Shown here one piece after another: positions 1 through 64,000 of a stretch of DNA of 64,000 nucleotides. Both the position numbers and the translations under genes were made by a program. Under the pieces are notes generated by a model that saw only the letters and a list, made by a program, of their open reading frames with translations, had not been told where the DNA came from and did not search any database. This DNA comes from Deltaproteobacteria bacterium (lineage in GTDB: Bacteria; Desulfobacterota; Syntrophobacteria; BM002). How positions within the stretch are numbered: position 1 is the first letter of the stretch; the number at the start of each line of letters is the position of its first letter. The stretch is from positions 5,297 to 69,296 of the forward strand of contig JARRNM010000024.1 of NCBI GenBank assembly GCA_037384945.1. Direction: 5' to 3'.

Positions 1-232
1 TAGCAAAAGTGCCTAACAGGTCCGTTGTCAGTAGTCCGTAGCCCGCTGCAAAAACCCCTTGAAACCGTTCAAGTCGTAAAAGGCGTAGAAATCGTAGAAG
101 TCGTCAATTAGAAAATTAGTAAATTCGTTAGACTTGTGAATGGTAAATGGTAAACAATTTGACCAATTCTCTAATTTCCTAATTCTCTAATTAACTACCC
201 GCCCGCTGCAAGCTTTGTCCCAATCTCACCCC
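1..232. repeat. intergenic word-chain repeat region
   Basis: GGTCCGTTGTCAGTAGTCCG, GAAACCGTTCAAGTCGTAAAAGGCGTAGAAATCGTAGAAGTCGT, GGTAAATGGTAAAC, AATTCTCTAATTTCCTAATTCTCTAATT and CCCGCTGCA. Confidence 0.85.
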
Positions 233-493
233 TCAGACCTTTAGCCTCGGCTCGGGAGTTATGACCTTGCCACATTCACTGCAATGTGGTCTTTTTAGCT
301 GTAAATCCCCTTTGGTGACCCACTGATATTTTCCACCACATCCGGGTGCCCCTCTGGAGCCCTCCATGTCCAGCTGATCCTTGAGATTGTCCACGCAGTC
401 CAGACAATAGATGACCTCCCCGGGTTGATCAAAGGACTGACTTATGCCTCGCTGGCAGACTGCAATTATTTGTTCAGCAACTTCTTCCTCCAT
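233..493 (-). CDS. small Cys-rich zinc-ribbon-like protein (hypothetical)
   Basis: 86-aa ORF with two CxxC pairs (CLDC, CSEC). It starts 13 nt downstream of the co-oriented phosphatase ORF. Confidence 0.4.
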   Translation of the reverse strand: MEEEVAEQIIAVCQRGISQSFDQPGEVIYCLDCVDNLKDQLDMEGSRGAPGCGGKYQWVTKGDLQLKRPHCSECGKVITPEPRLKV

Positions 494-505
494 AGTCGCA
501 CTCCT

Positions 506-1141
506 TCATTTCAAGACTTGCAGAAGTTTATCGGCCATTTCCGCAGAGGCTGCCACCACGTTGGGCCCCCGGCCGGTGGGAAAGGTCAGGGGATCCTCTC
601 CCTGCCACACCCTATCTCCTATCATCACGGTGCCACCCGCCTCAAAAGTCAGGAGGAAGCCGATGGCCCGCCTGCGACCGGGGCGGCCCGGGGAAACGGC
701 CGCTGCCGCCCTATTGGTGGCCGGAGCAGAACCGTCCACTGCCGAGCATCTGGACAGGCTCAAGTCAAAACCGGCCATGTGCAGTCGTTTGGACCAGGCT
801 TCATTAACTGATGGAGTTACCAGAACCTTAGCGGTCAGGGTACCTGCTACCACCGGTGCAGGCTTTCCCCATTCCATTTGATGCCAGCAACCGGAGTCCC
901 TCACCGCCCAGTAAAATTCACGTCGGGCCGGGAAGTGGATCAATGCAGCCCGGTACAACCCCTGACTGAACCAGGCCCCCATGACCGCGTAATCAACTGA
1001 ACCTCTCGTGTAGTTGAGCGTGCCGTCGATGGGATCCACAATTACCAGCGGTCGGTCTTCTCCAAATGCAGGAAACAATCGGATGGTGTCCGTCTCCTCC
1101 TCGGTGTCCACGGCCACCTGCGGAAAGGCTTCATGGAGCAA
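506..1141 (-). CDS. inositol monophosphatase / CysQ-family phosphatase, N-terminally short
   Basis: Contains the VDPIDGTLNY motif with an acidic EEE stretch upstream. The start is TTG, and the in-frame upstream stretch is open for only 18 codons, so roughly 35-50 N-terminal residues expected for the family are missing. Confidence 0.7.
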   Translation of the reverse strand: MLHEAFPQVAVDTEEETDTIRLFPAFGEDRPLVIVDPIDGTLNYTRGSVDYAVMGAWFSQGLYRAALIHFPARREFYWAVRDSGCWHQMEWGKPAPVVAGTLTAKVLVTPSVNEAWSKRLHMAGFDLSLSRCSAVDGSAPATNRAAAAVSPGRPGRRRAIGFLLTFEAGGTVMIGDRVWQGEDPLTFPTGRGPNVVAASAEMADKLLQVLK

Positions 1142-1451
1142 GTATAAAATGACATCTTGGGCGGCTAGGTCGACTGCTGTGAGTGCCGATGCTTAAGGAT
1201 TTGAATAGTATTTTATAGTATGATGCTAGATTACACCCAGAAGACGGATTGATAACTAGCCCTCAAGAAGGTCTGCCAGTCGAAAGACTTCAATGAACTG
1301 TTTGCCTCGAGTTTCACTGGCGGCTCCTTTTTACAGGTCGGCGCAAGATGATGGGGACAAGCACTTGCTAATAGCGGCCACCATCACCACGGCGGAGAAC
1401 ATATGGACCTTTTATTTTTTCTCGATGTAAGGAGCGAGTCTTATTTCCAGA

Positions 1452-1706
1452 TCATCCCAGAGGCTTAAAGGTCGAATTTAAAAATTCTTTCATTTCAGCT
1501 TGAGCTGCCGATCCCAGTCTCTCCAGTTCCTTCAGTTTGTTCTTTATTTCTTCCTGCTGGGCATCGAGTTCTTTGAGATGTTCATAAAAGTCCCTGGTCT
1601 TCTCTTTTTCAAGTGCGTTTACCTGGATTCTGCATGCCTCTATTTTTCTGTTGAGATCATTTAACCTGTTTTCCATTTCCAGCCGATAGTCACTTTCGTC
1701 TGTCAT
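1452..1706 (-). CDS. small coiled-coil protein (hypothetical)
   Basis: 84-aa ORF, charged with heptad-like composition. It resembles the ORFs at 15365 and 49917. Confidence 0.5.
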   Translation of the reverse strand: MTDESDYRLEMENRLNDLNRKIEACRIQVNALEKEKTRDFYEHLKELDAQQEEIKNKLKELERLGSAAQAEMKEFLNSTFKPLG

Positions 1707-1861
1707 GGTTTCCTCCTATTATTGTAAGCAATTCATTTGCCTTACTCCATCACTTCATCATTCCATTACTACAGCTGACTGGAGCGCGAAGGATAGAATT
1801 CCTAAACCCACTCAGGGGCAGCTCAAAGTCAAGTCCTCTGGTCCCGGATCCTTTATTCATC

Positions 1862-2980
1862 TTAATCAACTTTTAGTGAGAGTAACTGCAACATATCCTT
1901 TAAGGACACCACGCCTACCAACTGATCATCTTCGACCACAACCAGCCTGCTCCCTCCAGTTCGACGCATGAGGGAAAGCGCCCTTATGGCATCGTCATCA
2001 GGCTTCACAGTGGTATCTGGTGTACATTCCAGGGCAAGCTCCCTTACTGTTACGTCGCTCCATTGCTCTCTTGGGACTTCTTTCACCTGGTTGGTTGTGA
2101 TGCACCCTATGACCCGGTCAGAATTGACCACAGGAAACATTTTGAAGTGATACTTGTAAACGTAGTCTTCCACGAAGTCTTTTAAGGTGGTAGTGGGCTG
2201 CACCGTCACCGGGTTGGGGTTCATGAAACGTTGTACCTTTTCACCCTCGAGAGCCGCACGCGTTACCAGTTGCCTGTAAGACATTTTCGCCGCTGACCTG
2301 AGGAACAGACCGATCAAGAACCACCACATCCCCCCAATAAAATTTCCCCGGAAGACATTGAGAAGACCGAGTAGGATCAAAAGAATGCCGAATCCCGAGC
2401 CAATTTGAGCTGCAATTCTCGTGGCCCAGCGAACGTTCCTTTTCCAGTGCCAGAGAGCTGCGCGGAGCACTCGTCCACCATCCAGCGGAAAGGCGGGCAG
2501 CAGATTGAAACCCGCCAGGAGCGCATTGATCGCTGCCAGGTATATCACCACCCCATTTACCGGATCGCCCCAGCCGATTGTTTTGCCTAAGATGGACACC
2601 CCGTAGAAGACACCAGCGATGGCGATGCTGGAGAGGGGGCCCACACCGGCCATGAGCAATTCTACTTTGGGATTGGGAGGTTCATCTTCCATTTCGGCCA
2701 CGCCGCCGAAAATGAAAAGGGTGATCCCTTTCATGGGCATCCCGTATTTTCTGGCAACCAGCGAGTGAGAGAATTCGTGCACAATAATTGAGATGAACAG
2801 CCCGACTGCCGCAATAATTCCCATCCCCCAGTAGACTTGAATGGAGAGGTTTTTGTAGTAAAAGGGGAAAAGACCCGTTGATAGTGACCAGGCGATGAGC
2901 ACCGCGATAATAATCCAGCTAAGGTCAATTCGAACCTCAAAGCCTAGTAACTTGAATAAATTGATTCTTTTACCAAACAT
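1862..2980 (-). CDS. site-2 protease family (peptidase M50) with C-terminal CBS pair
   Basis: HEFSHSL (HExxH) motif in a multi-TM N-terminal half, a later LLPAFPLDGG motif, and a CBS-like C-terminal ~120 aa. Confidence 0.9.
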   Translation of the reverse strand: MFGKRINLFKLLGFEVRIDLSWIIIAVLIAWSLSTGLFPFYYKNLSIQVYWGMGIIAAVGLFISIIVHEFSHSLVARKYGMPMKGITLFIFGGVAEMEDEPPNPKVELLMAGVGPLSSIAIAGVFYGVSILGKTIGWGDPVNGVVIYLAAINALLAGFNLLPAFPLDGGRVLRAALWHWKRNVRWATRIAAQIGSGFGILLILLGLLNVFRGNFIGGMWWFLIGLFLRSAAKMSYRQLVTRAALEGEKVQRFMNPNPVTVQPTTTLKDFVEDYVYKYHFKMFPVVNSDRVIGCITTNQVKEVPREQWSDVTVRELALECTPDTTVKPDDDAIRALSLMRRTGGSRLVVVEDDQLVGVVSLKDMLQLLSLKVD

Positions 2981-3100
2981 TGTTCATTTCTCTCTTGCAA
3001 CCTGTAGAGGGAGATAGAACTTTCTTATATACGGTAATCAGTAAATACCATTACCCTCCACTCCAGCAGAAAGAGATCCCCTATTAGATTCTCCCTTTAT

Positions 3101-3379
3101 TTACAAATATATGTCAGATCCTATAAATGCAAATAAGGTAAAGGGTGTATTCAGACAAAATCGAGTAAAGTAAATTCTAACTCTCTGCCAATTCCCTCTC
3201 TTTAATCCCTTAGACAACCTGCTGCTGCATTTTCGGAAGTCTGGTTTCGGCTCTACGGGAAAATCTTCAGGATGTTCCAGTTCTTGGTAAGATTTTAGTA
3301 GGTTGGGAAATTCCTCTTGGGAGGGTTCCCTGATCTCTCTGAGATATTCTGGGGGGAGTTGTCTTGCACCCTCTTCCAT
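3101..3379 (-). CDS. hypothetical protein (weak call)
   Basis: 92-aa ORF in an AT-rich gap between lpdA and the M50 gene. No recognisable motif. Confidence 0.25.
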   Translation of the reverse strand: MEEGARQLPPEYLREIREPSQEEFPNLLKSYQELEHPEDFPVEPKPDFRKCSSRLSKGLKRGNWQRVRIYFTRFCLNTPFTLFAFIGSDIYL

Positions 3380-3430
3380 TACAGAGCGGTGCGGTCTTTA
3401 AGGGCAATATCCTCTAGCCGAGGAGCAGGC

Positions 3431-4879
3431 TCAATCCTCTGAACCAATCTCCTCTTCTTTGGGCAGAATGTGAGTTGAACTGCCGAGGAAGGCACCAGCA
3501 GCCTCCTCCTCGGTTTCCGAGAGAGTTGGATGGGGATGAATGCTCAGGGCAAGGTCTTCAGCCAATGCACCCATTTCCACAGCCAAGACCCCTTCCGAGA
3601 TCATTTCTCCGGCTTCTCGGCCCACAATACCCATGCCGAGCACACGTTCCGTTTCAGCATCGACGATGATCTTGGTCATGCCGCTGGACACCCCCATGGA
3701 AGCGGCGCGCCCTGAGGCAACCCAGGGAAAGCGAGATATCCTGACAGAGCGGTTTTCTTTGCGGGCGTTGTCTTCCGTCAGACCACACCAGGCGATTTGC
3801 GGATCGGTATAGACCACCGCCGGAATCGCTCTGACATCAAATGCCGAGGGTTTGCCTGCTATTACCTCGGCCGCCACCTTTCCCTCGTACATGGCCTTGT
3901 GGGCCAACATGACCCCGCCGACCACATCACCTATGGCATAGAGGTTCTTCTGGGCGGTTCGCTGCTGCTGGTCAACCAGCACAAAACCGCGTTCGTCCAC
4001 CTCGACTTTGGTATTCTCCAGGCCAAGATCTTCGGAATTTGGTCGCCGCCCGATGGCTACCAGTAGGCGGTCGAAAGTCTGTGTCGTACCGTCCGCGTCT
4101 CCTTCCAGAGTGACTTTCACTCCGGCACCATCTTCTTCGACACCTGTTACCTTGCTGTTGAAATATATGGTCTCGAAAAGACCTTCCAGCCGTTTTGCCA
4201 AGTTCTCTACAAGATCTCGATCCGCTCCGGGCATGATTCCATCCGTCATCTCTATGAGGGTGACCCTGCTGCCTAAGGAGGCGTAAACGGATCCCAACTC
4301 CACGCCAACGTAGCCGCCGCCAACCACTAAAAGTCTCTCGGGTATTTCCTCCAATGTGAGAGCTCCGCCGGAATCCATGATTCTGCCACCTGGCTTGAAC
4401 TCAGTTCCCGGTAAAGGTATTGGACGGGACCCGGTAGCAATAACGGCGTGTTTGAAGCTAATGTGGCTCACATCGCTCTCGGTGTCAAAGAGGCGGACGT
4501 GGTGGGGGTCTTCAAATCCGGCCCTGGCCTGGATGTATTCGACTTTGCGCTTTTTGCTCAACTGAGCGAGCCCTTTGGCCAGTTTGTCCACCACCTGATC
4601 CTTCCACTCACGGAGACGGAGGAGATCCACCTGGGGCTGGTTGAAGTCCAACCCCATTTTTTCGGCACCTTTGACGTCGTGGAGTAATTCGGATACATAG
4701 AGCAAGGCTTTTGAGGGAATACATCCGCGAAAAAGACAAACTCCGCCGGCTCTGGGCTCCATGTCCACTATGGTCACTTCCAAACCCAGATCGGCTGCAC
4801 GGAATGCTGCGGCATACCCCCCGGGGCCCCCGCCGATTACCAGAACCTCAGTTTCCTGGGTGAACTCTCCCATTACCAT
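3431..4879 (-). CDS. lpdA: dihydrolipoyl dehydrogenase (E3)
   Basis: GGGPGGY FAD-binding motif, redox disulfide GGVCLFRGCIPSK, and a second GGGYVGVE NAD-binding motif. Last gene of the 2-oxoacid dehydrogenase operon. Confidence 0.95.
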   Translation of the reverse strand: MVMGEFTQETEVLVIGGGPGGYAAAFRAADLGLEVTIVDMEPRAGGVCLFRGCIPSKALLYVSELLHDVKGAEKMGLDFNQPQVDLLRLREWKDQVVDKLAKGLAQLSKKRKVEYIQARAGFEDPHHVRLFDTESDVSHISFKHAVIATGSRPIPLPGTEFKPGGRIMDSGGALTLEEIPERLLVVGGGYVGVELGSVYASLGSRVTLIEMTDGIMPGADRDLVENLAKRLEGLFETIYFNSKVTGVEEDGAGVKVTLEGDADGTTQTFDRLLVAIGRRPNSEDLGLENTKVEVDERGFVLVDQQQRTAQKNLYAIGDVVGGVMLAHKAMYEGKVAAEVIAGKPSAFDVRAIPAVVYTDPQIAWCGLTEDNARKENRSVRISRFPWVASGRAASMGVSSGMTKIIVDAETERVLGMGIVGREAGEMISEGVLAVEMGALAEDLALSIHPHPTLSETEEEAAGAFLGSSTHILPKEEEIGSED

Positions 4880-4922
4880 ATGTTTCTCTCCCTCTTTCCA
4901 GATTACTTACCAAGTAATTGAC

Positions 4923-5334
4923 CACACAGAGCACAAAGGTCACAAAGGATAAACGATAGAGATCGTTAAAGTCGTTAAAGTCGTTGAAGTCGTTAAAGTC
5001 GTTGAAGTCGTTGAAGTCGTTGAAGTCGTTGAAGTCGTAAACGGTAAACGGTAAACCGTTGAAACTATTCCTTTCTCAGGTCTAAACTTTGAACTTGGAA
5101 CTTTGAACTTGGAACTTGAATCCTCCGACCTCCGACCTCTGACCTCCGACCTCTGACCTCCGTCCTCTGTCCTCCCGCGTCTGTCCTCTGTCCTCTCACC
5201 TCGTCTCGCTCGACATCCCGTCTCGTCTTACTCCATGCTCTATGCCCTATGCCTATGTCACAACGGACCACGGACCACGGACAACTGACACTCAACGGTT
5301 TCTACGATTTCAACGATTTCAACGGCTGTATCGT
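4923..5334. repeat. intergenic word-chain repeat region between E2 and lpdA
   Basis: About ten different tandem word modules in series (see finding 1). Confidence 0.95.
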
Positions 5335-6654
5335 TTACATATGCATCATGAGTTTCTCCGGGCTCTCCAGGACCTCGATGATTACATTGAGGAAGCGAGC
5401 TGCATCAGCTCCATCAGCTATCCGGTGGTCGAAACCAACACAGAGGGGAAGCATCAATCTCGGCACTACCTGGCAATTGTCCAGATCCCCCTGAATAACC
5501 GGTTGAAGTCGTGCCTGAGCGACGCCGAGAATGGCTACCTGGGGATAGTTAACAATAGGAGTGAAGCCGGTACCTCCCAGGGGGCCGACATTGGTTATGG
5601 TAAAGGTACCCCCGGCGAGCTCTTGGCGCTCCACCTCACCCTCACGAGTCCGCTCCGCCAGTTCATACAACTCGAGTGCAAGTTCGGTGATACTCTTCCG
5701 GTCCACATCCCTGACGACCGGAACTATCAGGCCCCGTTCAGTGTCAACCGCCACTCCTATGTGGTAGTAATTTTTGAGAATAATCTCTCCCTTCTTAACA
5801 TCCAGGCTGGCATTGAAACGGGGATGCTCCTTCAGGGCAGCAACAGCGGCTTTAAGAATAAACATGGTAAGGGTGAGCTTTCCGCCCTGCGTTTCGATTT
5901 CACTCTGATGCTTGCGTCGAAATACCTCCAGTTCACTGACGTCCGCCACATCCTCATGGGTGACGTGGGGAATTTGAGACCACGCCAGAGTCATACGGTT
6001 TGCTGTGGCTCTCCTGATGGAACGCAAAGGCTTTCTCTCTATAGGCCCCCAACTGCTGAAGTCTGGAAGCGGCGGCGGCGCAAGCTGAACCGGCCGTGAA
6101 ACCTCCGGCTGTTCAATCTCTTTTTCGGGAGCTTTTTCCTCCTCGACTTTCGTCGCCTTTGCCTGAGAGTAAGACCGCACGTCCTCAGCAGTGACCTGTC
6201 CTTGGGGTCCGCTGGGGGTCACCTGGCGCAGGTCTACTCCCAATTCACGAGCCAATCGCCGGGTGGAAGGAGCGGCGGGCACCGGTTCCTCTTTTCCCTC
6301 ATCAACCTTAGGCCTGGGCTCCTTCTTTTCTTCCGCAGCCTTTTCCTCAACCTTTCTCTTTTCTTTTTTTACTTTCCCTTTCTCTTTTTTCCCCGCGGCG
6401 ACCTCAGCTTCTTCTCCCTTCTCCAGGAAGGTCATAAGCACTTGGCCCACTTTCACCACGTCTCCCACTTTAACTGGAATGCTCTGGACGACACCGTCCA
6501 CCGGTGAGGGGATCTCAGTGGCCGCCTTGTCCGTTTCCACCACAAGGATCGCTTGACCGTCCTCGACCTGGTCTCCTTCGGAAACCAGAATTTCGACAAT
6601 CTCCGCTTCGTGGATACCCTCTCCTGGATCTGGCATCTTGAATTCCTTCGGCAT
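5335..6654 (-). CDS. dihydrolipoamide acyltransferase (E2)
   Basis: N-terminal lipoyl domain (VETDKA), a Lys/Glu/Pro-rich linker, a subunit-binding segment (PSTRRLARELGVDL), and the catalytic DHRIADGA motif. Confidence 0.95.
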   Translation of the reverse strand: MPKEFKMPDPGEGIHEAEIVEILVSEGDQVEDGQAILVVETDKAATEIPSPVDGVVQSIPVKVGDVVKVGQVLMTFLEKGEEAEVAAGKKEKGKVKKEKRKVEEKAAEEKKEPRPKVDEGKEEPVPAAPSTRRLARELGVDLRQVTPSGPQGQVTAEDVRSYSQAKATKVEEEKAPEKEIEQPEVSRPVQLAPPPLPDFSSWGPIERKPLRSIRRATANRMTLAWSQIPHVTHEDVADVSELEVFRRKHQSEIETQGGKLTLTMFILKAAVAALKEHPRFNASLDVKKGEIILKNYYHIGVAVDTERGLIVPVVRDVDRKSITELALELYELAERTREGEVERQELAGGTFTITNVGPLGGTGFTPIVNYPQVAILGVAQARLQPVIQGDLDNCQVVPRLMLPLCVGFDHRIADGADAARFLNVIIEVLESPEKLMMHM

Positions 6655-6704
6655 GGCAACTTCTCCTCTTCTGATGCTAAATGCGATGCTTGTGATTTTT
6701 CAAG

Positions 6705-6986
6705 CCACAGAGCTCACCAAGTCCCCGTCAATTCGTCGATTAGTCAACTCGTCAAATGGTTCAATGGTCAAAGAGTTAATTCGCCACTGAAGCTATTCAG
6801 AACCGTTTGACCTTTGGGCATGTTAACGATTTGGCTTCCTGCCTGTTACCTCGGCGCTCTAATCCCCGTCTCGCTCGTCTCGCCCGACATCTCGTCTCGT
6901 ATTACTCCATGCTCTATGCCTTCCCCACAACGGACCACCCCAGTGGAATGGACTTCGTATTCCACGGGGCAGGAGGACAACTGACA
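6705..6986 (+). repeat. composite word-chain element between E1 beta and E2
   Basis: Collinear with the reverse complement of 31224-31447. Confidence 0.9.
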
Positions 6987-6994
6987 ATCCCTGA

Positions 6995-7981
6995 TTAAGC
7001 AACAAACTTGAGCGTCTTTCTCGCTGCCAGCAGAATTCTATGCACCCCGGGCAGATAATCATTCTCCCTTTGAAAGAGGGGAATAATGACATCGAATCCC
7101 GTAACCCTGGCAATGGGTGCCTCCAGGTAGAGAAAAGACTTTTCCACCAGGCGGGACGCCACTTCCGCTCCGGGGCCAAAACTTCGATGTGCTTCGTGAA
7201 CGATTACTGCGCGACCGGTTTTTTGCACCGACTGGTTCAACAATTTGTCGTCCAGCGGCGATATAGTGAGCAGGTCGATGACTTCCGGTTCGACTCCGTC
7301 ACTCTTTTTCAGTTCTTCCGCAGCCTTTATGGTGGGCCGCATCATGGCCCCATAGGAGATCATGGTCAGATCCTTGCCTTCCTGAACGACTTCGGCCTTG
7401 CCCAGGGGAATGGTTTCTTCTTCATCGGGAACCTCTTCCCGGAAGGCGCGGTAGATGGCTTTGGGTTCATAGAATATTACCGGGTCCGGGTCGCGGATGG
7501 CGCTCACCAGCAAGGCCCGTGCATTGCGCGGCGAGGAGGGAATGACCGTTTTGAGCCCGGGGGTGTGAGCATAGTACGCCTCTTTGCTCTCGGAGTGATG
7601 TTCCAGCGCTCTCACCCCCCCACCATAAGGAGCACGCAATACCATGGGTACGTGAAAGCGCCCACCGGAGCGACCTCTCAAGCGAACGGCGTGATTTTCC
7701 ATCTGGTGGAGGCACATGTAGCTAAAGCCGGAAAATTGAATTTCACAAACCGGTCGAAGGCCGTAGACCGCCATACCTATGCTAACGGCGCAAATTGCCG
7801 ACTCGGCAAGGGGAGTATCCATAACCCGCTCTTTGCCGAACTTCTCTATAAGTCCATCAGTAACTCGAAAAACGCCCCCATCCACTCCCACATCCTCGCC
7901 CAAGACGATCACCCCATCATCCTGCTCCATTTCTTGGTGCAGGGCGAGGTTGATTGCTTGAATCATGGTCAATGCAGCCAT
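6995..7981 (-). CDS. 2-oxoacid dehydrogenase E1 component beta subunit
   Basis: Transketolase-like pyrimidine-binding and C-terminal domains. I chose the internal ATG (MAALTMIQAINLAL), which lies 4 nt after the E1 alpha stop; the longer ORF to 8077 overlaps E1 alpha. Confidence 0.9.
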   Translation of the reverse strand: MAALTMIQAINLALHQEMEQDDGVIVLGEDVGVDGGVFRVTDGLIEKFGKERVMDTPLAESAICAVSIGMAVYGLRPVCEIQFSGFSYMCLHQMENHAVRLRGRSGGRFHVPMVLRAPYGGGVRALEHHSESKEAYYAHTPGLKTVIPSSPRNARALLVSAIRDPDPVIFYEPKAIYRAFREEVPDEEETIPLGKAEVVQEGKDLTMISYGAMMRPTIKAAEELKKSDGVEPEVIDLLTISPLDDKLLNQSVQKTGRAVIVHEAHRSFGPGAEVASRLVEKSFLYLEAPIARVTGFDVIIPLFQRENDYLPGVHRILLAARKTLKFVA

Positions 7982-7985
7982 CGGT

Positions 7986-9083
7986 CTACTCCTTTTCTTC
8001 CTTTTCTGCCAATTCCAGGCTGAGTTCTTCTCGTTGTTCCTCGAGGTAGGGCGGTAATTCTTCGAAAACGTTGTCAAACATGAGCAAGGGATCCCCGAGC
8101 TCCTTTTGTTTTTTCTCGTAGCCTGTCACTGCTTCCTTGATCTCCTGCTTGATCTCTTCCTCCAGGGAATCGATCTCTTTTGCCGAAAGCAGGTCTCTGT
8201 CAATCAGGTATTTCTGAAATCGGCTGAGGGGGTCTCGTTTGGACCATTCTTCTAACTCTTCCTCCTTCCGGTAGCGTTTCGGATCGTCTGCTGTGGTGTG
8301 CATGGTCATCCTGTAAGTCACGCATTCAATCATGCTGGGCCCTCCTCCCGATCGACCCCTTTCCACACATTCCTTTGCCGCGGCATAAACTGCGAGTATA
8401 TCGTTTCCATCCACCTGCATTCCGGGAATGCCGTAGGCAAGAGCCTTTTGCGCCAGGGTCTTGGAACGGCTTTGCTGGGCCCGCGGAATGGAGATGGCCC
8501 AGTGATTGTTTTGGCAGACAAAGATAGTGGGAGTCTGGAATACCCCGGCAAAATTCAGGGCTTCGTGGAAATCACCTTCCGAGGTGGCGCCATCGCCGAA
8601 GAAAACCATGGCCACATTCTTTTTTCCCCGGTATTTAATAGCATAGCCTAGTCCTACGGCATGGGGAATTTGGGTGCCAACGGGGATAGATACGGGCAGG
8701 TTGTTGATGCCTTCTGGAATAGTACCTCCCTCGTTGTACCCACCATAGGCAAGGAGGACACTTTCGAGGCTCTTGCCGCGCCATACCTCTGCAGCCATTT
8801 CCCGAAAGGAGGGAAGCAGCCAATCGTCGTCCTCCAGAGTTGCAGCAGCACCCAACTGGGAGGCCTCCTGCCCCTTGATGGGGGCGAAGGTCCCTATACG
8901 CCCCTGGCGCTGCAGGCTTAGCAAGCGCTCATCAAACCTTCGGCTCAGCAGCATTGATCGGTGTAGTTTGATCAAGAGCTCCTCCGGCATGTTCGGCTCG
9001 AGCTCTTCGTCTACTTGGCCATCTTCGCTCAAAATTGAAAGGTATTCGATCCGGCAGGGGATATCAACTTTTTCTCGTGGCAC
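7986..9083 (-). CDS. 2-oxoacid dehydrogenase E1 component alpha subunit (TPP-dependent)
   Basis: TPP-binding GDGATSEGDFHEALNFA motif, GTG start. Substrate (pyruvate, branched-chain or acetoin) cannot be determined. Confidence 0.9.
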   Translation of the reverse strand: MPREKVDIPCRIEYLSILSEDGQVDEELEPNMPEELLIKLHRSMLLSRRFDERLLSLQRQGRIGTFAPIKGQEASQLGAAATLEDDDWLLPSFREMAAEVWRGKSLESVLLAYGGYNEGGTIPEGINNLPVSIPVGTQIPHAVGLGYAIKYRGKKNVAMVFFGDGATSEGDFHEALNFAGVFQTPTIFVCQNNHWAISIPRAQQSRSKTLAQKALAYGIPGMQVDGNDILAVYAAAKECVERGRSGGGPSMIECVTYRMTMHTTADDPKRYRKEEELEEWSKRDPLSRFQKYLIDRDLLSAKEIDSLEEEIKQEIKEAVTGYEKKQKELGDPLLMFDNVFEELPPYLEEQREELSLELAEKEEKE

Positions 9084-9313
9084 AGGTTTTCTCCTTTTCT
9101 TGGGAATCGAACTTTACCGTTAATAAGCAAACTACAGCACCCGGAAGAAATGAATAGGGTGCTTTCCTTATTTTAACGGGGAAGCAAATGTAAATGCATA
9201 AGAAAATGAGGGAGATGGTTAAACAACTTAATAACTCCATGGTCTACCTTTGAATTTCCATACGGAGCTACGCTAATTTTGGGGAAATATTAATATGTTA
9301 ACAAGTTATTTAG

Positions 9314-11734
9314 TTATTCAACCATCTCCCCCAAAACCAGTTCAACGGCAGAGCCGGCCTCGAGATCGTAGGTTTTTTCCTTGAAACCAACCTTGATGGG
9401 CATCTCTGTGCTCTTCAAGGTACGCACCTGCAAGCGATCTGAGGTCACTTCCACCTCCAGAGCGTGGCCTCGGTAGCGAATATGCACGTGGAGTTTTGCC
9501 ATTTCCTCCGGCAAACACGGGTTAAACCAGAGTACGTTGTCACGGGGCTCGATACCGGTATAACAGTGGGTAATCAGGTCAACAGTGCCCGCCATGGCTC
9601 CCAGGTGGATACCTTCCGGCGTCGTTCCCCCCTGAATATCCTCAATGTCGCTTTTCAAGGCCTCGCAAAAGAATTTCCAGGAACGAATCCGGTCCGAGCG
9701 AGCAAGGACCCATGAATGTACTACCCGACTGAGGGTGGAACCGTGTGAGGTTCTCCTTAGGTAATAATCTATATTCTTGGGTATAGTCTTGTACTCGAAA
9801 GAATACCCCAGCTGATTAAAGAGCTTTTGCAGTTTCTCCGATGAGAAGAGATAGAAGAGCATGAGCACATCTGCCTGCTTTGAGGCTTTGTAGCCGTTAG
9901 GGGTATCGTCTTCCGCCTCCAGGACGCGATCCAACCTTTGGATATCTTTATATTTCCGGCGATAGCCTTGCCAGTCAAACTCCTCGAGTTTGTCGTAGCC
10001 TTCAAATTGACTGATGATACCTTCACCATGGAACACCAAACGCATTTTCCTGCTTATTTCTCGCCATTTCTCAATTTCCTCCTGACGGAGGTCGATGCTT
10101 TCGAGGAGTTCCCTGGAACGCTCCTCCGGCAAGATTCCGGGTATCTCCAGGGCACGGTTGAACACCCACACTGCCATGAGGTTGGTGTAAGCATTGTTGT
10201 TCAGGCCCGGTTGTTCCCCTTGCGGGTAACCGTCATGGTATTCGTCCGGGCCCATAACCCTCAAGATTTCGTAACGATCCATCTCAGAGTTGTAGGTTGC
10301 TATGCTGGCCCAGAAACGGGCTATCTCCAAAATCATCTCCGCTCCATAGAAGGAGAGGAATTCCATGTCCCCGGTAACCTCGTAGTAATGCCAGACATTG
10401 TAGGCAATGGCTGAATTCACGTGGCGTTGCAGGTGAGAGTTGTCAGGGAGCCATCGTCCAGATTTAGGATTGAGATGAACTTCCTGGGTTTCTTCCCGGC
10501 CGTTGCTGCCGCTTTGCCAGGGAAACATGGCGCCAGAATATCCAGCCTTTTTGGCAGCAAGGCGAGCCCGGTCTAGGCGGCGAAAGCGGTACATAAGTAA
10601 TGATCGGGTGATTTCCGGAAGACGGAGGTTCAACATGGGGAAAACAAACAGCTCGTCCCAAAAGACGTGGCCGCGGTAAGCCTCACCGTGCCAGCCCCGG
10701 GAGGGCACTCCCACGTCAAGGTCCATGGTATGGGTGGACGTTGTCTGGAGCAAGTGAAAGATGTAGAGGCGGAGGATAATTTCGGTGCGGTCGCTTTCCT
10801 CCGGCCTCCTGTGAACAAAATCTACCTCGAAGCGACGCCAAAGATGCTCCCAGGACCGGGCGTGGCTCTCCAGCAGCCCCTCGAAGGAGCCGGCGCGGGC
10901 CACAGCGTTGTGTGCTTCTAGGCCGCCCTCGGAGATGGCTTTGTCCCGGGAGGTGAAAAAGGTAACTATTTTTTCGATGCGGACCTGGGCGCCCTTTTCT
11001 AGGTGAACGAGAAATTCCTGGAAGATGCGTCCGGGCTCCTTAAGACAGCTTTTTAATCGCTGATGAGGTTGACCGTGCAGAAACACTCTCGTCCGGGCGC
11101 CCTGGGCAATGGTTAATTTTGACTGCTTGGTCAGCACTTTTAGATAAATGGTTTCCTCGTCCACTTCTTCGGTTATCAGGGGTTCCAGGTGGTTGCTGTT
11201 CAGCTCCTTGTAGCGGTCCACGCCTTGATTTGTCACCAGGCCGTCCAGTCCGGAGCGGATTTCCAGTTCCCCCGACCAGTTTTCCGCTGTTAGCCGCATT
11301 TCCAGGGCAGCGAGATGCTTGTCGGCCATATGGACCAACCGCCGCTCCTCTACGTTGGTCTGTCTCCCCTGGTGGTCACGAAAACTGATGGTTCTGAGGA
11401 GGATACCACGGCGCAAGTCCAGTTCCTGGCGATAGGAGAGAATCTCCACCTCCTTAAGGGAAAACCAGTCGGATCCAGGTAGTCGAAAGGTAAGGGGTAA
11501 CCAGTTGGGCATATTTACCAGATCCTCGTTTTCAATGACCCGCCCGGCGATTTCCGTGTCCAGCCGGTTATAACCACCGGCAAGGTAGGTACCTGGATAG
11601 TGCACTCCATCCGCCACGGTTTCAGTTCCGGCTCCTCTGGTGGCGAAGTAACCATTGCCCAGGGTGCACAAGGCCTCTCGCAGCCCTTCCTCTCGAGGAT
11701 TGAATCCATGGTATACTAGCGACCACCGGCTCAT
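9314..11734 (-). CDS. glycoside hydrolase family 65 phosphorylase (trehalose/kojibiose/maltose-type)
   Basis: 806 aa. The N-terminus LGNGYFATRGA and the overall architecture are typical of GH65. Its start overlaps the stop of the upstream beta-PGM/T6PP gene by 4 nt (ATGA). Confidence 0.9.
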   Translation of the reverse strand: MSRWSLVYHGFNPREEGLREALCTLGNGYFATRGAGTETVADGVHYPGTYLAGGYNRLDTEIAGRVIENEDLVNMPNWLPLTFRLPGSDWFSLKEVEILSYRQELDLRRGILLRTISFRDHQGRQTNVEERRLVHMADKHLAALEMRLTAENWSGELEIRSGLDGLVTNQGVDRYKELNSNHLEPLITEEVDEETIYLKVLTKQSKLTIAQGARTRVFLHGQPHQRLKSCLKEPGRIFQEFLVHLEKGAQVRIEKIVTFFTSRDKAISEGGLEAHNAVARAGSFEGLLESHARSWEHLWRRFEVDFVHRRPEESDRTEIILRLYIFHLLQTTSTHTMDLDVGVPSRGWHGEAYRGHVFWDELFVFPMLNLRLPEITRSLLMYRFRRLDRARLAAKKAGYSGAMFPWQSGSNGREETQEVHLNPKSGRWLPDNSHLQRHVNSAIAYNVWHYYEVTGDMEFLSFYGAEMILEIARFWASIATYNSEMDRYEILRVMGPDEYHDGYPQGEQPGLNNNAYTNLMAVWVFNRALEIPGILPEERSRELLESIDLRQEEIEKWREISRKMRLVFHGEGIISQFEGYDKLEEFDWQGYRRKYKDIQRLDRVLEAEDDTPNGYKASKQADVLMLFYLFSSEKLQKLFNQLGYSFEYKTIPKNIDYYLRRTSHGSTLSRVVHSWVLARSDRIRSWKFFCEALKSDIEDIQGGTTPEGIHLGAMAGTVDLITHCYTGIEPRDNVLWFNPCLPEEMAKLHVHIRYRGHALEVEVTSDRLQVRTLKSTEMPIKVGFKEKTYDLEAGSAVELVLGEMVE

Positions 11735-13297
11735 TGCTCTTCTCCCTTCACCCTAGAGGCAAGTTTTTGCAGAAACTCACCAACCTCGTGCGGATCTGCC
11801 AGCTGGTATTGAGCTTCGGTTTTGGGGGAACCTTTCGCCACCAAAATGGTGATGCCCCGGTCCTTGAGCGCTCTGAAACCGTCTTCATCGGTGGTGTCAT
11901 CGCCGATGTAGAAGGGCAGAACATTGGCTTGATTGAGCTCCAGCTCGTCCAGCAGCCAGAGGAGGGCTTTTCCCTTGTGCCAATCGAGGTTGGGCTGCAG
12001 TTCAAAGACCTTCTTTCCCGAGGACTTATGCAAATCCGGACAGTTCTCCAGCACCCGGTCAACAGCGGCTTCCACCCGGCCGATGTTGTCTTCGGCCACC
12101 TTGCGGTAGTGGGCGGCAATGGAAAACTTCTTTCGTTCCACCAGAGCACCGGGAATGCTCTGCAGCTGGCTCTGCAGCCCTTGCTCGGCTCGATCCAGAA
12201 CTGGAAGAAATTCTGCGGCTTTCTGGGCTTCCTTACGCTCACCACCAGGACCGGCTATATCGAAACCATGGCTGCCGGCGTAGTAGATGGAGTCGATGTC
12301 CACCAGTTGTCGCACATCCTTTAAGTCCCTGCCACTTATGATCCCTACGGTGCAGTACTTGGCTAATTGTTTTACGGTATGGCGCATCTCTTTGGAGAGG
12401 ACCGCCAGTTCAGGGCTACTCACAATTGGGGTCAAGGTGCCGTCGTAATCAAGAAAAACTGCCATCCTTTTGTTTTTAGCCCTCCGTCTAATTTCAGCCA
12501 TTTGTTCCAGAGGAGAGGGCAAAGATGATGTCTCGCTGTTGGACTGAGCCGCCACTTTGATTTCCGCCAGGTCCTTCACTACCACGTGTGCGCCGCTTTC
12601 TTTCAAGGCTGCGGTTTGCTCCTCTCTGTCCACGCCGATAACGCAAGCAAACTCTCCCCTCTTACCAGCTTCGACGCCGGCGATGGCGTCCTCGACCACA
12701 ATAGCACGGTTGGGGTTTACTCCGAGTCTGCGAGCGGCTTCGAGGAACATATCGGGAGCGGGCTTTCCTGGGAGATTAAGCTCGGCGAGATCCACTCCGT
12801 CAACTTTGGCCTCGAACAGGTGAGTGAGCTTTGCCGCCTCCAATACGGCAGCACAATTCTTACTGGAGGAGGCCACGGCCGTCTTGAGATTGTTGCGGCG
12901 GAGGGCATGAATCAGATCAACGGTGGATTGGAAAACAGGAGCCCCGTTTAAGTAGATCATTGAACAGTTCATTCTTGCGGTTGCCCAGACCGCAGATGGT
13001 TTCCTTTCCTGGGTCGTCGTCGGGGTCACCGTAGGGAATGTTTATGGAGCGAGCTTGCAGAAAACTCTCAACCCCATCATAGCGAGGCTTGCCGTCCACG
13101 TAGCGGCGGTAGTCTTCAGTGCGGTCGAAGGGTTGGTAGGACCTGCCTTCTCGTTCACCCCGTTCCTTCAGATATTCGTCGAACATCTGTTTCCAGGCGT
13201 CGGCATGCACTTCAGCGGTTTTGGTAACCACGCCATCCAGATCGAAGATTACTGCGTCGTAAGTGGAAGGATTGATGGTGAAGCCCGGAGTCGTCAT
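11731..13297 (-). pseudogene. beta-phosphoglucomutase (HAD) fused to trehalose-6-phosphate phosphatase, interrupted by a +1 frameshift
   Basis: ORF 12917..13297 carries FDLDGVV and ends inside the HAD cap. ORF 11731..13029 continues the same domain in another frame (KTAVASSS, VEDAIAGVEAGK), followed by a TPP domain (FLDYDGTLTPI). Confidence 0.8.
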
Positions 13298-13312
13298 GCA
13301 AATGCTCCTCTC

Positions 13313-13499
13313 TTAGCCCGGATGTTTCATGAATGACTTGCTGCGACCGTGGATATGGCCGTCCTTCCGTGCGTCCTCGGGTGTCGCACCCTGCGACGTA
13401 CCGTTCAGGTACGGTTCGGGTCCGACACCCTGCGGTTGCCCGGTGGCACTCCCATCTTCACAGTCTCGCGACAGCAATTCATGAAACATCCGGTGCTAG
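13313..13499 (+). repeat. copy A of a ~180-nt structured element (candidate ncRNA or MITE)
   Basis: The termini pair over ~22 bp (CCGGATGTTTCATGAAT ... ATTCATGAAACATCCGG plus a TTAGC/GCTAG extension). There is an internal hairpin CGTACC-GTTCA-GGTACG and a conserved core CCCATCTTCACAGTCTCGCGAC. Confidence 0.7.
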
Positions 13500-13888
13500 G
13501 GGTTCAAGGCGGACATTAGTCCTCATTTACTCCTCAGTCATCACTGATAACCTGACTCTCATAATAAACTAAGAGTTTCATGAAACCACAGCAAGGTTTC
13601 TCTGCGAAATGGGGACAACACTGTATTTTCGTGGTTGTAAACGATTTATTTCGTCCTGTTGTTATGGCTAGAATTCCTGTTTTTCCCTTGGCCCGGAAAC
13701 AACCTGGAAAAATGAGGGTGGTAGCAAAAAGAAATACAGCCTAGGCTTTATGGACGAAGGAGGGTTTATCTGCTTTGCTAGGGCAAGCTTTTCAATTTAG
13801 GGAACTGTTGAGAGGAAAGTTGTCACGCCTGGCTAGAAATGAGAAATCGGAGATTTAGATAAAAGAGGTTGGGACACGAAAGGAAACC

Positions 13889-14275
13889 ATGGAGCCTCGT
13901 GAATTCGGTGATCCCCGAGTGAGATTCTGGCTGCTCAATGGCAGCGAAGAAGAAATTAAGGTAACCGAACCCAAACTGGACTATCCTCTCCCCCAAGGCT
14001 CTCGCTTGCTTATCGAGGTGGAGGAAACCCCGGTAGTGGACGTTCGCTTTCACTTCAACGCCAGAACCGAGCGACCCTACGAGCTGCATTTCCGTGTGAG
14101 AGAGGGTTTTGACTATCAAGAGCTTGAAGGGGAGGCTGAGCTGGTGGCTTACGGCTCACAAACAGACAAGGATTTACTTGAGGAACACTTTGCCAGAGTA
14201 CTAGACTATGGCAACACCAGGGTCACCATCGGCATGACTCGCGGCAGGGCCAGAGTCTATATCGAAACTGAATAG
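13889..14275 (+). CDS. hypothetical protein
   Basis: 128-aa ORF with ATG start and non-repetitive composition. No recognisable motif. Confidence 0.45.
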   Translation: MEPREFGDPRVRFWLLNGSEEEIKVTEPKLDYPLPQGSRLLIEVEETPVVDVRFHFNARTERPYELHFRVREGFDYQELEGEAELVAYGSQTDKDLLEEHFARVLDYGNTRVTIGMTRGRARVYIETE

Positions 14276-14365
14276 CTGGACGAGAGTGGCAAAAGCCAGT
14301 GAGCATGAGTGCTGGCACCTTTATCCGCGGCCGGATTGTGCTCGGATGAAGAAGCTGGGGACTGA

Positions 14366-14791
14366 TCAAGACGAGGTGGAATGACGGACACCAGGTTTGT
14401 CGACAATTTGCACGGTGCTCGCCTGTGGCCCTTTGTCGCCCATAGTTTCCACGTATCTCACCCCGGTGCCGATTTCCAATCGGTCGAAGTCATCAGCGAG
14501 CACACTGTTTCGGTGGAAATAAAGGACTCGGCCATCAACAGTTTTTAGAAAACCGTAATCCTTCTCAGGGAACAGCTTGTCAACCAAGGCCACCCTTTGA
14601 ACGCTCAAATAAATCCCCACCCGGTAGGGACTACCGCTACGCTGGTGTTCCTGCGAGCTTTCCACCGTCACCCTGATGCTGATTATATAAGTGCAGAGCC
14701 GCTCAAGCTTGCCTACCTTTCTGCGGATTAGCTCTTCTGTGGCGGCCGTCTTTTGCACATCCCGATAGGTAATTTCCAAGGGGATTTGCAT
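14366..14791 (-). CDS. HPF/RaiA-like N-terminal domain fused to a cold-shock-like domain (short variant)
   Basis: The N-terminus MQIPLEITYRDV...YRVGIYLSV is HPF/RaiA-like. The C-terminus LFPEKDYGFLKTVDGRVLYFHRNSVL...GDKGPQAS is CSD-like. Confidence 0.7.
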   Translation of the reverse strand: MQIPLEITYRDVQKTAATEELIRRKVGKLERLCTYIISIRVTVESSQEHQRSGSPYRVGIYLSVQRVALVDKLFPEKDYGFLKTVDGRVLYFHRNSVLADDFDRLEIGTGVRYVETMGDKGPQASTVQIVDKPGVRHSTSS

Positions 14792-15137
14792 GACTCAGAT
14801 CACCTCTCCATTCTCTCTGTCCTGCAGCTAAACTTCTGCATATCTTATAGAATTAGACTACTAGTGGGAAGATGAATAAGGAATGAGGTAATTCATGTAT
14901 TCCGCTAAAGGCAAGACTGTAGGTTCCCCGCCCATTTTCCGTCCCGGACGTGACAGGATTGGGGATAGGGAGGTTATGTGCTAATACTCCATCTCACCGC
15001 TGCCATATACAGGCAAGACCTGATTTGTTTCCCCCCTCGCTAGCTCCTATGATAAGTAATTGTTCGGCTGTGGTGGTGACTTCTTGGGCCAGGCATCGAG
15101 ATGTTGCCGCACATTTTCAGAGGGAGTTAGTGCAGTC

Positions 15138-15347
15138 ATGACTGATCAACCAATGAGAACTACCTCAGAACTGAGATGTCCTTTTCTGGACTGCAGGAGC
15201 GAAGAAATTGCCAGCGTGGGATATGAGAACTCCGCCACCTCATCAAACAAGTCGGGAGAGCGTTTCGATGAACGCATATTCCAATGCCAGAAATGTGAGA
15301 GGAAGTTTCTCTATCTTGGGGATTTATCATTGAGCAGTAACCGCTAA
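15138..15347 (+). CDS. small zinc-ribbon-like protein (hypothetical)
   Basis: CPFLDC and CQKC pairs. ATG at 15138 is preceded by AGGGAG. The longer ORF from 15060 is less likely. Confidence 0.4.
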   Translation: MTDQPMRTTSELRCPFLDCRSEEIASVGYENSATSSNKSGERFDERIFQCQKCERKFLYLGDLSLSSNR

Positions 15348-15364
15348 TAAGAAGGAGAATAACC

Positions 15365-15655
15365 ATGGATAAAAAGGAAGCATACAGGGAGAAACTTGAG
15401 GCACAAATGAGAGAATGGAGTGCCAAAATCGATCTATTGAAGGCCAGGGCTGATAAAGTGGAGGCCGAGAGCAAAATTGAATACAAAGACCGGATTGAGG
15501 ACATCCGACAGAGGAAGGCAGCCTTACAGACAAAACTCAAGGAGTTACGGAATGCCAGCGATGACGCCTGGAAGGATATCAGGGCAGGTACGGAAAAAGC
15601 GGCAGACGGTCTCAGGGAGGCCCTGCAGAGTGCCTTCTCCAAGTTTAAGCAGTAA
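15365..15655 (+). CDS. small coiled-coil protein (paralog family)
   Basis: 96 aa, with an AAGGAG Shine-Dalgarno 8 nt upstream. It shares EAxxREWSAKIDxLK-type sequence with ORF 49917. Confidence 0.6.
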   Translation: MDKKEAYREKLEAQMREWSAKIDLLKARADKVEAESKIEYKDRIEDIRQRKAALQTKLKELRNASDDAWKDIRAGTEKAADGLREALQSAFSKFKQ

Positions 15656-15660
15656 AAGGG

Positions 15661-17198
15661 TTGCCGGCTTTACAGCTCACAACTACTAAGGTTTCATTGT
15701 TCGCGGTAATGGATTTTAATGGTATGAACAGAGCTCATTTTTCCAGTTCTCAGTTGTTCTCTGTGCTCACGGGCGAGAAGAAACTCCTTTTGGTATTGGT
15801 GATCGTCCTTTCTCTGCAAGCAGCCATTTCTATGGTACAACCTTGGCCGCTCCAGGTAATTTTTGATAATGTCATTTTGCACGAGCCTCCCAGTCCTCTT
15901 TTAGCCGGACTCGCCAGTCCCTGGTGGGATGTCGTTTCTGGCAACCTTCTCCCTCTCATGGTGTTTTTGCTCATGGCGGTGGCCTTGCTCAACGGAGCCG
16001 CTTTATATCTGCAGAACGCTTATCTCACCCGGCTCATCCAGCGGGTGGTGCACCGGCTGCGCGTCCGTCTCTTTTCCCACATAATCGATCTTCCCGTGTC
16101 GTATTTCGATAAGGTAGGCGCAGGGGAAATCGTTTCCAGAGTTGTCTCTGATACGGCAAACGTTCAGTCTGCTCTGGAAGCTCTTCCACCAATGTGGCCC
16201 TCTCTGCCGGAGTTGCCATAATGGTTTTCATCGGCGTGTTTCGCATCCGGGCAGGACAGATCACCCCTGGAGAGCTCCTGGTATTTATGAGCTATCTGAG
16301 GAGCATGTTCAAACCGGTTAGGGAAGTAACCAAATATTTCAATAAGATCGCCAAAGCCTTGGCCTCTAACGAACGGATAGAGGAAGTAATGGAGGTTACA
16401 CCTTGCGATCTGGGTGTCTGCGAAGTCGCCGGAGCTTCTCCCATGCCGCCATTTCATAAGGAAATGGTTTTCGAGAAGGTTTCCTTTGAATATGAGCCTG
16501 GAGTAAAGGTCCTCGAAGGTCTCAGCTTTCGGATTAAGCAGGGCCAAAAGGTAGCGATCATCGGAGATTCAGGGTCAGGAAAATCCACTCTCCTGAGCCT
16601 GATTCCCAGGTTTTTCGATCCTACGGATGGTAGAATTCTCATGGACGGACAAGATATTCGCTTTCACTCCCTCAAGACGTTACGGGAGCAAATTGCAGTT
16701 GTTCCCCAAGAGCAGATCATCTTCCACACAACCGTGCGGGAAAACATCGCCTTGGGCAAACCGGGTACCGAGGTAAGAGAGGAGGAAATCAGAGAGGCGG
16801 CGGCGAAGGCCAATGCCCATGAATTCATTGTCAACCTGCCGGAGGGCTATGAAACCGAGTTGGGGATCGGCAACACCCATCTTTCCGGGGGACAGGCCAA
16901 ACGGATACTGGTTGCCAGGGCCCTTCTCAGAGACGGTCCGGTTGTCCTCCTCGACGAACCCACGGCCGGGCTCGATCCCTCCTCGGAAACAAAGGTCATG
17001 GAGGCTTTCGATCGCTTGATGGAACAAAGGACTATCATTGTGGTCACCCACCATCTCCCCCTGATTACCAATGCGGACCTGATTGTTGTCTTGAAAAACG
17101 GCACTGCGGCGGAGCAGGGTGATCATCAATCCCTGGTCGAAGAAGGGGAGATCTATTATCACTTCTGGCAAGAGCAGATGGCACAGCTATACGGTTAA
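15661..17198 (+). pseudogene. ABC exporter (fused TMD-NBD, MsbA-like) with internal deletion and frame change
   Basis: ORF1 holds TM1-TM2 and ICL1 (SYFDKVGAGEIVSRVVSDTANVQ). ORF2 starts at the TM6 region (GQITPGELLVFMSYL), followed by an intact NBD (GDSGSGKST, LSGGQ, LLDEPT). Confidence 0.75.
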
Positions 17199-17237
17199 AG
17201 ATATTTTTCGGAGCCACAGATGAATGACTGAATTGTC

Positions 17238-18980
17238 TCATGTTACCGTCTTGCGGCTCTGTAGTATGGCATCAATATTATTCTCCGCCCAGTTATCAAC
17301 CCTTCTTTCATTTTCCACGTAGCCGATGATTGCCTCGGAAAGACGCTTGCCGCCGTCTAGAGCCCTGACGATCTTGTCTGCTGCGGCCTTGGGCTTGACC
17401 GGATCAACAAAGATCACCCCGTCGTCTTCTCCAAATCCCCTCTCCTTCAGGACCCGTGAAGCACCGCTTGTGCTCAGCACCAGCATGCCTCTTTCTTCAG
17501 GTCTCTTGTATTTTTGCGAGAGGATGTATTCAAAGGCCACAAGGTTCATGCCGTCCTCCAGAGGGGTGACGAGCATGAGTTTAATCTCTTTCATGAAGCG
17601 GTAGTTCTGGGGGGGCGGAATTCCTTGGTTCAGGTGAACAAGGGGCTTTCCTTCGAGGCTATTGTTGAGCTTGCTGATCTCTTGGGAGAGAATGTCGTTC
17701 AAACGTTGGTAGTCGGGGTTGTCCATCCTGCTGGGAGCGGTGACCTGGTAGAAGCAGGCATCCTTGCCTTTGGCCCTGATTTTAGCGAGGGCGTGCTGGA
17801 AGATGGCGCCCCTTTCCAGCAGCCCTTTAGTGTAGTCGCACCGCTCCAGTCCGCCGAAGATATACTTACCATCCAATCGATTGCGGCGGATGGTCTGGTG
17901 GAGCTCCTCGCCGTTCACCTTATGCTCCAGGGTCTTTCCTTCAGAGACCTCGGAGAGGATCCTGTCCACATCAAGGCCGATGGGAAAGGCGCCGACTGTG
18001 GTCACCTGACCCTGGTAAATAATTTCATAAAAGTGATTTTTCACCCGTATCTCCACGGGAAACCATTCCTGCAGGGCCTCCAGGTAGTTGTCGCAGTACT
18101 CCTTGGTATGAAATCCGATGAAGTCATTGGCAAGCATGCCCCAGGTGAGCTTTTGCAGGGCCCCTTCAATGGTTTCGGCGAAGGGATCATAGACTTGCAT
18201 TTTGACACGGTTTCTCTTGTCCTCCCGGATGAGCCCCTGAATTTCATGGATGTTGAAAAAGGGCGTGTGCATGAACTGCCCTATGTGTATCCTCCGTCTT
18301 TCTTCATGGGAGAGCCCTTCTTCCATGAGCAACGCCCTGAGAGTCTCCGAAGTCTGCATCAGATGATAGTCCTGGTTCCAGACGACCACGTCCTCTTCTC
18401 TTTTCCAGAACTCCTTGCTCTTGTTGAGCTCATCGATGACGGTATTGGCAAAAGTGACCCCGCTGCTGGTGTACTGAATAAAGTCATTTTTTTCAAAATA
18501 TGGTCTGGCGAAACCGGTGGCCTTTTTGTAAAAAAGCGGGGCCCGGGTGAGGTGCATGAGTGGCCAGAGGAAGCCGTTGGCGAACTTGTTGTAGTAGCTG
18601 TGCATGTGCCTGGTGTCAAAGAAGACAAATCTCAGGTGAAAGTCATAGTCCCGGTATTTGAAGTGCATCCTGGTGTCCGGCTCTATTTCGATCTGAGGAA
18701 AATCAACAGGTGAATGGCCCTCTCGAGTCATTCGCTTGAACAAGGGGGCAAAGTGACCGCGGGCCACATCTATATCTCGATTCCCCATGGAGGCGCCGAG
18801 CCAGGTAGGGCTCCAGCTTCCAGGTTTCAGCAGGCTGGACATGGCCTGTACCAGACCGCCGGCGCCGAACTTCGGGGGATTTGGTTTTCTGTCCTCTTTC
18901 AAGCATGATTCTGCTTCATCGAGGAAGCCTTGTGAAAAACTAAAGGGTCCCCGGTTGGAGACGATGACAAGGTCGCTCAT
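17238..18980 (-). CDS. otsA: alpha,alpha-trehalose-phosphate synthase (GT20)
   Basis: MSDLVIVSNRGPFSF N-terminus and GT20-like sequence throughout. I start it at ATG 18980; the 63-aa extension to 19169 is encoded by repeat DNA. Confidence 0.9.
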   Translation of the reverse strand: MSDLVIVSNRGPFSFSQGFLDEAESCLKEDRKPNPPKFGAGGLVQAMSSLLKPGSWSPTWLGASMGNRDIDVARGHFAPLFKRMTREGHSPVDFPQIEIEPDTRMHFKYRDYDFHLRFVFFDTRHMHSYYNKFANGFLWPLMHLTRAPLFYKKATGFARPYFEKNDFIQYTSSGVTFANTVIDELNKSKEFWKREEDVVVWNQDYHLMQTSETLRALLMEEGLSHEERRRIHIGQFMHTPFFNIHEIQGLIREDKRNRVKMQVYDPFAETIEGALQKLTWGMLANDFIGFHTKEYCDNYLEALQEWFPVEIRVKNHFYEIIYQGQVTTVGAFPIGLDVDRILSEVSEGKTLEHKVNGEELHQTIRRNRLDGKYIFGGLERCDYTKGLLERGAIFQHALAKIRAKGKDACFYQVTAPSRMDNPDYQRLNDILSQEISKLNNSLEGKPLVHLNQGIPPPQNYRFMKEIKLMLVTPLEDGMNLVAFEYILSQKYKRPEERGMLVLSTSGASRVLKERGFGEDDGVIFVDPVKPKAAADKIVRALDGGKRLSEAIIGYVENERRVDNWAENNIDAILQSRKTVT

Positions 18981-19055
18981 ACCAAACTCCTGTGTTAGCT
19001 TTTGCGGTTCAATCTCCTGACACCCGAAACGTATCCCACATCCATCCAGGTGGAC

Positions 19056-19345
19056 ACCACAAAGATCACAAAGAACACAAAGTAGTACCAAAAACCTAGT
19101 TTGATATCTTTGTGCACTTCGTGTTTTGAGCGGAACGAAGGATCTCGAGATTCTTCGTCGCCCCGCCATTAGCGGGACTCCTCAGAATGACAACCGAAAA
19201 GCAAGTTTCCGGAGGACACTAATTAGAGAATTGGAAAATTAGGAAATTGGTAAAACCGTGAACGGTAAACGGTGAAACCTAATACAACTGGTTGTCTAAT
19301 TCCCTAATGTCCTAATTTCCTAATTCTCTAATTCTCAACCCGCTA
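19056..19345. repeat. intergenic word-chain repeat region
   Basis: CACAAAG words, a 60-nt dispersed repeat (19133-19193), AATTAGAGAATT / CCTAATTTCCTAATTCTCTAATT words in inverted arrangement, and GGTAAAC words. Confidence 0.85.
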
Positions 19346-19603
19346 GCTGTAAAAGTCGCTATGGATATTATCAGCGAAGACCGGCAGAATATATACCCTC
19401 AACCCTGTAAAACATGAAAGTCAGTCCCGTATTCTCATGTATGTGATCTAAGACTTTTGCATACTACAGTCTCATCAGCTGCTATTTGCAGGATTTACCC
19501 TATTTACTCAGGTCCCAGTTTCCGAGCATACATAATAGGACACGTTTGAAAAAAATCCTTATATGCATTGGCACCTCGAAGGCGAAGAAGGACCGTGTCA
19601 ATC

Positions 19604-20731
19604 ATGGCTCAAACATCCTTCAAGATAGAGAAGGCCGAGGGGGCAGAGCCGGTAGTGCATCTTTACGGCCGCCTCGACCGCGAGGTCGTGGGTCCTCTGT
19701 GGACTACCGTGGTGAGGTCTCTCGAGGAAGAAAGTCCCAGGCAGATTGTCTTCGACTTCCAGGAAGTAACCGGCATCGATACGGCGGGTGCAGCCTTGCT
19801 GCAGAGGATGGAGACCTTTTGTGCCAAGCGGGGTATTGCTTTTTTTCGTGAGAACGTGCCAAGGGAGGTGGACGAGTATTTTCAGTACATCAAGGAACAT
19901 TCCTCTGAGACCTTGTATAGTCAGCCTGCCCCCAGCTCCGGTTCCATATCCCGTCTCGGTCAATGGACTGTGGACAAGATCAGCGCGATGGGCGCTTTCG
20001 TGGAATTCATCGGTGACGTAACCTGGGCATCAATCTCACTTCTTAGCCGTTCATCAAGATCGCGGCTACACGAGCTGTGGTACCATCTAGAGACAGTCGG
20101 CGCCCAAGCCATGTCTCTCGTTATAGCTCTGAGCGGCCTCATGGGAATGGTGATTGCCTTTCAGAGCGCCAGCAGTATGAAACAGTTTGGTATCAGTATC
20201 TTTCTGGCCGACGCGGTGGTTATCGGGGTTACTCGAGAAATGGCCCCGCTTATGGTCGGGGTTGTCCTGGCCGGTCGCTCCGGAGCGGCATTCGCCGCTG
20301 AAATCGGCACCATGAAAATCAATGAAGAACTGGATGCACTGGCGGTCATGGATTTCGATCTCACCACTTTCCTTGTATTGCCCCGAGTCCTGGCTCTGGC
20401 ACTGGCAGGCCCACTTCTCACCATGCTTGCCAACGCCGCAGGCATTTTTGGCGGTTTCCTCACGGCTGTTCTCTTTCTCAATCTTCCCGGTTTCGGCTTT
20501 ATCAAGGAAGTGAACTTCGCTCTCACACCTGTTCAACTCTACACTGGTATGATCAAAGGGTTTTCCTTTGGCCTGCTCATCGGCCTTATCGGTTGTTTCT
20601 GCGGACTGAGAACCGGAGTGGCCCCGGAGAGCGTGGCCAAACAAACCACCACTTCGGTGGTGGGTGGTATTTTCATCATAATTCTGGCCGACGCGTTTTT
20701 CAGTGGCATCTTCAATGTCTATGGATGGTAA
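19604..20731 (+). CDS. mlaE: MlaE-family ABC permease with N-terminal STAS (MlaB-like) domain
   Basis: N-terminal ~100 aa is STAS-like (VHLYGRLD...FDFQEVTGIDTAGAALL), followed by an MlaE-like multi-TM permease. Confidence 0.9.
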   Translation: MAQTSFKIEKAEGAEPVVHLYGRLDREVVGPLWTTVVRSLEEESPRQIVFDFQEVTGIDTAGAALLQRMETFCAKRGIAFFRENVPREVDEYFQYIKEHSSETLYSQPAPSSGSISRLGQWTVDKISAMGAFVEFIGDVTWASISLLSRSSRSRLHELWYHLETVGAQAMSLVIALSGLMGMVIAFQSASSMKQFGISIFLADAVVIGVTREMAPLMVGVVLAGRSGAAFAAEIGTMKINEELDALAVMDFDLTTFLVLPRVLALALAGPLLTMLANAAGIFGGFLTAVLFLNLPGFGFIKEVNFALTPVQLYTGMIKGFSFGLLIGLIGCFCGLRTGVAPESVAKQTTTSVVGGIFIIILADAFFSGIFNVYGW

Positions 20732-20736
20732 TCACC

Positions 20737-21531
20737 ATGAACGGCGACCAAGACAATCCCATTATCACCGTCGAAAAGCTGATGGTGGGTTACGGAGGCA
20801 ATACTGTGCTTGAAGAGGTGAGTTTCTCCGTGAGTCGGGGGGAAGTCTTCACTGTTCTTGGACCGAGCGGCTGCGGCAAGACGACGCTTCTCAAGGCGAT
20901 GACCGGGTTGCTTCCCGTTGTGAATGGAAAAGTTAGCATTGCCGGCGAGGAGATCGGCCTGGGTCATGGGAAAGACGCGCTGAGACGTCTTCGAAGCCGC
21001 ATTGGGGTGCTCTTCCAGTCCGGGGCGCTTTTCGGCTCCCTGACCCTCTGGGACAACGTTATGCTTCCCCTGGTGGAGTTCACCGATCTTCCGCCGGAAC
21101 TCATGGACACGGTCGTCCAGTTGAAGCTGGACCTGGTAAAACTGGGCAAAGACGGAAACAGGATGCCTGCCGAGTTGAGCGGCGGCATGAAGAGGAGGGC
21201 CGGCCTGGCCAGGGCCATGGCACTCGATCCCCAAGTGTTGTTCTGCGATGAACCAACAAGTGGTCTGGATCCTCCCACGGCTGTCGAGATCGACGACCTG
21301 TTGCTGGAGCTCAAAACCGCGCTGGGAGTTACTGTGGTACTGGTAGCCCACGAGTTGAGCACCGTGGAAAATGTCTCAGACCGCTGCATTATGTTGGACG
21401 GTGAGGCCAAAACGATCATCGCCAAGGGTACAGTAGAATCATTGAAGAGGGAAAATAAAGATCCCCGGGTGCAAGCCTTTTTCAACAGGAAGGTTAAAAG
21501 CAAACACTTGGAACTAGGACAACCGGAGTGA
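20737..21531 (+). CDS. mlaF: MlaF-like ABC ATPase
   Basis: Walker A GPSGCGKTT, signature LSGGMKRR, Walker B LFCDEPTSGLD. ATG lies 6 nt after the mlaE stop. Confidence 0.9.
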   Translation: MNGDQDNPIITVEKLMVGYGGNTVLEEVSFSVSRGEVFTVLGPSGCGKTTLLKAMTGLLPVVNGKVSIAGEEIGLGHGKDALRRLRSRIGVLFQSGALFGSLTLWDNVMLPLVEFTDLPPELMDTVVQLKLDLVKLGKDGNRMPAELSGGMKRRAGLARAMALDPQVLFCDEPTSGLDPPTAVEIDDLLLELKTALGVTVVLVAHELSTVENVSDRCIMLDGEAKTIIAKGTVESLKRENKDPRVQAFFNRKVKSKHLELGQPE

Positions 21532-22436
21532 GCAGAAACGTAAGTCGATTCAAGCTGGGGTTTTTCGTCCTGATTTGTACAGCCCTAGCGTTAGGGAGCC
21601 TTGTCTGGGTAGGAGTGGGCCAGTTTTTCCAGCCTGGCAATACCTATGTCACTTTTTTCGATTCATCCGTGGGAGGGCTATCCCGTGGTGCTGAAGTTTC
21701 GTACCTGGGCATAAAAGTAGGAAGGGTGGTTTCATACGGTATTGCGCCGGACAGGGAGCTTATTCGGGTAGTGCTGGAGTTGAATCCGGATTTCAAGGTT
21801 GACAGTTCTCTGGCCATAAGTTTGGCGCAGCGAGGCATCACCGGGCAACGCTATCTGGAGATCGGCAAAGCCCCTGCCCACATAGATCAGATAACACCTA
21901 AGGTGACATTTCCGGTCCAGTATCCGGTCATCCCTTCACGACCAGGTGAACTTGCCACCATAGAACAATCGTTAAAACAGCTATACCAAAAGATTGAAGG
22001 AGTGGACTTCGAGGCCCTGGCAGGGGCCTGGACTCAAGCGGCCCGAGATGCTGACGCAGTTCTGGCAGACCAGGATATCCGGGAAACTCTGAAAAATGCT
22101 CAAAAGATTTCCCAAGATCTGAAGAGAATCATGGGCTCTGTGGGGGAAGAGGCCGTACAGGAAGATTTGAAAAATTCTCTCAGCGACCTCACCCGAACCC
22201 TGGCGGCCACGCAGAAGGCCAGCGAAGCCCTGGCGAGAGAGTTAGGGGCAATTCCCCATGGAAGCCTGGCAAAGCTCACCAAGGATATGGATCAGACCGT
22301 GGAAGCCAGCCAGGAAACTCTCTTCCACTTGAGGCAGCTTATCACAGAACTGAAAGAGCTGGCAGAAACCCTGCGACAACAGCCCGGGAAAATCCTGACT
22401 GAACCACAGGAGCCCGAGCCCTTCGGGAGGCAATGA
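21528..22436 (+). CDS. mlaD: MlaD / MCE-domain substrate-binding protein
   Basis: N-terminal TM followed by an MCE fold (GLSRGAEVSYLGIKVGRV) and a coiled-coil C-terminus. The start overlaps the mlaF stop. Confidence 0.85.
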   Translation: MSRNVSRFKLGFFVLICTALALGSLVWVGVGQFFQPGNTYVTFFDSSVGGLSRGAEVSYLGIKVGRVVSYGIAPDRELIRVVLELNPDFKVDSSLAISLAQRGITGQRYLEIGKAPAHIDQITPKVTFPVQYPVIPSRPGELATIEQSLKQLYQKIEGVDFEALAGAWTQAARDADAVLADQDIRETLKNAQKISQDLKRIMGSVGEEAVQEDLKNSLSDLTRTLAATQKASEALARELGAIPHGSLAKLTKDMDQTVEASQETLFHLRQLITELKELAETLRQQPGKILTEPQEPEPFGRQ

Positions 22437-23053
22437 TGAGCCGGTTTTGGATATTCCTTGTGTTGATTATCATTCCGGTCACCGGGTGCTCTTCTCTGCT
22501 CCTACCCACGTCGCCCCCACCGGTTTATTACCGATTAGAATACAAGTCCGTGAAGGTGGAATGTGCCAAATCGTTCACCGGGGGATTACGGATCTGGGAT
22601 TTCATCACCTCGAGCCCCTTCGATCAGAGCGATATGGTGGTCATTGACCATGGGCAACAGGTAAGCTTCTCCGGTTCATTCCAGTGGATAACCTCCCCAG
22701 GTACCATGGTTGCCGAGAGCTTGCTGCGGGATTTGAATGAAACCTCTCTGTTTCCCCAGGTGGTCAGCGGGGACAGTCCGATAGATGTCCCTCTTGCCTT
22801 GACCGGCCATGTATTCACCTTCGCCTGGGTGAGACAAGGTTCCACTGCCCGTGCCATGTTACAGGTGGAAGTCAGCCTCTCCTCGACCGGAGCTGAGAAC
22901 CGGTTAATCTTTCGCCGTACCTATGAACTCAAGAGCGCGCCTTTTGCAGAGGACACGGCAGACGCTTTTGCCAGGGCTATGAGTGGAATCGTTAGCCAAT
23001 TTTCTCAACAGCTGCAAAGCGACCTCTGCCTTTTAGGGGATGTGGTTAAATAG
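22433..23053 (+). CDS. ABC-transport auxiliary lipoprotein (PqiC/YmbA-like)
   Basis: Lipobox IIPVTGCSS. It overlaps the mlaD stop (ATGATGA) and has the position and size typical of the Mla/Pqi accessory lipoprotein. Confidence 0.7.
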   Translation: MMSRFWIFLVLIIIPVTGCSSLLLPTSPPPVYYRLEYKSVKVECAKSFTGGLRIWDFITSSPFDQSDMVVIDHGQQVSFSGSFQWITSPGTMVAESLLRDLNETSLFPQVVSGDSPIDVPLALTGHVFTFAWVRQGSTARAMLQVEVSLSSTGAENRLIFRRTYELKSAPFAEDTADAFARAMSGIVSQFSQQLQSDLCLLGDVVK

Positions 23054-23074
23054 TGTTCATCCGGAAACTCCCTG

Positions 23075-23220
23075 ATGTCATTCTGAGCCCTTCACTGTGT
23101 TCAGAACAGGCTCCGCGAAGAAACAGACAATTTGTCATCCCGAGGCCCGCCCAGGCGGGACGAAGGGTCTCGAGATTCTTCGTCGTCCCGCCCTTAGCGG
23201 GACTCCTCAGAATGGCAACC
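23075..23220. repeat. imperfect palindrome containing the GTCATTCTGAG / CTCAGAATG repeat family
   Basis: TGTCATTCTGAGC (23085) pairs with CCTCAGAATGGCA (23205). The 3' 60 nt is ~90% identical to 19133-19193. Confidence 0.8.
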
Positions 23221-23478
23221 GAGAAACACGCTTTCGGATGGACACTAAATAACTGAACGGAGCGTCAAAAATGGATGTGTATCCCCCATCAAAAGATGAT
23301 CCGAGATAGGGGTGGGCTTTACGCCCACCCGATGGGCGGATTTCAACACGTTTCCGAGCGGGAATAAATTCCGCCCCTGCGACAAGATTCAAAAAAGTAT
23401 GCACAATAATCATGACCTTGTATTTAAATAGCTTTAGTATCTTGTTGAGGCCGGGTTTGCTTGCGGTTAGAGTAAGGT

Positions 23479-24105
23479 ATGAGAGACAATCCCCACAAGC
23501 ATCGTTTTTCCATGCTTCGCACCTACACGCTGGCCGATTTATTCACCCTGATCAACGCGGGCTGCGGTACGGTGGCCATATTCCTCTGTCTGAACTATGC
23601 AACCGAAAACGAAAAACGGTTCTTTTGGATCTCTTTTATCCTTATTCCCGCCGCACTCATCTGTGATAGCCTGGACGGTTACGTGGCCCGCCGCACCGGC
23701 CGTCGGTCTTTAATCGGTGCTGATCTCGACTCCCTCGCCGATATCGTATCCTTCGGTGTGGCCCCGGCGGTTATGGGTTTTTCTCTGGGCTTGCGGGGCG
23801 TCTGGGATATGCTGATTCTTACCTATTTTGTTGTTTGCGGAATCAGCCGCCTCGCACGCTTCAATGTCACCGCCGCCGATACAGCGGAGCCGTCTGGAAA
23901 GGTAAAATACTATGAAGGAACGCCCATCCCCAGCAGCATCATTATCGTAATACTCTTGGGAATTGCTTTTGCATCGAACCATACCGGGCCCGAGATATGG
24001 TTCGGGGCCGTGCGCCTGGGATCAATGACCTTTCATCCATTTACCCTGATCTATGGCCTAAGCGGAAGTGCTATGATCGCCACCTTCAAGGTTCCGAAAC
24101 TCTGA
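23479..24105 (+). CDS. pssA: CDP-alcohol phosphatidyltransferase (phosphatidylserine synthase-type)
   Basis: DSLDGYVARRTGRRSLIGADLDSLAD matches the DGx2ARx8Gx3Dx3D motif. Multi-TM protein. Confidence 0.85.
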   Translation: MRDNPHKHRFSMLRTYTLADLFTLINAGCGTVAIFLCLNYATENEKRFFWISFILIPAALICDSLDGYVARRTGRRSLIGADLDSLADIVSFGVAPAVMGFSLGLRGVWDMLILTYFVVCGISRLARFNVTAADTAEPSGKVKYYEGTPIPSSIIIVILLGIAFASNHTGPEIWFGAVRLGSMTFHPFTLIYGLSGSAMIATFKVPKL

Positions 24106-24346
24106 ATTTCTTCATGACTAACACTCTTTATTACTCCAGCTACCCCTTTGTGGCAGTGGTCAATCTCCAGGGTGAATCGGCGAATGGAGCTAAGTAGTTA
24201 GGCCTCCTCTGAAAATACAGGCAAGACCCCATAGGATTTGTCCCGGAAGTCTGTTTAGATTTAACTCTCCAAATTATTTTCTCATCAACAAAAGGCCAAT
24301 CTCATTATCTTGCTAAAAGATGACGGGAGGACAAGGGGGTAAACAA

Positions 24347-24784
24347 ATGACACAACCAAAGGCAGCACAGGGCGACACCGTAAGGGTTCACTATGAGGGT
24401 TTTCTGGATGACGGCGATCTTTTCGGGTCTTCCCGGGAAAGTGGACCCCTTGAGTTTACCATCGGGGAGAGGACGCTTATTCCCGTATTTGAAAATGCTG
24501 TGGTAGGGATGGAAGAAGGAGGTACCAAGACCGTTTCCGTAGCACCGGAAGATGCTTTTGGTGAGCGCAGAGAAGAACTTGTACGCACTATCGACAAGGA
24601 TCAATTACCATCTCATATCGATCCCGAAATAGGTAAAGTTCTCGAGATTCGCGCCGAGGAGGGAGAAAACGTCCGTGCTCAAATTACCGATGTCACCGAA
24701 GACAGCTTGACCATCGACGCAAATCACCCACTGGCGGGGAAAAAAGTTACTTTCGAGATTGAACTGGTTGAGATCGAAAAATAA
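24347..24784 (+). CDS. slyD: FKBP-type peptidyl-prolyl isomerase (SlyD-like)
   Basis: GDTVRVHYEGFLDDG ... LIPVFENAVVGMEEG ... ANHPLAGK motifs. Confidence 0.85.
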   Translation: MTQPKAAQGDTVRVHYEGFLDDGDLFGSSRESGPLEFTIGERTLIPVFENAVVGMEEGGTKTVSVAPEDAFGERREELVRTIDKDQLPSHIDPEIGKVLEIRAEEGENVRAQITDVTEDSLTIDANHPLAGKKVTFEIELVEIEK

Positions 24785-24938
24785 TTGCAATCAAAACAAT
24801 GAAAGCAACTAAAGCCCTGAACCCTAAAGCCTGACCTGAAAGCTCTCCACTGCCGGGCTGTCGGGATAATCGTTAAAAAAGATGCGGGGCGGGCAACAAA
24901 CCTGCCTCCGATGTTTTTGAGTGAGGGCAGGGAAAGCC

Positions 24939-25394
24939 ATGATCAGTCTTGATATCGACTGGGCCAGAGTCCTAGACCACCTTTACCATCTCGTCATCGC
25001 CTACATATTGGCCCTTCCTATTGGCTGGGATAGAGAGACGAGCAGGAGGCGCTTCGGTCTCCGAACTTTTCCTCTTGTGGCTTTGGCAGCATGCGGTTTC
25101 ATGCTCACCGGCATACACGTCTTGGAAAGCACTGAAGCGGAAGGCAGGGTCATACAAGGAATCATTACCGGCATCGGTTTTATCGGAGGTGGGGCCATTC
25201 TCAAAGGGCAGTCAACCGTCAAGGGCACAGCAACTGCAGCCAGTATCTGGAACACCGGCGCTATTGGCATAGCAGTGGCCTATAACAGATTTGAGATAGC
25301 TGCTGTATTGAGCTTGTTGAATTTCCTTACCCTGCGTTTGGTGGGAGAAGTGAAAGAGAAAGTCAGCTCTCACTATGAAGATAAATCGACCTAA
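24939..25394 (+). CDS. MgtC/SapB family membrane protein
   Basis: GWDRE..R.FGLRTF and GIGFIGGGAILK motifs. Confidence 0.8.
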   Translation: MISLDIDWARVLDHLYHLVIAYILALPIGWDRETSRRRFGLRTFPLVALAACGFMLTGIHVLESTEAEGRVIQGIITGIGFIGGGAILKGQSTVKGTATAASIWNTGAIGIAVAYNRFEIAAVLSLLNFLTLRLVGEVKEKVSSHYEDKST

Positions 25395-25404
25395 AGCTTC
25401 TCGC

Positions 25405-25962
25405 TCAGGGAGAAATGGACTGGGCAGGATTGGCAGGTCCAAAGAGCCAGAAGAGCAAGATAATGATAAAGGCCTGGATCAGCCAGCCTATGATACAAAC
25501 CCCCACAGCACGGAAGGTGCTCCGATAATCGAGGGCCTGGCGCACTGCGACAATCATTGCCACCAGCATCCACACACTCGCAACCAAGAAGATTGGCCTC
25601 GTCACGCCGGGAATTATTGCCAATATCCTGATCAGGCCGGGGGAGCTCGAAAAACCGATGGTTCGCAAAAGTTCTCCGTAGGTGGCACTGGTCTGCGGTT
25701 CAGGCAGCAGCCTGGTGCCGATGAAGTAGGTCAGGAAGGCCCAGATATACCAGCCAAAAAGAGCACTCACTGTTCCCAGTACAAGACCCCCCAGTCCGGC
25801 CAGCTTTATACTACCCAGGCCGGCGGCCAGACTGGAGATAACCACAACCGCCGTGGCCTGTGGTAGTGCCCCGGTATCGGCTTCAACCTCTTCATACAGG
25901 GCCACATCCAGTTTGGCGGCACGCATGATCCTCTGCCAGAAATATGTCATCTTACCCTCCAC
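25405..25962 (-). CDS. Yip1-domain membrane protein
   Basis: N-terminal segment YEEVEAD, then 5 TM segments. Convergent with the MgtC gene, 10 nt apart. An alternative start is at 25950. Confidence 0.65.
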   Translation of the reverse strand: MEGKMTYFWQRIMRAAKLDVALYEEVEADTGALPQATAVVVISSLAAGLGSIKLAGLGGLVLGTVSALFGWYIWAFLTYFIGTRLLPEPQTSATYGELLRTIGFSSSPGLIRILAIIPGVTRPIFLVASVWMLVAMIVAVRQALDYRSTFRAVGVCIIGWLIQAFIIILLFWLFGPANPAQSISP

Positions 25963-26125
25963 CGGGTTCTCTCCTTTGCTTTAGCCTTAGTCGCAGAACA
26001 GCAAGGAGTCTCTATAAGCCTTTACTAATATCCGCATAATTTGAATAGGGGAAATAATGTATTTTCAAACCTTTCCATCTATATATCTCATATAGCCGCT
26101 CTAGTCTAAATAACTCGTCCAGTCC

Positions 26126-26265
26126 TGCAGGCACGGTGACCTGCCCTACGAATTATTGGTATATCTCAATGTTTTTTTCTGTAGGGCGGGGCACTGCCCC
26201 GCCCTCCGGTCGTAGTTTTCCGTCAAGGACGTTATGGAAGGCAGGCACGGTGGCGTGTCCAGGTA
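26126..26265. repeat. cluster of GC-rich hairpin repeats
   Basis: GCAGGCACGGTGACCTGCCCTACG, GTAGGGCGGGGCACTGCCCCGCCC, and a degenerate GGCAGGCACGGTGGCGTG. Confidence 0.8.
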
Positions 26266-26374
26266 GGATCGGTCCCTTCTTTTTGCAAATTACCCAATTA
26301 ACCCCGTTTAAAAAGATTTGGTCAATGATTAAAATATAATATAGTACAAATAGTTATGAAGGAAGTGATTTGAA

Positions 26375-26668
26375 GTGACGAAAGACAACAGAAAATATCC
26401 ACGTTTCAATGTTAAATGGCCGGTAATAGTAAAGCATGGTACAAAAATCTTTGGCGGACAATTGCGAGTTATGAGCGCAAATGGTGGATTTATCCGATGC
26501 GAAGAGCGACTTGAATCGAACACAATCATTCATTTAACCATAAATGTTCCAGAAAGTACTACGCTTGAAGTAGACGCTAAAGTGGTTTCTAGTGCACACT
26601 CCCACCCAGATGACCAAAAATACCCGTATTCCATAGGTGTGCAATTCGAGAAAGGGAGATCATCCTAA
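26375..26668 (+). CDS. PilZ domain protein
   Basis: RKYPRF...(RxxxR-like) and a DxSxxG-like MSANGGF segment. 97 aa, GTG start after AAGGAAG. Confidence 0.7.
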   Translation: MTKDNRKYPRFNVKWPVIVKHGTKIFGGQLRVMSANGGFIRCEERLESNTIIHLTINVPESTTLEVDAKVVSSAHSHPDDQKYPYSIGVQFEKGRSS

Positions 26669-26682
26669 ATAACCAATTTTGG

Positions 26683-27060
26683 CGGGAAGGCACGGACTTC
26701 GGCGAGCTCAGTCGAGCCGTGGCCTGCCCGCCATCGCGAGCCTGCTCGCTCAGGCGAGGCGGGCGGGGGGATTTTGCTGCCCACTGTTCGCTGTTAGCCG
26801 TCAGGGTGGCCGACTCTACTTCCTAAATCCCAAATCTTTACCCTGTGGAATCCCCCGTAGGGGGTCCGCCGGAGGTGGAATTCCACAGGGCAGGTCCGCA
26901 ATCCACAATCAACATTCTGTCCTCTGTCGTTTGTCCTCTAACCCCGTCTCGCCCGTCTCGCTCGACGTCTCGTCTCGTTTTACTCCATACCCTATGCCCA
27001 GTGACAGCGAAGCGCAGTGACCCAATGAGGCCGGAGGCAAGTGACGCGAAGCACTAGCTA
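26683..27060. repeat. intergenic word-chain repeat region
   Basis: A long GC hairpin (GGCGGGAAGGCACGG...CCGTGGCCTGCCCGCC), then TGTCCTC, CGTCTCG, TTACTCCATACCCTATGCCC and GTGAC(A/G)CGAAGC words. Confidence 0.85.
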
Positions 27061-27446
27061 CCCCCCGTCCTCAACAGAGCCCCCATTAACGATAAATTCA
27101 GACTTTTTTACCTAAAAAATCAGATTTTCTCCGATTGACGCAGATGACGGATGAATGATTAAATTCGAGAGAGCACCTTCAAGATTCTTTCTCTACGATT
27201 GGTAAAAGACAAAGACTATAGGAGGGCATCGGACTAACGCAGGACTGCCTTCTTGATGGATCTGTTTAATTTCCTTTGCTCCGGTGGCACATATCCCTCA
27301 CGGCCTTTACTCAACGAAAGGCAACAGTTTAAATCTGATTGCCAACTTCAGAGTGGGCTGCTTGATATGCTCGCGGGTGTTCATCTCTTTGCTTTTGGAG
27401 AGTCTCGCCAGAGTCCCAGTAATTTTGCGCTTAGAAGGACGGCTCC

Positions 27447-27893
27447 GTGGAAAATTGGCCTAAAAAGATCTGCCACTACTTTTATAGGGAAGAGTGCCCC
27501 CACCAGTTCGTCATAGCCAGGTCGATTTTGATCCCCCAACTACTGGGTCATGCAGAGTTAGAGAGAGTAAGGAAAGTTTGCCGGACCTGCGAAAAGTGTA
27601 GTGGTGAGAGAAGAACCAGCCGGCGAATAAAGAGGCCTCTCAGGGCTACGGTTGACAATGGAATGATAAAAAACATTGAAGGTACCATAGGAGATATAAG
27701 TTCCACCGGTGCGCTCATCAATTTAAACGATTGTCCGCACTTCAAGGTCGGAGAATTTGTAGATGTAAAAATATATTACGATGTGCTACCTGGGCAAACA
27801 AAGCAAGTACTGAGAAACCAGAGCTGTATCATCATGAGGATAGCTGAACAGGGCCATCATCTAGCAGTCATGTTTTTAAAGGAGAATAAATGA
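27447..27893 (+). CDS. PilZ domain protein with Cys-rich N-terminal extension
   Basis: RRIKRPLR ... GDISSTGALI PilZ motifs. The N-terminal part has CxxxxxxxC and CRTCEKC clusters. Confidence 0.7.
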   Translation: MENWPKKICHYFYREECPHQFVIARSILIPQLLGHAELERVRKVCRTCEKCSGERRTSRRIKRPLRATVDNGMIKNIEGTIGDISSTGALINLNDCPHFKVGEFVDVKIYYDVLPGQTKQVLRNQSCIIMRIAEQGHHLAVMFLKENK

Positions 27894-27896
27894 TGC

Positions 27897-28365
27897 GTAG
27901 GGCGGGCGACCCTGCCCGCCATCTGAGTAAACCACAGAGCACACGGAGAACACAGAGAAAAGACAAAAGATTACATTGATATCTTTGTGAACTTTGTGCC
28001 CTTTGTGGTTCTCTCTCTGCTGGCACGTAGCGGCAGGCACGGTGGCCTGCCCTACGAGTCACCGGTCACTTTGTGACCTTCGTGGTTTTTGGTACCGGTT
28101 GTCTGCCAGCTACCCGCCGCAATCCTTTTGAGCAATGAAGCGACTCCTTGTCTTGAACTTCCTTGCTCCCGGCCCCATTAGCTGCTGGCCCCAGCGGATG
28201 GGGCTTTTTTTGTAGGGGCAGGCATGTTGGCCTGCCCTATCTCAGAGGCCAGAAGTCGGATGTCGGAGATCAGTCTGACCTCTAATCTTTGCCTGCTGCC
28301 CGCTGCCCGCTGTTTTTCGTGGTTGACAGGAAACAGAAACCTCTTGCCCACTGCCATACCGATCA
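27897..28365. repeat. intergenic word-chain / hairpin repeat region
   Basis: GTAGGGCGGGCGACCCTGCCCGCC, CACAGAG/CACGGAG words, inverted CACAAAG words, GTAGCGGCAGGCACGGTGGCCTGCCCTAC, GTCGGA words and CTGCCCGCTG words. Confidence 0.85.
28188..28211 (+). terminator. Rho-independent terminator-like hairpin
   Basis: GCCCCA-GCGGA-TGGGGC stem-loop followed directly by T7. Confidence 0.6.
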
Positions 28366-28479
28366 CTGGATATTTCCGCGAACTCTAGCTATCCTAGAAA
28401 GACAGGACAGCGCCGCAGGTTGCGCCTACAGGACCGGACTACGCATTCACTGAATCTAAACCTTGGGAGATTCGTCATT

Positions 28480-30918
28480 ATGCCGGCCAAAAAGGACAAA
28501 AAGAAGACAGAGACAGAAGTTCCAAATCAAACAAAGAAAGGCAAGAGCGAGGCAAAAAGGCAAAAGGATAAAAATCCCTCCGAACCCGCTGCCCCCATTC
28601 AGTACACTGAAAAAGTTTTTCCCATTGTGGGCATAGGTGCATCTGCCGGGGGGCTGAAAGCCCTGGAGAAGTTCTTTGACCACATGCCGCCGCAGGAAAA
28701 CATCTCTTTTGTGGTCGTGCAACACCTGGATCCGAAACATGAAAGCCTGATGCCCGGGCTGCTGGAAAAGCACACTGAGATGAAGATCTCGACTGCGAAC
28801 AGCGGGCAAAAGATCGAACCCAATCACCTCTACATAAGACCGCCGGGCAGGGACGTGGTTGTCAAAAACCGCACCCTTTATCTGCAGGAGCCCAGCGAGG
28901 GGAGAGGGATCCAGCTGACAATCGATATCTTCTTTCGCTCTCTGGCCGAAGACCTCGGTGAACTGGCCATCTGCATCATCCTGTCGGGCGCCGGCAGCGA
29001 CGGGACCCTGGGTCTCAAATCCATCAAGGGAGAAGGCGGCATGGCGATGGTACAGGAGGAAAAACAGGCGGAATACAATGGAATGCCCCTTAGCGCCATC
29101 AACACCGGCCTGGTAGATTACATACTTCCGGTGGAGAAAATGCCCGGGCAACTCATTACCTACATTCGGCATCTCTCCGAGGTACCTGAAAGGATCGGGT
29201 CCGATGAGGAGAAAACCGAGCAAAGTGTCAACCGAATCCTGACCTCCGTGCGGTTGGCTACCGGACACGATTTCAAGAATTATAAGAGAGGCACCATCCA
29301 CCGGCGGGTTGCGCGGCGCATGGCGGTGCAGCAGATCGGTGAAATCAGTCATTACGCCCAGTACCTGCGGCAAAACCCGGCTGAAATACACGAGCTCTTC
29401 AAAGACCTCCTTATTAATGTGACCAACTTTTTCCGGGATCCTGCAGCCTTCGAGGTTCTGGAGAGAGAAGCACTACCCGAGCTGCTCGAACAAAAGGAAA
29501 AAAAGGAAGAGGAACCCGGCACCCCCCTGCGTATCTGGGTCCCGGGATGCGGCACGGGTGAAGAGGCTTACTCCCTGGCCATGCTCCTGGTCGAGGCCAT
29601 GGAAAGGCAGGTCGACCGGCAGATACGGGAGATGGTTGTCTTTGCCGTGCACGATCTTACCAGGGACCCGCCTTTCTCCCGCCTCGACCTGGTAAGCTGC
29701 AGAAACGTGCTGATCTACATGAATACACCTTTGCAAAAGAAAATAATTCCCCTCTTTCACTATGCTCTCCGGGAAGGTGGTATTCTCTTTCTGGGCTCCT
29801 CAGAAGGAGTTGGAGAGTACACTCAATTATTCGAATTAATAGACCAAAAGCACAGAATTTATCGCAACAAAAAGACGGAGGACCAACACGCTCTCCTTGA
29901 ACAGCTGATCGGTCGAGCCGGCCCGGAGCTCGGCGAGCCGGCAAGAGGTGCAAGAGGGCAGCCAGCCCGAGACGCCAGACAGTCGGAGCTTAATATCCGC
30001 AGGCTGGTAGAGCAGTCCATCATAAGAAAATACGCACCTCCTAGCGTGCTTGTAGACGGTAAATTTCAGATTCTCTACTTTCACGGCGACACCAGCAAAT
30101 ACCTCAAACCACCCCGGGGGGAGCCCAGCTTTGATCTATTGCGAATGGCCACCGAAGGCCTGCATTACACACTGGACAAAGCACTGCTTGAGGTAAAGAG
30201 AGGCAAGAAGCCCCTGACCCTGGAGAATTTGAAAATTCGCGACAACCTTGCATTTTTGACCGTGGACATAGTCTTGACGCCTCTGTTCGAGACCAGGGGC
30301 GGATCCGATCTGATCCTGATTAGCTTCGAAGACAAAACACCTCCGCACGAGATAAGAAGCGAAGAAGACCGAGCAGCAAAAGCAGAGGACTTCGACTCAC
30401 GCTTAACTACAATGCAGAACGAACTTGACGCCACCAGGCAGAAGCTGCAAGCTACCATTGAAGGGCTGCAATCCACCAACGAAGAGCTGGAAACGGTGAA
30501 CGAAGAGTTCCAGCGGAAGAACCTCGAGCTGATAAGGGCCGAAGACGACATGCGCAATCTCTTTCATGCCACTGGAATTGCCACCATTTACCTGAACGAT
30601 GAGCTGCAGATCGTGCGGTTTACTCAGGCTGCAACCACAATATTCAACCTGCGTGAGCAGGATGTGGGCCGCCCTGTTTCCGATATCACCGGCCAGTTCG
30701 ACGCCGGTATCTTGTCCGAAGCGGCAAAGAACGTACTGAAATCCCTGGAAAAGAAAGAATGGGATGTGCCCGGCCAGGACGATCGCTGCTTCTCCGTCCG
30801 CATGCTCCCTTACCGGACAACAGACAACGTCATCGCCGGCGTGGTGATAACCATCATGGAGGTGACCGAAGCCAGAAAGGTGGAGCAGCGGGCGGAAAAG
30901 GCCAAAGCATCCTTCTGA
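28480..30918 (+). CDS. CheB-type methylesterase / CheR-type methyltransferase / coiled-coil / PAS fusion protein
   Basis: CheB-like FPIVGIGASAGGLKAL ... SGAGSDGT. CheR N-domain plus FFRDPAAF and VPGCGTGEEAYSLAMLL. A C-terminal PAS. The SAM-binding domain looks internally shortened. Confidence 0.85.
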   Translation: MPAKKDKKKTETEVPNQTKKGKSEAKRQKDKNPSEPAAPIQYTEKVFPIVGIGASAGGLKALEKFFDHMPPQENISFVVVQHLDPKHESLMPGLLEKHTEMKISTANSGQKIEPNHLYIRPPGRDVVVKNRTLYLQEPSEGRGIQLTIDIFFRSLAEDLGELAICIILSGAGSDGTLGLKSIKGEGGMAMVQEEKQAEYNGMPLSAINTGLVDYILPVEKMPGQLITYIRHLSEVPERIGSDEEKTEQSVNRILTSVRLATGHDFKNYKRGTIHRRVARRMAVQQIGEISHYAQYLRQNPAEIHELFKDLLINVTNFFRDPAAFEVLEREALPELLEQKEKKEEEPGTPLRIWVPGCGTGEEAYSLAMLLVEAMERQVDRQIREMVVFAVHDLTRDPPFSRLDLVSCRNVLIYMNTPLQKKIIPLFHYALREGGILFLGSSEGVGEYTQLFELIDQKHRIYRNKKTEDQHALLEQLIGRAGPELGEPARGARGQPARDARQSELNIRRLVEQSIIRKYAPPSVLVDGKFQILYFHGDTSKYLKPPRGEPSFDLLRMATEGLHYTLDKALLEVKRGKKPLTLENLKIRDNLAFLTVDIVLTPLFETRGGSDLILISFEDKTPPHEIRSEEDRAAKAEDFDSRLTTMQNELDATRQKLQATIEGLQSTNEELETVNEEFQRKNLELIRAEDDMRNLFHATGIATIYLNDELQIVRFTQAATTIFNLREQDVGRPVSDITGQFDAGILSEAAKNVLKSLEKKEWDVPGQDDRCFSVRMLPYRTTDNVIAGVVITIMEVTEARKVEQRAEKAKASF

Positions 30919-30929
30919 AGAAAAAGGAC

Positions 30930-31166
30930 ATGAAGAATGCAGAGCTTTACCAAGTGGGCAAGGGTGAATGGAACATCCCTGAACTGCGAAGCCTTTTGGA
31001 CAGAGTAGTCGAGTCCGGCAAAACCGTAAAAGGTTATAAATTGGAAGCCGAGTTCCCAGGTCTGGGACACAAGGTGCTGCTCCTTGACGCGAATCCCATA
31101 GAGGCAAAGGACGAGCGGCCCGAGATGATTCTGGTCATTATGAGGGAGATTAAGGAACAGGGGTAG
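30930..31166 (+). CDS. stand-alone PAS-like fragment (hypothetical)
   Basis: 78 aa. W.IPELRSLL...GYKLEAEFPGLGHKVLLLDANPI resembles the PAS module usually found at the C-terminal end of CheB/CheR fusions. It starts 12 nt after the upstream stop. Confidence 0.4.
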   Translation: MKNAELYQVGKGEWNIPELRSLLDRVVESGKTVKGYKLEAEFPGLGHKVLLLDANPIEAKDERPEMILVIMREIKEQG

Positions 31167-31450
31167 GTCGGCGGGGAGGGTCGCCCGCCCTACAGTAGGG
31201 CAGCCCACCGTGCCTGCCGCTGAGTCAGTTGTCCTTGATCAGTGGTCCGTTGCAGAAAAACAGCGAGACGAGCGAGACGAGAATCAGAGGTCGGAGGTCG
31301 GAAGTCAGAGATCAAATCGTCAACTAGTCGAATGGTCAAATAGTTCTGAATGGCCTCAGCGGCAATCTAATGGTTTGACTATTCAATCATTTGACCATTT
31401 GACTAATCGACCAATTGACTTCTCTGTGGTCTCCGTGGGCTCTGTGGTTT
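31164..31450 (-). repeat. composite word-chain element, inverted copy of 6705-6986
   Basis: In reverse complement it is collinear with 6705-6986: CCACAGAG, GTCAATTNGTCGATTAGTCAA, ATGGTCAAA, ATTNGCCNCTGANGNNATTCAGAAC..TTTGACC, CGTCTCGCTCGTCTCGC, CAACGGACCAC, GGACAACTGAC. Confidence 0.85.
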
Positions 31451-31479
31451 AAATAATCAACACCACAGGGAGGATAGTA

Positions 31480-33594
31480 ATGTCTAAATTAGACAAAGAA
31501 AAATTTGTCGATCTTCGGGAAAGGGCGGAGCGGGTCCTGACCGAATCTCCTGGAGGGCTCCAAAAGATACCCACAGATGTGCAGGAGCTTATCCATGAGC
31601 TGCAAGTTAGAAGTGTCGAGCTGGAAATACAGAATGAACAGCTCAGGGAAACCCAGCTTGAGCTCCAGCAGTCGCATGACCGGTATGTCGAACTCTATGA
31701 CTTCGCCCCGGTTGGATATCTCACCATGGACAGCAATGGATTTATTGTCCAGGCCAACCTGGCTGTTTGCGCTTTGTTAAAAACACAAAGAAACGTATTG
31801 TTGACTCAGCCATTCAACGATTATGTGAAAGCTTCTCAGCGGAATGAATTTGAAAACCATCTCAGTCTGGTGAGCGCAACCTTGAGCAAACAAACCTGCG
31901 AACTCGAGCTAGTGGCCAGTAATCGCTCGGAGGTCGACGTTGAGATGCTAACGGTTCCCATTGACAGCCCGGATGATGACCATGCACTGTGGTACCGGGC
32001 AATCTTAACCGATATCGGTGAACGGAAGAGAAGGGATGAAGCCTTGCAACAGGCTTATGAAGAACTGGATCTGCGCGTGGAAGAGCGTACCAGAGAACTG
32101 GTGACGATGAATGAGCAGCTGAAAGGGGTCATAAGAAAGCGGGAGCAACTGGCACAGAACCTCCAGTTAGAAGTGGAAGAACGCAAGAAAATAGAGGGAG
32201 TCCTGCGAGAAAGCGAAGAACTTTTCCGGCGCACCTTTGATGAAGCGCCAATCGGTGCGGCGATTATTTCAACGGACTTTCGATTTAAAAGGGTCAACTC
32301 TGCATTGTGCTCCATCACGGGTTATTCTCAAGAAGAACTCGAGTCTCTCAGCTTTATGGATATCACTCATCCTGAGGATAGAGCGGATAGCGGATAACCT
32401 GAAAATGGCCCAAAAACTTGCCTCCGGTGAACTCCGCGATTATCAAGTGGAGAAGCGATACATACAAAAAGAAGGCAAAATTGTCTGGGTGCGTGCCTCC
32501 ATCGAAGTGATGCGAGATGAAGCAGGAGAGCCGATTTATTACCTGCCAATGACGGAGGACATCACAGAAAAGAAAAAGGTAGAGATTAAATTACGTGAAA
32601 GCGAGGAGAAGTACCGCCTGCTGATCCAGAATTTGCCGGGGGTTGTCTACAAGGGACAGAGAGATTGGTCGGTGGAATTCTTTGATGAAAAGGCTGAAAG
32701 GTTTACAGGGTACAAAGTGGAGGAATTTTGTTCCGGCCGGAAAAAATGGTCCGACCTGATCCTGGAAGAGGACTTCGACAGAGCCAAGGAACCACTCGTC
32801 AGGGCTCTTAGGACGGACAGATCCTTCCGGAAAAAATGGTCCGACCTGATCCCGGAAGAGGACTTCGACAGAGCCAAGGAACCATTCGTCAGGGCTCTTA
32901 GGACGGACAGATCCTTTGTCAGGGAATACCGAATAAGATGCAAGGATGGACAAATTTGTTGGGTGCAGGACCGGGGAACCATAGTGTGCGATGAAAAGGG
33001 AGAGATCCTTTCTGTGAACGGCGTTCCAAACTAAGGGTTGATTCAATGAGATATGGGGAAGTATCCAGCAAGATCTCTCCTGAGCTTGAGGCACTAAGTA
33101 GGAATCTCGAGGATGCCATAGAACAGACCCAATCTTTGATATTCAGGCTCAGCCCGCCGGTTCTTTACCAGGTTGGCTTGAGTGAGGCGCTGGAGTACCT
33201 GACCGAGTTGATGGAAACAAGTTATGGTATCCCCATCGCAGTAAGTTCTGAGTTAAACTCTCTGCTGCTGCCTGAAGATGAATCCGTCCTGCTCTTTCGA
33301 GCGGTGCAGGAACTGCTGATAAACATCGTCAAGCACGCTGGAGCCAGCAGATCCAGCGTAACTCTGAAAAGAAGTGATAATCAGGTGCAGGTTGAGGTTC
33401 AGGACGACGGGGTGGGTTTCGATACACGCCTATTATCAGCGCAAGGATCAGTGAAAAAGGGGTTTGGTCTGCTCAATATCCGGGAACGTTTGCACAATCT
33501 CGGTGGACATATGGAGGTTCAATCCTCACCTGGTGGCGGCACCAAGGTTAGCATCACAGCACCGTTGCCAACCGAGACTGGCAATACTCAATAA
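31480..33594 (+). pseudogene. multi-PAS NarL-type (HisKA_3) sensor histidine kinase with multiple lesions
   Basis: Three ORF pieces (31480-32397, 32237-33034, 33046-33594). There is a 7-bp tandem duplication frameshift, a 90-bp tandem duplication, and the H-box is missing ahead of an intact HATPase_c (GVGFD, GFGLLNIRERL). Confidence 0.8.
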
Positions 33595-33607
33595 GCTCAG
33601 GTGGATT

Positions 33608-34261
33608 GTGACAATTAAGATATTTATCGCAGACGATCACAGGATTTTGCGTGAGGGTTTGCGCTCCATGATCGAAATGATAAGCAAGATACAAGTGGTG
33701 GGCGAGGCGGGTAATGGCCGTGAAGCCGTGCGGCTGGCCACGGAGAGGAGGCCGGACGTGGTAATTATGGACGTAAACATGCCAGATTTGAACGGCATTG
33801 AAGCCACGCGGCTGCTGCTTAAAGAGCTGCCCGCTGTGAAAGTGATCGGGCTGTCCATGTACTCTGATAAGCGTTTTGTGGCAGGGATGCTCAAGGCCGG
33901 AGCTTCCGGATACCTGTTGAAGGCCGGCGCCTTTGAGGAACTTGCCACTGCCGTGCAGACCGTTATGGCGGGAGATATTTACCTGAGTCCGAGAGTCACA
34001 GGGGTCGTGATAGAGGATTATGTCGGCCATTTGACGCAAGAAAAATCAGCTCTGACCGAAACGTTGAGTCCAAGGGAGCGCGAGATCCTCCAACTGCTCG
34101 CTGAAGGTAAGTCAAGCAAGGATATTGCCTCTCTCCTGAACGTGAGCGAAAAGACAGTGCACACCCACCGGCAGCATATAATGGAAAAGTTGAATCTGCA
34201 CTCCATTGCCGAACTCACCAAGTATGCCATCAGAGAGGGGATCACCACGGCGGAAAACTAG
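33608..34261 (+). CDS. NarL/LuxR-family response regulator
   Basis: Receiver domain (IFIADDH ... VVIMDVNMPDLNG) plus a LuxR helix-turn-helix (LSPREREILQLLAEGKSSKDIA). GTG start at 33608. Confidence 0.9.
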   Translation: MTIKIFIADDHRILREGLRSMIEMISKIQVVGEAGNGREAVRLATERRPDVVIMDVNMPDLNGIEATRLLLKELPAVKVIGLSMYSDKRFVAGMLKAGASGYLLKAGAFEELATAVQTVMAGDIYLSPRVTGVVIEDYVGHLTQEKSALTETLSPREREILQLLAEGKSSKDIASLLNVSEKTVHTHRQHIMEKLNLHSIAELTKYAIREGITTAEN

Positions 34262-34770
34262 TCAGGTCAAGGCGACACGGTGACAGGGAGACACGGAGAC
34301 GCGGCGATTAGAGATCAGCTGGCAGATTCCAGCGTGCAGCTTGCAGGGCAGGCCACTGTGCCTGCCGCTACATGTCAGTTGTCCGTGGTCAGTGGTCCGT
34401 TGCCACAAAGCGATTATGAATCGTGTTTTTAGATTGAAACCACGCCGGGATGGCGGGGACAGTGCCCCGCCCTACGGCACAAATCCCAAATCCCAAGCAC
34501 CAAATCCCAAACAAATTCTAAATCACAATTCTCCAATGTTCAAAACAGTGTCGTAGAAACCGCAGAAGTCGTAGAAATCGTATAAGTCGTCAATTCAGCT
34601 CACAGGAAGCTTGTCATCTGATCTCTGACTTCCGACCTCCGACCTCTGATCCTCGTCTCGCCCGTCTCGCCCGACCTCCCGTCTCGCCTTACTCCATGCC
34701 CTATGCCCAGTCCCCCATCTCATTTAAAAATCAGCATTTCTGAACCGACAAATCAGACTCCCTCCTATTG
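34262..34770. repeat. intergenic word-chain repeat region
   Basis: GACACGG words, two GC hairpins, AAATCCCAAATCCCAAGCACCAAATCCCAAAC, GTCGTAGAAA words, CCGACCTC words, CGTCTCGCC words and TTACTCCATGCCCTATGCCC. Confidence 0.9.
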
Positions 34771-34914
34771 TGTCACCTCTGGTTCTCATCGATAATGAAT
34801 CCATGCAATACATCCTGAATGGCCCTGGAGTACACGGAATAAGTCCCGCACAATCCTGCTGAGTTTGCTGGCTTTGACAAACTCAGAGAACTTAAAAAAG
34901 GGGTTTCGGCATCC

Positions 34915-35271
34915 ATGGAGATTAAAGTTCAAAAGCTGAGCGGCAAAGCGTTTGTTCAGCTCAGCGGCATCCTGAACGGCAGTACCGCCTGTGAGATAGA
35001 GCAAGTGCTTCAGTCGTTAGCAGAAGGTGGTGGCACCACATTGATCCTTGATTTCAGTGGAGTGGGCGAGGTTGAGCATTTCGGGGCTGTTATCTTTGCC
35101 AAGGTCTTGCGAAGTCAGGGCAACCGGTTTGGCAGTATCACCCTCGCCGGTCTACGACCACCAGCCGAAACAGTTTTCAAACGTTTCGGGCTGAAGTTTT
35201 CTCAAGGGAACGTAGAGCATTCATCAGGGGGAACAACACCGGGGGAGTTCCCTTCGTGGCAAACATTTTGA
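34915..35271 (+). CDS. STAS-domain protein (anti-sigma-factor antagonist-like)
   Basis: LILDFSGVGEVEHFGAVIF resembles the SpoIIAA/RsbV core, but His sits where the phosphorylatable Ser is usually found. Confidence 0.7.
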   Translation: MEIKVQKLSGKAFVQLSGILNGSTACEIEQVLQSLAEGGGTTLILDFSGVGEVEHFGAVIFAKVLRSQGNRFGSITLAGLRPPAETVFKRFGLKFSQGNVEHSSGGTTPGEFPSWQTF

Positions 35272-35618
35272 TCGTAGACAGCTACCATGCCGTAAACTTG
35301 CTCTATCAAGAGGTGCTGAAGGAACACGGCCACAATGTTTTCCCGGCTACCTCCGGAAAGGAAGCGCTTCTTGTTGCCCTAGATAGAACCATAGATATAG
35401 CGGTGGTAGAGGATAGGCTGCCTGACTTCAGTGCGGACGAAGTATTCATCAGATTGAAACTGCTTCAGCCTCATGTGCGGGGCATACTCAGCGTTTCGAG
35501 TATTTTCGGCTCCACCCCAGACGGGGAAAGGTGGGATGGATTAATCGGCAAGAGCTCCGATTACACCTTACTGAGAGCAGAGGTCGATAGACTGGCCGGG
35601 CTGGGGAATGCCACCTAA
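35256..35618 (+). CDS. receiver-like (pseudo-receiver) domain protein
   Basis: ILIVDSY ... DIAVVEDRLPD ... GILSVSS ... GKS. The fold markers are present but the acceptor position aligns with Glu. GTG start overlaps the STAS gene by 16 nt. Confidence 0.6.
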   Translation: MANILIVDSYHAVNLLYQEVLKEHGHNVFPATSGKEALLVALDRTIDIAVVEDRLPDFSADEVFIRLKLLQPHVRGILSVSSIFGSTPDGERWDGLIGKSSDYTLLRAEVDRLAGLGNAT

Positions 35619-35778
35619 AGTGGGCGTCCTGCAAGGCGCATTTTGGGATTCCTGCTCCTTGATCAGAGCAGTAGATGAGCTCCGCCGGAATACTTTTCAG
35701 GGGGATTACAGCCGAAGGAAATGATTTTGCTGAGTTGATAGGCACGTCACTAGTAGATAGATAAGGAGGGAACGCATC

Positions 35779-36018
35779 ATGCCAAGAACCAGTCCGAATC
35801 AAGATGTGAATGAGATGACCGACTCCTTGATGATAGATTTGTTCAAGAAAATAATACTTGAAGCGAAACTGGATCTACAGGAGTTAAGCGGGAGCTGGGA
35901 AGAAGCCAGTGAATTCCTGCGGATTCATTTCGGTAAATTGAGCCGGGTGATGATGAACAACCAGGGTACCCTGCACCGATTGTACCAGGATTCCATTACT
36001 GAACTGAGAAAGGCATAA
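35779..36018 (+). CDS. hypothetical small helical protein
   Basis: 79-aa ORF preceded by AAGGAGGG. First gene of a tight 3-gene set. Confidence 0.45.
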   Translation: MPRTSPNQDVNEMTDSLMIDLFKKIILEAKLDLQELSGSWEEASEFLRIHFGKLSRVMMNNQGTLHRLYQDSITELRKA

Positions 36019-36025
36019 GCCACTC

Positions 36026-36325
36026 ATGGATTTGAGAAAACCCGAGCCGGTGAATCTACCAGGAAAGAAACACACTGAATGCCCATTCTATGATTGCTGT
36101 CTTGACCAAGCAGCCCAGGGCTGGTGGGATTGGTGGAGCTGTGGAAACTGCAGGAATTATCTTTTGAACGAGGTTGAGAAACGACTGCAATATATTGGTC
36201 AGGACTATGGTTATTTGTTTCAAATTTACCCGGAATTAAAGGATAAATACGAGCGTTTTTTGCAGAGGTTCAGGTACCAGGTGAAGGAGATTTCAGCAGC
36301 AGACTGCCGCACCGTTGGTTGTTGA
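36026..36325 (+). CDS. hypothetical Cys/Trp-rich protein
   Basis: 99 aa with HTECPFYDCC ... WWDWWSCGNC, a putative metal-binding cluster. Starts 8 nt after the previous stop. Confidence 0.5.
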   Translation: MDLRKPEPVNLPGKKHTECPFYDCCLDQAAQGWWDWWSCGNCRNYLLNEVEKRLQYIGQDYGYLFQIYPELKDKYERFLQRFRYQVKEISAADCRTVGC

Positions 36326-36342
36326 GTAATGGAGAGTGCCTC

Positions 36343-36645
36343 ATGGTCAGACAGCTTCACAAATATCTGATCGAGCGGCTAACCGCAAGGGGTTTCGCCA
36401 TCGAGCACGTACCAGGTGTGGTGAGAAATGTGCTGCACCTAATTGGTGACGGCGGGGTGTTTACGACTGAGATGGTCAACCAGCAGCTCGAGTTACTGGG
36501 GTGGGGTGCAGACGCGCTTGATGAGACCAGCTTTCAACTCATTGTCTGCATTCTCGAAAGCCAGTTTGACTATAAGGTCAGCCACTACAGCATCAACCAA
36601 GAAAAAAAGGGAGCGGAAGAAGGCCCAAAAACCTATATGATGTGA
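36343..36645 (+). CDS. hypothetical protein
   Basis: 100 aa from the ATG preceded by GGAGAG. The ORF track starts it at TTG 36319. Confidence 0.45.
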   Translation: MVRQLHKYLIERLTARGFAIEHVPGVVRNVLHLIGDGGVFTTEMVNQQLELLGWGADALDETSFQLIVCILESQFDYKVSHYSINQEKKGAEEGPKTYMM

Positions 36646-36914
36646 ATGCAGGTCATGATACGCCGGGAACTGCCCAAGGTGGCCAGCCTTCCCGAAATAG
36701 GGGTTTATGACCAGACAGATTCCGAACTTTTCAAAAGAATACGCTTGGTTGAGGGGCTCTCACCGTTTCTCCGCGGTCATTAAGTCCTGTAGTGGCATCA
36801 GTTGCCTTTTGTGGCAGGCGTGTGAGAAGGACAACCGATTTTTCAGGTGCCTGGGTTGACTTTGTGGCTATTCGAAAGCCCTGTGTCCTAGGGAATCGAA
36901 CATGAGGGGTTGCC

Positions 36915-37328
36915 ATGTTGGACTGTTGTTCGGTATCAGAGGAAGAGTTAAAGAGATATTTAGCAGTCGGGACGATGATTTACGAAGATGAGAGCAGGTT
37001 TGGCGAAGCATGTGAACTGTATGGGCCAGATATCCCATTGGCATTTCTTGTAACTTTACTTAGGAAAAAGTACGAAAGCTGGAAGCAAATTGCTGATGAA
37101 TTGCAATATGGTAGAAACAGCTCTTTTCTAGCATTGGACAGTGACTATATGTACAAGTTAAAAACAGCTTGTTATTTGATTGAGAGAATCGGTTTCCTAG
37201 CCTTCAAGCCCATATGCGATTCTATAAATATTGAAACTGCAACAGCTTTGTTTATAGGTATTACGAGAAATGGTTATACAGATTGGCAGGAGGCAATCTC
37301 TGTTTTACGTAATTCTGATTTTTTCTGA
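36915..37328 (+). CDS. hypothetical protein in AT-rich islet
   Basis: 137-aa ORF. Base composition is visibly more AT-rich than the surrounding genes. Confidence 0.45.
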   Translation: MLDCCSVSEEELKRYLAVGTMIYEDESRFGEACELYGPDIPLAFLVTLLRKKYESWKQIADELQYGRNSSFLALDSDYMYKLKTACYLIERIGFLAFKPICDSINIETATALFIGITRNGYTDWQEAISVLRNSDFF

Positions 37329-37399
37329 AAAGGGAAATAACTATAAACTATAGTAAGCCGTTCCAGTATTTACCCTGTTACTTGCATCATCAGAGGACA

Positions 37400-37600
37400 G
37401 GGTGAAAATCCCGAAGTCCAAATTTCAAATTACAAACAAATTCAAAATTTCAATTCTTCGATTTTCAAAATATTCATACTTGCATTCAATATTGGTTTTG
37501 AATTTTGCATTTAGGTAATTGAAATTTGTGTGGGATTTGGTGCTTGGGAATTGGGATTCATGCCGACTAGGGTAGGCCACCGCTCCTGCCGTGAGCCGAC
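37400..37600. repeat. intergenic word-chain repeat region
   Basis: AAATTTCAAAT/AATTCAAAA words in inverted arrangement, the reverse complement of the CCCAAATCCCAAGCACC module, and a degenerate GC hairpin. Confidence 0.8.
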
Positions 37601-37639
37601 CTGAGACGATCTACCCAGAATGAACCCTTAGGGGAAGAA

Positions 37640-38248
37640 ATGAAATTAACCACCCAGGGGAATTCGCGAGTCTATCAGTTCAAGATAGTGCTGGATGGAA
37701 TTAAGCCTTTGATATGGAGACGAATACAGGTCCCGGGAAAATACTCATTCTGGGACCTGCACGTGGCCGTCCAAGATGCAATGGGTTGGCAGGACTATCA
37801 CCTCCATAGATTCGAAATCCCTGACCCGCTGTCGGGAGTGAGAACAACCATAGTGAGCTTTCCGACTGAGGCGTCCAAAGGGAACAGTAAATTTTTATCA
37901 GGATGGAAGGTTAAGATGGGCCATTATTTTACCATGGCAAACAATAAGGCGTGGTACGCCTATGACTATCTCTACGACAATTGGAATCACAGATTAACCC
38001 TAGAAGGGATATTCCCGAGAGAAGAGGGGACCGGGTATCCCCTTTGCCTGGACGGCAGGCGAGCCTCCCCTCCGGAAGACTGTGGCGGGGTGCAAGGGTA
38101 TTACAGGCTTCTAGGAAACATCAACAGACAAGATCAAAAGCACAAATCAAGATTGGCCGGCGGAGCCTACGACCCGGAAGCGTTAAACATTGATGAAATC
38201 TACTTTGACAACCCCGCAAGGCGGCTAGATCTCTCCTTCAATAGATAG
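37640..38248 (+). CDS. pRiA4b ORF-3-like family protein
   Basis: YQFKIVLDGIKPLIWRRIQVPGKYSFWDLHVAVQDAMGWQDYHLHRFEI is the hallmark N-terminal signature of this family. Confidence 0.8.
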   Translation: MKLTTQGNSRVYQFKIVLDGIKPLIWRRIQVPGKYSFWDLHVAVQDAMGWQDYHLHRFEIPDPLSGVRTTIVSFPTEASKGNSKFLSGWKVKMGHYFTMANNKAWYAYDYLYDNWNHRLTLEGIFPREEGTGYPLCLDGRRASPPEDCGGVQGYYRLLGNINRQDQKHKSRLAGGAYDPEALNIDEIYFDNPARRLDLSFNR

Positions 38249-38305
38249 AATACAGTTAATGGAGGATAAACTTCCAACTCTCAAGGCAGAATGGTTCAAA
38301 GGAGC

Positions 38306-38342
38306 CTAACTTACTTAACTTACTTAAATTACTTAACTTACC
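38306..38342. repeat. short tandem word repeat
   Basis: AACTTACTTAACTTACTTAAATTACTTAACTTACC. Confidence 0.8.
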
Positions 38343-38392
38343 CCTTGCCCCCGCAGTCAGTCCTGGGGGGTAGGGGAAACCAGCCGACACGC

Positions 38393-39631
38393 TCAATCAA
38401 GGCGCATCTGTGTTTTGTCATCCTCCTGGATTACCTTTGCGACTGCCTTTGTCTTTTCAGAGATCAACTCCCATTCAGCTTTTAACCGCCGCAGCAAATT
38501 GTTCCACCGGACGAGTTCGTCCTTTTTCGGGTCCGGCTTGTAGCCAAGAATCGATTGATAAAGGCGGACTAATCGGTCCGCAGAGGTTTGGCGGGAGAAA
38601 CGATCTGCTGTCTTCAAAGCCTCCTTTTGCCACTCTTTTGCCCGGGTCGCATCTTGGGTGAAACAGTGAAGAGCTTGGGCAAAGGATTGCGGGGAGGCGG
38701 TTTCTGCAAGCAAGCGTCCATTTTTCCCGTCTTGCACAACCTCCCGCGCTCCTGAGGCATCGAGAGCGATTACCGGTGTGCCGGCAGCCATGGCTTCCGT
38801 CAGGACCATCCCCTGGGTTTCAGACTTGGAGCTGAAGACGAAGAGGTCCATGGCCCTGTACACATCAGCCAGGTCTTGGCCGGTGACTATTCCCAACATA
38901 AGTAACTGCTCACTCAGGGATCTATCGGCGAAGATCCTTTGAATTTCCTTCTTGCTGGGGCCGCTGCCAGCCACGACGAAGAAAGCTTTGCGATTGCTCT
39001 CCAGGAATAGAGCTACCGATTCTGCCAGATATCTGAGGTTTTTTTCCGGTGCCAACCGCCCCAGATGGCCGATGACCAGGGCATCCTGGGGGATCCCGTG
39101 GGTTTGACGGATTTTCTCTCCCCGGCCTTTATTGAAAAACTGGATGTCTACCCCCGTGGGAATCTCTTCAATGACAGTTTCAACCCCTCGTTTACGAAGC
39201 AAACTGGCAACACTGAGGCTAGGTGCCACCACTCTGGTGCAATGATTGGCATACTCGGTGGAGAGTTGAATTACGAAGCGTCGCAGGGTTTCGGAATCCA
39301 AAGGAACGTAATGGGTATATTTTTCGTACAGGGTGTGATGGGTGAAGACCAGTGGCATGTCATGTGTCCGGGACGACCGGATGGCTGCATCTCAAATCAA
39401 ATAGGGATGGTGGCTGTGAATTACGTCCGGTGCGAACTGGTCTATTTTGTCATGGATTACAAATGGATGAGGAATGCGGAGTCCTATGGAGTCGATTTCC
39501 TCATGAAAAGTGGGAGCAATAACCAGAACCCTGTGACCTAGGCGGCACAGATCTTCCGCAAAGGTCGCAACCGAGCGCGCCACCCCACCCACGTGGGGAA
39601 GATAAGTATTGGTGAACATGCAGATATTCAT
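38393..39631 (-). pseudogene. GT4-family glycosyltransferase interrupted by an in-frame TGA
   Basis: ORFs 39392..39631 and 38393..39358 are in the same frame. The read-through gives HSHHPYLI*DAAIRSSRTHDMPLVFTHHT, continuous with GT4 N-domain consensus. Confidence 0.8.
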
Positions 39632-39694
39632 GGAAGCAAGTCCTCGCTAACCACTGAGCACACAGCCTACGGCCCGGAGGGAAGACCGCAAGGA

Positions 39695-39862
39695 TAAAAT
39701 CCCAAATCCCAAGCACCAATTCCTAGGGTTTCAGGTTTAAGCGTTCAGGTTTCAGGGTTTAAATTTAGTCTTTGTGTTGTTTCTTTCTGACACCTGAAAC
39801 CTGACACCTGACACCTCAATTTGAAATCCGAATTCTCAAATCTCAAATTTCACATCTCACCT
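39695..39862. repeat. intergenic word-chain repeat region
   Basis: AAATCCCAAATCCCAAGCACC module, GGTTTCAGG words with inverted CCTGAAACC/CCTGACAC words, and AAATCCGAATTCTCAAATCTCAAATTTCAC. Confidence 0.85.
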
Positions 39863-39864
39863 CG

Positions 39865-42127
39865 CTACAACGGTTGCAGCGGATAGGATCCGCTAGTACC
39901 CGTAATCGTTTGCGCTTGGTACCCCGGCACCTTGATCTCCACCTCCGGTGATTCATCATACCAGGAGACCTCCAGCTGCAGCTCCGGTATATCTCCCTCC
40001 AGGCGCAGAGTTACACTCACCCGACCGTAGGGTGTGAGGGTCGGTCCAAACCGGAGTTGTTCTGCCGATTCCAACCATTCGGGAAAAACTCCAGATGCCA
40101 ATATGAGCCTGTCTGCCTCCTCGCGGACGAAGAGGTTGCGCATCATCATCACCCACTCCGCAGCGGCCCAGCCGTGCTGCCCGTCACCCATACAGCCTCC
40201 TCCGGTGATGGGGTGGATCGCCTCCGGCCACTGGCCGGTTGACGATGCCAGTGCCGCGACGCTCTCTATCAGTCTTTTGTAGCGAGAGTCGTTGCATCTG
40301 AGCAGCGATTGGGCGATGGACAAAGTCAGATATGGATTGATCCCCGAATGGATCATGTCCTGGAAGAAGCCACCGGAGTGGAAACACTGCTCCATGAGAA
40401 AATCGATGGTGTTTATAATTCTCGCCTCATCAGGCTTGGTAAGCTGCAGGGGGTAATCTGCTACCAGCGAACCGACGGCAGCAGCGTCCAAGCGGCGGTT
40501 TGGTGATGCGGGGATGCCTCCACGGCTTCTTGGTTGTGGAATCGCCTGAATGCTGGCAAACAGAGTATTTTCGAAATCGGAGGCAAGAGCTTCTATTTCT
40601 TCTTTCTTTGCTGATGAATGGAATATGCCGGCAAGGCGAGCAGCGCCTCTGAGACCGGCAATAGCCCAGAAATCATCCCAGTAGTAGTAATCGTTGGGGC
40701 CAAAGTGTTCAGCGCTGAAACCAGCAGGGAGAAGACCAGGGTGCTGCGCACTTTTTTCCCTGGGAACCCTTTTCTTCCTGATCCAATTTACCCCCTTGAG
40801 AAGGGCTTTCATCCAGCCGTCATCGAGGTTGCGCCTGCTCAGTCGCTGAAATCTGTCAAAGATCCACAGCACCTGTCCGTTTGAATCCCACTCGCCTTTC
40901 TGGGACTGAAAATAGCCGGAACGCTTTTGTCTGGAGAGAAAGCCGGTCAGCAAGCGGTGGCATCTCTCGGTTAATCCTAGTGCCAGGAGCCCATTGATCA
41001 TAAGGCAACCGTCCCGAAACCAGAAACGTTTATAGGTGTAAGGACCGGGAACCGGGTCAGCGGCCGAGAGGAGTACCAGGGTGCTCACCGCTGCCTCAAA
41101 GAGGAATTGCATCTTGGCATCCGGTATATTCAAGGTCGCGGTTTCGGCCAGACAGCCCGCCCAGGTCTGTCGCGGTCCGCGAATAGTTTCGCTTTTTGGT
41201 TGAATCTCCGGGCTCAGGGGTATGCTGATTTCGATCTTTTTATCATGGTTGTCGGTCAAGGGAAAAAGAGCGGCAGCGGTGGCCATGCCCACGGCACAAT
41301 CGACTTGCAGGTCTGATTCAGACTGGTACAGCTTGTGGATAACGTCGCCTTCGTCATAGTTGGAGAATAACATGCGCTCGGGACGCTCGCTCATCTTTAA
41401 CAACCTTTCTTTATTTACCAGCAATCCGGGGTGTTGTTCCACAAAGGCAATCTCCTCGATAAATTGAATCCCTTCCGGATTGTAAGGGCGGATTGAAACG
41501 GCGAGCCATCCCTCATCCTGCGACCTGCCCGTGATCTTTAGGGTCAGGTGCGGGGTGAGCCCTGAAAATTCGACTGCTGCAGCAGACTCCAGTTTCTGGT
41601 TATGCAGGTGACAGAGGGTTCTAACCAGAAGATTTGGTGATAATTCCAGCTGCTGCTCCACCTCCGGTAGTCGAGAGGGAAACAACCTTTTCCCATTGTT
41701 GGAGATAATCCAGAAGTCAAGGGACCAGCCGTCATAGAAAGGCGTAACTAACCCACGGGGATCGACAATTGGGTAGACAGGCAAGTCAGGCTGGCCAACG
41801 GCAGTCCAATTTCGGTGCGTCAGGTTAACGCAGGTTAACGTGACTAAAAGAAAAAGCCCTGGGAATAAAGGAGGGGTCGAAGGGATTGAACTGTTTTTCC
41901 ACCCAGTAAGGCCATAACCAATCGAGGTTGTTCTGTATTGCCTTGGTATTGATCAGCCCTCGGGCGTGAAAGATAATTCCGGCCCGCAATAATTCCATGG
42001 GCTCCTGCACCTCCGAAGGCTGGGCAAATCTACGCAATCGGGCCAGGAGAGAAACCGGGTCAATGACGCCGTAGGAACGGGCGGCCCGTTTGAGCAGAAA
42101 TTTCCATGGTATCCAGCGGGTGATCAT
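39865..42127 (-). pseudogene. GH15-like (alpha/alpha)6-barrel glycoside hydrolase split by a 10-bp tandem duplication
   Basis: ORFs 41825..42127 and 39865..41784. Removing one CAGGTTAACG copy restores ...FSHVNLTHRNWTAVGQPDLPVYPIVDPRG. The catalytic-domain-like sequence YKRFWFRDG is present. Confidence 0.8.
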
Positions 42128-42327
42128 AGTTCAAATCCGTTAGTCAAATCGTTGAAACCGTTCAAGTCGTAAAAGTCGTAGAAATCGTTCAAGTCGTAGA
42201 AATCGTAGAAATCGTCTATTTAGCTCACAGCTCACAGGGGCAAAACTGCCGAATAACGAATAACTAATAAGGGATAACGACACTGCGAGCTGCCAGTTGC
42301 CAGCAGCGAGCTGTCTTCCGTCGGCTG
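42128..42327. repeat. intergenic word-chain repeat region
   Basis: GAAACCGTTCAAGTCGTAAAAGTCGTAGAAATCGT (near-identical to nt 60-95), AGCTCACAG words, AATAACGAATAAC words, GCTGCCAG words and TGTCCTC. Confidence 0.9.
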
Positions 42328-42804
42328 TCATCTGTCCTCTGACTCCCCACCCTCTTCAGGTGGAACTTGGATTGACAGCACCGGACAGGGGGCCATTCTT
42401 ATTACCTTTTCAGCCACAGAGCCGAAGAGAAAGCGTCGCCAGCCCGTAAGCCCATGAGTTGCAATCACAATAAGGTCTGCATTAACCTTATGGGCGGTGG
42501 TGACGATTTCATCAGCAGGGTTTCCAAGGACGACCATCTTGCGTGAAGTGATCTCAGCTGCAACCCTTCCCAGCGCAACTTTATCCAGCGATTCATTGGC
42601 CGTGGCTTCTATCTCCTTGAGATATGAAATGCCAACGGCCCCCGCAGGTGCGTCGTAGGCGGGTAAGAGCGGGACTGGGGGTATTGCGTGTACAAGAATA
42701 AGTTCGGCAGAGAAATGCAAAGCCAGTTCAGCAGCTGTACTTAAAGCCTCGTAGGATGCGTCACTGAAGTCGGTGGGCCAGAGAATCCTTCTCAAAGGCA
42801 ACAT
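42328..42804 (-). CDS. universal stress protein (UspA family)
   Basis: ILWPTDFSDAS ... IVIATHGLTGWRRFLFGSVAEKV. Confidence 0.85.
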   Translation of the reverse strand: MLPLRRILWPTDFSDASYEALSTAAELALHFSAELILVHAIPPVPLLPAYDAPAGAVGISYLKEIEATANESLDKVALGRVAAEITSRKMVVLGNPADEIVTTAHKVNADLIVIATHGLTGWRRFLFGSVAEKVIRMAPCPVLSIQVPPEEGGESEDR

Positions 42805-42905
42805 GTACTCACCTCCTTTATGGTCATCGGCAGGACGACCGCTCTTTAAAGGATGGAATGATTTTTGTGATTATCTAAGTGATCCTTGGTCAACATGTAA
42901 CCCTC

Positions 42906-43637
42906 TTAACTGCACATCTCCTGCAACCTGAGAGCGTCCTGGGCAGCATACCCCGCTTCGTCGTTGTCAAAATAGCAGAAAATTTCTTTGCCCTGTTTTG
43001 CCCAGGTGGAAAAGGCGGTTGCCCAGTCGGCAAGGACATTGGTGTCGTACTGACCCCGATATGCTTCGCCGGGTCCGTGCAGCCGGACATAGACAAAATC
43101 CGCCGTAACTTCTTTGGGAGAAAGCATGCCGGCCAGTTGATAGATGCAGAAAGCTGACCCGCGTTTCGCCATCATCTCGTAGGCACGTGCATCGAACCAG
43201 CTCAGGTCTCTAAACTCGAAGGCATAGCGATAGTCATGGGGCAACGAGTCCAGGAAGTTACTCAACCTTTGGGGATTGAAGCGCCAACGAGGGGGCAACT
43301 GAAAGAGGATAGGCCCTAATTTGTCCCCCAGCACTTCCACAGCTTCCAGTAAGGTGTGCAAGGGTTCACTCGAATCCTTTAGTTTTTTCATATGGGTGAT
43401 ATAACGGCTGGCCTTAACGGCGAAGATAAAGCCAGATGGGACACTGTTTCCCCAGGAGGTGAGGGTTTCTTTCTTGGGCAGTTGATAGAAGGAATTGTTT
43501 ATTTCCACGGTTTGGAAGTAGTCGGCATAATATCTGAGGAATTCCTTTTTGGCCATTTCATTTGGGTAAAAAGATCCTTGCCAATGGGAGTAATGCCAAC
43601 CGGAAGTACCAATGTGGATCCTTTTCGAGGATTTCAT
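42906..43637 (-). CDS. DUF72 family protein
   Basis: IHIGTSGWHYSHWQGSFYP and FEFRDLSW signatures. Confidence 0.85.
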   Translation of the reverse strand: MKSSKRIHIGTSGWHYSHWQGSFYPNEMAKKEFLRYYADYFQTVEINNSFYQLPKKETLTSWGNSVPSGFIFAVKASRYITHMKKLKDSSEPLHTLLEAVEVLGDKLGPILFQLPPRWRFNPQRLSNFLDSLPHDYRYAFEFRDLSWFDARAYEMMAKRGSAFCIYQLAGMLSPKEVTADFVYVRLHGPGEAYRGQYDTNVLADWATAFSTWAKQGKEIFCYFDNDEAGYAAQDALRLQEMCS

Positions 43638-43741
43638 CGTATTCCCGGAAACCTGATCTTTCCTCGCATAAAGATATTCCGAACAAAACGACTCAGGTTT
43701 TACTGGTAAGTATTGAGTATTCAGGTGTCAGGTTTTGCCCG

Positions 43742-44128
43742 CTATTTTGAGCGCTTATCCTTACGGGATAGGATTGTTCCCACCAATTTTACAATCTCAC
43801 GTAAGGTTGTCGAACCCTTTACCAGGAAGAAATCGGCCCCATATTGCAAGGCGGCATCCCGATATTCAGGAAAGTCATAACCTGTTAGGATCAAAATGAC
43901 AACATCAGGATATAATCTCTTGATTTCTTTCGTCAGTGCCAGACCGTTATCGTCACCCAAACTAATATCCATGAAAATGATCGCAGGGCGTGAGGAATTG
44001 ATCTCGTGAAATGCCTGCTTACCGTTTGCCGCCTCCCTAATGACCACAGAAGGAAATCGCGAGGCCAAACTGGAGCTCAGTTTGTTCCGGATCCTTGCGT
44101 CGTCTTCTACTATTAATACTCTAGGCAT
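43742..44128 (-). CDS. single-domain response regulator (CheY-like receiver)
   Basis: VLIVEDD ... IIFMDISLGDDNG ... ILTGY ... FLVKG. Confidence 0.85.
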   Translation of the reverse strand: MPRVLIVEDDARIRNKLSSSLASRFPSVVIREAANGKQAFHEINSSRPAIIFMDISLGDDNGLALTKEIKRLYPDVVILILTGYDFPEYRDAALQYGADFFLVKGSTTLREIVKLVGTILSRKDKRSK

Positions 44129-44467
44129 GCGGACCTCTTGACTTCGCCCAAGAGTATGTTACTGGTCACCGGGCTTTCTCAGGATTCACCCTTTAGTCTG
44201 TGTTTAAACTCTAGTGGAATGCCTAGAATCTTCATATGGGTTATAGACTGTATTTATTCACTTCGGCTGCGGCATTCTGGGATGTGGTCCTTGGGAGAGT
44301 CAATATGCCCATTGGGAAGTGAGAGAGATTTTCCTCTTGCTAATTAAATTTAGCTTACCTAAACTAGCAGAAATAGAAGGATAAGAAGCCTGAAAAAAGA
44401 GCAGTAAATAGTTGGATATGGAACAAGGCCTTCTACAGATTCCTTCAGAATATTTTGGAGAGATGAT

Positions 44468-45133
44468 ATGGAGGGGAAAAAAAGAATTGCCATTGCCGAG
44501 GACCACAGGATACTCAGGGAAGGACTAAAGTCTCTGCTGGCATCGCAGCCTGAAATCGAGGTGGTGGGTGAGGCTGAAGACGGCCTTGATGCCATCAGGC
44601 TGGCAAGAGATACCAAGCCCGATTTACTTTTGCTCGACCTCTCCATGCCGAGGCTTGACGGTTTGTCGGCTATGAGGGATATCAAAAAAATTTGTCCCGA
44701 GACGAAAATCCTGGCCTTGACCGTCCACACGGATGAGGAATACGTATTGGAAGCCTTTAACGCAGGAGCGGATGGCTATTGCTTAAAAGATGCCGGTCGC
44801 ATGGAATTGCTAATGGCCATCCAAAGTGTCTTCTCTGGGAACCCTTATTTCAGTCCCGGAATTGCCGATAAAGTGCTGGAGGGTTATCTGGAAGGGAGGC
44901 AAAAAATAAAGTCCACTTCCTCGTGGGAAACCATTACCCGGAGAGAGAGGGAGGTGCTCAAGCTCATTGGTGAGGGATATAAAAATAAGGACATTTCTAA
45001 CTTACTTTGTATCAGCGTGAAGACCGTAGAAAAACATAGGTCAAACATCATGAAGAAGTTGGATCTGCACAACGCAGCCGCCCTCACCGCTTATGCTATT
45101 GACAAGGGCTTGGTCATCAAGGAGGGTAGCTAA
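44468..45133 (+). CDS. NarL/LuxR-family response regulator
   Basis: IAIAEDH ... LLLLDLSMPRLDG receiver domain plus a LuxR helix-turn-helix (ITRREREVLKLIGEGYKNKDIS). Confidence 0.9.
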   Translation: MEGKKRIAIAEDHRILREGLKSLLASQPEIEVVGEAEDGLDAIRLARDTKPDLLLLDLSMPRLDGLSAMRDIKKICPETKILALTVHTDEEYVLEAFNAGADGYCLKDAGRMELLMAIQSVFSGNPYFSPGIADKVLEGYLEGRQKIKSTSSWETITRREREVLKLIGEGYKNKDISNLLCISVKTVEKHRSNIMKKLDLHNAAALTAYAIDKGLVIKEGS

Positions 45134-46235
45134 GAGATAGGGGCCATGAGGCCTTGACTACTGTTCCCTCTTCCCTCTTGGACCTGATCGTAAAAGAGCC
45201 ACCTAAAAATTCCGTTCGCTCTTTCATCCCGTCCAGACCCATGCCTGTCCCCGGTTCCCCCTGATGAAACAGAGTCGCCGCATCAAGTCCTATGCCGTTG
45301 TCCGCAATGGTCAGTTCCAACCTCTCTTCAGTACGCCGCAAAGAAACGCGCACGGTGTCCGCCTCACTGTGTTTGGCCGCATTGTTCAGAGCTTCCTGGA
45401 TAATTCTGTAGATGGCAATCTTCAGGGGAGCGGCCACTTCATCCTCTCTTACCTCTATATGCTTTTCGATCTTGATGGAGTCGTACAAACCCTCAAACTG
45501 ACGAAAAAACCAGTTGATGGTGGCCAGAATGCCCAGATCATCCAGAATCGACGGACGTAAGTTGCTGCTTATGCGCCGGGTCTCTTCGACTGTCTCTTGG
45601 GCCATGGACAAAACTTCTTTTAGCTGAATGGCTTGCTCATCGCTCACACTGTCGATCGCCTCCTCCAGAGCGTAAATGATGGCAGTGAGGCTCGCTCCGA
45701 TGCTATCGTGGAGTTCCCGGGCAATGAGTTCTCTCTCATCCTCTTGGGCTTCGATGAGCTTTGAGGAGAGAAGTCGCAGCTGCATTTCCGACTTTCTCAG
45801 CAAGGCCAAATTTTTTTCGCGATCGAGAGCGTAGCGAATGGAACGCTTGAGAACAGGGGCGGTTAACCGCTCTTTTTCCAGATAGTCGGCTGCGCCGTCC
45901 TCCATGGCTTTCATATCCAAATCGTGGTTGCCATAGGCACTAAGCAGGATCACTGGTGTAGTGGAGTCCTCCAGTCGTAGCCACCGCAGAAATTCCAAAC
46001 CGCTGTGCTCTCCCAGGCGGTAGTCAACCAAAATAACTTGATGTCTCCCAGACTTGACGACGTGCTGTGCCGCCTTATAAGTGGAGGCCCAGTGCAGTTC
46101 GAAATTTGCCCAGTCAATCTCGGACAAGAGATTTCGGATGATCACGTAGTCATCCTCGTCGTCATCGACCAAGAGGAGCTTGATCGGTTGATCGTGCATG
46201 CTGGTCTCCAATTGTCCAGAGCGGAGGTTCGACAA
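45117..46235 (-). CDS. hybrid receiver-HisKA_3-HATPase_c histidine kinase
   Basis: N-terminal receiver (LLLVDDDEDD ... ILVDYRLG), H-box ERELIARELHDSIG, and HATPase motifs (DNGIGLD, GMGLDGMKER). A possible alternative start is at 46199. Confidence 0.85.
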   Translation of the reverse strand: MSNLRSGQLETSMHDQPIKLLLVDDDEDDYVIIRNLLSEIDWANFELHWASTYKAAQHVVKSGRHQVILVDYRLGEHSGLEFLRWLRLEDSTTPVILLSAYGNHDLDMKAMEDGAADYLEKERLTAPVLKRSIRYALDREKNLALLRKSEMQLRLLSSKLIEAQEDERELIARELHDSIGASLTAIIYALEEAIDSVSDEQAIQLKEVLSMAQETVEETRRISSNLRPSILDDLGILATINWFFRQFEGLYDSIKIEKHIEVREDEVAAPLKIAIYRIIQEALNNAAKHSEADTVRVSLRRTEERLELTIADNGIGLDAATLFHQGEPGTGMGLDGMKERTEFLGGSFTIRSKREEGTVVKASWPLSLSYPP

Positions 46236-46833
46236 CCTTTTCCTTGTTCAAGATCGGGCAGATGTTGGACAGCAAGATCTTGCTTCCCAGGCGGCGGAAA
46301 TCACGCTCAATTCTCAAATCTTTTACTGCCTGTTTCTCTCTGTTGATTTTCTCTAGTACTAGGTAAGAGTCCTGGGATAGCAAAATCGCCCTCATTCACC
46401 TCGAAGATTAATTGGTTTTCCGTGTCCACAGGTAAAAGCTGCAAGATACGGTAAAAAGCCGTATTTGCCCCTCTAATCCGCAGATTGCCATCGAGGATGC
46501 AATGATCTTCCGCAGGTTCTCCAACAGAACCTCAGCTGAAGAAAAGTTTTGCATAAATTCCATGGGTTTTTTCGCCACAAGCTGGAGTTATGGCAGTAAT
46601 TGGAACCGTTCTTGTCAGCCGATCCGTGAGGCTTCAATGTTAGCGAAAGGTTGGAGATTGGTCAAGAAAGTTAGAGGTATCCACCCGGGCACAAGAGTCA
46701 ATCCGTGTGATTTACAGCAGTTCCCCCTGGTCTGTACAGGCTATGCCCCATTGATTAAAGGAAGTCTTTTGCTTACGCTATTGTAAACCTACGGGCCGCA
46801 GGCCCTCGGGGCAGGAGGCAGGGCCTGGATTCT

Positions 46834-49029
46834 TTGCTTGACTCCTTTGGAGACAGGTTGGTGAAAAGAGCTAATGACAACGGGATTCTCGTTGCGGGGA
46901 GGAACTGTTGGCGGATTGCTCCAGCGAATAGGGTGGCGTTTCTCATTGATGCTGCCTCATATTTTGCTGCTTTTATGTCAACAGTAGAACGAGCCAAAAA
47001 CTCCGTTCTTGTCGTGGGCTGGGATTTTGACAGCCGCATAAAGCTGAGGCACGATGAAAAACATCAGGATCGTTCAGGGGAATTGCTCCCCTTTCTCAAG
47101 GAAAAGATTTCCCGGAGAAAAGATCTAAATATTCACATCCTGGTGTGGGACTTCGCCATGATTTACGCCCTGGAAAGGGAGCTTTTTCCAGTAATAAAGT
47201 TAGACTGGCGAGTCCCAAGACGGTTGCATTTCCGTTTAGACGGAAATCATCCCATTGGTGCATCCCATCACCAGAAGATTGTCGTGGTGGATGATGCACT
47301 GGCCTTTGTTGGCGGGATCGATCTGGCAAAGTTCAGGTGGGACACTCCCAAGCACAGAGCGAAGGACCCCCGGCGGGTGGACCCCATGAGGAGGAGTTAT
47401 CCTCCCAGACATGAAGTGCAAATGGCGGTGGATGGCCTGGCAGCCGCTGCACTTGGTGACCTGGTGCGTGAAAGATGGTACCGCGCCACCGGTCGTCGAC
47501 TAGCGGTCCCCCAAAAAGAGCAAGAGGATCCGTGGCCACCAGACCTGCCAGTGGATATGGAAAATGTAAGGGTTGGAATTGCGCGCACAGAGGCAGCTCA
47601 CCAAGGAAGAGAAGAGATACGTGAGGTGGAAAACCTCTACTGCGAGGCAATTGCTGCAGCTCGTCGGTATATCTATATTGAAAACCAATATTTCACCTCA
47701 GTGAAAATTGGTAATGCTCTCGCCGCCCGGCTGCAAGAAAAAAACGGTCCTGAAGTGGTTCTGGTTCTGCCACGGCGCTGCCCCGGCTGGCTTGAAGAAT
47801 CCACCATGGGAGCGCTTCGTTCCCGACTTTTAAAACGGCTAAGGAAGCGCGACCCCCATGGGCGGCTACGGGTGTGTTATCCAACTGTGCCGGGACTCGA
47901 AGAAGAGCATATCATCGTTCATGCCAAACTCATGGTGGTGGATGACAGGCTGGTGCGTATCGGCTCGGCGAACATAAGCAATCGTTCCATGTGGTTGGAT
48001 TCTGAATGTGATCTTGCCATAGAGGCTTTGGAGGATGGTCGCACTGAAAAAGCCATTTCCAACTTTCGCAATCGACTTCTTGCCGAACACCTAGGAGTAT
48101 CAGCGGATGCTGTGGCTCATAGCCTGTCTGCCAGACCATCGCTTATAGGAGTGGTGGACAAGCTGGGCGGCTCGCAACGAACCTTGCTTCCCTTTGAAGT
48201 GGAAGAATCCGAGTGGAATGAAAAGGTGCTCCCTGCCAGCGCTGTATTCGATCCCGAACGTCCCATGGCTCCAGAAAAATTGCTCGAGGAGTTCATTCCC
48301 CAGGAGGTTCGCCAGTCGGGTAAGAGACGTCTTCTGCGGCTGGGACTCATCTTATTGGTGCTTCTGGGGTTCGCGGCCGCCTGGCGCTGGACACCACTGG
48401 GAGAGTGGCTCACCATAGAGAGAATTGCCGGGTGGATAGAGCACCTCCGCGGTAGTCCCGCGGCGCCTTTTATAATACTGGGAGGCTATATTGTCGGTAG
48501 CCTGATTCTGGTTCCCGTGGTTCTGATGATTCTGGCAACCGCTTTTGCCTTCGGGCCGCTAACTGGATCTGTCTATTCCCTGGTAGGATGTCTCCTGGCT
48601 GCGGTGCTCACCTATGCTCTGGGACGTATCCTTGGCCGAGACACAGTTCGCCGCTTGGGCGGCTCGCGGTTGAACCGGGTTAGCCGACTGCTTGCCGCTC
48701 ATGGCTTGGCCACCATGTTTACCGTGCGACTGTTACCAATAGCTCCCTACACAGTGGTGAACATCGTGGCCGGAGCTTCGCACATTCGTTTGCGGGATTT
48801 TGTTCTTGGAACCATTCTGGGAATGACACCGGGCATTGTCGCCATAAGCTTTTTCGAACACCAATTGCAGGTGGCTATTCGAGAGCCGGGAGCAAAAAGC
48901 TTCGCCTTCCTGGCTGTCCTGGTGGGTGCAATTGTCATTTTTGGCCTAGTGGCAAAAATGCGAGTCAGTGACAATAAGAGGTCAAAAAGGGATCCAACCC
49001 GAGTTGGCGAGAAAAATGCTCAAACTTGA
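46834..49029 (+). CDS. phospholipase D / cardiolipin synthase-like protein fused to a DedA/TVP38 membrane domain
   Basis: Two HKD motifs (HHQKIVVVDD...GGIDL and HAKLMVVDD...GSANISNRS), then ~230 aa of TVP38/DedA-like TM segments. The start is uncertain (TTG 46834 or GTG 46861). Confidence 0.85.
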   Translation: MLDSFGDRLVKRANDNGILVAGRNCWRIAPANRVAFLIDAASYFAAFMSTVERAKNSVLVVGWDFDSRIKLRHDEKHQDRSGELLPFLKEKISRRKDLNIHILVWDFAMIYALERELFPVIKLDWRVPRRLHFRLDGNHPIGASHHQKIVVVDDALAFVGGIDLAKFRWDTPKHRAKDPRRVDPMRRSYPPRHEVQMAVDGLAAAALGDLVRERWYRATGRRLAVPQKEQEDPWPPDLPVDMENVRVGIARTEAAHQGREEIREVENLYCEAIAAARRYIYIENQYFTSVKIGNALAARLQEKNGPEVVLVLPRRCPGWLEESTMGALRSRLLKRLRKRDPHGRLRVCYPTVPGLEEEHIIVHAKLMVVDDRLVRIGSANISNRSMWLDSECDLAIEALEDGRTEKAISNFRNRLLAEHLGVSADAVAHSLSARPSLIGVVDKLGGSQRTLLPFEVEESEWNEKVLPASAVFDPERPMAPEKLLEEFIPQEVRQSGKRRLLRLGLILLVLLGFAAAWRWTPLGEWLTIERIAGWIEHLRGSPAAPFIILGGYIVGSLILVPVVLMILATAFAFGPLTGSVYSLVGCLLAAVLTYALGRILGRDTVRRLGGSRLNRVSRLLAAHGLATMFTVRLLPIAPYTVVNIVAGASHIRLRDFVLGTILGMTPGIVAISFFEHQLQVAIREPGAKSFAFLAVLVGAIVIFGLVAKMRVSDNKRSKRDPTRVGEKNAQT

Positions 49030-49759
49030 TCACTACAGGGTGGCTGCACAAGAGGAGGTTCATCGTTTCTCTGCGGTTTCTTACAATATTCATCAATGCC
49101 TCGGTAGGGACGGTCGGCGTGATCCCGGACGAATTTCCCGGGTAATCCGCGAGCTTGACGCTCAGGTAATAGGGCTGCAAGAGGTCAACTCCAAGTCCGG
49201 CGGTAGACGAGAAGAGGCGCAGATGGACTATCTGGCTCAGGCCACGGGACTGAGAGCTGTGCCGGGCCCTACTGTACGGCGAGGGGATAGTCAATACGGC
49301 AACGTCCTTCTCACTCGCTACCCCGTCGCTGAGATTCGCCTTGTGGATCTGAGTGTCCCCGGCCGGGAGCCCCGCGGTGCCATTGATGCAAGGCTCGACA
49401 TCCAAGGTCGAGCTGTCCGTGTCATCGTAACCCACCTCGGGCTTACTGCATCTGAGCGGCGCAATCAAGTGGAATGTCTGAAGCACATCCTTCACGAGGA
49501 AAAGGATCAACCGCTGATTCTGCTCGGTGACACTAACGAGTGGTTCCCCCTGAGCAGCGCTATGCGCACCGTCCACCGATGTTTGGGAAAGACACCGGCA
49601 AAGCCAACCTTTCCCGCCTGGTTTCCTTTGCTACCCCTTGATCGAATCTGGGTCCGACCAAAGGGAGCACTGGAGGCGGTGCGGGTTTACAAGAGCCCAT
49701 TGGCCAAAGTCGCCTCTGATCACCTGCCGCTGAAAGTCAGTGTCGTCTTGGGTCATTAA
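49016..49759 (+). CDS. endonuclease/exonuclease/phosphatase (EEP) family protein
   Basis: SYNIHQCLG ... VIGLQEV ... LLGDTNEW ... SDHLPL. Overlaps the end of the PLD gene. Confidence 0.8.
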   Translation: MLKLDHYRVAAQEEVHRFSAVSYNIHQCLGRDGRRDPGRISRVIRELDAQVIGLQEVNSKSGGRREEAQMDYLAQATGLRAVPGPTVRRGDSQYGNVLLTRYPVAEIRLVDLSVPGREPRGAIDARLDIQGRAVRVIVTHLGLTASERRNQVECLKHILHEEKDQPLILLGDTNEWFPLSSAMRTVHRCLGKTPAKPTFPAWFPLLPLDRIWVRPKGALEAVRVYKSPLAKVASDHLPLKVSVVLGH

Positions 49760-49916
49760 AACGGCGATTACACCAAATGCTGCGGTTGTATCGAGTCACT
49801 AACCAGCTAAAATACAGCCTTTACCGGATTCGTGCTTTTGAACTCGCTCTTTATAATAAAAGTGTGGCGGTGGAGGTGGCAAAGGGCTAAAAAAGTACAG
49901 AATCTGGCTGAACTTT

Positions 49917-50231
49917 TTGAAGTCCGAGGAAAGCATAAGAGGGATGATAACCAAAGAGGAATACCAGGACAAGGTTGAAGCAGAAATTAGAGAGTGGAGT
50001 TCGAGGATCTACATCTTAAAGGTTGAAGTTGAGCGGCAGCAAGGGAAAGAAAAGCCAGAGCACAGAAGACGAATCGTGGAAATCCTCGACCAGATAGCAG
50101 AGTTAGAGGAGATGATCGAGGAACTGAAGAAGGCAACTGGTAAAAAGTGGATAGAGGTCAAGGATAGGGTGCAGGAGGCGCAGGCGGACCTGGAAGACTC
50201 GTTCAAGACAAGCATGCTGGAAATTATCTGA
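49917..50231 (+). CDS. small coiled-coil protein (paralog family)
   Basis: EEYQDKVEAEIREWSSRIYILK resembles ORF 15365. The start is either TTG 49917 or ATG 49944. Confidence 0.55.
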   Translation: MKSEESIRGMITKEEYQDKVEAEIREWSSRIYILKVEVERQQGKEKPEHRRRIVEILDQIAELEEMIEELKKATGKKWIEVKDRVQEAQADLEDSFKTSMLEII

Positions 50232-50239
50232 TAAGAATA

Positions 50240-50384
50240 GCGGATTTCGCCATTGGTTATCGGGTTCTATGGAGTTTCTCAGTAAATTTTCATTCCGCAG
50301 TATGTATGCCGCGATCGGCAAGCGTCGATCTGGGGGCACGCCCATCTTCATGGTCTCGCGACAGTAATTCACGAAATATCCGGG
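50240..50384 (+). repeat. copy B (degenerate) of the ~180-nt structured element
   Basis: The 3' part CACGCCCATCTTCATGGTCTCGCGACAGTAATTCACGAAATATCCGG matches copy A. The 5' arm GCGGATTTCGCCATT pairs only partially. Confidence 0.55.
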
Positions 50385-50433
50385 CTAAATGAACAATACC
50401 TTCGCACCTTGTTGGCGCCAAGGAGATTATCAC

Positions 50434-51567
50434 ATGACTAATAAACTAGAGAAGGTTGAAAAGATTGAGACCCCGGTGAAGCAAGGGAAAGAGGCCGAAT
50501 TAGCCGAGGTCCTCGAGGCCCATCATGGGGAACGCCACATTCTCGTGCTCCACGACTACCCTGATCCGGACGCCATTTCATCAGCCTTCGCCCATCAACT
50601 TATCTGTGGTCGCTATGATATTGAAAGTGATATCGTCTATGGTGGCAAGATCAGCCACCAGCAAAACAGGGCTCTGGTGAAGTTGCTGGGTATAGATCTA
50701 CACCGGTACCAAGAAGCGCTGAAGCTGGAAAGCTACGATGGAGCCGTTTTCGTGGACAATCAGGGGACTACTGCCGGGCGAATTATGGGAGCCTTGGACA
50801 AGGCTGGTGTGTCCCAGCTAATAGTGGTTGACCACCATGAATCACAGGAACTGCTTCAACCGGAGTTCGCTGACATCAGGAGAACCTACGGGGCCGCTGC
50901 TACCATATACGCTGAGTACTTGGAGCGCGGCTTGATTGAGATGGATAAGGGGAACAGAAATCATGTCATGCTTGCCACGGCTCTAACACATGGCATCCTT
51001 ACGGATACTGGCGGCTTTATCCGAGCTGATAGGGAGGATTTCCACGCTGCCGCCTTTTTGAGCTACTTTAAAGATGCGGACCTGCTGGAGCAGGTTATGA
51101 TTCAGGCTCGCTCAAGGCAAACCATGGAAATCATTCAGCGGGCCTTAGAAAACCGCCAGACTGCGGAAAACTTATCCCTGGCAGGGATCGGCTATTTGCG
51201 GGCTGAAGATCGCGATGCCATCCCTCAAGCGGCAGACTTCCTGTTAACCGAGGAAAACGTGCACACGGCTATAGTTTACGGCATTGTGACCGGCGAAGAT
51301 TGGGGGGAAACTTTGGTGGGCTCTATGCGAACCTCGAAAATTACCATGGATCCCGATGAGTTCATTAAAGAGGTCTTCGGCAAGGATGCCGCTGGACACT
51401 ACTTCGGTGGAGGCAAACTGTCAGCCGGAGGGTTCGAAATACCCATAGGGTTTCTGGCAGGAGGACATAACGACGATTATGAGGAGCTTAAGTGGCAGGC
51501 ATATGATGCCCAAATCAAGCAAAGGGTTTTCGCCAGGATTGGTATTGACCGAAACTCCGATGGGTAA
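50434..51567 (+). CDS. DHH-family phosphoesterase (NrnA-like)
   Basis: HDYPDPDAISSA, VVDHH, and DHHA1-like GGGKLSAGGF. ATG lies 8 nt after AGGAG. Confidence 0.8.
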   Translation: MTNKLEKVEKIETPVKQGKEAELAEVLEAHHGERHILVLHDYPDPDAISSAFAHQLICGRYDIESDIVYGGKISHQQNRALVKLLGIDLHRYQEALKLESYDGAVFVDNQGTTAGRIMGALDKAGVSQLIVVDHHESQELLQPEFADIRRTYGAAATIYAEYLERGLIEMDKGNRNHVMLATALTHGILTDTGGFIRADREDFHAAAFLSYFKDADLLEQVMIQARSRQTMEIIQRALENRQTAENLSLAGIGYLRAEDRDAIPQAADFLLTEENVHTAIVYGIVTGEDWGETLVGSMRTSKITMDPDEFIKEVFGKDAAGHYFGGGKLSAGGFEIPIGFLAGGHNDDYEELKWQAYDAQIKQRVFARIGIDRNSDG

Positions 51568-51791
51568 AAGGAGCATTGGTCATCACGAGCAAATTCTTTC
51601 TGCCTTTCTCTACGCTCCTGCGGTTCACCCCTTGATAAGTTGCTGGACTTGGACTACGATAGGACTCCGGATTCTGTGCAGCTGAATCCCACGAGGAGAA
51701 CTTGTTACAGTGGATATCGACTGCAGTTCAATTGAAGCCCATAAGGTTAATCTCTGCCTTTAGGAAGCCATGAGAGGAGGATAAGCCTCCG

Positions 51792-52430
51792 GTGCGGGTT
51801 TTCCAATTTTGTTCCAGTGCATCCTTAGAAAAACTCACTGGCCGTAAAGCAAACAATCTCGATGAACTACTCGAGCTGGTGAAGACCTGCTCGAGTTCGT
51901 CCATTTTCTACCACACTTTTTCCGCATTTAGAAAATTGAGAGAGGTCCAAACACCCTACACCAATGATTTCGCTGTGTGGATTGCGAGTCATCTGAAGGA
52001 AGAGGCCTTGGCGGAAAAACTATTGGCCATCGATCTGGCTGAATACAATACTATCGAAAACTTGCGGGCACGGATCGTCGAGCTTTTAGAAGTTACCCGA
52101 GGCGAGAATCCCTCATTATTTGAGAGGCCGGCAGCCGAGCCATTTTATCTCTACAGTTTGCTCAGATTCGTGTACCTCACTGACAAATTCGCTTATAATC
52201 TCTCATCTTTTAGAGAGTTGCTCGACACTATCAGTGTAGACTCTATCTATTATCACTTTATTGAGAGCAGATTGCAGACTCAACTTCATACGGATGACTT
52301 TTCCAGGTGGATGCAAGAAACCCTAGAATATAAAGAACTGGCAGAAAGAATTGGAAATATTGATATCAACATTTATACTCTAGAAGAATTGCGAGCGAGA
52401 ATCGGAGAGATAATTGACGAGTACTTGTGA
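51792..52430 (+). CDS. hypothetical protein upstream of treT (possibly DUF5752-like)
   Basis: 212-aa ORF with an internal two-fold repeat (…LAEYNTIENLRARIVELLE / …NIYTLEELRARIGEIIDE). The family assignment is from memory only. Confidence 0.45.
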   Translation: MRVFQFCSSASLEKLTGRKANNLDELLELVKTCSSSSIFYHTFSAFRKLREVQTPYTNDFAVWIASHLKEEALAEKLLAIDLAEYNTIENLRARIVELLEVTRGENPSLFERPAAEPFYLYSLLRFVYLTDKFAYNLSSFRELLDTISVDSIYYHFIESRLQTQLHTDDFSRWMQETLEYKELAERIGNIDINIYTLEELRARIGEIIDEYL

Positions 52431-52519
52431 TACCTGATTGGTCATTATGTCTTAAGATAAGATTCTGCAACAGTCTGATAACAAAGGCACGGTGCCTGTA
52501 AACCATCCTTAGGTCAAAG

Positions 52520-53752
52520 ATGAGCATACCCAAACTGTCAGACTATAAAGAGGTGGTTGGGAGAGATGTTGTCGGGGAGCTTTATACACTTGCTTCGCAC
52601 GTGGGAAACCGCTCTATCAAGATGGTCAATTCCACCGCTGTGGGCGGAGGGGTGGCTGAGATGCTCCATCGAGTGGTGCCGCTACTAAACGAATTGGGAA
52701 TAGAGACTAAATGGGAAGTGATCAAAGGCGGCGCCGATTTCTTTGACATCACTAAAGCATTTCACAATGCCTTGCAAGGAAAAGAAGGCCACTTCGAGGA
52801 AGGTGTCTTCGAAACGTATCTGGCCTATAATGAGATGAACTATCGGCAGATGAGCTTTGAAGAAGACCTCATTGTTATCCACGATCCGCAACCGGCCTCT
52901 TTAATAAAATGGCAGAATAAGAGAAAAAACAAATGGGTGTGGCGCTGTCACATTGATATGTCCCACCCGAACCGGCAAGTGTGGGATTTTCTCAGATCTT
53001 ATGTTGAGCTCTACGATGCGGCTATCTTTTCCTCGCCTCTTTTTTCACCACAGCTGAATATCCCCCAATATCGTTTCTATCCGGCAATTGACCCACTGGC
53101 AGACAAGAACAGAGAACTGGACGATGACTATGTCAACAGTGTAATGGAAAAGTATGAAATTCCCCGAGACAAGCCCATTGTTACGCAGATCTCGCGCTAC
53201 GACCCGTGGAAAGATCCGGTGGGTGTCATAGAGGCTTTCAAAATGGCGCGAAGACATGTGGACTGCCGGTTGTTACTGGTGGGTGACAAGGCCGCGGATG
53301 ATCCAGAGGCTGAAGAGATTCTCACCCAGGTAAAGGAGGCGGCGGGGGAGGATCCCGATATCAAAATTATCTTTCTCACTCACTCCATCCCCACCGAGAT
53401 CAATTCCTTTCAGCGTGCTTCGGACATAGTTTTACAGAAGTCCATCCGGGAAGGATTCGCCTTGACGGTGTCAGAGGCGCTGTGGAAATATCGCCCGGTG
53501 ATCGGGGGAGCCGTAGGGGGAATTCCTGCCCAGATCATCCATGGCTACACCGGCATGTTGGTCCATTCGGCCGAGGGTGCCAGCTTACAGATTCGTTCGC
53601 TGTTACAGCAACCGGAGCTAGCCAAGAGACTTGGGGAGAGCGGACATCAGCGGGTCAAAGACGAATTTCTCATCACCAAGTTGTTAAAACGATATCTTCT
53701 TCTTTTGCTGGCTCTAGACCATCCGGGAGAGACGACCGTCCTACTGGATTAG
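52520..53752 (+). CDS. treT: trehalose glycosyltransferring synthase (GT4)
   Basis: Long collinear similarity to archaeal TreT as I recall it: NSTAVGGGVAEMLH, FHNALQG, VIHDPQPA, WRCHID, QISRYDPWKD, FQRASDIVLQKSIREGF. Confidence 0.9.
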   Translation: MSIPKLSDYKEVVGRDVVGELYTLASHVGNRSIKMVNSTAVGGGVAEMLHRVVPLLNELGIETKWEVIKGGADFFDITKAFHNALQGKEGHFEEGVFETYLAYNEMNYRQMSFEEDLIVIHDPQPASLIKWQNKRKNKWVWRCHIDMSHPNRQVWDFLRSYVELYDAAIFSSPLFSPQLNIPQYRFYPAIDPLADKNRELDDDYVNSVMEKYEIPRDKPIVTQISRYDPWKDPVGVIEAFKMARRHVDCRLLLVGDKAADDPEAEEILTQVKEAAGEDPDIKIIFLTHSIPTEINSFQRASDIVLQKSIREGFALTVSEALWKYRPVIGGAVGGIPAQIIHGYTGMLVHSAEGASLQIRSLLQQPELAKRLGESGHQRVKDEFLITKLLKRYLLLLLALDHPGETTVLLD

Positions 53753-53837
53753 CCCAGGTAGTTGAGGACTTGCTTACTCACATCTTCTTCTAGAAAAAGC
53801 CTTGGAAGCACTCCCGTTTGCTTAGTAGTTTCAAAAC

Positions 53838-53870
53838 CCACCTGCTATGCAGGTGGTATAGTTTAGCTTT
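53838..53870 (+). terminator. terminator-like hairpin after treT
   Basis: CCACCTGC-TAT-GCAGGTGG followed by the T-rich TATAGTTTAGCTTTGCTT. Confidence 0.45.
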
Positions 53871-53923
53871 GCTTGTCAATTGATAATATCTGCATGGGTT
53901 TGAGGAATGACCAGCTGAGACAT

Positions 53924-54073
53924 AAATCCCCCTTTAGAGGCTGTCCGACAACGTCATTCTGAGGCGTGAGCCGAAGAATCTCGAAGGCGTAAGTACCTGA
54001 ATCGATGAGATTCGCTCAGAATGACAGCAGGAGGCGTTGAGTGAGTTGTCGGACAGCCTCTTTAGGGGGATTT
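53924..54073. repeat. 150-bp nested palindrome
   Basis: Outer arms AAATCCCCCTTTAGAGGCTGTCCGACAAC / GTTGTCGGACAGCCTCTTTAGGGGGATTT. Inner arms GTCATTCTGAGG / GCTCAGAATGAC. Confidence 0.85.
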
Positions 54074-54134
54074 TATAAGATAATTTGGTGGGTATTGAGA
54101 CCCGTGCTCCGTTGGCCTCCTAGACCATTTATCA

Positions 54135-54228
54135 TAGAGTTTTAGTCTTTACCCTATGCTCCATGCCCTATGTCATTTACACAACGGACAACTGACGACT
54201 GACAGCGAAGCGCTAGGGGGGTGGCGCG
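54135..54228. repeat. intergenic word-chain repeat region
   Basis: CCCTATGCTCCATGCCCTATG, ACAACGGACAACTGACGACTGACAGCGAAGCG. Confidence 0.8.
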
Positions 54229-54260
54229 TCTTGACCTGACGATGCCCTACATTCTGTGTT

Positions 54261-55523
54261 TTACTGATTCGTAGAACCTTCGAGAGTGCGTACTCTTACT
54301 TCCACTTTTTCGCGGAGTTGGGGATAGGCTGACGGGTTGGCGGCTAAAAACTGGCGGTAGTGGGTGAGAGCCTCTTCCTGTTGTCCCTGCTCTTCCAGCA
54401 TCCGGGCAAGATTGTAATGGGCTTCGGGGTTCTCCGGGTCATTTATCAGTACTCGCTCAAGTGTGCGGCGAGCCAGTTCTCCTCGACGAAGCCGTTCATA
54501 GACCAAAGCCAGGTTGACCTCGCTTTGGCTGTTGCCAGGATTCAACTGCAAGGCCTGCTCATAAGCGGCACGAGCTTTGACGAAATCCCTCAACCTGTAA
54601 TAGATGATGCCTAAATTGTTATAACTAGGATAGAAGCGAGGGTTTATACTGATGGCCTTCTCGTAATACTTAGCAGCCATTTTCAGCTGGCCCTCCTTTT
54701 CGTAACAAACACCGATATTATTGTAAATTTCGGCGCTCATGGGGTCGTATTTGAGCACTTTGTTGTAGGTTTCGATTGCCTTTTGCCACTTCATAGTTTT
54801 TTGATACCCCACCGCCTTTCGATACAAGGAAGAGGCGCCGGCCGTGGATTCCGCATAGAGATTGACCTGACCGCTCTTCCTGCTTCTGCCGGAGTTTGGC
54901 TGTGCTCCTTCACTAATCGTGATTGTTTTTAGCTTTTTGGTTGACTCCGGGGCGGCGAGGTGCTCAGGCTTGCTTTCCTCTGCTCTGTGGACCTTAGGCT
55001 GGCCCATCTTCTCTGGACGAAGAGGTTCTTTCTCACCTTTAACCTGTGCGGCCGAGTGTAGGCTAACCACGCCTACTTTTACCTTGTTGCGGGGCTGCAA
55101 TGGGGTCCGTTTGTTCACCGCTTCTTCTGGGGAAACCGCTTGTTCCTCAATAGCAACCTGAACAACTTTCGGCTTCACCGGGGTCCGCTCATCCTCCTTT
55201 GGCTCTTGTGCCTGCTGGAGCTCTGCGCCAGCATCACTCTTTGACAGCTCCCGTGGAGGGTGGATCTTCTCGAAAATAACCCGCTGTGGGACTGGGGTCT
55301 GAGCCTCCTCAGCCGCGTTCTTCCCACCTTTACTCAGAATCATCCCGTAAACAACTACACCGATGACGATGCCGGCAAGCAGCGCAATTAAAGCTAAAAG
55401 CATTAGAAGCCGCTTCTTATTCGCAGGCCTCTGACCAGCGAGTCTACGGGGGATCACCGGTGGTTGTTTGTGCCCTGCCCGCTGATCAGCCACTCTTTTC
55501 AGAGATTCGGAAATAAGGCTCAC
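54261..55523 (-). CDS. TPR-repeat protein with N-terminal membrane anchor (pilus cluster)
   Basis: A TM segment (LLMLLALIALLAGIVIGVVVYG), a Pro/Lys/Glu-rich linker, and ~6 TPR units (AIETYNKVLKYDP..., AAKYYEKAISINP...). GTG start. Confidence 0.8.
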   Translation of the reverse strand: MSLISESLKRVADQRAGHKQPPVIPRRLAGQRPANKKRLLMLLALIALLAGIVIGVVVYGMILSKGGKNAAEEAQTPVPQRVIFEKIHPPRELSKSDAGAELQQAQEPKEDERTPVKPKVVQVAIEEQAVSPEEAVNKRTPLQPRNKVKVGVVSLHSAAQVKGEKEPLRPEKMGQPKVHRAEESKPEHLAAPESTKKLKTITISEGAQPNSGRSRKSGQVNLYAESTAGASSLYRKAVGYQKTMKWQKAIETYNKVLKYDPMSAEIYNNIGVCYEKEGQLKMAAKYYEKAISINPRFYPSYNNLGIIYYRLRDFVKARAAYEQALQLNPGNSQSEVNLALVYERLRRGELARRTLERVLINDPENPEAHYNLARMLEEQGQQEEALTHYRQFLAANPSAYPQLREKVEVRVRTLEGSTNQ

Positions 55524-55798
55524 GCCTAACCTCCTTCAGAGGAAGCCGTTCAATCGTTCGGTTTCGGCGAACTCGTTCTAACCGTTCAAATGATTGAAAT
55601 CGTTAAAAATAAAGTAGCCAGTAGCCAGCAGTCAGTAGGTAAGAAAAAAGACTCTTGCCTCCATCTTCTGGATTCTGAATTCTCTGCGTTTTCCTAAATT
55701 CGAAATTCTAAGTCCGAAATTCAAAATTGTTTTCTGTCTTCTGTCCTCAGTCGTCTGTCCTCCGACCTCTGACTTCCGTTATCCCTGGTCTCCGTGGT
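55524..55798. repeat. intergenic word-chain repeat region inside pilus cluster
   Basis: CGTTCAA/CGTTGAA words, GTAGCCAGTAGCCAGCAGTCAGTAGG, TCTGGATTCTGAATTCTC, CGAAATTC words, TGTCCTC words and CCGACCTCTGAC. Confidence 0.85.
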
Positions 55799-57322
55799 TC
55801 AATCTTTGTTAGCTCCTTGGCCCTTCGAACTCTCCTTGTGCGTGGCAATCTGTCTGGCCCTCGGAAATTCGCTCTTTTGACTGAGCTTGCGGGCCATAAC
55901 CTGTGCCTCGCCTTTGTCTTTGTACTTGCCTACCAGAACCCTGTACCAGGTACCCATCTCACCCAAATCTATCCAGGCAACCCAGGCATCAAAGCCGCGA
56001 TTCTGCAGTTGCCGCATTCTCGTCGCTGCGATTTCCGGGTCTTGAAAGGATTCCACTTGTACGGTGTAGACATACGGCGGTTTGAGCAGGTACTGGGGAA
56101 ACCTTTCCTTAGCTGGTTTGATATCAGACCTTGCCAAGACAGCTGTCTTTGCCTCTTCTCTTCCATCTTCCACAACCGGGTGAGCTTTCGAATTGGCATC
56201 ACCTAGCAAACTCTCCAAAGAAGGATCTTTGTCCAGAGGTGAAGGGGAGGTCAAATTCCTTTTTTCGGTCCGGATCGGGCTTTTCATCACTGCCGGCTTT
56301 GGCTGTGGGATCTCAGCCCGGACAAATTGGCGCGAGTAGTTAAGGGGAGCGAAAGACTTCTGAGTAACGGTCCTGTTCACATAGGTTTTCAACATCTCCC
56401 TGATTGCGGGGACAAACACCAATGCGCTTGCTATTACCAGAACGGAAAAGGCGACTGCGACCTCTTTCCAATTGTGGCTGAACCTGAGCAGCGGACTGGA
56501 ACGGCTTCTTGGAAATCTGCCGTTCAGACTCTGCCTCCCCTCTATCACGTGAGTCTGCCTTATTTTGCGGCTTTCCCCCAGATAGGCGGCCAGCAAGGAG
56601 CGCTCGGCAATTATATTAATCAGCCTCGGCACTCCCTTGGAGAAACGGTAAATCTCACGGTGTGCCCTTTTGTCGAAAGAGGTGCTTCCCGCAGCTCTCG
56701 CCATATTCAGACGGTGCTGCAGGTACATTCTGGTTTCCCTCTTATCAAGAGGTCTCAGGTGGTAACGGAGAGAGATGCGCTGCTGCAGATGACGAAGCTC
56801 AAATCCCTCCAATTTGGCCGGCAGTTCCTCGCTCCCCACCAGAATTATCTGAATGAGTTTCTCCTTGTGGGTCTCTAAATTGGAAAGTAACCTCACCTGC
56901 TCTAGACATTCTGTGGAGAGATGCTGGGCCTCGTCGATTATCAAAACCGCTGTTCTTCCGGCAGCCAGAGTTTTCAGGAGAAAGCGATTGAGCACATCCA
57001 GTAACTCTTTTCTGGTGGCTCCAGCCGAGGGCAGTCCGAAGTCTTCCAAAATGGCCCTGAGCAGCTCCTCTTCGTTGAGCAAGGGATTCAGGATGAGGGA
57101 GGTAGCAACCTCGCGGGGATCGAGTCGCTCCAGCAGGGCCCGGCACAAAGTGGTCTTTCCGGTACCCGTATCTCCGCTGATCAGAACGAATCCCTCTTTT
57201 TGATGAATCCCGTAAAGAAGATGGTCCAGGGCCTCGCGGTGCTTTTCGCTGAAAAAGAGAAACTTGGGATCGGGGGTCAACCCGAATGGTTTCTCCCGGA
57301 GGCCAAAAAAATCCAGGTACAT
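55799..57322 (-). CDS. ExeA/GspA/MshM-like AAA ATPase with C-terminal SPOR domain
   Basis: MYLDFFGLREKPF N-terminus and Walker A GDTGTGKTT. The C-terminus YTVQVESFQDPEIAATRM...GTWYRVLVGKYKDKGEA is SPOR-like. Confidence 0.85.
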   Translation of the reverse strand: MYLDFFGLREKPFGLTPDPKFLFFSEKHREALDHLLYGIHQKEGFVLISGDTGTGKTTLCRALLERLDPREVATSLILNPLLNEEELLRAILEDFGLPSAGATRKELLDVLNRFLLKTLAAGRTAVLIIDEAQHLSTECLEQVRLLSNLETHKEKLIQIILVGSEELPAKLEGFELRHLQQRISLRYHLRPLDKRETRMYLQHRLNMARAAGSTSFDKRAHREIYRFSKGVPRLINIIAERSLLAAYLGESRKIRQTHVIEGRQSLNGRFPRSRSSPLLRFSHNWKEVAVAFSVLVIASALVFVPAIREMLKTYVNRTVTQKSFAPLNYSRQFVRAEIPQPKPAVMKSPIRTEKRNLTSPSPLDKDPSLESLLGDANSKAHPVVEDGREEAKTAVLARSDIKPAKERFPQYLLKPPYVYTVQVESFQDPEIAATRMRQLQNRGFDAWVAWIDLGEMGTWYRVLVGKYKDKGEAQVMARKLSQKSEFPRARQIATHKESSKGQGANKD

Positions 57323-57331
57323 AATCCTCTC

Positions 57332-58969
57332 TCATGGATTGAGGTAATCTATGGGCATGCGATCCTGCTGTTCAAGTAAATCTAATCGCCTGAGATCTTC
57401 GGACTTTATCTCCTCGATCCTCTTGCCGGTGAGCACCGTTGGGCTGATCAAGATTACCAGTTCCGTTTTCTCCGCGCTTTCCTCTCTGTAACCGAACAGA
57501 TAGCCGAAAACCGGTAGGTTCGTCAGGCAAGGGAGTCCCGTCCTTGTCGAGCTTTCCTGATCCTGAAGGAGCCCGGCAATGATGATGGTCTGCCCGTCTC
57601 GCACTTTGACCACTGTGTCGGCCTCCCGAATGCGAAGGAGGGGAAACTCGGTGCCGTCGGGAGCTGCAACTCTATCAAACTCGGCCGTTATGCTCGGGTG
57701 GATGTTCATAGTGATATAGCCGCCCCCGCCAATCTGGGGGGTTACATCCAGGATAACCCCCACGTCGATGGTGTTGGGCGTGAAAGACTGCAAGGTGCTC
57801 GTTTGCGCCTGGCTTATTTCCGAGGTAAAGTACACATCCTGTCTGGCCTCTTTGATAATGGCCGTCTGATTGTTCATGGTGGACACTTTGGGACTGGCCA
57901 AGGCTTTGACCTTGCCCTGGGTCTCCAGGGCTTTTACTAGATCAGAAAGGACAAAATCACCGTTTGCCAGCGGCCCGGTAGCACCCGCAACGAGCAGAGC
58001 ACCCGTTGCGCTAGTTGGCGTCCCCCCGCCGAATATGTTCCAACTGAGCGACAGCTGGCTGAGATCCAGGTTCAATAACTCCGTTTGGATGTTGTCCCAG
58101 CGGACGCCGGTCTCGAACTCCTTTCTCAGGGTCACTTCCAAGATACGGGCCTGGATGAGCACCTGGCGCTGGATTGAAACCTCCATCTGCTCCAAAAACC
58201 TTGCCACCTCTTGCAGCTTGTCCGGATAGTCCCGCACCTGAATGAGGCCGCTTATCTTGCTGATCACCAGCTGCCTGCCGTCTTTGCTGGACATGCTCGA
58301 TACCACGCCCGACTCCCGAGCCCGGAGCACTGCCGTGGGTTTCTCCTCCTGAAAGATGATTGCGGTCAAACCCTCCTGGAGTTCCGCCCAAAAGTCCATC
58401 TCGTCCTTGCCGCTGATACGAGTCTCACTGGCGCTGATCTGTTCACCACCGGCCCCTGCGCCCTGGGTGGCCACTACGGTCTTTTCCCCTTTACGGTTGG
58501 TGCTAATGTAATTTACCTGAAAGATCTTCGTCTCCAGTACCGGCTTGGAGATGCGGATTATACTACCCTCCCTGCGATAACTGAAGCCCAGCTGGCCGAG
58601 GATTGCCTCCAGTGCCTGCTCCAAGGTCACCCGATTGAGGTTTACCGTCACTGTACCAGTCACGTCTGGATCCACCACCAGATTTTCTCCGCTTTCCTGG
58701 GCGAGGGCAAGGAGTACATCTTGTATTTGTGCTTCCCGAACCCGGAGCGAGTAAACTTTGCCGGGACTGCCGATAGCTAGACGCGCCGGTTCTTCTTCTT
58801 GGAATTGGGGGACGGTCAGTTCCTCGAGTGAAGATTCAGGAGCCGGAAATGTCTCTGGTGGCCTTGCAGGTGCGGGTTCAGGCTGGCTGGCACACCCTGG
58901 TAATAAATAGACCACGGCGAGAATAGCAACCGCAAGTAAGCTTTTTATGCAAATCTTCCGGCTAATCAT
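57332..58969 (-). CDS. type IV pilus / type II secretion-family secretin (PilQ/MshL-like lipoprotein)
   Basis: Lipobox LLPGCAS and a secretin C-domain (VVKVRDGQTIIIAGLLQD ... LPVFGYLFGY ... ELVILISPTV). Confidence 0.9.
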   Translation of the reverse strand: MISRKICIKSLLAVAILAVVYLLPGCASQPEPAPARPPETFPAPESSLEELTVPQFQEEEPARLAIGSPGKVYSLRVREAQIQDVLLALAQESGENLVVDPDVTGTVTVNLNRVTLEQALEAILGQLGFSYRREGSIIRISKPVLETKIFQVNYISTNRKGEKTVVATQGAGAGGEQISASETRISGKDEMDFWAELQEGLTAIIFQEEKPTAVLRARESGVVSSMSSKDGRQLVISKISGLIQVRDYPDKLQEVARFLEQMEVSIQRQVLIQARILEVTLRKEFETGVRWDNIQTELLNLDLSQLSLSWNIFGGGTPTSATGALLVAGATGPLANGDFVLSDLVKALETQGKVKALASPKVSTMNNQTAIIKEARQDVYFTSEISQAQTSTLQSFTPNTIDVGVILDVTPQIGGGGYITMNIHPSITAEFDRVAAPDGTEFPLLRIREADTVVKVRDGQTIIIAGLLQDQESSTRTGLPCLTNLPVFGYLFGYREESAEKTELVILISPTVLTGKRIEEIKSEDLRRLDLLEQQDRMPIDYLNP

Positions 58970-58989
58970 TTTCCTCCCATCGTAGCTGG

Positions 58990-59077
58990 AATCCTGGAGT
59001 GTTGGAATAATGGAATATTGGGTACAGTTTCCAAGTTTCCATCATTCCACCATTCCATCATTCCCTACTCCCCAGGG
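58990..59077. repeat. short word-chain repeat
   Basis: GGAATAATGGAATATTGG inverted against CCATCATTCCACCATTCCATCATTCC. Confidence 0.75.
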
Positions 59078-59608
59078 TCACCTCTTTCTAGCGCCCTCTA
59101 CCGTTACTTTCGTTTTCGGCTGAGGTACCTCGAGCAAACGCTCGCCACTGGCTCCGTTAAGGACTACATGATCCAGGGTAATACTGGAGATCGTTTCTCC
59201 GCCAATTTCATCCCCCACGGCATAAATCCTATCGTCGATAACTGCCAAGCGCTTCGATCCACTGACCAAAACGGTGGAAAGTTTATATTGCGGTCCCTTC
59301 GTTTCACCCTCTTGTTTAGGTCTAGCCACCTTCTGTGGAGTTGTCGCAGTCTCTTCGGCCGCCTGATATGGGGAGTAAAAGGGATCACGGCCCCAGCCAC
59401 CAGGAACCACTTCCTCCGGTTCTTCCTCTATCTCTTGTTTCTCTTGCTTACCGCTTTGGGCCAAAGTCACCAACATCTTATCCAGCGGCGCGCCTGGCTG
59501 GACCTCCTCACGCTTAGGCCCAAATAACCAGACAATTCCCCAGAGGGAAAGAACCACACCCACCACGCAGTAAACAAAAATCTTATTTGGCGGTTTCGTC
59601 AGGTCCAT
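59078..59608 (-). CDS. PilP/GspC-like pilus assembly protein (hypothetical)
   Basis: N-terminal TM, an RDPF motif, and a C-terminus KRLAVIDDRIYAVGDEIGGETISSITLDHVVL typical of PilP/GspB/MshK-type proteins. Confidence 0.55.
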   Translation of the reverse strand: MDLTKPPNKIFVYCVVGVVLSLWGIVWLFGPKREEVQPGAPLDKMLVTLAQSGKQEKQEIEEEPEEVVPGGWGRDPFYSPYQAAEETATTPQKVARPKQEGETKGPQYKLSTVLVSGSKRLAVIDDRIYAVGDEIGGETISSITLDHVVLNGASGERLLEVPQPKTKVTVEGARKR

Positions 59609-59793
59609 TAAAATCGTTCTATCGTTCGCTTCCAGCGAACTCGTCCAAATCGGAAGAGCTCAAGCTGACAGCAGTCAGTGGCCAGTCCTTAATTTCGAAA
59701 TTTGAAATTTGCACTTCGCAATCTTCTTCTCTATGCTCCATGCCCTATGCCCCATGCGGCGAACGGGGTGGGCTACAACGGACCACGGACTCC
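59609..59793. repeat. intergenic word-chain repeat region inside pilus cluster
   Basis: CGTTC words, CAGTCAGTGGCCAGTCC, AATTTCGAAATTTGAAATTTGC, CTATGCTCCATGCCCTATGCCCCATGC and ACAACGGACCACGGAC. Confidence 0.85.
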
Positions 59794-60351
59794 TTAACTT
59801 CTCACCACAATCTCCAGCTGGAGCTGAATTTGCAGATTTTGTGGACGCTCCCTGCCTCGTTCAACTCTCAACTGGGCAACCTTCACGTAAAACGGCTGTT
59901 TTTCGAGGGAGCTGATGAATTCACCCAGCTGCTCGTAACGTCCTCGAATTCCGAGATTAAGCACAAGTTGCCGAAATTCTCCCATTTTGCCGCCCTGAGT
60001 CCGCAGAGCGGTGTCTCTTTCCGGTCGAAGATTTTCAATCTGAAGGCCCTGAGTTTTAGCCTGTCTACTCACCTCGTTGATTATCTCCGCAGGTTCAGCC
60101 TTGTAGGAAAGCGCCTTTTCCAGTTCAGCTACCTGCTGTCTCTTGTTGAGCAAATTTGCATTCAGGGAGTTGAATTCCACGAGCTTAGGTCCGATGCTCG
60201 TAGTCTGCTGATTTAACTCTTCAAGCTCATTTTGAAGTTTGCGGAGCTTTTTCGACTGAGGCTCCAGCAGAAATTGGTTGACACAAAAGACAATCGCTAC
60301 CAAGCCAACCACAGCGGTGATTATCTTTTCTCTGGTATTTAGTTCACGCAT
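59794..60351 (-). CDS. pilO: PilO-like pilus assembly protein
   Basis: N-terminal TM, a coiled coil, and a C-terminal ferredoxin-like part (LNLGIRGRYEQLGEFISSLEKQPFYVKV). Confidence 0.65.
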   Translation of the reverse strand: MRELNTREKIITAVVGLVAIVFCVNQFLLEPQSKKLRKLQNELEELNQQTTSIGPKLVEFNSLNANLLNKRQQVAELEKALSYKAEPAEIINEVSRQAKTQGLQIENLRPERDTALRTQGGKMGEFRQLVLNLGIRGRYEQLGEFISSLEKQPFYVKVAQLRVERGRERPQNLQIQLQLEIVVRS

Positions 60352-60732
60352 TCTACTCTCCGAGCCTGTCAGTAGTCGGTCGTCCGTTGTTAAAGCCGTT
60401 CTATCATCAGGCTTCGCCGGATTGGTTCAAATCGTGAAAAATCTTAAGATCATCATCATGTTCAATTTTTCCGTGGGGCGGGGCACCGTACCCGTCTTAA
60501 GACTCTTTAGTGAAAAGCTCTCTGTCGGCCGGCACGGTGGCCGGCCCTACTCCTGAATTCTGGATTCTGACTCTTTACTCCTTGCTCTCTGCCCTATGCT
60601 CTATGCTCTATACTTACCGCAATCCGAAATTTACGTCCGGCTTCTGACCTCTGTCTCCTTTACCTTATGGCTGGCGCCCTGAGCCTTGTGCCCCTAGTTC
60701 CATGCCCCATGCCTAACCACGGACAATTGACT
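60352..60732. repeat. intergenic word-chain repeat region inside pilus cluster
   Basis: GTCAGTAGTCGGTCGTCCGTTG, two GC hairpins (GGGGCGGGGCACCG..., GTCGGCCGGCACGGTGGCCGGCCCTAC), CTGAATTCTGGATTCTGAC, CTATGCC words, and CCATGCCCCATGCC...CCACGGACAATTGAC. Confidence 0.9.
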
Positions 60733-62427
60733 TCACTTGAGAGTGCAGCCAATCTCGAAAGCCAATACTGCCGGCCTGGGGACTTTCTGATCTCCGGCCC
60801 TTGCGAGTTCCACATTGGAGAATATTTTTGTTTTTCCCAGCTCCTCCATAAAATTGGTGAGCATGGGAAAAGCTTCTTCCTTCTCTCCATAAATCAGACC
60901 TTGCAGTTTAACCTCAAGTCCACTCCCCTCCTTTTCCTTGAAATCCATGTTTGTCATTGACATATTCTCGGGAATTTTCTGGCTGATGAGTCGCAAGGCT
61001 GCAGCCACCCGAGGAAGATGGAGATCCACCTTCGGCAGCTCTGCGAGCCTCGCATTGAGTTGACTGGTTTCTGCTTGCACTCGCTCGTGTTGTTGGAAAA
61101 TATATCTGTACTGCTCAAAGGTGCTCTTTTTGATATGCACCGCACTTTGAAGAGAGGCAACCTGCCTATGGCTTTGCCAGGCATACTGGCCCAGAGGGAA
61201 CAAAAACAGCAGCCCCAAAGTGGCATAGGCCACCGGTGCCCGCACACTCCACCTTTTTCTATGGGGTTGTAGATCAAGGGGGAGAAGGTTGAACCGCTCT
61301 GTTAAAGGCAGGGAAAGCCCTACTGCCACGGTGAATACCGGCCGAGTTGCCCCGTCCACTTCCGAGAATGCCGTGCTATCCTGGAAAATAATTGGCGCCA
61401 GGGGGTCCAGAAAACCCACCTTTAGGTCAAATCTGTCAGCAAAGAACGACTCGATGCCTTTCAGTTGAGCCGCCCCACCTGCCAGCAAAAGTCTGTTTAT
61501 GGTTTCACCCTGGAACTGAAAAGCATAGTAGTCAAAGGAACGGGAAATTTCTGTCTCTAGCTTCTCGAGCACCGGCCGAATCTTTACGGCCACTTGTGAG
61601 AGAGGTATTCCTTCGGCAGTCTTTCCCCGGTCTTCCACCGAAGGAATGCCGTGCTGCCGCTTGAGCGCTTCCGCCTGGGCAGTATTCAATTCAATCTCTT
61701 GCTCACCGGCGCGAATCATGCCCGTCAATGCCATGGTGAAGGCGTCACCAGAGGTTGGAACATACCGAGAAAACTGGAGTTCCCGCCCATAAAAGATGTT
61801 GATGCTGGTCTTGCGAGCTCCAAGGTCAAGGACCGCTGTGGCACCCTCTTCAGCCTCTCCCAGATTGGTGTTTCGCCATAATTGTTCAACAGCATGCGGC
61901 TCAGCCATCAGACCTAGAGGCTCCAAACCCGCTTGTTGGAGCACCTCAATGTGCTCCATGACCGCTTCTCTGGTCGCTGCCGCGACCAGCACTTCCTGTT
62001 TAGTTTGACCACCACTGTCATCCCTGGAGAGTACCTGGAAGGCGAGCATGGCATCTCCCAGGGAAAAGGGAAAAAGCTCCCCCGCCTGCCAGCGGATGGC
62101 CTCTTGAATTTCCTCTTCCGGGATCTTTGGCAGGCTCAGTCGGCGAGCTGCGACGCCCTTGCCGGCTAACCCCATCACCGCCTGTTTGGTTTTTATGCGG
62201 TTTTCCTGGAGCATCTCTTTTAATTGAGCCGCCAGCACTGAAACCTGAAAACCTCCAGGAGGAGTGGAAGCCGTGGCGTGGTGTACGAGATCCATGCCCC
62301 TTGGAGTGCTTCGTAACTCCACTATCTTGATGGTGTGAGTGCCCATATCGATGCCCAGGTGGCTTTTACGGGGACCCCTGATCTTTCCCAGAATATCGGG
62401 AGTTTTCATTTTAACTAGTTTTGCCAT
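60733..62427 (-). CDS. pilM: PilM-PilN fusion protein
   Basis: Actin-like ATPase N-terminal part (LGIDMGTHTIKIVEL ... LLLAGGAAQLKG), then FNLLPLDLQ plus a TM and a PilN-like C-terminal region. Confidence 0.85.
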   Translation of the reverse strand: MAKLVKMKTPDILGKIRGPRKSHLGIDMGTHTIKIVELRSTPRGMDLVHHATASTPPGGFQVSVLAAQLKEMLQENRIKTKQAVMGLAGKGVAARRLSLPKIPEEEIQEAIRWQAGELFPFSLGDAMLAFQVLSRDDSGGQTKQEVLVAAATREAVMEHIEVLQQAGLEPLGLMAEPHAVEQLWRNTNLGEAEEGATAVLDLGARKTSINIFYGRELQFSRYVPTSGDAFTMALTGMIRAGEQEIELNTAQAEALKRQHGIPSVEDRGKTAEGIPLSQVAVKIRPVLEKLETEISRSFDYYAFQFQGETINRLLLAGGAAQLKGIESFFADRFDLKVGFLDPLAPIIFQDSTAFSEVDGATRPVFTVAVGLSLPLTERFNLLPLDLQPHRKRWSVRAPVAYATLGLLFLFPLGQYAWQSHRQVASLQSAVHIKKSTFEQYRYIFQQHERVQAETSQLNARLAELPKVDLHLPRVAAALRLISQKIPENMSMTNMDFKEKEGSGLEVKLQGLIYGEKEEAFPMLTNFMEELGKTKIFSNVELARAGDQKVPRPAVLAFEIGCTLK

Positions 62428-62670
62428 GACTCCCCGACCGATGGATTAATGGAAGATTGGAATAATGGGAAATTGGGGAGCGAAACAGGTAACGGTTTTG
62501 CTGGACTTGGCCAGCTGCACCTGTCCCCAGTGTTCCAAAATTCCAGGCAGGCTTTCTCCCCACCCGCAAGATCAGTATATTTGTGTCAACCCAACTATTT
62601 AGGTTACTCATCATCGTTTAATGTTCCATCTGTTTCTGCAAAATATCCTATGCCCTATGCCCTGTGCGTC
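62428..62670. repeat. intergenic word-chain repeat region inside pilus cluster
   Basis: GGATTAATGGAAGATTGGAATAATGGGAAATTGGGG and CCTATGCCCTATGCCCTGTGC. Confidence 0.8.
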
Positions 62671-62949
62671 TCACAATAGTTTCGGCTGTCTCAAATCCTC
62701 TAACGCCCTCTCATAGGCGGCACGGTATCGGAAACCTTGTTGGAGGTATTTCCAGATGGCACGAACCTTATCCACTTCACGAGCCGGATAAAAGCGAAAT
62801 GTCTTCTCGCCCCGTCGCTCTGTTTCCGGCTTAACAAAGGCTTTCTGCTCCAGGTAATAGAGCTTCTGGCGAGGGATCCCAACCTCATGTACCACTTCCG
62901 ATGTTGTCTTCATGATAAACGCCCAACCATGAGAAAGATTTGTAGCCAT
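62671..62949 (-). CDS. MerR-family HTH regulator
   Basis: TTSEVVHEVGIPRQKLYYLEQKAFVKP...FRFYPAREVDKV. ATG 62949 is preceded by GGAAAGAG. The longer ORF to 63045 runs into element copy C. Confidence 0.7.
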   Translation of the reverse strand: MATNLSHGWAFIMKTTSEVVHEVGIPRQKLYYLEQKAFVKPETERRGEKTFRFYPAREVDKVRAIWKYLQQGFRYRAAYERALEDLRQPKLL

Positions 62950-62962
62950 TGACTCTTTCCGT

Positions 62963-63622
62963 CTAACCCACATTTTTCGCGAAACGGCGTCGCGAGACTG
63001 TAAAGATGGGCGTACCACCGGGCAACCACAGGGGGTTGGATCCAAGACGTACTTGAATAGTACGTCGCAGGAGCCGACACCCGAGGACGACCGTAAGGAC
63101 AGCTATATCTGCAGTAGCAACAGGCGATTCGTGAAATATGTGGGTTAAGTTCAAATAGTCAGGACAAGAAACTTCTGAACCTTCACACCCCTCGCCCTGC
63201 TCACGACAGAATCTCGAGCGGAGAACTCGCGTTGCCTCTCCATAAGTGCCGGTGGAGATAACGCTGACACACATGTAAGTGCCGCCCTCCACCTCGCAGT
63301 TGCCATAAGAACAATAGGAGTCTGAGGCTATGGTGAAAGTCCCGCTGCCAAGAGTCTTCTCCGCTTCAATTGAGTTCCAGCAGCGAAGGTCACTGAGGTA
63401 TTTGCCAGCCCAATTAATTCCCGCCTCTGCCACATAAAAGGCGCTGGTTGATTGAGCCGTAATCGGCACTGACTTTTGCTTGCTGGCCATCATACTTACC
63501 ATGGAGTAACCAATGGCAGACAGTACCAGCATGACGAAGACTACAACCAGCACCGAAAAGCCTCTCTGACCCCTCAGTAGCCCCAGTAGCCCATTTGTCT
63601 CTTGCTCACAGGTTTGTTTCAT
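62963..63622 (-). CDS. PilX-like minor (pseudo)pilin; C-terminal ~61 codons read through element copy C
   Basis: QRGFSVLVVVFVMLVLSAIGYSM ... SAFYVAEAGINWA matches the PilX N-terminal domain. The stop TAG sits at the last bases of the element. Confidence 0.6.
   Translation of the reverse strand: MKQTCEQETNGLLGLLRGQRGFSVLVVVFVMLVLSAIGYSMVSMMASKQKSVPITAQSTSAFYVAEAGINWAGKYLSDLRCWNSIEAEKTLGSGTFTIASDSYCSYGNCEVEGGTYMCVSVISTGTYGEATRVLRSRFCREQGEGCEGSEVSCPDYLNLTHIFHESPVATADIAVLTVVLGCRLLRRTIQVRLGSNPLWLPGGTPIFTVSRRRFAKNVG
62964..63147 (-). repeat. copy C of the ~180-nt structured element (inverted relative to copy A)
   Basis: Termini TAACCCACATTTTTCGCGAA / TTCGTGAAATATGTGGGTTA pair. Hairpin GACGTACT-TGAAT-AGTACGTC. 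Core GTCGCGAGACTGTAAAGATGGG is the reverse complement of the copy A core. Confidence 0.7.
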
Positions 63623-63649
63623 TTACCTAAGCCTCCTGAAAGGGGCGTC

Positions 63650-63840
63650 CGTTGTTTGTCGTCTGCTGTCCGTTGTGTAAATGGCATAGAGCATAGGGCA
63701 TGGAGCATGGAGTAAATACAAAATCCTTCACTCTATGCTCTATGCCTCGCCAAATCCGCGATCCGAAATCCGAAATTCTGTCCTCTGCCAGCTGCCCGCT
63801 GCTTCCTGCCAGCTCGCAGTTCCCTTGCGCCTTGTGCCCT
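63650..63840. repeat. intergenic word-chain repeat region
   Basis: GTCCGTTGT words, inverted then direct CTATGCC words, AAATCCGAAATCCGAAATTC, TGTCCTC, and CTGCCCGCTG / CTGCCAGCT words. Confidence 0.85.
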
Positions 63841-64000
63841 TTATGAAACATTCCTCATATGCACCTTCGTCCTCATTGAAACGCTTCCACCCTCCGGTGA
63901 ACTCAGCGTCAGCTCCAAGGTCACGACCGTTGTCCCACTGACCGCACTGGTCACATATATGCTATACCAATAGTTATTAAACGACCCACCTGACGGAAAA
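63841..64000 (-). CDS. partial CDS (C-terminus only), possibly a minor pilin
   Basis: The minus-strand frame is open from the window edge to TAA at 63841-63843 (…NNYWYSIYVTSAVSGTTVVTLELTLSSPEGGSVSMRTKVHMRNVS). The function is guessed from context only. Confidence 0.3.
   Translation of the reverse strand, partial: FPSGGSFNNYWYSIYVTSAVSGTTVVTLELTLSSPEGGSVSMRTKVHMRNVS

Follow-up and report, generated by a model that had tools for sequence, protein, structure and literature searches.

Does the tandem heptamer that interrupts a multi-PAS histidine kinase gene reflect an event in the bacterial population, whether a mutation, a genetic switch or a recoding site, or did it arise when the record was built? 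In the 64,000-nucleotide stretch of DNA analysed here (the window), AGCGGAT stands twice in tandem on the plus strand, at 32382-32388 and 32389-32395, in the context ...CATCCTGAGGATAG AGCGGAT AGCGGAT AACCTG..., and the two-copy sequence across the site is AGCGGATAGCGGAT. The first copy (32382..32388) supplies the third base of the Arg301 codon and then Ala302 and Asp303 of the intact protein. The second copy (32389..32395) follows codon Asp303, inside the second PAS domain (PAS2), and adds 7 bases; the shifted reading turns into ...DRADSG* and ends at the TAA of 32395..32397. The sequence-only reading had described a 7-bp tandem duplication at 32382-32395 that ends the open reading frame 31480-32397 of a multi-PAS histidine kinase, and whose single-copy removal joins this frame to ORF 32237-33034. 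These descriptions hold: both copies are present in the deposited sequence, the frame stops at that TAA, and the overlapping +1-frame ORF reaches 33034. With one copy removed, the translation continues as ...HPEDRADNLKMAQKLASGELRDYQVEKRYI... into the frame of ORF 32237-33034, and the resulting protein text is identical to that of the intact orthologue P0001 and agrees with P0002-P0010. The duplication is real in the deposited sequence and is private to this record.

The natural gene is predicted to be an intact 755-aa PAS-PAS-PAS-HisKA_3-HATPase_c sensor kinase that is paired with a NarL-type regulator, which bears out the assignment to the multi-PAS histidine kinases. Using the read-through protein as a query, searches of metagenomes returned intact orthologues, namely P0001 (755 aa; 89% across the broken query as a whole, and almost identical in the aligned parts), which contains PAS domains, HisKA_3 at residues 549-613 and HATPase_c at residues 654-748, and P0002-P0010 (721-733 aa, 64-85% identity). 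Across these orthologues, at 64-89% identity, the site is read straight through as DRAD or DRAE, or as a substituted ERQE, with no repeat. In the window, the protein is distributed over three fragments on the plus strand: the first (31480..32397, 305 aa) contains the N-terminal coiled coil, PAS1 and the first half of PAS2; the second (32396..33034), in the +1 frame, is the truly coding part of ORF 32237-33034 and contains the rest of PAS2 and then PAS3; and the third (33046..33594, 182 aa), in which the original frame is regained, contains the second helix of HisKA_3 and HATPase_c.

The return to frame 0 is set by another record-private lesion, a 160-bp deletion located 630 bp downstream of the duplication (junction at 33025..33026, plus strand), which starts in a T8 run of the intact allele and takes out P0001 residues 514-566, comprising the PAS-to-DHp linker and the HisKA_3 H-box with His557. 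A domain search found no HisKA_3 match in the kinase fragments of the window. A functional HisKA_3 kinase carries its phospho-accepting His and HATPase_c in one frame; the window copy does not, and HisKA_3 is present in P0001. Removal of one heptamer alone would therefore yield no working kinase, since the 160-bp deletion loses His557 and shifts the frame. PAS3 itself contains a 90-bp (30-aa) in-frame tandem duplication (32737..32916, plus strand), which is common to all three intact 755-aa JGI alleles, is not inactivating by frame and is missing in the orthologues at 64-85% identity; it accounts for the length of 755 aa in the JGI alleles versus 721-733 aa in the remoter orthologues and, judged by its distribution, is real and lineage-specific. 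Downstream of the kinase lies its cognate NarL/LuxR-type response regulator, with receiver and GerE domains, which is intact (33608..34261, plus strand); upstream lies a CheB-CheR-PAS_10-PAS gene (28480..31166, plus strand), which encodes 1013 aa when intact, as in contig L022, and has three lesions here.

Because the same-genus species representatives searched contain no close orthologue (best 41-48%), the reference was limited to metagenome contigs, namely three from JGI, each of a different sample (L022, which encodes P0001, L055 and L056), and one from ENA (L057). The JGI contigs match the window at 99.3-99.9% identity and share one 755-aa protein product, and L057 matches the window at 95%. 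In all four contigs the gene is open and has a single AGCGGAT copy; AGCGGAT x2 is counted as a lesion because they lack exactly the 7 added bases. The comparison with related sequences that had been proposed on the basis of the sequence alone has thus been run, and it gives one copy in the near-identical and related contigs and read-through in the orthologues.

Between 27.2 and 43.5 kb, the window differs from these contigs at eight sites besides the +7 duplication. Five of the eight are clean deletions, each lacking 50-160 bp and having 0-3 filler bases in their place. In the CheB-CheR gene, an in-frame 153-bp deletion (29611/29612, plus strand) removes 51 residues of the SAM-binding domain from CheR, and a 100-bp deletion replaced by TTC (30913-30915, plus strand) shifts the frame and splits the 1013-aa CheB-CheR-PAS gene. 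The 160-bp deletion in the kinase is followed by a record-private 50-bp intergenic deletion (junction at 37390..37391) and by the loss of 61 bp from a GT4 glycosyltransferase gene (39358..39482, minus strand), with a T at 39482 in their place. The remaining three differences are the loss of five 21-bp repeat units (105 bp; 30460-30489, plus strand) from the 21-bp-periodic coiled-coil repeat of the CheB-CheR gene; an intergenic spacer at 28216-28339 that is wholly replaced with respect to L022 (124 bp versus 234 bp); and an exact 10-bp tandem duplication, CAGGTTAACG x2 (41821..41840, minus strand), which shifts the frame of a 750-aa gene and is missing in L055. This second private exact duplication is located 9.4 kb from the AGCGGAT duplication. 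A common start of the deletions at long homopolymers was considered and rejected, as it is true for the 160-bp deletion (T8) and not for the others. Separately, the pRiA4_ORF3-like gene at 37391-38488 of the window is 92% identical to L022 and 99.7% identical to L055; the population alleles are mosaic.

Substitutions were compared across the same contigs. Between L056 and L022, 5.2 kb of sequence shows 28 substitutions and 0 gaps; the window, set against these contigs, has fewer substitutions, yet eight indels. Unshared substitutions cluster beside the junctions, at 30888-30889 (24 bp from the 100-bp deletion) and at 32951 (74 bp from the 160-bp deletion). A further six, all transversions, fall at 39358-39458 to the left of the 61-bp deletion, a region in which the comparison is with L055 alone; these mismatches (three G>T, two C>A and one A>T) are 24-124 bp from the deletion, and one of them makes an in-frame TGA at 39392-39394. 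The 350 bp on either side of the AGCGGAT duplication are free of private substitutions and of Ns. To the left of the duplication the window has the haplotype of L055 at 6/6 informative sites, and to the right it has that of L056 at 5/5; the duplication lies inside the 650-bp interval in which the switch occurs.

In a collection of ~15 billion proteins, the truncated 305-aa product stands alone in a singleton cluster, whereas the intact 755-aa form is found in three assemblies. Exact look-ups of the 305-aa and 182-aa fragments returned no other contig, and a homology search with a 363-aa piece across both lesions returned nothing closer than 67%. A scan with P0001 of metagenome and genome contig collections, with records near the window genome outside its scope, returned only distant paralogues (25-45%). 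Overall, fragment look-ups, protein clusters and comparison contigs, which may not extend to records very near the window genome, revealed no second independent assembly carrying the duplication.

By itself, AGCGGAT x2 is statistically unremarkable. A first-order Markov model predicts ~3.3 +/- 1.7 exact 7-mer x2 repeats per 64 kb window; 31 are observed, nearly all of them in intergenic heptamer arrays. Across the draft genome (G000), there are 1496 heptamer tandems versus 216 expected. The genome-wide spectrum of exact x2 duplications has peaks at 7, 9, 8 and 14 bp, which are real intergenic arrays, and a modest excess at 10-12 bp (10, 9 and 5 observed versus 3.4, 0.8 and 0.2 expected); a uniform overlap-join artefact would predict a flat excess at all lengths. 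Removing one copy restores a long frame in 0.34% of cases genome-wide, versus 0.30% for random 7-bp deletions. AGCGGAT is not among the genome's heptamer words, and this is its sole tandem occurrence in 4.7 Mb. The intergenic spacers of G000 are rich in 7-, 8- and 9-bp tandem arrays, in the window at 4963-5324, 34274-34688 and 42146-42313 and at other sites, and the heptamer arrays are drawn from a few words, AAACCTG, AGGGCAT and AGAGCAT among them.

The quality of the whole record bears on how its private indels are to be read. G000 is a draft MAG: its sequence is spread over 325 contigs, its completeness is estimated at 83%, and its 62 N-runs, each 1-131 bases long, imply that it was scaffolded. 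Measured against ~460 kb of a complete genome from the same genus, ~6 out of 150 conserved genes of G000 have clean internal deletions, with or without a change of frame and without Ns, including class II fructose-bisphosphate aldolase, an M48 peptidase and an oxoprolinase-type gene; the reverse comparison yields only ~1-2 frame-changing lesions in the relative. In particular, rpoC (C117:9003-12952, outside the window) is split at C117:9515 into two frames with a loss of ~10 residues or profile positions, and in six relatives it reads as one frame of 1373-1395 aa. A cell with this split rpoC could not live. The gene is decisive for the quality of the record: as judged from these comparisons, G000 contains consensus errors of the same deletion-plus-frameshift kind as seen around the kinase. 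With rpoC broken in frame and housekeeping genes broken as well, private indels in G000 cannot be assumed to be biological. In conserved genes their frequency is of the order of one per 20 kb; in this stretch it is about one per 2 kb. The remaining N-runs agree well with the true gap sizes in two of three tested cases, and therefore the plain abutting of contigs over mis-estimated gaps cannot account for everything. In the single-contig same-genus genome G002, the C-terminal 160 profile positions of rpoC are found at C1:2856936-2857415, adjoining rpsL-rpsG and 13.6 kb upstream of the rest, and the main gene (2870601-2874155) ends in a masked stretch; this layout is possibly a misassembly or a rearrangement in that record.

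Four kinds of explanation can be weighed against these observations. The sequence-only reading had raised phase variation, in which AGCGGAT would be a contingency repeat that toggles the kinase through the gain or loss of one unit. Its 7-bp length is not divisible by three, so that a change of one unit does toggle the frame, and the genome is rich in heptamers. However, a contingency locus has a multi-unit tract that varies between alleles in a gene that is otherwise intact, and here there are two copies versus one in all four other alleles, with neither a tract nor a copy-number series; the orthologues at 64-89% identity have no repeat at the site; the word is tandem nowhere else in the genome and is foreign to its heptamer vocabulary; and a single copy would restore no kinase next to the 160-bp deletion. 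The suggestion is not sustained: phase variation is highly improbable and, by this comparison of alleles, can be regarded as essentially excluded. Even less credence is given to a programmed ribosomal frameshift or other recoding site that still yields the full-length protein, as nothing beyond the two overlapping frames speaks for it, whereas the site has no slippery X XXY YYZ motif, intact relatives without the 7 bases encode the protein in one frame, and the downstream H-box is deleted. Both readings are rejected because there is no tract or copy-number series, no slippery site and no H-box.

The choice is then between a lesion of the DNA and a lesion of the record. Gene-corrupting local assembly errors have been described as a class in deposited MAGs, their defining criterion being a consensus that lacks even one supporting read (Chen, Anantharaman, Shaiber, Eren and Banfield, 2020, PMC7111523). 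The extra AGCGGAT is probably a local assembly or consensus error of this kind in the draft record, and not a mutation in the population; an assembly error is the outcome that the sequence-only reading had itself set against its finding. This assessment is based on the duplication being private and missing in independent assemblies of the same population, on the many other private indels nearby, and on lesions in the same record, including in genes unbreakable in a living cell, that no viable cell carries. The extra copy would have been created during the joining of pieces that had been built separately in a scaffolded, strain-mixed MAG, or during the closing of a gap; for example, two pieces overlapping by 7 bases may have been abutted. 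The switch of haplotype around the duplication hints at such a join of two separately assembled pieces, and both kinase lesions flank the 90-bp tandem repeat, which may be a difficult spot for short-read assembly. Against an error, an exact 7-bp tandem duplication is equally expected from replication slippage, G000 has a real excess of heptamer tandem repeats, and no low-quality signature is seen right beside the duplication. The rival reading is a real and very recent slipped-strand or tandem-duplication mutation in one clone whose CheB-CheR/kinase module is decaying; the kinase would then be an ordinary pseudogene that was hit twice independently, by the +7 bp and by the 160-bp deletion that takes away the H-box. 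The added unit copies the adjoining 7 bases exactly, further inactivating lesions are present in the kinase gene and in its neighbor, and the frame between the two lesions is stop-free and ~99.4% identical to the intact alleles, as in a very young pseudogene. Nevertheless, such a mutation is rather unlikely, though of appreciable weight, given that its allele is present in no other assembly, that indels in this record are far more frequent, relative to substitutions, than they are between natural strains, and that rpoC and housekeeping genes are broken in the same record. The earlier view of the site as a classic biological slippage or duplication lesion is accordingly not supported, since the copy is private and stands amid eight other differences in 16 kb. 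More specifically, the private lesions could all be real if one clone of this uncultured Syntrophobacteria-like population had undergone break repair of an unusual kind, whose scars are clean deletions (50-160 bp, 0-3 filler bases) and short templated duplications (7-10 bp); the AGCGGAT duplication would be one such scar, or a nascent coding heptamer repeat in a genome that builds its spacers from heptamer arrays. That scenario is improbable.

With an assembly or consensus error as the preferred explanation, the main value of the finding is as a data-quality flag: apparent pseudogenes, lost domains and truncated products from G000 should not be taken as biology without a check of the reads. 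The flag covers the kinase, the CheB-CheR fusion, the GT4 glycosyltransferase, the 750-aa gene, rpoC and the class II aldolase. A real duplication would still amount to no more than an ordinary second hit in a sensor gene that is non-essential and already dead; indeed, the finding is ordinary whether it is read as an error, a real mutation, phase variation or recoding, and its practical value lies in the warning about the record.

Compared with known systems, the intact allele resembles the NarX/NarL-class (HisKA_3) kinases with PAS input, having three PAS domains, HisKA_3, HATPase_c and an adjoining receiver-GerE regulator, whereas the window copy differs in that its H-box is missing and it is spread over three frames. 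As at the contingency loci of Haemophilus, Neisseria and Campylobacter, the repeat unit is in a coding region and has a length that is not a multiple of three; unlike them, the site has no tract and no copy-number series, and the gene is independently dead. The locus shares with slippage frameshift pseudogenes an exact adjacent 7-mer copy, a +1 shift, a premature stop and a frame that is restored by the removal of one unit, but its allele is in no independent assembly and its record holds indels that cannot be real. The local assembly errors of MAGs (PMC7111523) are described as a general type and not for short exact tandem duplications specifically; in common with them, this record shows a private consensus, corrupted coding genes, a scaffolded MAG of short contigs, and many affected sites that include essential genes.

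Follow-up and report, generated by a model that had tools for sequence, protein, structure and literature searches.

Introduction

Proteins of the STAS family are normally understood through their serine phosphorylation by an anti-sigma kinase. Those that consist of a single STAS domain include RsbS, the STAS core of the stressosome of Bacillus, Listeria and Vibrio, along with the anti-sigma antagonists SpoIIAA, RsbV, HsbA and SypA. The canonical partner-switch mechanism needs a conserved serine (PMC8256260), and two of the systems reviewed in the same article, HsbR/HsbA and SypE/SypA, combine a STAS protein with a receiver-type protein. Spo0F and CheY, for their part, are single-domain receivers.

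A different use of a small protein is known from the PspA/PspF-type circuits: expressed from a sigma-54 promoter, the protein binds the activator of its own expression and adjusts its activity. With respect to redox control in sulfate reducers, we know of no characterised redox-sensing activator of the kind other than the OrpR-type Fe-S sigma-54 activators. The redox-sensing [4Fe-4S] PAS domain of OrpR, from Desulfovibrio vulgaris, has been shown to require a C-x8-C-x3-C triad (PMC8359166).

The locus considered here lies in a 64,000-nucleotide stretch of DNA (contig JARRNM010000024.1 of assembly GCA_037384945.1), hereafter the window, whose positions are used throughout. The host genome is of the sulfate-reducer type and belongs to an uncultured family of Desulfobacterota. 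A sequence-only reading of this DNA had proposed an uncharacterised regulatory operon that couples a STAS protein and a degenerate receiver to three small proteins, and our analysis supports it as a genuine one.

Organization of the operon

The features of the locus, all on the forward strand, are the following:

31480..33594, +, broken multi-PAS histidine kinase, in three ORF fragments
33608..34261, +, NarL/LuxR-type response regulator (217 aa; Pfam), the constant upstream neighbour of the STAS' modules
34729..34772, +, operator-like direct repeat AATCAG-N16-AATCAG, then ATTGTG
34768..34796, +, sigma-70-like promoter candidate, TTGTGT, 17-nt spacer, GATAAT (read from the sequence)
34915..35271, +, STAS' (118 aa), single-domain RsbS-like STAS protein (Pfam and PDB alignment)
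35256..35618, +, REC' (120 aa), Spo0F-like pseudo-receiver (alignment with Spo0F and with paralogues and receivers)
35779..36018, +, S1 (79 aa), small protein with a strong AAGGAGG ribosome-binding site
36026..36325, +, S2 (99 aa), small protein with C19-x5-C25-x13-C39-x2-C42 along with Y22, W34 and W37, and a helical C-terminal part with IYPE[FL]
36343..36645, +, S3 (100 aa), four-helix small protein with the motif VRNVL..I.DGG.FTT..VN.QLE.LGWG

All five ORFs were verified where they had been proposed, as were the 16-nt overlap of STAS' and REC', the 160-nt gap between REC' and S1, and the spacers of 7 nt (S1-S2) and 17 nt (S2-S3). In the window copy the five frames are intact and each has a ribosome-binding site. 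S3 had been listed as a 108-aa frame from a TTG at 36319; its homologues start at an ATG.

Since the genes have paralogues and orthologues, and their dN/dS ratios range from 0.12 to 0.55, they are more than chance ORFs, and all five are under purifying selection. The ratios are 0.33 (against the orthologous locus L017) and 0.20 (against the paralogue C1) for STAS', 0.20 (against the orthologue) and 0.15 for REC', 0.19 (against the orthologue) and 0.12 for S1, 0.55 (against the orthologue) for S2 and 0.13 (against C1) for S3.

The STAS' and REC' proteins

STAS' has the STAS fold of the canonical SpoIIAA/RsbV-type partner-switching module, scoring 32.4 bits with Pfam STAS_2 (cut-off 29.2) and 29.1 bits with STAS (cut-off 22.6), and its best PDB sequence match, a weak one, is RsbS (E=0.03, residues 3-96). 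In size (about 118 aa) and single-domain form it resembles RsbS, SpoIIAA, RsbV, HsbA and SypA, and it sits in a regulatory operon beside a receiver-type protein, like the STAS proteins of HsbR/HsbA and SypE/SypA. Unlike RsbS and the canonical modules, however, it carries no phosphorylatable Ser or Thr in the loop after beta-3. A His is aligned under Ser59 of RsbS, a position that is Ala in one deposited RsbS variant chain, and the same site reads [ED]-Y-F-G in the paralogues C1 and C60 and in the orthologues L017 and L020. By these alignments, the absence of a phosphorylatable Ser is a trait of the STAS' family, with Tyr in the family and His in the window copy, and the change from Tyr to His is a single substitution private to the latter. 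The proposal that this STAS protein cannot be phosphorylated on serine thus holds, but the His that had been noticed at the position of the SpoIIAA serine, while present, is not a family feature. The Tyr may be open to some other modification.

The neighbours differ as well from those of the RsbS/SpoIIAA-type systems: no copy of the module has an RsbR, an RsbT, an RsbW kinase, a PP2C phosphatase or a sigma factor, and STAS' is accompanied instead by three undescribed small proteins. Neither a cognate GHKL serine kinase/anti-sigma factor nor a PP2C phosphatase was found at the modules of the window, C1, C60, L017, L020 or L035; elsewhere in the genome there are 2 RsbW-like small GHKL kinases (C84, C40) and at least 12 PP2C/SpoIIE phosphatases. 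This agrees with the earlier observation that the operon has no neighbouring kinase, phosphatase or sigma factor. Nor does the locus qualify as a stressosome of the RsbR-RsbS-RsbT type, there being no RsbR-like or RsbT-like gene in any copy and the RsbS match being so weak.

REC' resembles Spo0F and CheY in its size, its fold signal, its first acidic residue and its conserved Lys. Spo0F is its best PDB match (phmmer E=1e-7, residues 3-79), yet its Pfam Response_reg score of 22.4 bits is below the gathering threshold of 30.2. Where CheY has the acidic Mg-binding pair D12/D13 and Spo0F has D10/D11, REC' has D8-S9 and its relatives have D-G, D-N or D-S; the equivalent of Spo0F Asp11 is missing from every copy, in which Ser, Gly or Asn takes its place. 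The Lys is kept, K99 (K109 of CheY) being invariant in the alignment with true receivers. At the phospho-acceptor position (CheY D57, Spo0F D54) a Glu is found in the window REC' alone, and the Asp is retained in C1, C60, L009, L017 and L020; the orthologue reads VVDDKLPD there. As far as these alignments go, the defect of the REC' family is the lost second Asp of the acidic pocket, and the change from Asp to Glu is a single substitution private to the window copy. The degenerate receiver that had been recognised is therefore confirmed, and of its two peculiarities the VDSY pocket reflects a family-wide loss, but the Glu occurs in just one copy; its interpretation as a constitutive phospho-mimic does not survive the comparison. 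As the acceptor Asp is kept in the copies outside the window, weak phosphorylation of REC' is possible there. The 16-nt overlap is also called in L017-L020, and REC' is translationally coupled to STAS', a link to a STAS gene that sets it apart from the kinase-coupled receivers. In C60 and L035 REC' overlaps S2.

The small proteins S1, S2 and S3

The three small proteins belong to undescribed families. Searches of Pfam, NCBIfam, PHROGs and PADLOC with S1, S2 and S3 gave nothing above noise, and no credible match came from the PDB sequences, whether searched with single sequences (S1, S2, S3) or with profiles (S2, S3). Libraries of the Pfam, NCBIfam, PHROGs and PADLOC type had no match either for the stand-alone S2 proteins, the mini-proteins reduced to the four cysteines, the 84-aa relatives of S3 or an S1 paralogue. 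The claim that these proteins are novel is borne out by this and by the lack of PDB fold matches for the S2 and S3 models, but they are not the orphans they had been taken for, given the size of the S2 and S3 families described below and a module present in three copies. The small ORFs are conserved and fall in no known family, both of which favour the original proposal.

S1 is found in 20 of 41 relatives, all of family f1, with 1-4 copies in each; on this sampling it is confined to the bacterial family of the host, mostly as a stand-alone gene. In the paralogue C1, S1 and REC' share one open frame of 256 aa.

The S2 family counts at least 168 proteins, all of them annotated as hypothetical and lacking any Pfam domain; there are seven matches in the host genome itself, and the family is present in 39 of 41 relatives. 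The HTECPFYDCC...WWDWWSCGNC motif that had attracted attention as a metal site is indeed present, but its invariant part is limited to C19, C25, C39 and C42 together with Y22 and W37. The four cysteines form a putative metal-binding site. This site differs from that of ZAS, the zinc-binding anti-sigma factors: in place of H-x3-C-x2-C, S2 has H16-x2-C19 and then C-x5-C-x13-C-x2-C, and His16 is not conserved across the family. The AlphaFold2 model of S2 is of medium confidence (pLDDT 75); Foldseek found 0 matches to it in the PDB, and a profile search of the PDB also revealed no relative.

The S3 family comprises 282 representative clusters in a profile search, mostly of about 84 aa, and the members sampled have no Pfam or NCBIfam match. 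Because only 7 of the 122 genomes from the class contain S3, the 84-aa relatives come from other lineages. Its AlphaFold2 model, with four helices, is again of medium confidence (pLDDT 75), and the comparison with the PDB by Foldseek gave nothing at E below 1 (best E=2.4). At the closest orthologous loci S3 is absent, positions 36315-36801 being missing from L017-L019, and both S3 and the gene downstream of it differ among close relatives.

Module copies and genomic setting

The host genome contains three copies of the module, the window copy and the paralogues at C1:26981-28718 and C60:12014-10598, with the same gene order; the orthologous loci L017-L020 are 85-92% identical in DNA sequence and belong to three related metagenome populations. 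The full layout, which is read here as the ancestral one, runs kinase, NarL-type regulator, STAS', REC', S2, S3, CheY-like receiver and OrpR-type Fe-S PAS sigma-54 activator, and layouts ending in the receiver and the PAS sigma-54 activator occur in C60, L009/L035, L011 and L028. The window copy has neither the trailing receiver nor the activator, also called enhancer-binding protein (EBP), and its kinase is broken; the EBP-less layout is common to orthologues in which the kinase is intact (L017). Other versions are without REC' (L010, L006), and there are STAS' modules without S2 (L027, L028). Since REC', S1, S2 and S3 are each missing from some version of the module, no obligatory complex is defined.

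The upstream response regulator, identified by its Pfam Response_reg (96 bits) and GerE (80.6 bits) domains, also accompanies the modules of C60, L006, L010, L011, L017, L020, L027, L028 and L035. The kinase in front of it measures 734-799 aa and is intact in L017-L020. In the window it has three lesions: a frameshift and, from a blastn comparison with L017, a 90-bp duplication and a 160-nt deletion between positions 33024 and 33025.

The locus had been considered accessory DNA. The STAS' module is indeed patchy, occurring in about 6 of 22 genomes of the bacterial family, but in the three related populations the locus lies in synteny with the chromosomal genes on either side (FKBP, PilZ, kinase, GT4). 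The flanking genes, judged by their ORFs and Pfam assignments, include no integrase or transposase; PADLOC had no match for any protein, and PHROGs gave only generic receiver families, for REC'. Downstream of the operon are a PRiA4_ORF3 gene and a transition between AT-poor and AT-rich DNA.

Relatives of S2 have a much wider distribution than STAS' or REC'. At some eight independent loci, stand-alone relatives are preceded by a -24/-12 promoter, TGGCA[CT]-N5-TTGCC, 61-71 nt before the ATG; in one of these genes the second element is TGGCA instead of TTGCC. In C187, L013/L032, L022 and L034 there is an adjacent triad-bearing PAS sigma-54 activator as well, and in C9, L014, L016 and L033 the promoter only. 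In a third context a Crp-like cNMP-binding protein and Usp are encoded after S2, and no activator is adjacent.

The activators that end the complete modules or flank the stand-alone S2 genes have the PAS-AAA+-HTH_8 layout of OrpR and also its C-x8-C-x3-C triad, with a Glu at +2 (7 of 8 of those beside S2-family genes); their Fe-S binding is putative. The divergent operon of L022 and of L034 contains the orp-like genes Nitro_FeMo-Co and CbiA/ParA. On the other hand, no activator of this type lies near the window copy, and the orp system as described does not include S2, S3, STAS' or REC'. By analogy, the stand-alone S2 genes, small, next to a sigma-54 activator and behind a -24/-12 promoter, have a layout like that of the feedback modulator in the PspA/PspF circuits; however, S2 does not resemble PspA in sequence or in predicted fold, and the window S2 is internal to an operon that is apparently sigma-70-driven.

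Promoters and operator-like repeat

The operator-like block is kept in the orthologous loci L017 and L020, and its architecture is also seen in the distant module versions L010, L027 and L006; in C1 it is degenerate. A scan for the AATCAG repeat pattern that permitted a variable gap returned 1 occurrence in the whole 4.7-Mb genome and 0 in the reversed control. The repeat is probably a binding site of the upstream NarL/LuxR-type response regulator. Both hexamers of the sigma-70-like candidate are conserved in L017 and L020. The generic scan for promoters and terminators, which performed no better than on shuffled sequence, did not list this candidate because its -35 hexamer matches at 3 of 6 positions, and for that reason we infer the promoter.

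Sigma-54 promoters were also considered. One before S1 (AGGAAATGATTTTGCT at 35716) was rejected, not being conserved in L017 and L020, as were two before STAS' in L035 and L009 (GGGCACATAGATTGCG and TGGCGCAAGCACTGCC), which are internal to a small Cys-rich coding ORF. With no conserved -24/-12 element before STAS', S1 or S2 and no activator nearby, the window S2 does not appear as a member of a sigma-54/OrpR-type regulon.

Discussion

On balance, we think it probable that the five genes are an EBP-less paralogue of a lineage-specific signalling cassette, acting as a phosphorylation-independent adaptor on a two-component/sigma-54 redox pathway. The operon would be transcribed from the sigma-70-type promoter under the control of the upstream NarL-type regulator, bound at AATCAG-N16-AATCAG. 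STAS', with no phosphorylatable Ser, and REC', with its Mg-binding Asp lost, would be made in a fixed ratio through translational coupling and form the adaptor pair. S2 with its putative Cys4 metal site, S3 and, in the sub-type of the window, S1 would be the small binding partners that pass on or modulate the signal. Its target would be a receiver or a sigma-54 activator, encoded elsewhere in the case of the window copy, for example at C60 or C187. Both the protein-protein contacts within the cassette and the direction of signal flow are what we infer. The comparisons between genomes favour a connection with NarL-type two-component systems and OrpR-type sigma-54 activators over one with a sigma/anti-sigma pair.

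A classical serine-phosphorylation partner switch, with its kinase/anti-sigma factor, phosphatase and sigma factor encoded elsewhere, would account for the confirmed STAS fold and could draw on the RsbW-like kinases and PP2C/SpoIIE phosphatases of the genome. It is nevertheless very unlikely: the serine that the canonical mechanism requires (PMC8256260) is replaced by Tyr in the family and by His here, and the three paralogous modules, like those of the other genomes examined, are without an adjoining kinase, phosphatase or sigma factor. The state of the window copy raises a separate question. With its trailing receiver and activator gone, its kinase damaged, key sites of STAS' and REC' substituted and an S2 dN/dS of 0.55, it may be drifting out of function. 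That it is nothing but a decaying, redundant paralogue, on its way to a pseudogene cluster with no signalling role, would fit these same observations and the variation of S3 and the downstream gene among close relatives, yet seems unlikely in view of the five intact frames with ribosome-binding sites, the ratios of 0.19-0.33 for STAS', REC' and S1 against the orthologue, the conserved promoter/operator block and the presence of the EBP-less layout in orthologues whose kinase is intact.

The patchy distribution of the module, its multiple copies in one genome and the PRiA4_ORF3 gene and AT transition downstream could also suggest the cargo of a mobile accessory island (defence, toxin-antitoxin or phage-derived) rather than a signalling cassette. 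The absence of PADLOC matches, of meaningful PHROG matches for the small proteins and of flanking integrases or transposases, the syntenic flanks and the constant company of two-component and sigma-54 regulators make this the least credible of the explanations, and we have rejected it. A more serious candidate, possible if somewhat doubtful, is that the function centres on S2 (with S3), as a sensor of redox state or metal for OrpR-type activators or as their modulator, and that STAS' and REC' are an add-on that couples it to a NarL-type system. The wide distribution of S2, its stand-alone occurrence beside OrpR-type activators and behind -24/-12 promoters, its invariant cysteines and flanking aromatics and the modules without REC' all speak for it; but as a sigma-54 target S2 need not regulate the activator, the context with the Crp-like protein and Usp has no adjacent activator, some STAS' modules are without S2, and the OrpR regulon of Desulfovibrio is reported to comprise the orp operons only (PMC8359166). 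Going further than our adaptor reading, STAS', REC', S2 and S3 might constitute a new phosphorylation-independent partner switch, with S2 as a Zn or Fe-S sensor and a CheY/NtrC-like receiver or an OrpR-type activator as the target; this we hold to be improbable. If this is true, redox-controlled sigma-54 transcription in anaerobic Desulfobacterota would thereby be connected to a NarL-type two-component system.

The cassette adds to the STAS proteins a sub-family with no serine, kinase or sigma factor, firmly joined through translational coupling with a pseudo-receiver and with small proteins absent from the curated family libraries. The eye-catching His and Glu, as private substitutions of one paralogue, call for caution in reading such residues as designed phospho-mimics. 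The S2 (at least 168 proteins), S3 (282 clusters) and S1 families are unannotated and common in sediment metagenomes, and they are given here a first functional context; the apparent tie of the S2 relatives to OrpR-type Fe-S sigma-54 activators is a concrete, testable hypothesis. Should these proteins act as a switch, the scope of partner switching would widen to two-component and sigma-54 control.

Gene layout and residue states

The window carries a signalling cassette made up of an atypical STAS protein, a pseudo-receiver and three small proteins of undescribed families. The ORF list and the sequence itself bear out all of the coordinates, the overlap and the spacers of the sequence-only reading:

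34915-35271, + strand: STAS', single-domain STAS gene
35256-35618, + strand: REC', degenerate receiver gene; GTG start inside the STAS' gene, 16-nt overlap
35779-36018, + strand: S1, 79 aa, 160 nt beyond REC' in the window sequence; AAGGAGG ribosome-binding site
36026-36325, + strand: S2, 99 aa; 7-nt spacer after S1
36343-36645, + strand: S3, 100 aa; 17-nt spacer after S2; homologues start at the same ATG

The STAS' domain scores above the Pfam threshold and REC' below it (22.4 bits, where 30.2 are needed), although REC' matches Spo0F at E=1e-7 in a search against solved structures. Alignment to these structures places a His of the window STAS' opposite RsbS Ser59 (Ala in the chain of an RsbS variant in the PDB) and, in REC', a Glu opposite Spo0F Asp54 and Ser9 opposite Asp11, thereby fixing the two residue states that had been read from the sequence, His at the STAS phospho-site and Glu at the receiver acceptor. 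S1, S2 and S3 have no credible match in Pfam, NCBIfam, PHROGs, PADLOC or PDB sequences and belong to no described family.

Conservation of the cassette

The small proteins had been taken for orphans, a view that does not hold: they have relatives in the same genome, in metagenomes and in wider families, so that they are conserved and yet match no known family. With tblastn, two further module copies were found in the window's own genome, one with all five genes arranged as in the window (C1:26981-28718) and one with STAS', REC', S2 and S3 and, behind them, a true receiver (C60:12014-10598). Three metagenome contigs (L017-L019) have 85-92% DNA identity to the window, and a fourth (L020) carries a more divergent orthologue. 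Comparison with the L017 orthologue gives Nei-Gojobori dN/dS ratios of 0.18-0.55 and comparison with the C1 paralogue ratios of 0.12-0.20, the latter only where synonymous sites are unsaturated; by these values all five genes encode proteins and evolve under purifying selection.

The S2 family counts at least 168 proteins, every one of them labelled "hypothetical" and lacking Pfam domains, and S2 is present in 39 of 41 related genomes. The S3 profile retrieves 282 clusters, mostly of about 84 aa, among 1.8 billion representatives, and S1 is found, usually alone, in 20 of the 41 relatives, all of the same bacterial family. Within that family the STAS' type is patchy (6 of 22 genomes), and the three copies in the window's genome are an expansion.

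In the C1 paralogue of window 35256-36018, REC' and S1 share one uninterrupted 256-aa open frame with a linker of about 60 residues (C1:27316-28086), unlike in the window, where their frames differ. This may be a natural fusion and, if so, would argue for contact between the two proteins. Downstream of the cassette, a 137-aa gene with no family match (36915-37328) is kept in L017-L019 (85% amino-acid identity, dN/dS 0.18), its place in L020 being taken by a 68-aa ORF and a true receiver.

Private substitutions and family traits

The loop of STAS' has the sequence [ED]-Y-F-G in paralogues and orthologues, and their REC' acceptor region is VVDD[RKE]LPD. Since these carry Tyr and Asp at the two key positions, His and Glu are each a single substitution confined to the paralogue in the window, and the proposal that the Glu is a phospho-mimic by design fails. 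What is family-wide is a STAS' phospho-site without Ser or Thr, and a REC' that has lost the second Asp of the acidic pocket (D-S, D-G or D-N) while the alignment retains the first Asp and the conserved Lys. A GHKL serine kinase, a PP2C phosphatase and a sigma factor are absent from every module copy examined, which extends to all of them what had been reported for the window.

Module architecture

The combined loci of relatives and metagenomes give a common backbone: a multi-PAS histidine kinase, a NarL/LuxR-type response regulator, STAS', then REC', S1, S2 and S3 (each optional), a true single-domain receiver whose best NCBIfam matches are NtrC/AtoC receivers, and a PAS sigma-54 activator. 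C60, L009/L035, L011 and L028 extend to the activator, L010 and L027 to the receiver, and the window, C1 and L017 end before it. REC' is missing from L010 and L006, S2 from L027 and L028, and S3 from L017-L019, because window 36315-36801 has no counterpart there. The window's kinase (31480-33594) is broken: comparison with L017 shows that 90 bp have been duplicated in tandem and that 160 nt, with the H-box region, have been lost between 33024 and 33025. The orthologous kinases are intact, with 734-799 aa (734 in L017).

In the most complete version, that of L035, genes for HSP20, a BON-domain protein, GroES and GroEL come after the OrpR-type activator (L035:7915-10264), and an S1 paralogue in the window's genome (C16:14936-15181) adjoins ClpB; such neighbours hint that the output might concern stress or chaperones. 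C60-type modules have an extra small Cys-rich ORF without a Pfam match (...IQRAEGNxDCF...CDQxxCxWRKYCLEE) between the LuxR regulator and STAS' (C60:12063-12269, - strand), also seen at L004:1811-2248 and ahead of STAS' in L035/L009. Within its coding sequence are two look-alikes of sigma-54 promoter motifs; the matches before STAS' in L035 and L009, which lie inside this ORF, were rejected.

Promoters and operator-like block

Ahead of STAS' and S1 the window has no sigma-54 element that is conserved; a weak candidate at 35716 was discarded on this ground. What L017 and L020 do conserve is a block 120-190 nt before STAS', in which two copies of AATCAG at a distance of 22 bp are followed by ATTGTG and, 17 nt on, GATAAT. 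The same design precedes the distant STAS' modules of L010, L027 and L006 and is degenerate in C1. Across the 4.7-Mb genome the pattern of repeats plus ATTGTG has a single match (window 34729-34772), and a reversed control has none. As the NarL/LuxR regulator is the constant upstream neighbour of STAS' modules, the simplest inference is that it binds the AATCAG repeats and controls a candidate sigma-70-type promoter at 34768-34796. Between the regulator gene and this block lies a low-complexity, repeat-rich tract (34262-34720), a fast-evolving spacer, since it has no counterpart in L017; homology resumes at 34722.

The S2 family and OrpR-type control

S2-family genes occur in three contexts: inside STAS' modules (class A), alone beside a PAS sigma-54 activator (class B), or alone and followed by genes for a Crp-like cNMP-binding protein and Usp (class C). 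In about eight independent class B/C loci TGGCA[CT]-N5-TTGCC is consistently found 61-71 nt ahead of the start codon, by its sequence a clear -24/-12 promoter; at one locus the second element is TGGCA. Seven of the eight activators adjoining S2-family genes have C-x8-C-x3-C with a Glu two residues past the first Cys. This is the triad of OrpR, the Desulfovibrio sigma-54 activator, whose C52, C61, C65 and D/E54 are required for its redox-sensing [4Fe-4S] PAS domain (PMC8359166). Moreover, L022 and L034 have a divergent operon with the orp-like genes Nitro_FeMo-Co and CbiA/ParA. Promoters, triads and neighbours together tie the S2 family to predicted OrpR-type redox-responsive sigma-54 control.

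The OrpR-type C-x8-C-x3-C is also present in the N-terminal region of four sigma-54 activators of the window's genome (C19:30332-31675, C60:7452-8900, C66:34372-36258, C187:12551-13924), which suggests that its repertoire of Fe-S redox-sensing activators is expanded. A class C relative there (C10:7621-7881), followed by the Crp-like gene and tandem Usp genes, has a second, unrelated small STAS-like ORF 2 kb upstream (C10:5219-5527).

Four Cys (C-x5-C-x13-C-x2-C) and the adjoining Tyr and Trp are invariant in S2. Structure prediction, as had been proposed, yielded an AlphaFold2 model of S2 (pLDDT 75) with a short N-terminal knuckle and helix, then two long helices, and a predicted four-helix domain for S3 (pLDDT 75; about 85 over residues 1-80), neither with a significant fold match in the PDB. 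The Cys4 part alone makes up 63-85-aa proteins elsewhere in the phylum (G+G.R.FDCP.YD.CLDKAA..W.GF.C..C), without Pfam or NCBIfam match: C121:30542-30796 in the window's genome, L036:1370-1561, L039:1148-1348 and L040:1181-1396. They are spread across the class and occur in about 7% of sampled phylum genomes, one of their genes immediately preceding a flagellar rod gene and another preceding a pilin-like gene.

Possible function

On balance, and by a small margin of confidence, we favor a model in which the cassette is an adaptor module in a redox or stress pathway of two-component/sigma-54 type. STAS' and REC' would be made in constant proportion and work as a pair independently of phosphorylation, with S2 (and its putative metal site), S3 and S1 as small binding partners relaying the signal to a receiver or OrpR-type activator; the window copy would be a derived version without a receiver or activator of its own. 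A possible alternative, which overlaps with this model, is that S2 and S3 are the functional core and STAS'/REC' an add-on. It is rather unlikely that the window copy is merely a decaying redundant paralogue: its kinase is broken, both key sites bear private substitutions and the output genes are missing, but its frames are intact and its dN/dS is 0.19-0.33. It may nevertheless be the least functional of the three.

The uncharacterised operon with novel small proteins stands as first described, its partner-switching character less so: a canonical switch has a Ser, a kinase and a phosphatase and the module has none of them, it failed the tests for stressosome membership, and REC' failed those for a functional receiver. 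A classical serine switch acting in trans thus seems improbable, even though the genome has two RsbW-like kinases and no fewer than 12 PP2C genes outside the modules, and mobile or defence cargo is still harder to credit for a locus with the same flanks in L017, L018, L019 and L020. In its working the adaptor module would come closest to non-canonical STAS systems with a receiver as partner, of which HsbR/HsbA and SypE/SypA are examples (reviewed in PMC8256260). Its function we infer from sequence; the comparative picture is solid and yields testable hypotheses.

Follow-up and report, generated by a model that had tools for sequence, protein, structure and literature searches.

Chains of short tandem words at the gene junctions of a deltaproteobacterial pilus operon: possible remnants of selfish IVS-like elements

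The window is a stretch of 64,000 nucleotides from the genome of an uncultured relative of sulfate-reducers. It carries a minus-strand pilus cluster with the gene order pilM(N)-pilO-x-secretin-exeA-TPR and word-rich spacers at 5 of 6 junctions. The features are given below in coding direction.

62671..63045, minus strand, MerR-like HTH gene upstream of the pilus genes (Pfam MerR_1, E=4e-5)
62428..62670, minus strand, spacer E, MerR-like gene to PilM(N), 243 bp (sequence; TRF; relatives)
60733..62427, minus strand, PilM-type pilus assembly gene with a C-terminal extension (MshI-like), 564 aa (PilM_2, E=2.5e-32; TIGR01175, 185 bits)
60352..60732, minus strand, spacer D, PilM(N) to PilO, 381 bp (sequence; TRF; relatives)
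59794..60351, minus strand, PilO/GspM-like gene, 185 aa (Pfam PilO, E=4e-10)
59609..59793, minus strand, spacer C, PilO to the 176-aa gene, 185 bp (sequence; relatives)
59078..59608, minus strand, 176-aa gene, weakly GspC/PilP-like (NCBIfam GspC_delta, E=3e-5)
58970..59077, minus strand, spacer B, 176-aa gene to secretin, 108 bp (sequence; fold; relatives)
57332..58969, minus strand, MshL/PilQ-type secretin, 545 aa (Secretin, E=5e-41)
57323..57331, minus strand, secretin/ExeA-like junction, 9 nt including the RBS (sequence)
55799..57322, minus strand, ExeA/MshM-like AAA_22 ATPase with a C-terminal SPOR domain, 507 aa (AAA_22, E=4e-28; SPOR, E=3e-13)
55524..55798, minus strand, spacer A, ExeA-like gene to TPR gene, 275 bp (sequence; TRF)
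54261..55523, minus strand, TPR protein (MshN/PilW-like), last gene of the cluster (multiple TPR family matches)

The secretin scores 213 bits against TIGR02519 (MshL), under the 250-bit cut-off, and the ExeA-like ATPase scores 295 bits against TIGR03015, also under the family cut-off. Orthologues of the MerR-like gene occupy the equivalent position in 8 loci of relatives, and an orthologue of the 176-aa gene was found in every relative. The sole compact junction of the cluster joins the secretin to the ExeA-like gene (TGA, 9 nt, ATG). An earlier note had described chains of short words at every junction except this one, and our analysis bears this out: the five spacers, 108-381 bp long, are rich in short tandem 7-, 8- and 9-mers, and TRF finds arrays in each. 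Four of the five spacers run exactly as that note had placed them; the remaining one, spacer B, starts at 58970 and not at 58990, with the secretin ATG at 58969. Arrays cover 309 of the 1192 bp of the five spacers, compared with a mean of 1.9 bp (maximum 42 bp) in 100 shuffled versions and with 15 of 7209 bp in the six cluster genes. Likewise, 18-54% of spacer bases fall within exact 12-mers seen at least 8 times genome-wide (expected, 0.56), as against 1-9% in the genes.

The spacer DNA is partly non-word, with a core of ~90 nt in spacer E and a palindromic element of ~80 nt in spacer D. Spacer E carries GGGCATA heptamers (62647-62665), the non-repeat core (~62560-62646), which is common to the related loci L009 and L010 and contains TTGACA, and a weak inverted 8-mer pair (GGAATTTT-type at 62523-62545, ATTATTCC-type at 62439-62475); its fold is not exceptional (z -0.5). 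On the coding strand, spacer D starts with a GTCCGTG word (60715-60731) and GGCATGG-type heptamers (60675-60714), followed by CAGAGGT (60634-60654), AATTTCG (60617-60632), GAGCATA (60578-60612) and GAATCCA (60550-60574). Beyond the palindromic element (60471-60550) lies a TTGAACGAT-type 9-mer block enclosing a small hairpin (60385-60441), and the spacer ends with CAACGGA heptamers (60365-60390), complementary to the GTCCGTG word, and the RBS GGAGAG. Within spacer D, 30% of bases lie in 12-mers with at least 8 genome copies, and the same junction in relatives holds 105-239 bp of content unlike that of the window. Spacer C begins with two copies of GTCCGTG (59776-59790) and four of GGGCATA (59729-59757), continues with AAATTTC (59691-59712) and CTGGCCA/CTGACTG (59665-59688), and closes with 9-mers and the hairpin GAGTTCGCTggaAGCGAAC, which reach the ATG (59609-59656).

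Spacer B is the only clean hairpin in the window; A, C and D consist mostly of orphan arrays. In spacer B, inverted 8-mer arrays pair into a single long hairpin (5' arm GGAATGAT-type, 59035-59065; 3' arm ATTATTCC-type, 58985-59020), followed by the RBS GGGAGG, with an MFE of -42.7 kcal/mol and z of -4.1 on the coding and -6.1 on the opposite strand. L011 and L015 have a homologue of this hairpin; it is missing or replaced in L009, L010 and L019. In spacer A, the word ACCACGGAG stands immediately 3' of the stop (55783-55798), followed by 5.4 copies of CAGAGGT-type heptamers (55734-55771), five of AATTTCG (55694-55728), GAATTCA/GAATCCA (55665-55685) and CTACTGA/CTGCTGG (55614-55638), a TTGAACGRY 9-mer block with the hairpin GAGTTCGccgaaaCCGAAC (55543-55608) and the RBS GAAGGAGG (55529-55536). 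Its share of bases in 12-mers with at least 8 genome copies is 45%, and the whole spacer folds with z of -2.0 and -2.35.

Word chains are also found in a 2-oxoacid dehydrogenase cluster of the window.

7986-9083, E1a gene of the cluster (basis: sequence)
6655..6994, minus strand, E1-beta to E2 spacer, 340 bp of word-chain DNA (sequence; 12-mer counts)
4880..5334, minus strand, E2 to E3 spacer, 455 bp (TRF)

The sizes of these two spacers, and the 4 nt between E1a and E1b (TAG, 4 nt, ATG), agree with what had been noted earlier. The E2/E3 spacer has inverted 9-mer arrays at either end (AATCGTTGA ... CTTCAACGA) and heptamer arrays in the middle, and 68% of its bases lie in 12-mers with at least 8 genome copies.

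Throughout the genome, TRF reports 4830 rows in which periods 7, 9 and 8 predominate, covering 7.9% of non-coding vs 0.5% of coding DNA; an array is present in roughly half of the spacers of at least 200 bp. The heptamers fall into 277 classes, and distinct words number in the hundreds. Inverted pairs, G-rich arm first, are common and fold into hairpins of 25-30 bp. Word hairpins occur in the ribosomal-protein cluster at L4/L23, S3/L16, L24/L5, L6/L18 and L15/secY, and one nuo-like operon has chains of 205-275 bp at almost all junctions. The ATP synthase cluster and a second nuo cluster are without arrays.

In other families of the class, the homologous pilus cluster is packed: its junctions measure -4 to +63 nt, and 16 kb of sequence holds 0-1 arrays. 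Loci of the genus hold 13-44 bp of array per kb, with three low exceptions, two of them short fragments. Because the outgroup clusters are compact and nearly array-free, comparison of the sequences indicates that the spacers are a derived state, inserted into an ancestrally compact operon. All 11 related loci share the gene order and the 9-nt secretin/exeA junction, whereas their spacers vary in length between 40 and 507 bp and are mostly non-alignable, with 23-72% identity to the window (random baseline 58%) compared with 66-88% for genes. Between species with 76-88% gene identity, spacers are replaced wholesale, and some relatives have a near-absent spacer of 40-66 bp at the equivalent junction. 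These alignments indicate that spacers turn over much faster than genes.

Two gene families of the genus are associated with inverted word arms. Among 15 genus genomes, 24 of 29 PF05635 (23S rRNA IVS-protein) genes are bracketed by inverted word arrays, as are 11 of 22 PF13366 (GxxExxY nuclease) genes at a bracketing score of at least 14 and ~16 of 22 at the looser threshold of 12.5; of all genes in these genomes, 1.6% reach a score of 13. The thresholds were 14 for cassette genes and 13 for all genes. Each cargo family has an arm type of its own, and the arm words of the IVP genes are in many cases common to the chains (CAGAGGT, GGCAGCA, GGTTTAGCC, AACGATTTG, GCGAGACGA). At the spacer C junction of relatives, inverted arrays enclose a 23S_rRNA_IVP gene in L009 and a GxxExxY gene in L016 and L019, and the pilO junction in L014 and L015 holds an empty hairpin. 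In 28 of 30 cases, a cassette gene points the same way as its upstream neighbour, vs 74% for controls. Both cargo genes are small and apparently promoter-less. The 23S rRNA intervening-sequence protein is a four-helix bundle, and GxxExxY is a PD-(D/E)XK nuclease.

These features resemble several known systems. In Coxiella, the 23S IVS carries an S23p ORF together with tandem heptamers, and RNase III cleaves its terminal stem of 28 bp (PMC4990558). Like the IVS of Coxiella burnetii and Leptospira, the genus elements have terminal inverted repeats with a stem of ~25-30 bp, copy-variable tandem heptamers around an ORF and, at the pilO junction of relatives, a PF05635 gene in the loop (PMC4990558); they too are probably lodged in a transcribed unit and show a selfish, patchy distribution. 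Unlike the IVS, they lie between protein-coding cistrons and not in rRNA helices, are mostly gene-less, chained and partly decayed, and include a second cargo, the GxxExxY nuclease with 9-mer arms; excision by RNase III is established for the IVS and hypothetical for the genus. Cyanobacterial STRR heptamers and the TAACTGA repeats of Beggiatoaceae, whose function is unknown, are nearly all intergenic (PMC4679880). They share with the genus arrays short tandem heptamers, 7-nt copy steps and a presence within putative ribosomal-protein operons (PMC4679880), but belong to a different phylum; the genus has hundreds of 7/8/9-nt word classes, several arrays concatenated per spacer, and arrays that are strongly inverted-paired, G-rich-first and near stops instead of directly before starts. 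Geobacter metallireducens carries 4-5 tandem hepta-, octa- or nonanucleotides in opposite-strand pairs at variable distance, with consensus words such as MTYCTGA and TCTCCGTS and one pair between proB and proA (PMC2700814). These words resemble CTTCTGA/CCTCTGA and GTCTCCGTG of the genus. However, the G. metallireducens repeats form few classes of tens of copies each and are reported without a link to cargo genes (PMC2700814), whereas the genus has thousands of arrays, in about half of the longer spacers. The source genome contains four Y1_Tnp genes. REP/BIME, ERIC and Correia elements are extragenic palindromes at gene 3' ends or between cistrons, which are transcribed with operons and can alter mRNA stability or processing. 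They are defined consensus units of ~35-150 nt, in contrast to the tandem-word arms of the genus, whose chains are unique per site.

The pilus units are probably still polycistronic, with the repeats co-transcribed as passengers, because only the RBS-proximal 15-25 nt ahead of each start are conserved in the genus and the arrays of the cluster reach to within 0-20 nt of the start codons. That the units are polycistronic, one of two options raised in the earlier note, is further favoured by the ancestrally compact operon, by the chains in ribosomal-protein and nuo-like operons, and by the lack of a sigma70-like site on the coding strand in 54000-64000, in a scan whose consensus may not fit the promoters of this lineage. 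It is unlikely that the operon was instead broken into single-gene units, with unrecognised promoters or terminators in the arrays, for example in the TTGAACGAT 9-mer blocks just 5' of the RBS. Spacers of 108-381 bp are roomy enough for such signals, the 9-mer block ahead of the TPR gene keeps its position in six species and prefers the sense orientation genome-wide (17 vs 3), the conserved core of spacer E includes TTGACA, and CP070689 has unrelated DNA upstream of the 176-aa gene, albeit with a 100-N gap at that point. Yet the arrays abut the starts, the 40-66 nt spacers of relatives are too short for a terminator plus a promoter, and chains also lie inside ribosomal-protein operons, which are polycistronic wherever studied (PMC4679880). 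Terminator-like matches within the pilus spacers amount to one weak site (55629-55617), the whole region having 20 vs 12.7 in shuffles. From the last array to the next start, the median distance is 80 nt for co-directional spacers, as against 145 nt for divergent, promoter-bearing ones.

It is doubtful that the repeats are adaptive modules of a polycistronic mRNA, that is, processing sites, 3'-end stabilisers or attenuators tuning pilus gene expression as in E. coli REP/BIME. Such a role is suggested by the spacer B hairpin, kept in three lineages, which together with hairpins at equivalent junctions of relatives folds far beyond shuffles (z -2.4 to -6.1), and by arrays that lie near stops (median 46 nt), reach a higher density in convergent spacers (9.8%) than in divergent ones (5.0%) and, on the coding strand, are G-rich just past stops (86% of them in the first fifth of the spacer). 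Sense GC skew is positive in all seven operon spacers (+0.08 to +0.21), which may make them poor Rho substrates. Against this, content and length at one junction change wholly between close species, whole-spacer folds are ordinary, no Rfam matches were found, and the G-to-C polarity is strand-symmetric and present in all four spacer types, divergent included. In 350 inverted repeats, G.U showed no excess over A.C on the sense strand (430 vs 386, p=0.13), and we saw no sign of selection on RNA pairing in the inverted arms of the coding strand. The earlier proposal of RNA processing, stability or attenuation modules is not supported, given the pairing counts, the unremarkable folds and the wholesale replacement of spacers. 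Strand symmetry without an RNA-strand signature would also suit DNA-level binding sites for abundant nucleoid or regulatory proteins (IHF/HU-like, IVP, GxxExxY), acting on chromosome structure or recombination and not on RNA. Protein-binding arrays are typically tandem, helically phased words, arm type is specific to each cargo family, and the paired 7/8/9-mers of G. metallireducens are proposed global-regulator sites (PMC2700814). We regard this as quite unlikely: no binding protein was identified for the arrays, the heptamer classes and words far outnumber plausible regulators, and hypervariable orthologous sites speak against site-specific regulation.

We favour, with a probability of roughly 0.55, the explanation that the chains are selfish IVS-like hairpin elements and their remnants in an operon that is still one transcription unit. 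A genus-wide family of tandem 7-, 8- and 9-base words would have inserted into the compact pilus operon, the cassettes settling in gene junctions, chiefly just past stop codons. The chains would represent gene-less copies and decayed single arms of such cassettes, a reading suggested by the like word arms that cassette genes carry, including at the pilO junction; we infer this descent for orphan arrays and assume it for spacers A, C and D. Each gene would keep its own RBS while the repeats ride along in the operon transcript, where paired arrays may form double-stranded stems; by analogy with rRNA IVS, such stems could be cleaved by RNase III, which would sever the message at junctions, and unpaired arrays probably do nothing specific. 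RNase III is full-length in 11 of 15 genus genomes, but the source genome has only a dsRBD fragment and a closed relative has none, which counts against this explanation, as does the uneven spread implied by the array-free ATP synthase and second nuo clusters. Nor would a purely neutral passenger model predict the bias of orphan arrays towards a G-rich coding strand (564 of 904). If the arms act as RNA, they do so with no visible pairing selection on that strand. We identified neither a target-site duplication nor a transposase or mobility mechanism. In this genome, gaps in a pilus operon and in ribosomal-protein and respiratory operons are filled by fast-changing chains of 7-9-base words, which use the arm words of small, putatively selfish IVS-like cassettes.

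The pilus cluster occupies 54261-63045 of the minus strand, and its genes and junctions are as follows.

Genes and junctions of the pilus cluster, in gene order
MerR-like gene, minus strand
62428-62670, minus strand: spacer E, 243 bp, between the MerR-like and PilM(N) genes
PilM-type protein with a C-terminal extension, 564 aa, minus strand
60352-60732, minus strand: spacer D, 381 bp, between PilM(N) and PilO
PilO/GspM-like gene, minus strand
59609-59793, minus strand: spacer C, 185 bp, between PilO and the 176-aa protein
176-aa protein, weakly GspC/PilP-like, minus strand
58970-59077, minus strand: spacer B, 108 bp, between the 176-aa protein and the secretin
MshL/PilQ-type secretin, minus strand; 213 bits with the MshL model (NCBIfam cut-off 250)
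Secretin/ExeA junction, minus strand: TGA, 9 nt, ATG
ExeA/MshM-like ATPase with AAA_22 and SPOR domains, minus strand; 295 with the ATPase model (NCBIfam cut-off 324.5)
55524-55798, minus strand: spacer A, 275 bp, between the ExeA-like and TPR genes
TPR protein, minus strand

Gene order and domain types fit the MSHA secretory operon (mshI-N: PilM/N-like, PilO-like, small protein, MshL, MshM, MshN), and the secretory half of MSHA-type pilus clusters has the order seen here. We name the cluster MSHA-like rather than a member of that class because its secretin and ATPase fall under the NCBIfam cut-offs. The spacer coordinates in the earlier note are correct save for the fourth, which starts at 58970 and not at 58990. 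Its reading of the 2-oxoacid dehydrogenase cluster is likewise borne out: E1-alpha and E1-beta are 4 nt apart, E1-beta/E2 340 bp and E2/E3 455 bp.

The repeats at the pilus junctions are real. TRF finds tandem arrays of 7-, 8- and 9-mer words in all five spacers, covering 309 of 1192 bp, as compared with 15 of 7209 bp in six genes; coverage in shuffled controls (n=100) averaged 1.9 bp and reached at most 42 bp. Likewise, exact 12-mers with at least 8 copies in the genome (0.56 expected) make up 18-54% of the spacers versus 1-9% of the genes. Spacers A, C and D consist in the main of orphan arrays, which lack an inverted partner, and show a similar word order on the coding strand: a GTCCGTG or ACCACGGAG word immediately 3' of the stop codon, then heptamers of the GGCATAG, CAGAGGT, AATTTCG, GAATCCA and CTGACTG types, then a block of TTGAACGAT-type 9-mers enclosing a small hairpin, and finally the ribosome-binding site. 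Spacer B forms a single hairpin from inverted 8-mer arrays (-42.7 kcal/mol; z -4.1 on the coding strand and -6.1 on the other), with long-stemmed terminal inverted repeats of the kind typical of intervening sequences (IVSs; stems of about 20-30 bp). Hairpins of relatives fold with z of -2.4 to -4.3.

Several local features of these spacers were also recorded. A 9-mer array extends up to the ATG of the 176-aa gene (59609-59620), which has no obvious Shine-Dalgarno sequence there; the orthologous sites of relatives have none either. Spacer D contains a palindromic element of about 80 nt (GTAGGGCCGG...CCCGCCCYACGG; 60471-60550, minus strand), found in three species at three different junctions (PilM(N)/PilO in the window, ExeA/TPR in the relative's locus L013, PilO/176-aa in L017). 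We rejected a multicopy MITE as its identity, as blastn, regex and nhmmer find it to be single-copy in the genome. Spacer E holds a non-repeat core (62560-62646, containing ...CCTAAATAGTTGGGTTGACACAAATATACTGATCTTGCG...) that is about 80% conserved in the loci L009 and L010 and missing in L019, whose junction is only 66 nt long. This core might be a regulatory site or promoter of the pilus genes; no fit to sigma70 spacing was found in it.

The window is C24:5297-69296 of a 4.7-Mb MAG in 325 contigs, and the repeats extend throughout this genome. TRF reports 4830 rows genome-wide, of which 2095 have period 7, 732 period 9 and 481 period 8. By crude gene calls, arrays make up 7.9% of the non-coding DNA as against 0.5% of the coding DNA, a 15-fold non-coding enrichment, and about half of the spacers of at least 200 bp carry one. 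The vocabulary is restricted and comprises hundreds of word classes with no single consensus, and neighbouring spacers have about twice as many 10-mers in common as unlinked ones. The same gene calls give a coding density of only about 76-80% and a median same-strand intergenic distance of about 140 bp, both unusual for a bacterium.

Other operons carry the same load. In the ribosomal-protein cluster (contig C28:1-15300, L4 to secY and beyond), array hairpins stand at five junctions:

Ribosomal-protein junctions with array hairpins
L4/L23, 92 bp
S3/L16, 178 bp
L24/L5, 190 bp
L6/L18, 216 bp
L15/secY, 204 bp

Several of these hairpins are nested, with outer arms of CACAGAGAA-type 9-mers and inner arms of heptamers. 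Nearly all junctions of a nuo-like operon (C12:14673-26512) hold spacers of 205-275 bp with one common module order, GCATAGA, CAGAGGT, CTCTGAC, ACGATTTCT, ATTTTAGAC. Arrays are absent from a second nuo cluster (C56) and from the ATP synthase operon (C48), both with compact junctions.

We compared the cluster with its counterparts in relatives, which are uncultured MAGs labelled 'Deltaproteobacteria/Syntrophobacterales/Desulfobacteraceae bacterium', and in an outgroup. Two other families of the class have the PilM(N)-PilO-x-secretin core, to which the comparison was confined because two of the four outgroup loci have another gene order, which ruled out strict orthology as its basis; junctions there measure -4 to +63 nt, with 0-1 arrays per 16 kb. 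The ancestral state of the cluster is a compact operon. The genus keeps one gene order and a short secretin/ExeA junction in all 11 loci compared, and the remaining junctions vary in content and in length (40-507 bp). Gene DNA is 75-88% identical to that of the four closest relatives versus 23-72% for the spacers, values from a global aligner with which random sequence scores 58%. Spacer B excepted, only the last 15-25 nt before the start codons, the ribosome-binding region, are recognisably conserved in the genus. Homologous copies of the spacer B hairpin are kept in the window, in L011 and in the distant L015, and have been lost or replaced in three closer species. In the 'closed' relative CP070689 (L011, 5215-5314), 100 N lie exactly at the PilO/176-aa junction, and upstream of them is unrelated DNA (a histidine kinase fragment, a sigma54 activator and, on the other strand, hrcA-grpE). 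Given this gap, the apparent split of the cluster is not interpretable; the N run may mark either a join made in assembly or a repeat at which sequence was masked.

What the arrays may derive from is suggested by genes found between them in relatives. The PilO junction of L009 contains a PF05635 '23S rRNA intervening-sequence protein' (IVP) gene (E=4.9e-31), and those of L016 and L019 a PF13366 GxxExxY PD-(D/E)XK gene; all three lie in sense orientation, flanked by inverted word arrays. L014 and L015 have an empty hairpin at this junction, and no PF05635 ORF was found in the window's five spacers. Throughout 15 genus genomes, inverted tandem-word arrays bracket 24 of 29 PF05635 genes and 11 of 22 PF13366 genes at a score of at least 14 (about 16 of 22 once the threshold is lowered to 12.5), against a background in which only 1.6% of all genes in the window's genome reach a score of 13. 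Many IVP arms are built of words found in the chains (CAGAGGT, GGCAGCA, GGTTTAGCC, AACGATTTG, GCGAGACGA, AGGCGCA, AATTTCG). GxxExxY arms are 9-mers of the CAC[AG][AG]AG type, to which the word directly 3' of the window's ExeA stop codon and the S3/L16 and L24/L5 hairpins also belong. Of 30 callable cassette genes, 28 point the same way as the gene upstream, versus 74% of controls, which fits expression by read-through.

The S23p (PF05635) ORF is an optional part of known IVSs. The genus cassettes share the design of the classical Coxiella 23S rRNA IVS, in which an S23p ORF goes with tandem heptamers whose number varies and with a terminal stem of 28 bp that RNase III cuts (PMC4990558); unlike that IVS, which sits in an rRNA helix, the window elements lie between protein-coding genes. 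Tandem heptamers (STRRs) of cyanobacteria and Beggiatoaceae also occur within ribosomal-protein operons (PMC4679880), and the window genome likewise has tandem 7-nt units between genes at many loci. The host here is an uncultured Desulfobacterota/Syntrophobacterales-type MAG rather than a cyanobacterium, and the words appear to differ from the STRR consensus words (STRR1-3). Paired hepta-, octa- and nonanucleotide sites of Geobacter metallireducens, one pair of which lies between proB and proA, have the consensus MTYCTGA and TCTCCGTS (PMC2700814), related to the window words. REP/BIME elements (REPIN-RAYT) differ in having a single conserved palindrome, about 35 nt long and repeated hundreds of times, together with a cognate RAYT gene. 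Four Y1_Tnp genes (IS200/IS605 or RAYT-type) are present in the genome, on C198, C26, C93 and C136. MITEs have terminal inverted repeats, target-site duplications and a transposase-bearing relative. The repeats here have inverted arms, and no recognisable transposase was found in the cargo-bearing cassettes.

Has the operon been broken into single-gene units, each with its own promoter, as the earlier note considered? Internal promoters in the spacers are possible. The promoter scan found no sigma70-like site on the coding strand in 54000-64000, and the terminator scan of this interval found only one weak terminator-like site inside a spacer. Arrays of the pilus cluster end 0-20 nt short of each start codon; over the whole genome, the gap between the last array and the following start has a median of 80 nt in co-directional spacers and of 145 nt in divergent ones, which must hold promoters. 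Some relatives have pilus-cluster junctions of only 40-66 nt. Together, the compact ancestry, the arrays close to starts, the lack of sigma70-like sites, these short junctions and the repeats in other operons lead us to favour, on sequence evidence, a cluster that would still be polycistronic. All 7 spacers of the two window operons are G-rich and C-poor on the coding strand (skew +0.08 to +0.21), and such transcripts would be poor Rho substrates.

The proposal that the repeats serve as RNA processing, stability or attenuation modules gains little from our results. Whole-spacer folds are ordinary (z -2.0/-2.35 for A and -0.8/-0.7 for D on the two strands), and we rejected the idea that each spacer is one large structured RNA. 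Among 350 inverted repeats of co-directional spacers, coding-strand mismatches of the G.T kind are scarcely more numerous than those of the A.C kind (430 versus 386; p=0.13), giving no signal of RNA-level selection; therefore pairing is not visibly maintained on the transcribed strand. Rfam has no match in the window at gathering thresholds, and none at E<=1 in 55400-62800. Of 324 paired arrays, 267 have a G-rich 5' arm, and spacers run from G-rich to C-rich; this polarity is strand-symmetric and present in all four spacer types, co-directional, convergent and divergent included. It dominates over any tracking of transcription by word orientation, an idea we mostly rejected, leaving a residual sense bias of orphan arrays (564 of 904 G-rich on the coding strand). 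Array position does track gene direction, with a median of 46 nt from stop codons and 21% within 10 nt, and density is 9.8% in convergent and 5.0% in divergent spacers. Binding of proteins by the arrays at the DNA level is possible. The processing part of the proposal may be right as a mechanism, as the paired arms are plausible RNase III sites; this does not imply an adaptive role. A full-length RNase III gene is present in 11 of the 15 genus genomes. In the window's genome Pfam Ribonucleas_3_3 has no match and the sole hit to E. coli RNase III is a dsRBD fragment (C100:25188-25403), and a closed relative gave no RNase III match; incompleteness, masking or real loss could account for this gap.

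Most likely, the junctions of still-working operons have gathered selfish hairpin elements of the IVS kind along with decayed arms of these, all transcribed as passengers. A bolder version, which we consider unlikely, is that the word chains are the living population and the graveyard of cassettes colonising transcribed junctions. Such cassettes would be promoter-less and transposase-less, with arms of tandem 7-9-mers and a 23S-IVS four-helix-bundle protein or GxxExxY nuclease as cargo, and would colonise rRNA helices and operon spacers. Their expansion in this genus would have reached about half of the longer spacers, including those of ribosomal-protein operons, and RNase III cleavage of their stems would routinely turn polycistronic transcripts into single-gene mRNAs. 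If true, operon expression would have been rewired across the whole lineage, and a source would be indicated for the long-unexplained rRNA intervening sequences.

In practice, the repeats fragment metagenome assemblies, may create false joins and mislead operon prediction from intergenic distance. The link between free arrays and the arms of IVP and GxxExxY cassettes offers a handle on the nature of STRR-like tandem heptamers, on the origin of rRNA intervening sequences and on the roles of S23p and GxxExxY proteins. As a rule, operons of bacteria are compact, but here most junctions of even the ribosomal-protein, respiratory and pilus operons accommodate 100-450 bp of unstable repeat DNA. This lets the genus serve as a natural experiment on how large a load of untranslated, structured RNA operons can bear, and on how they deal with polarity, Rho termination and RNase III processing under it.
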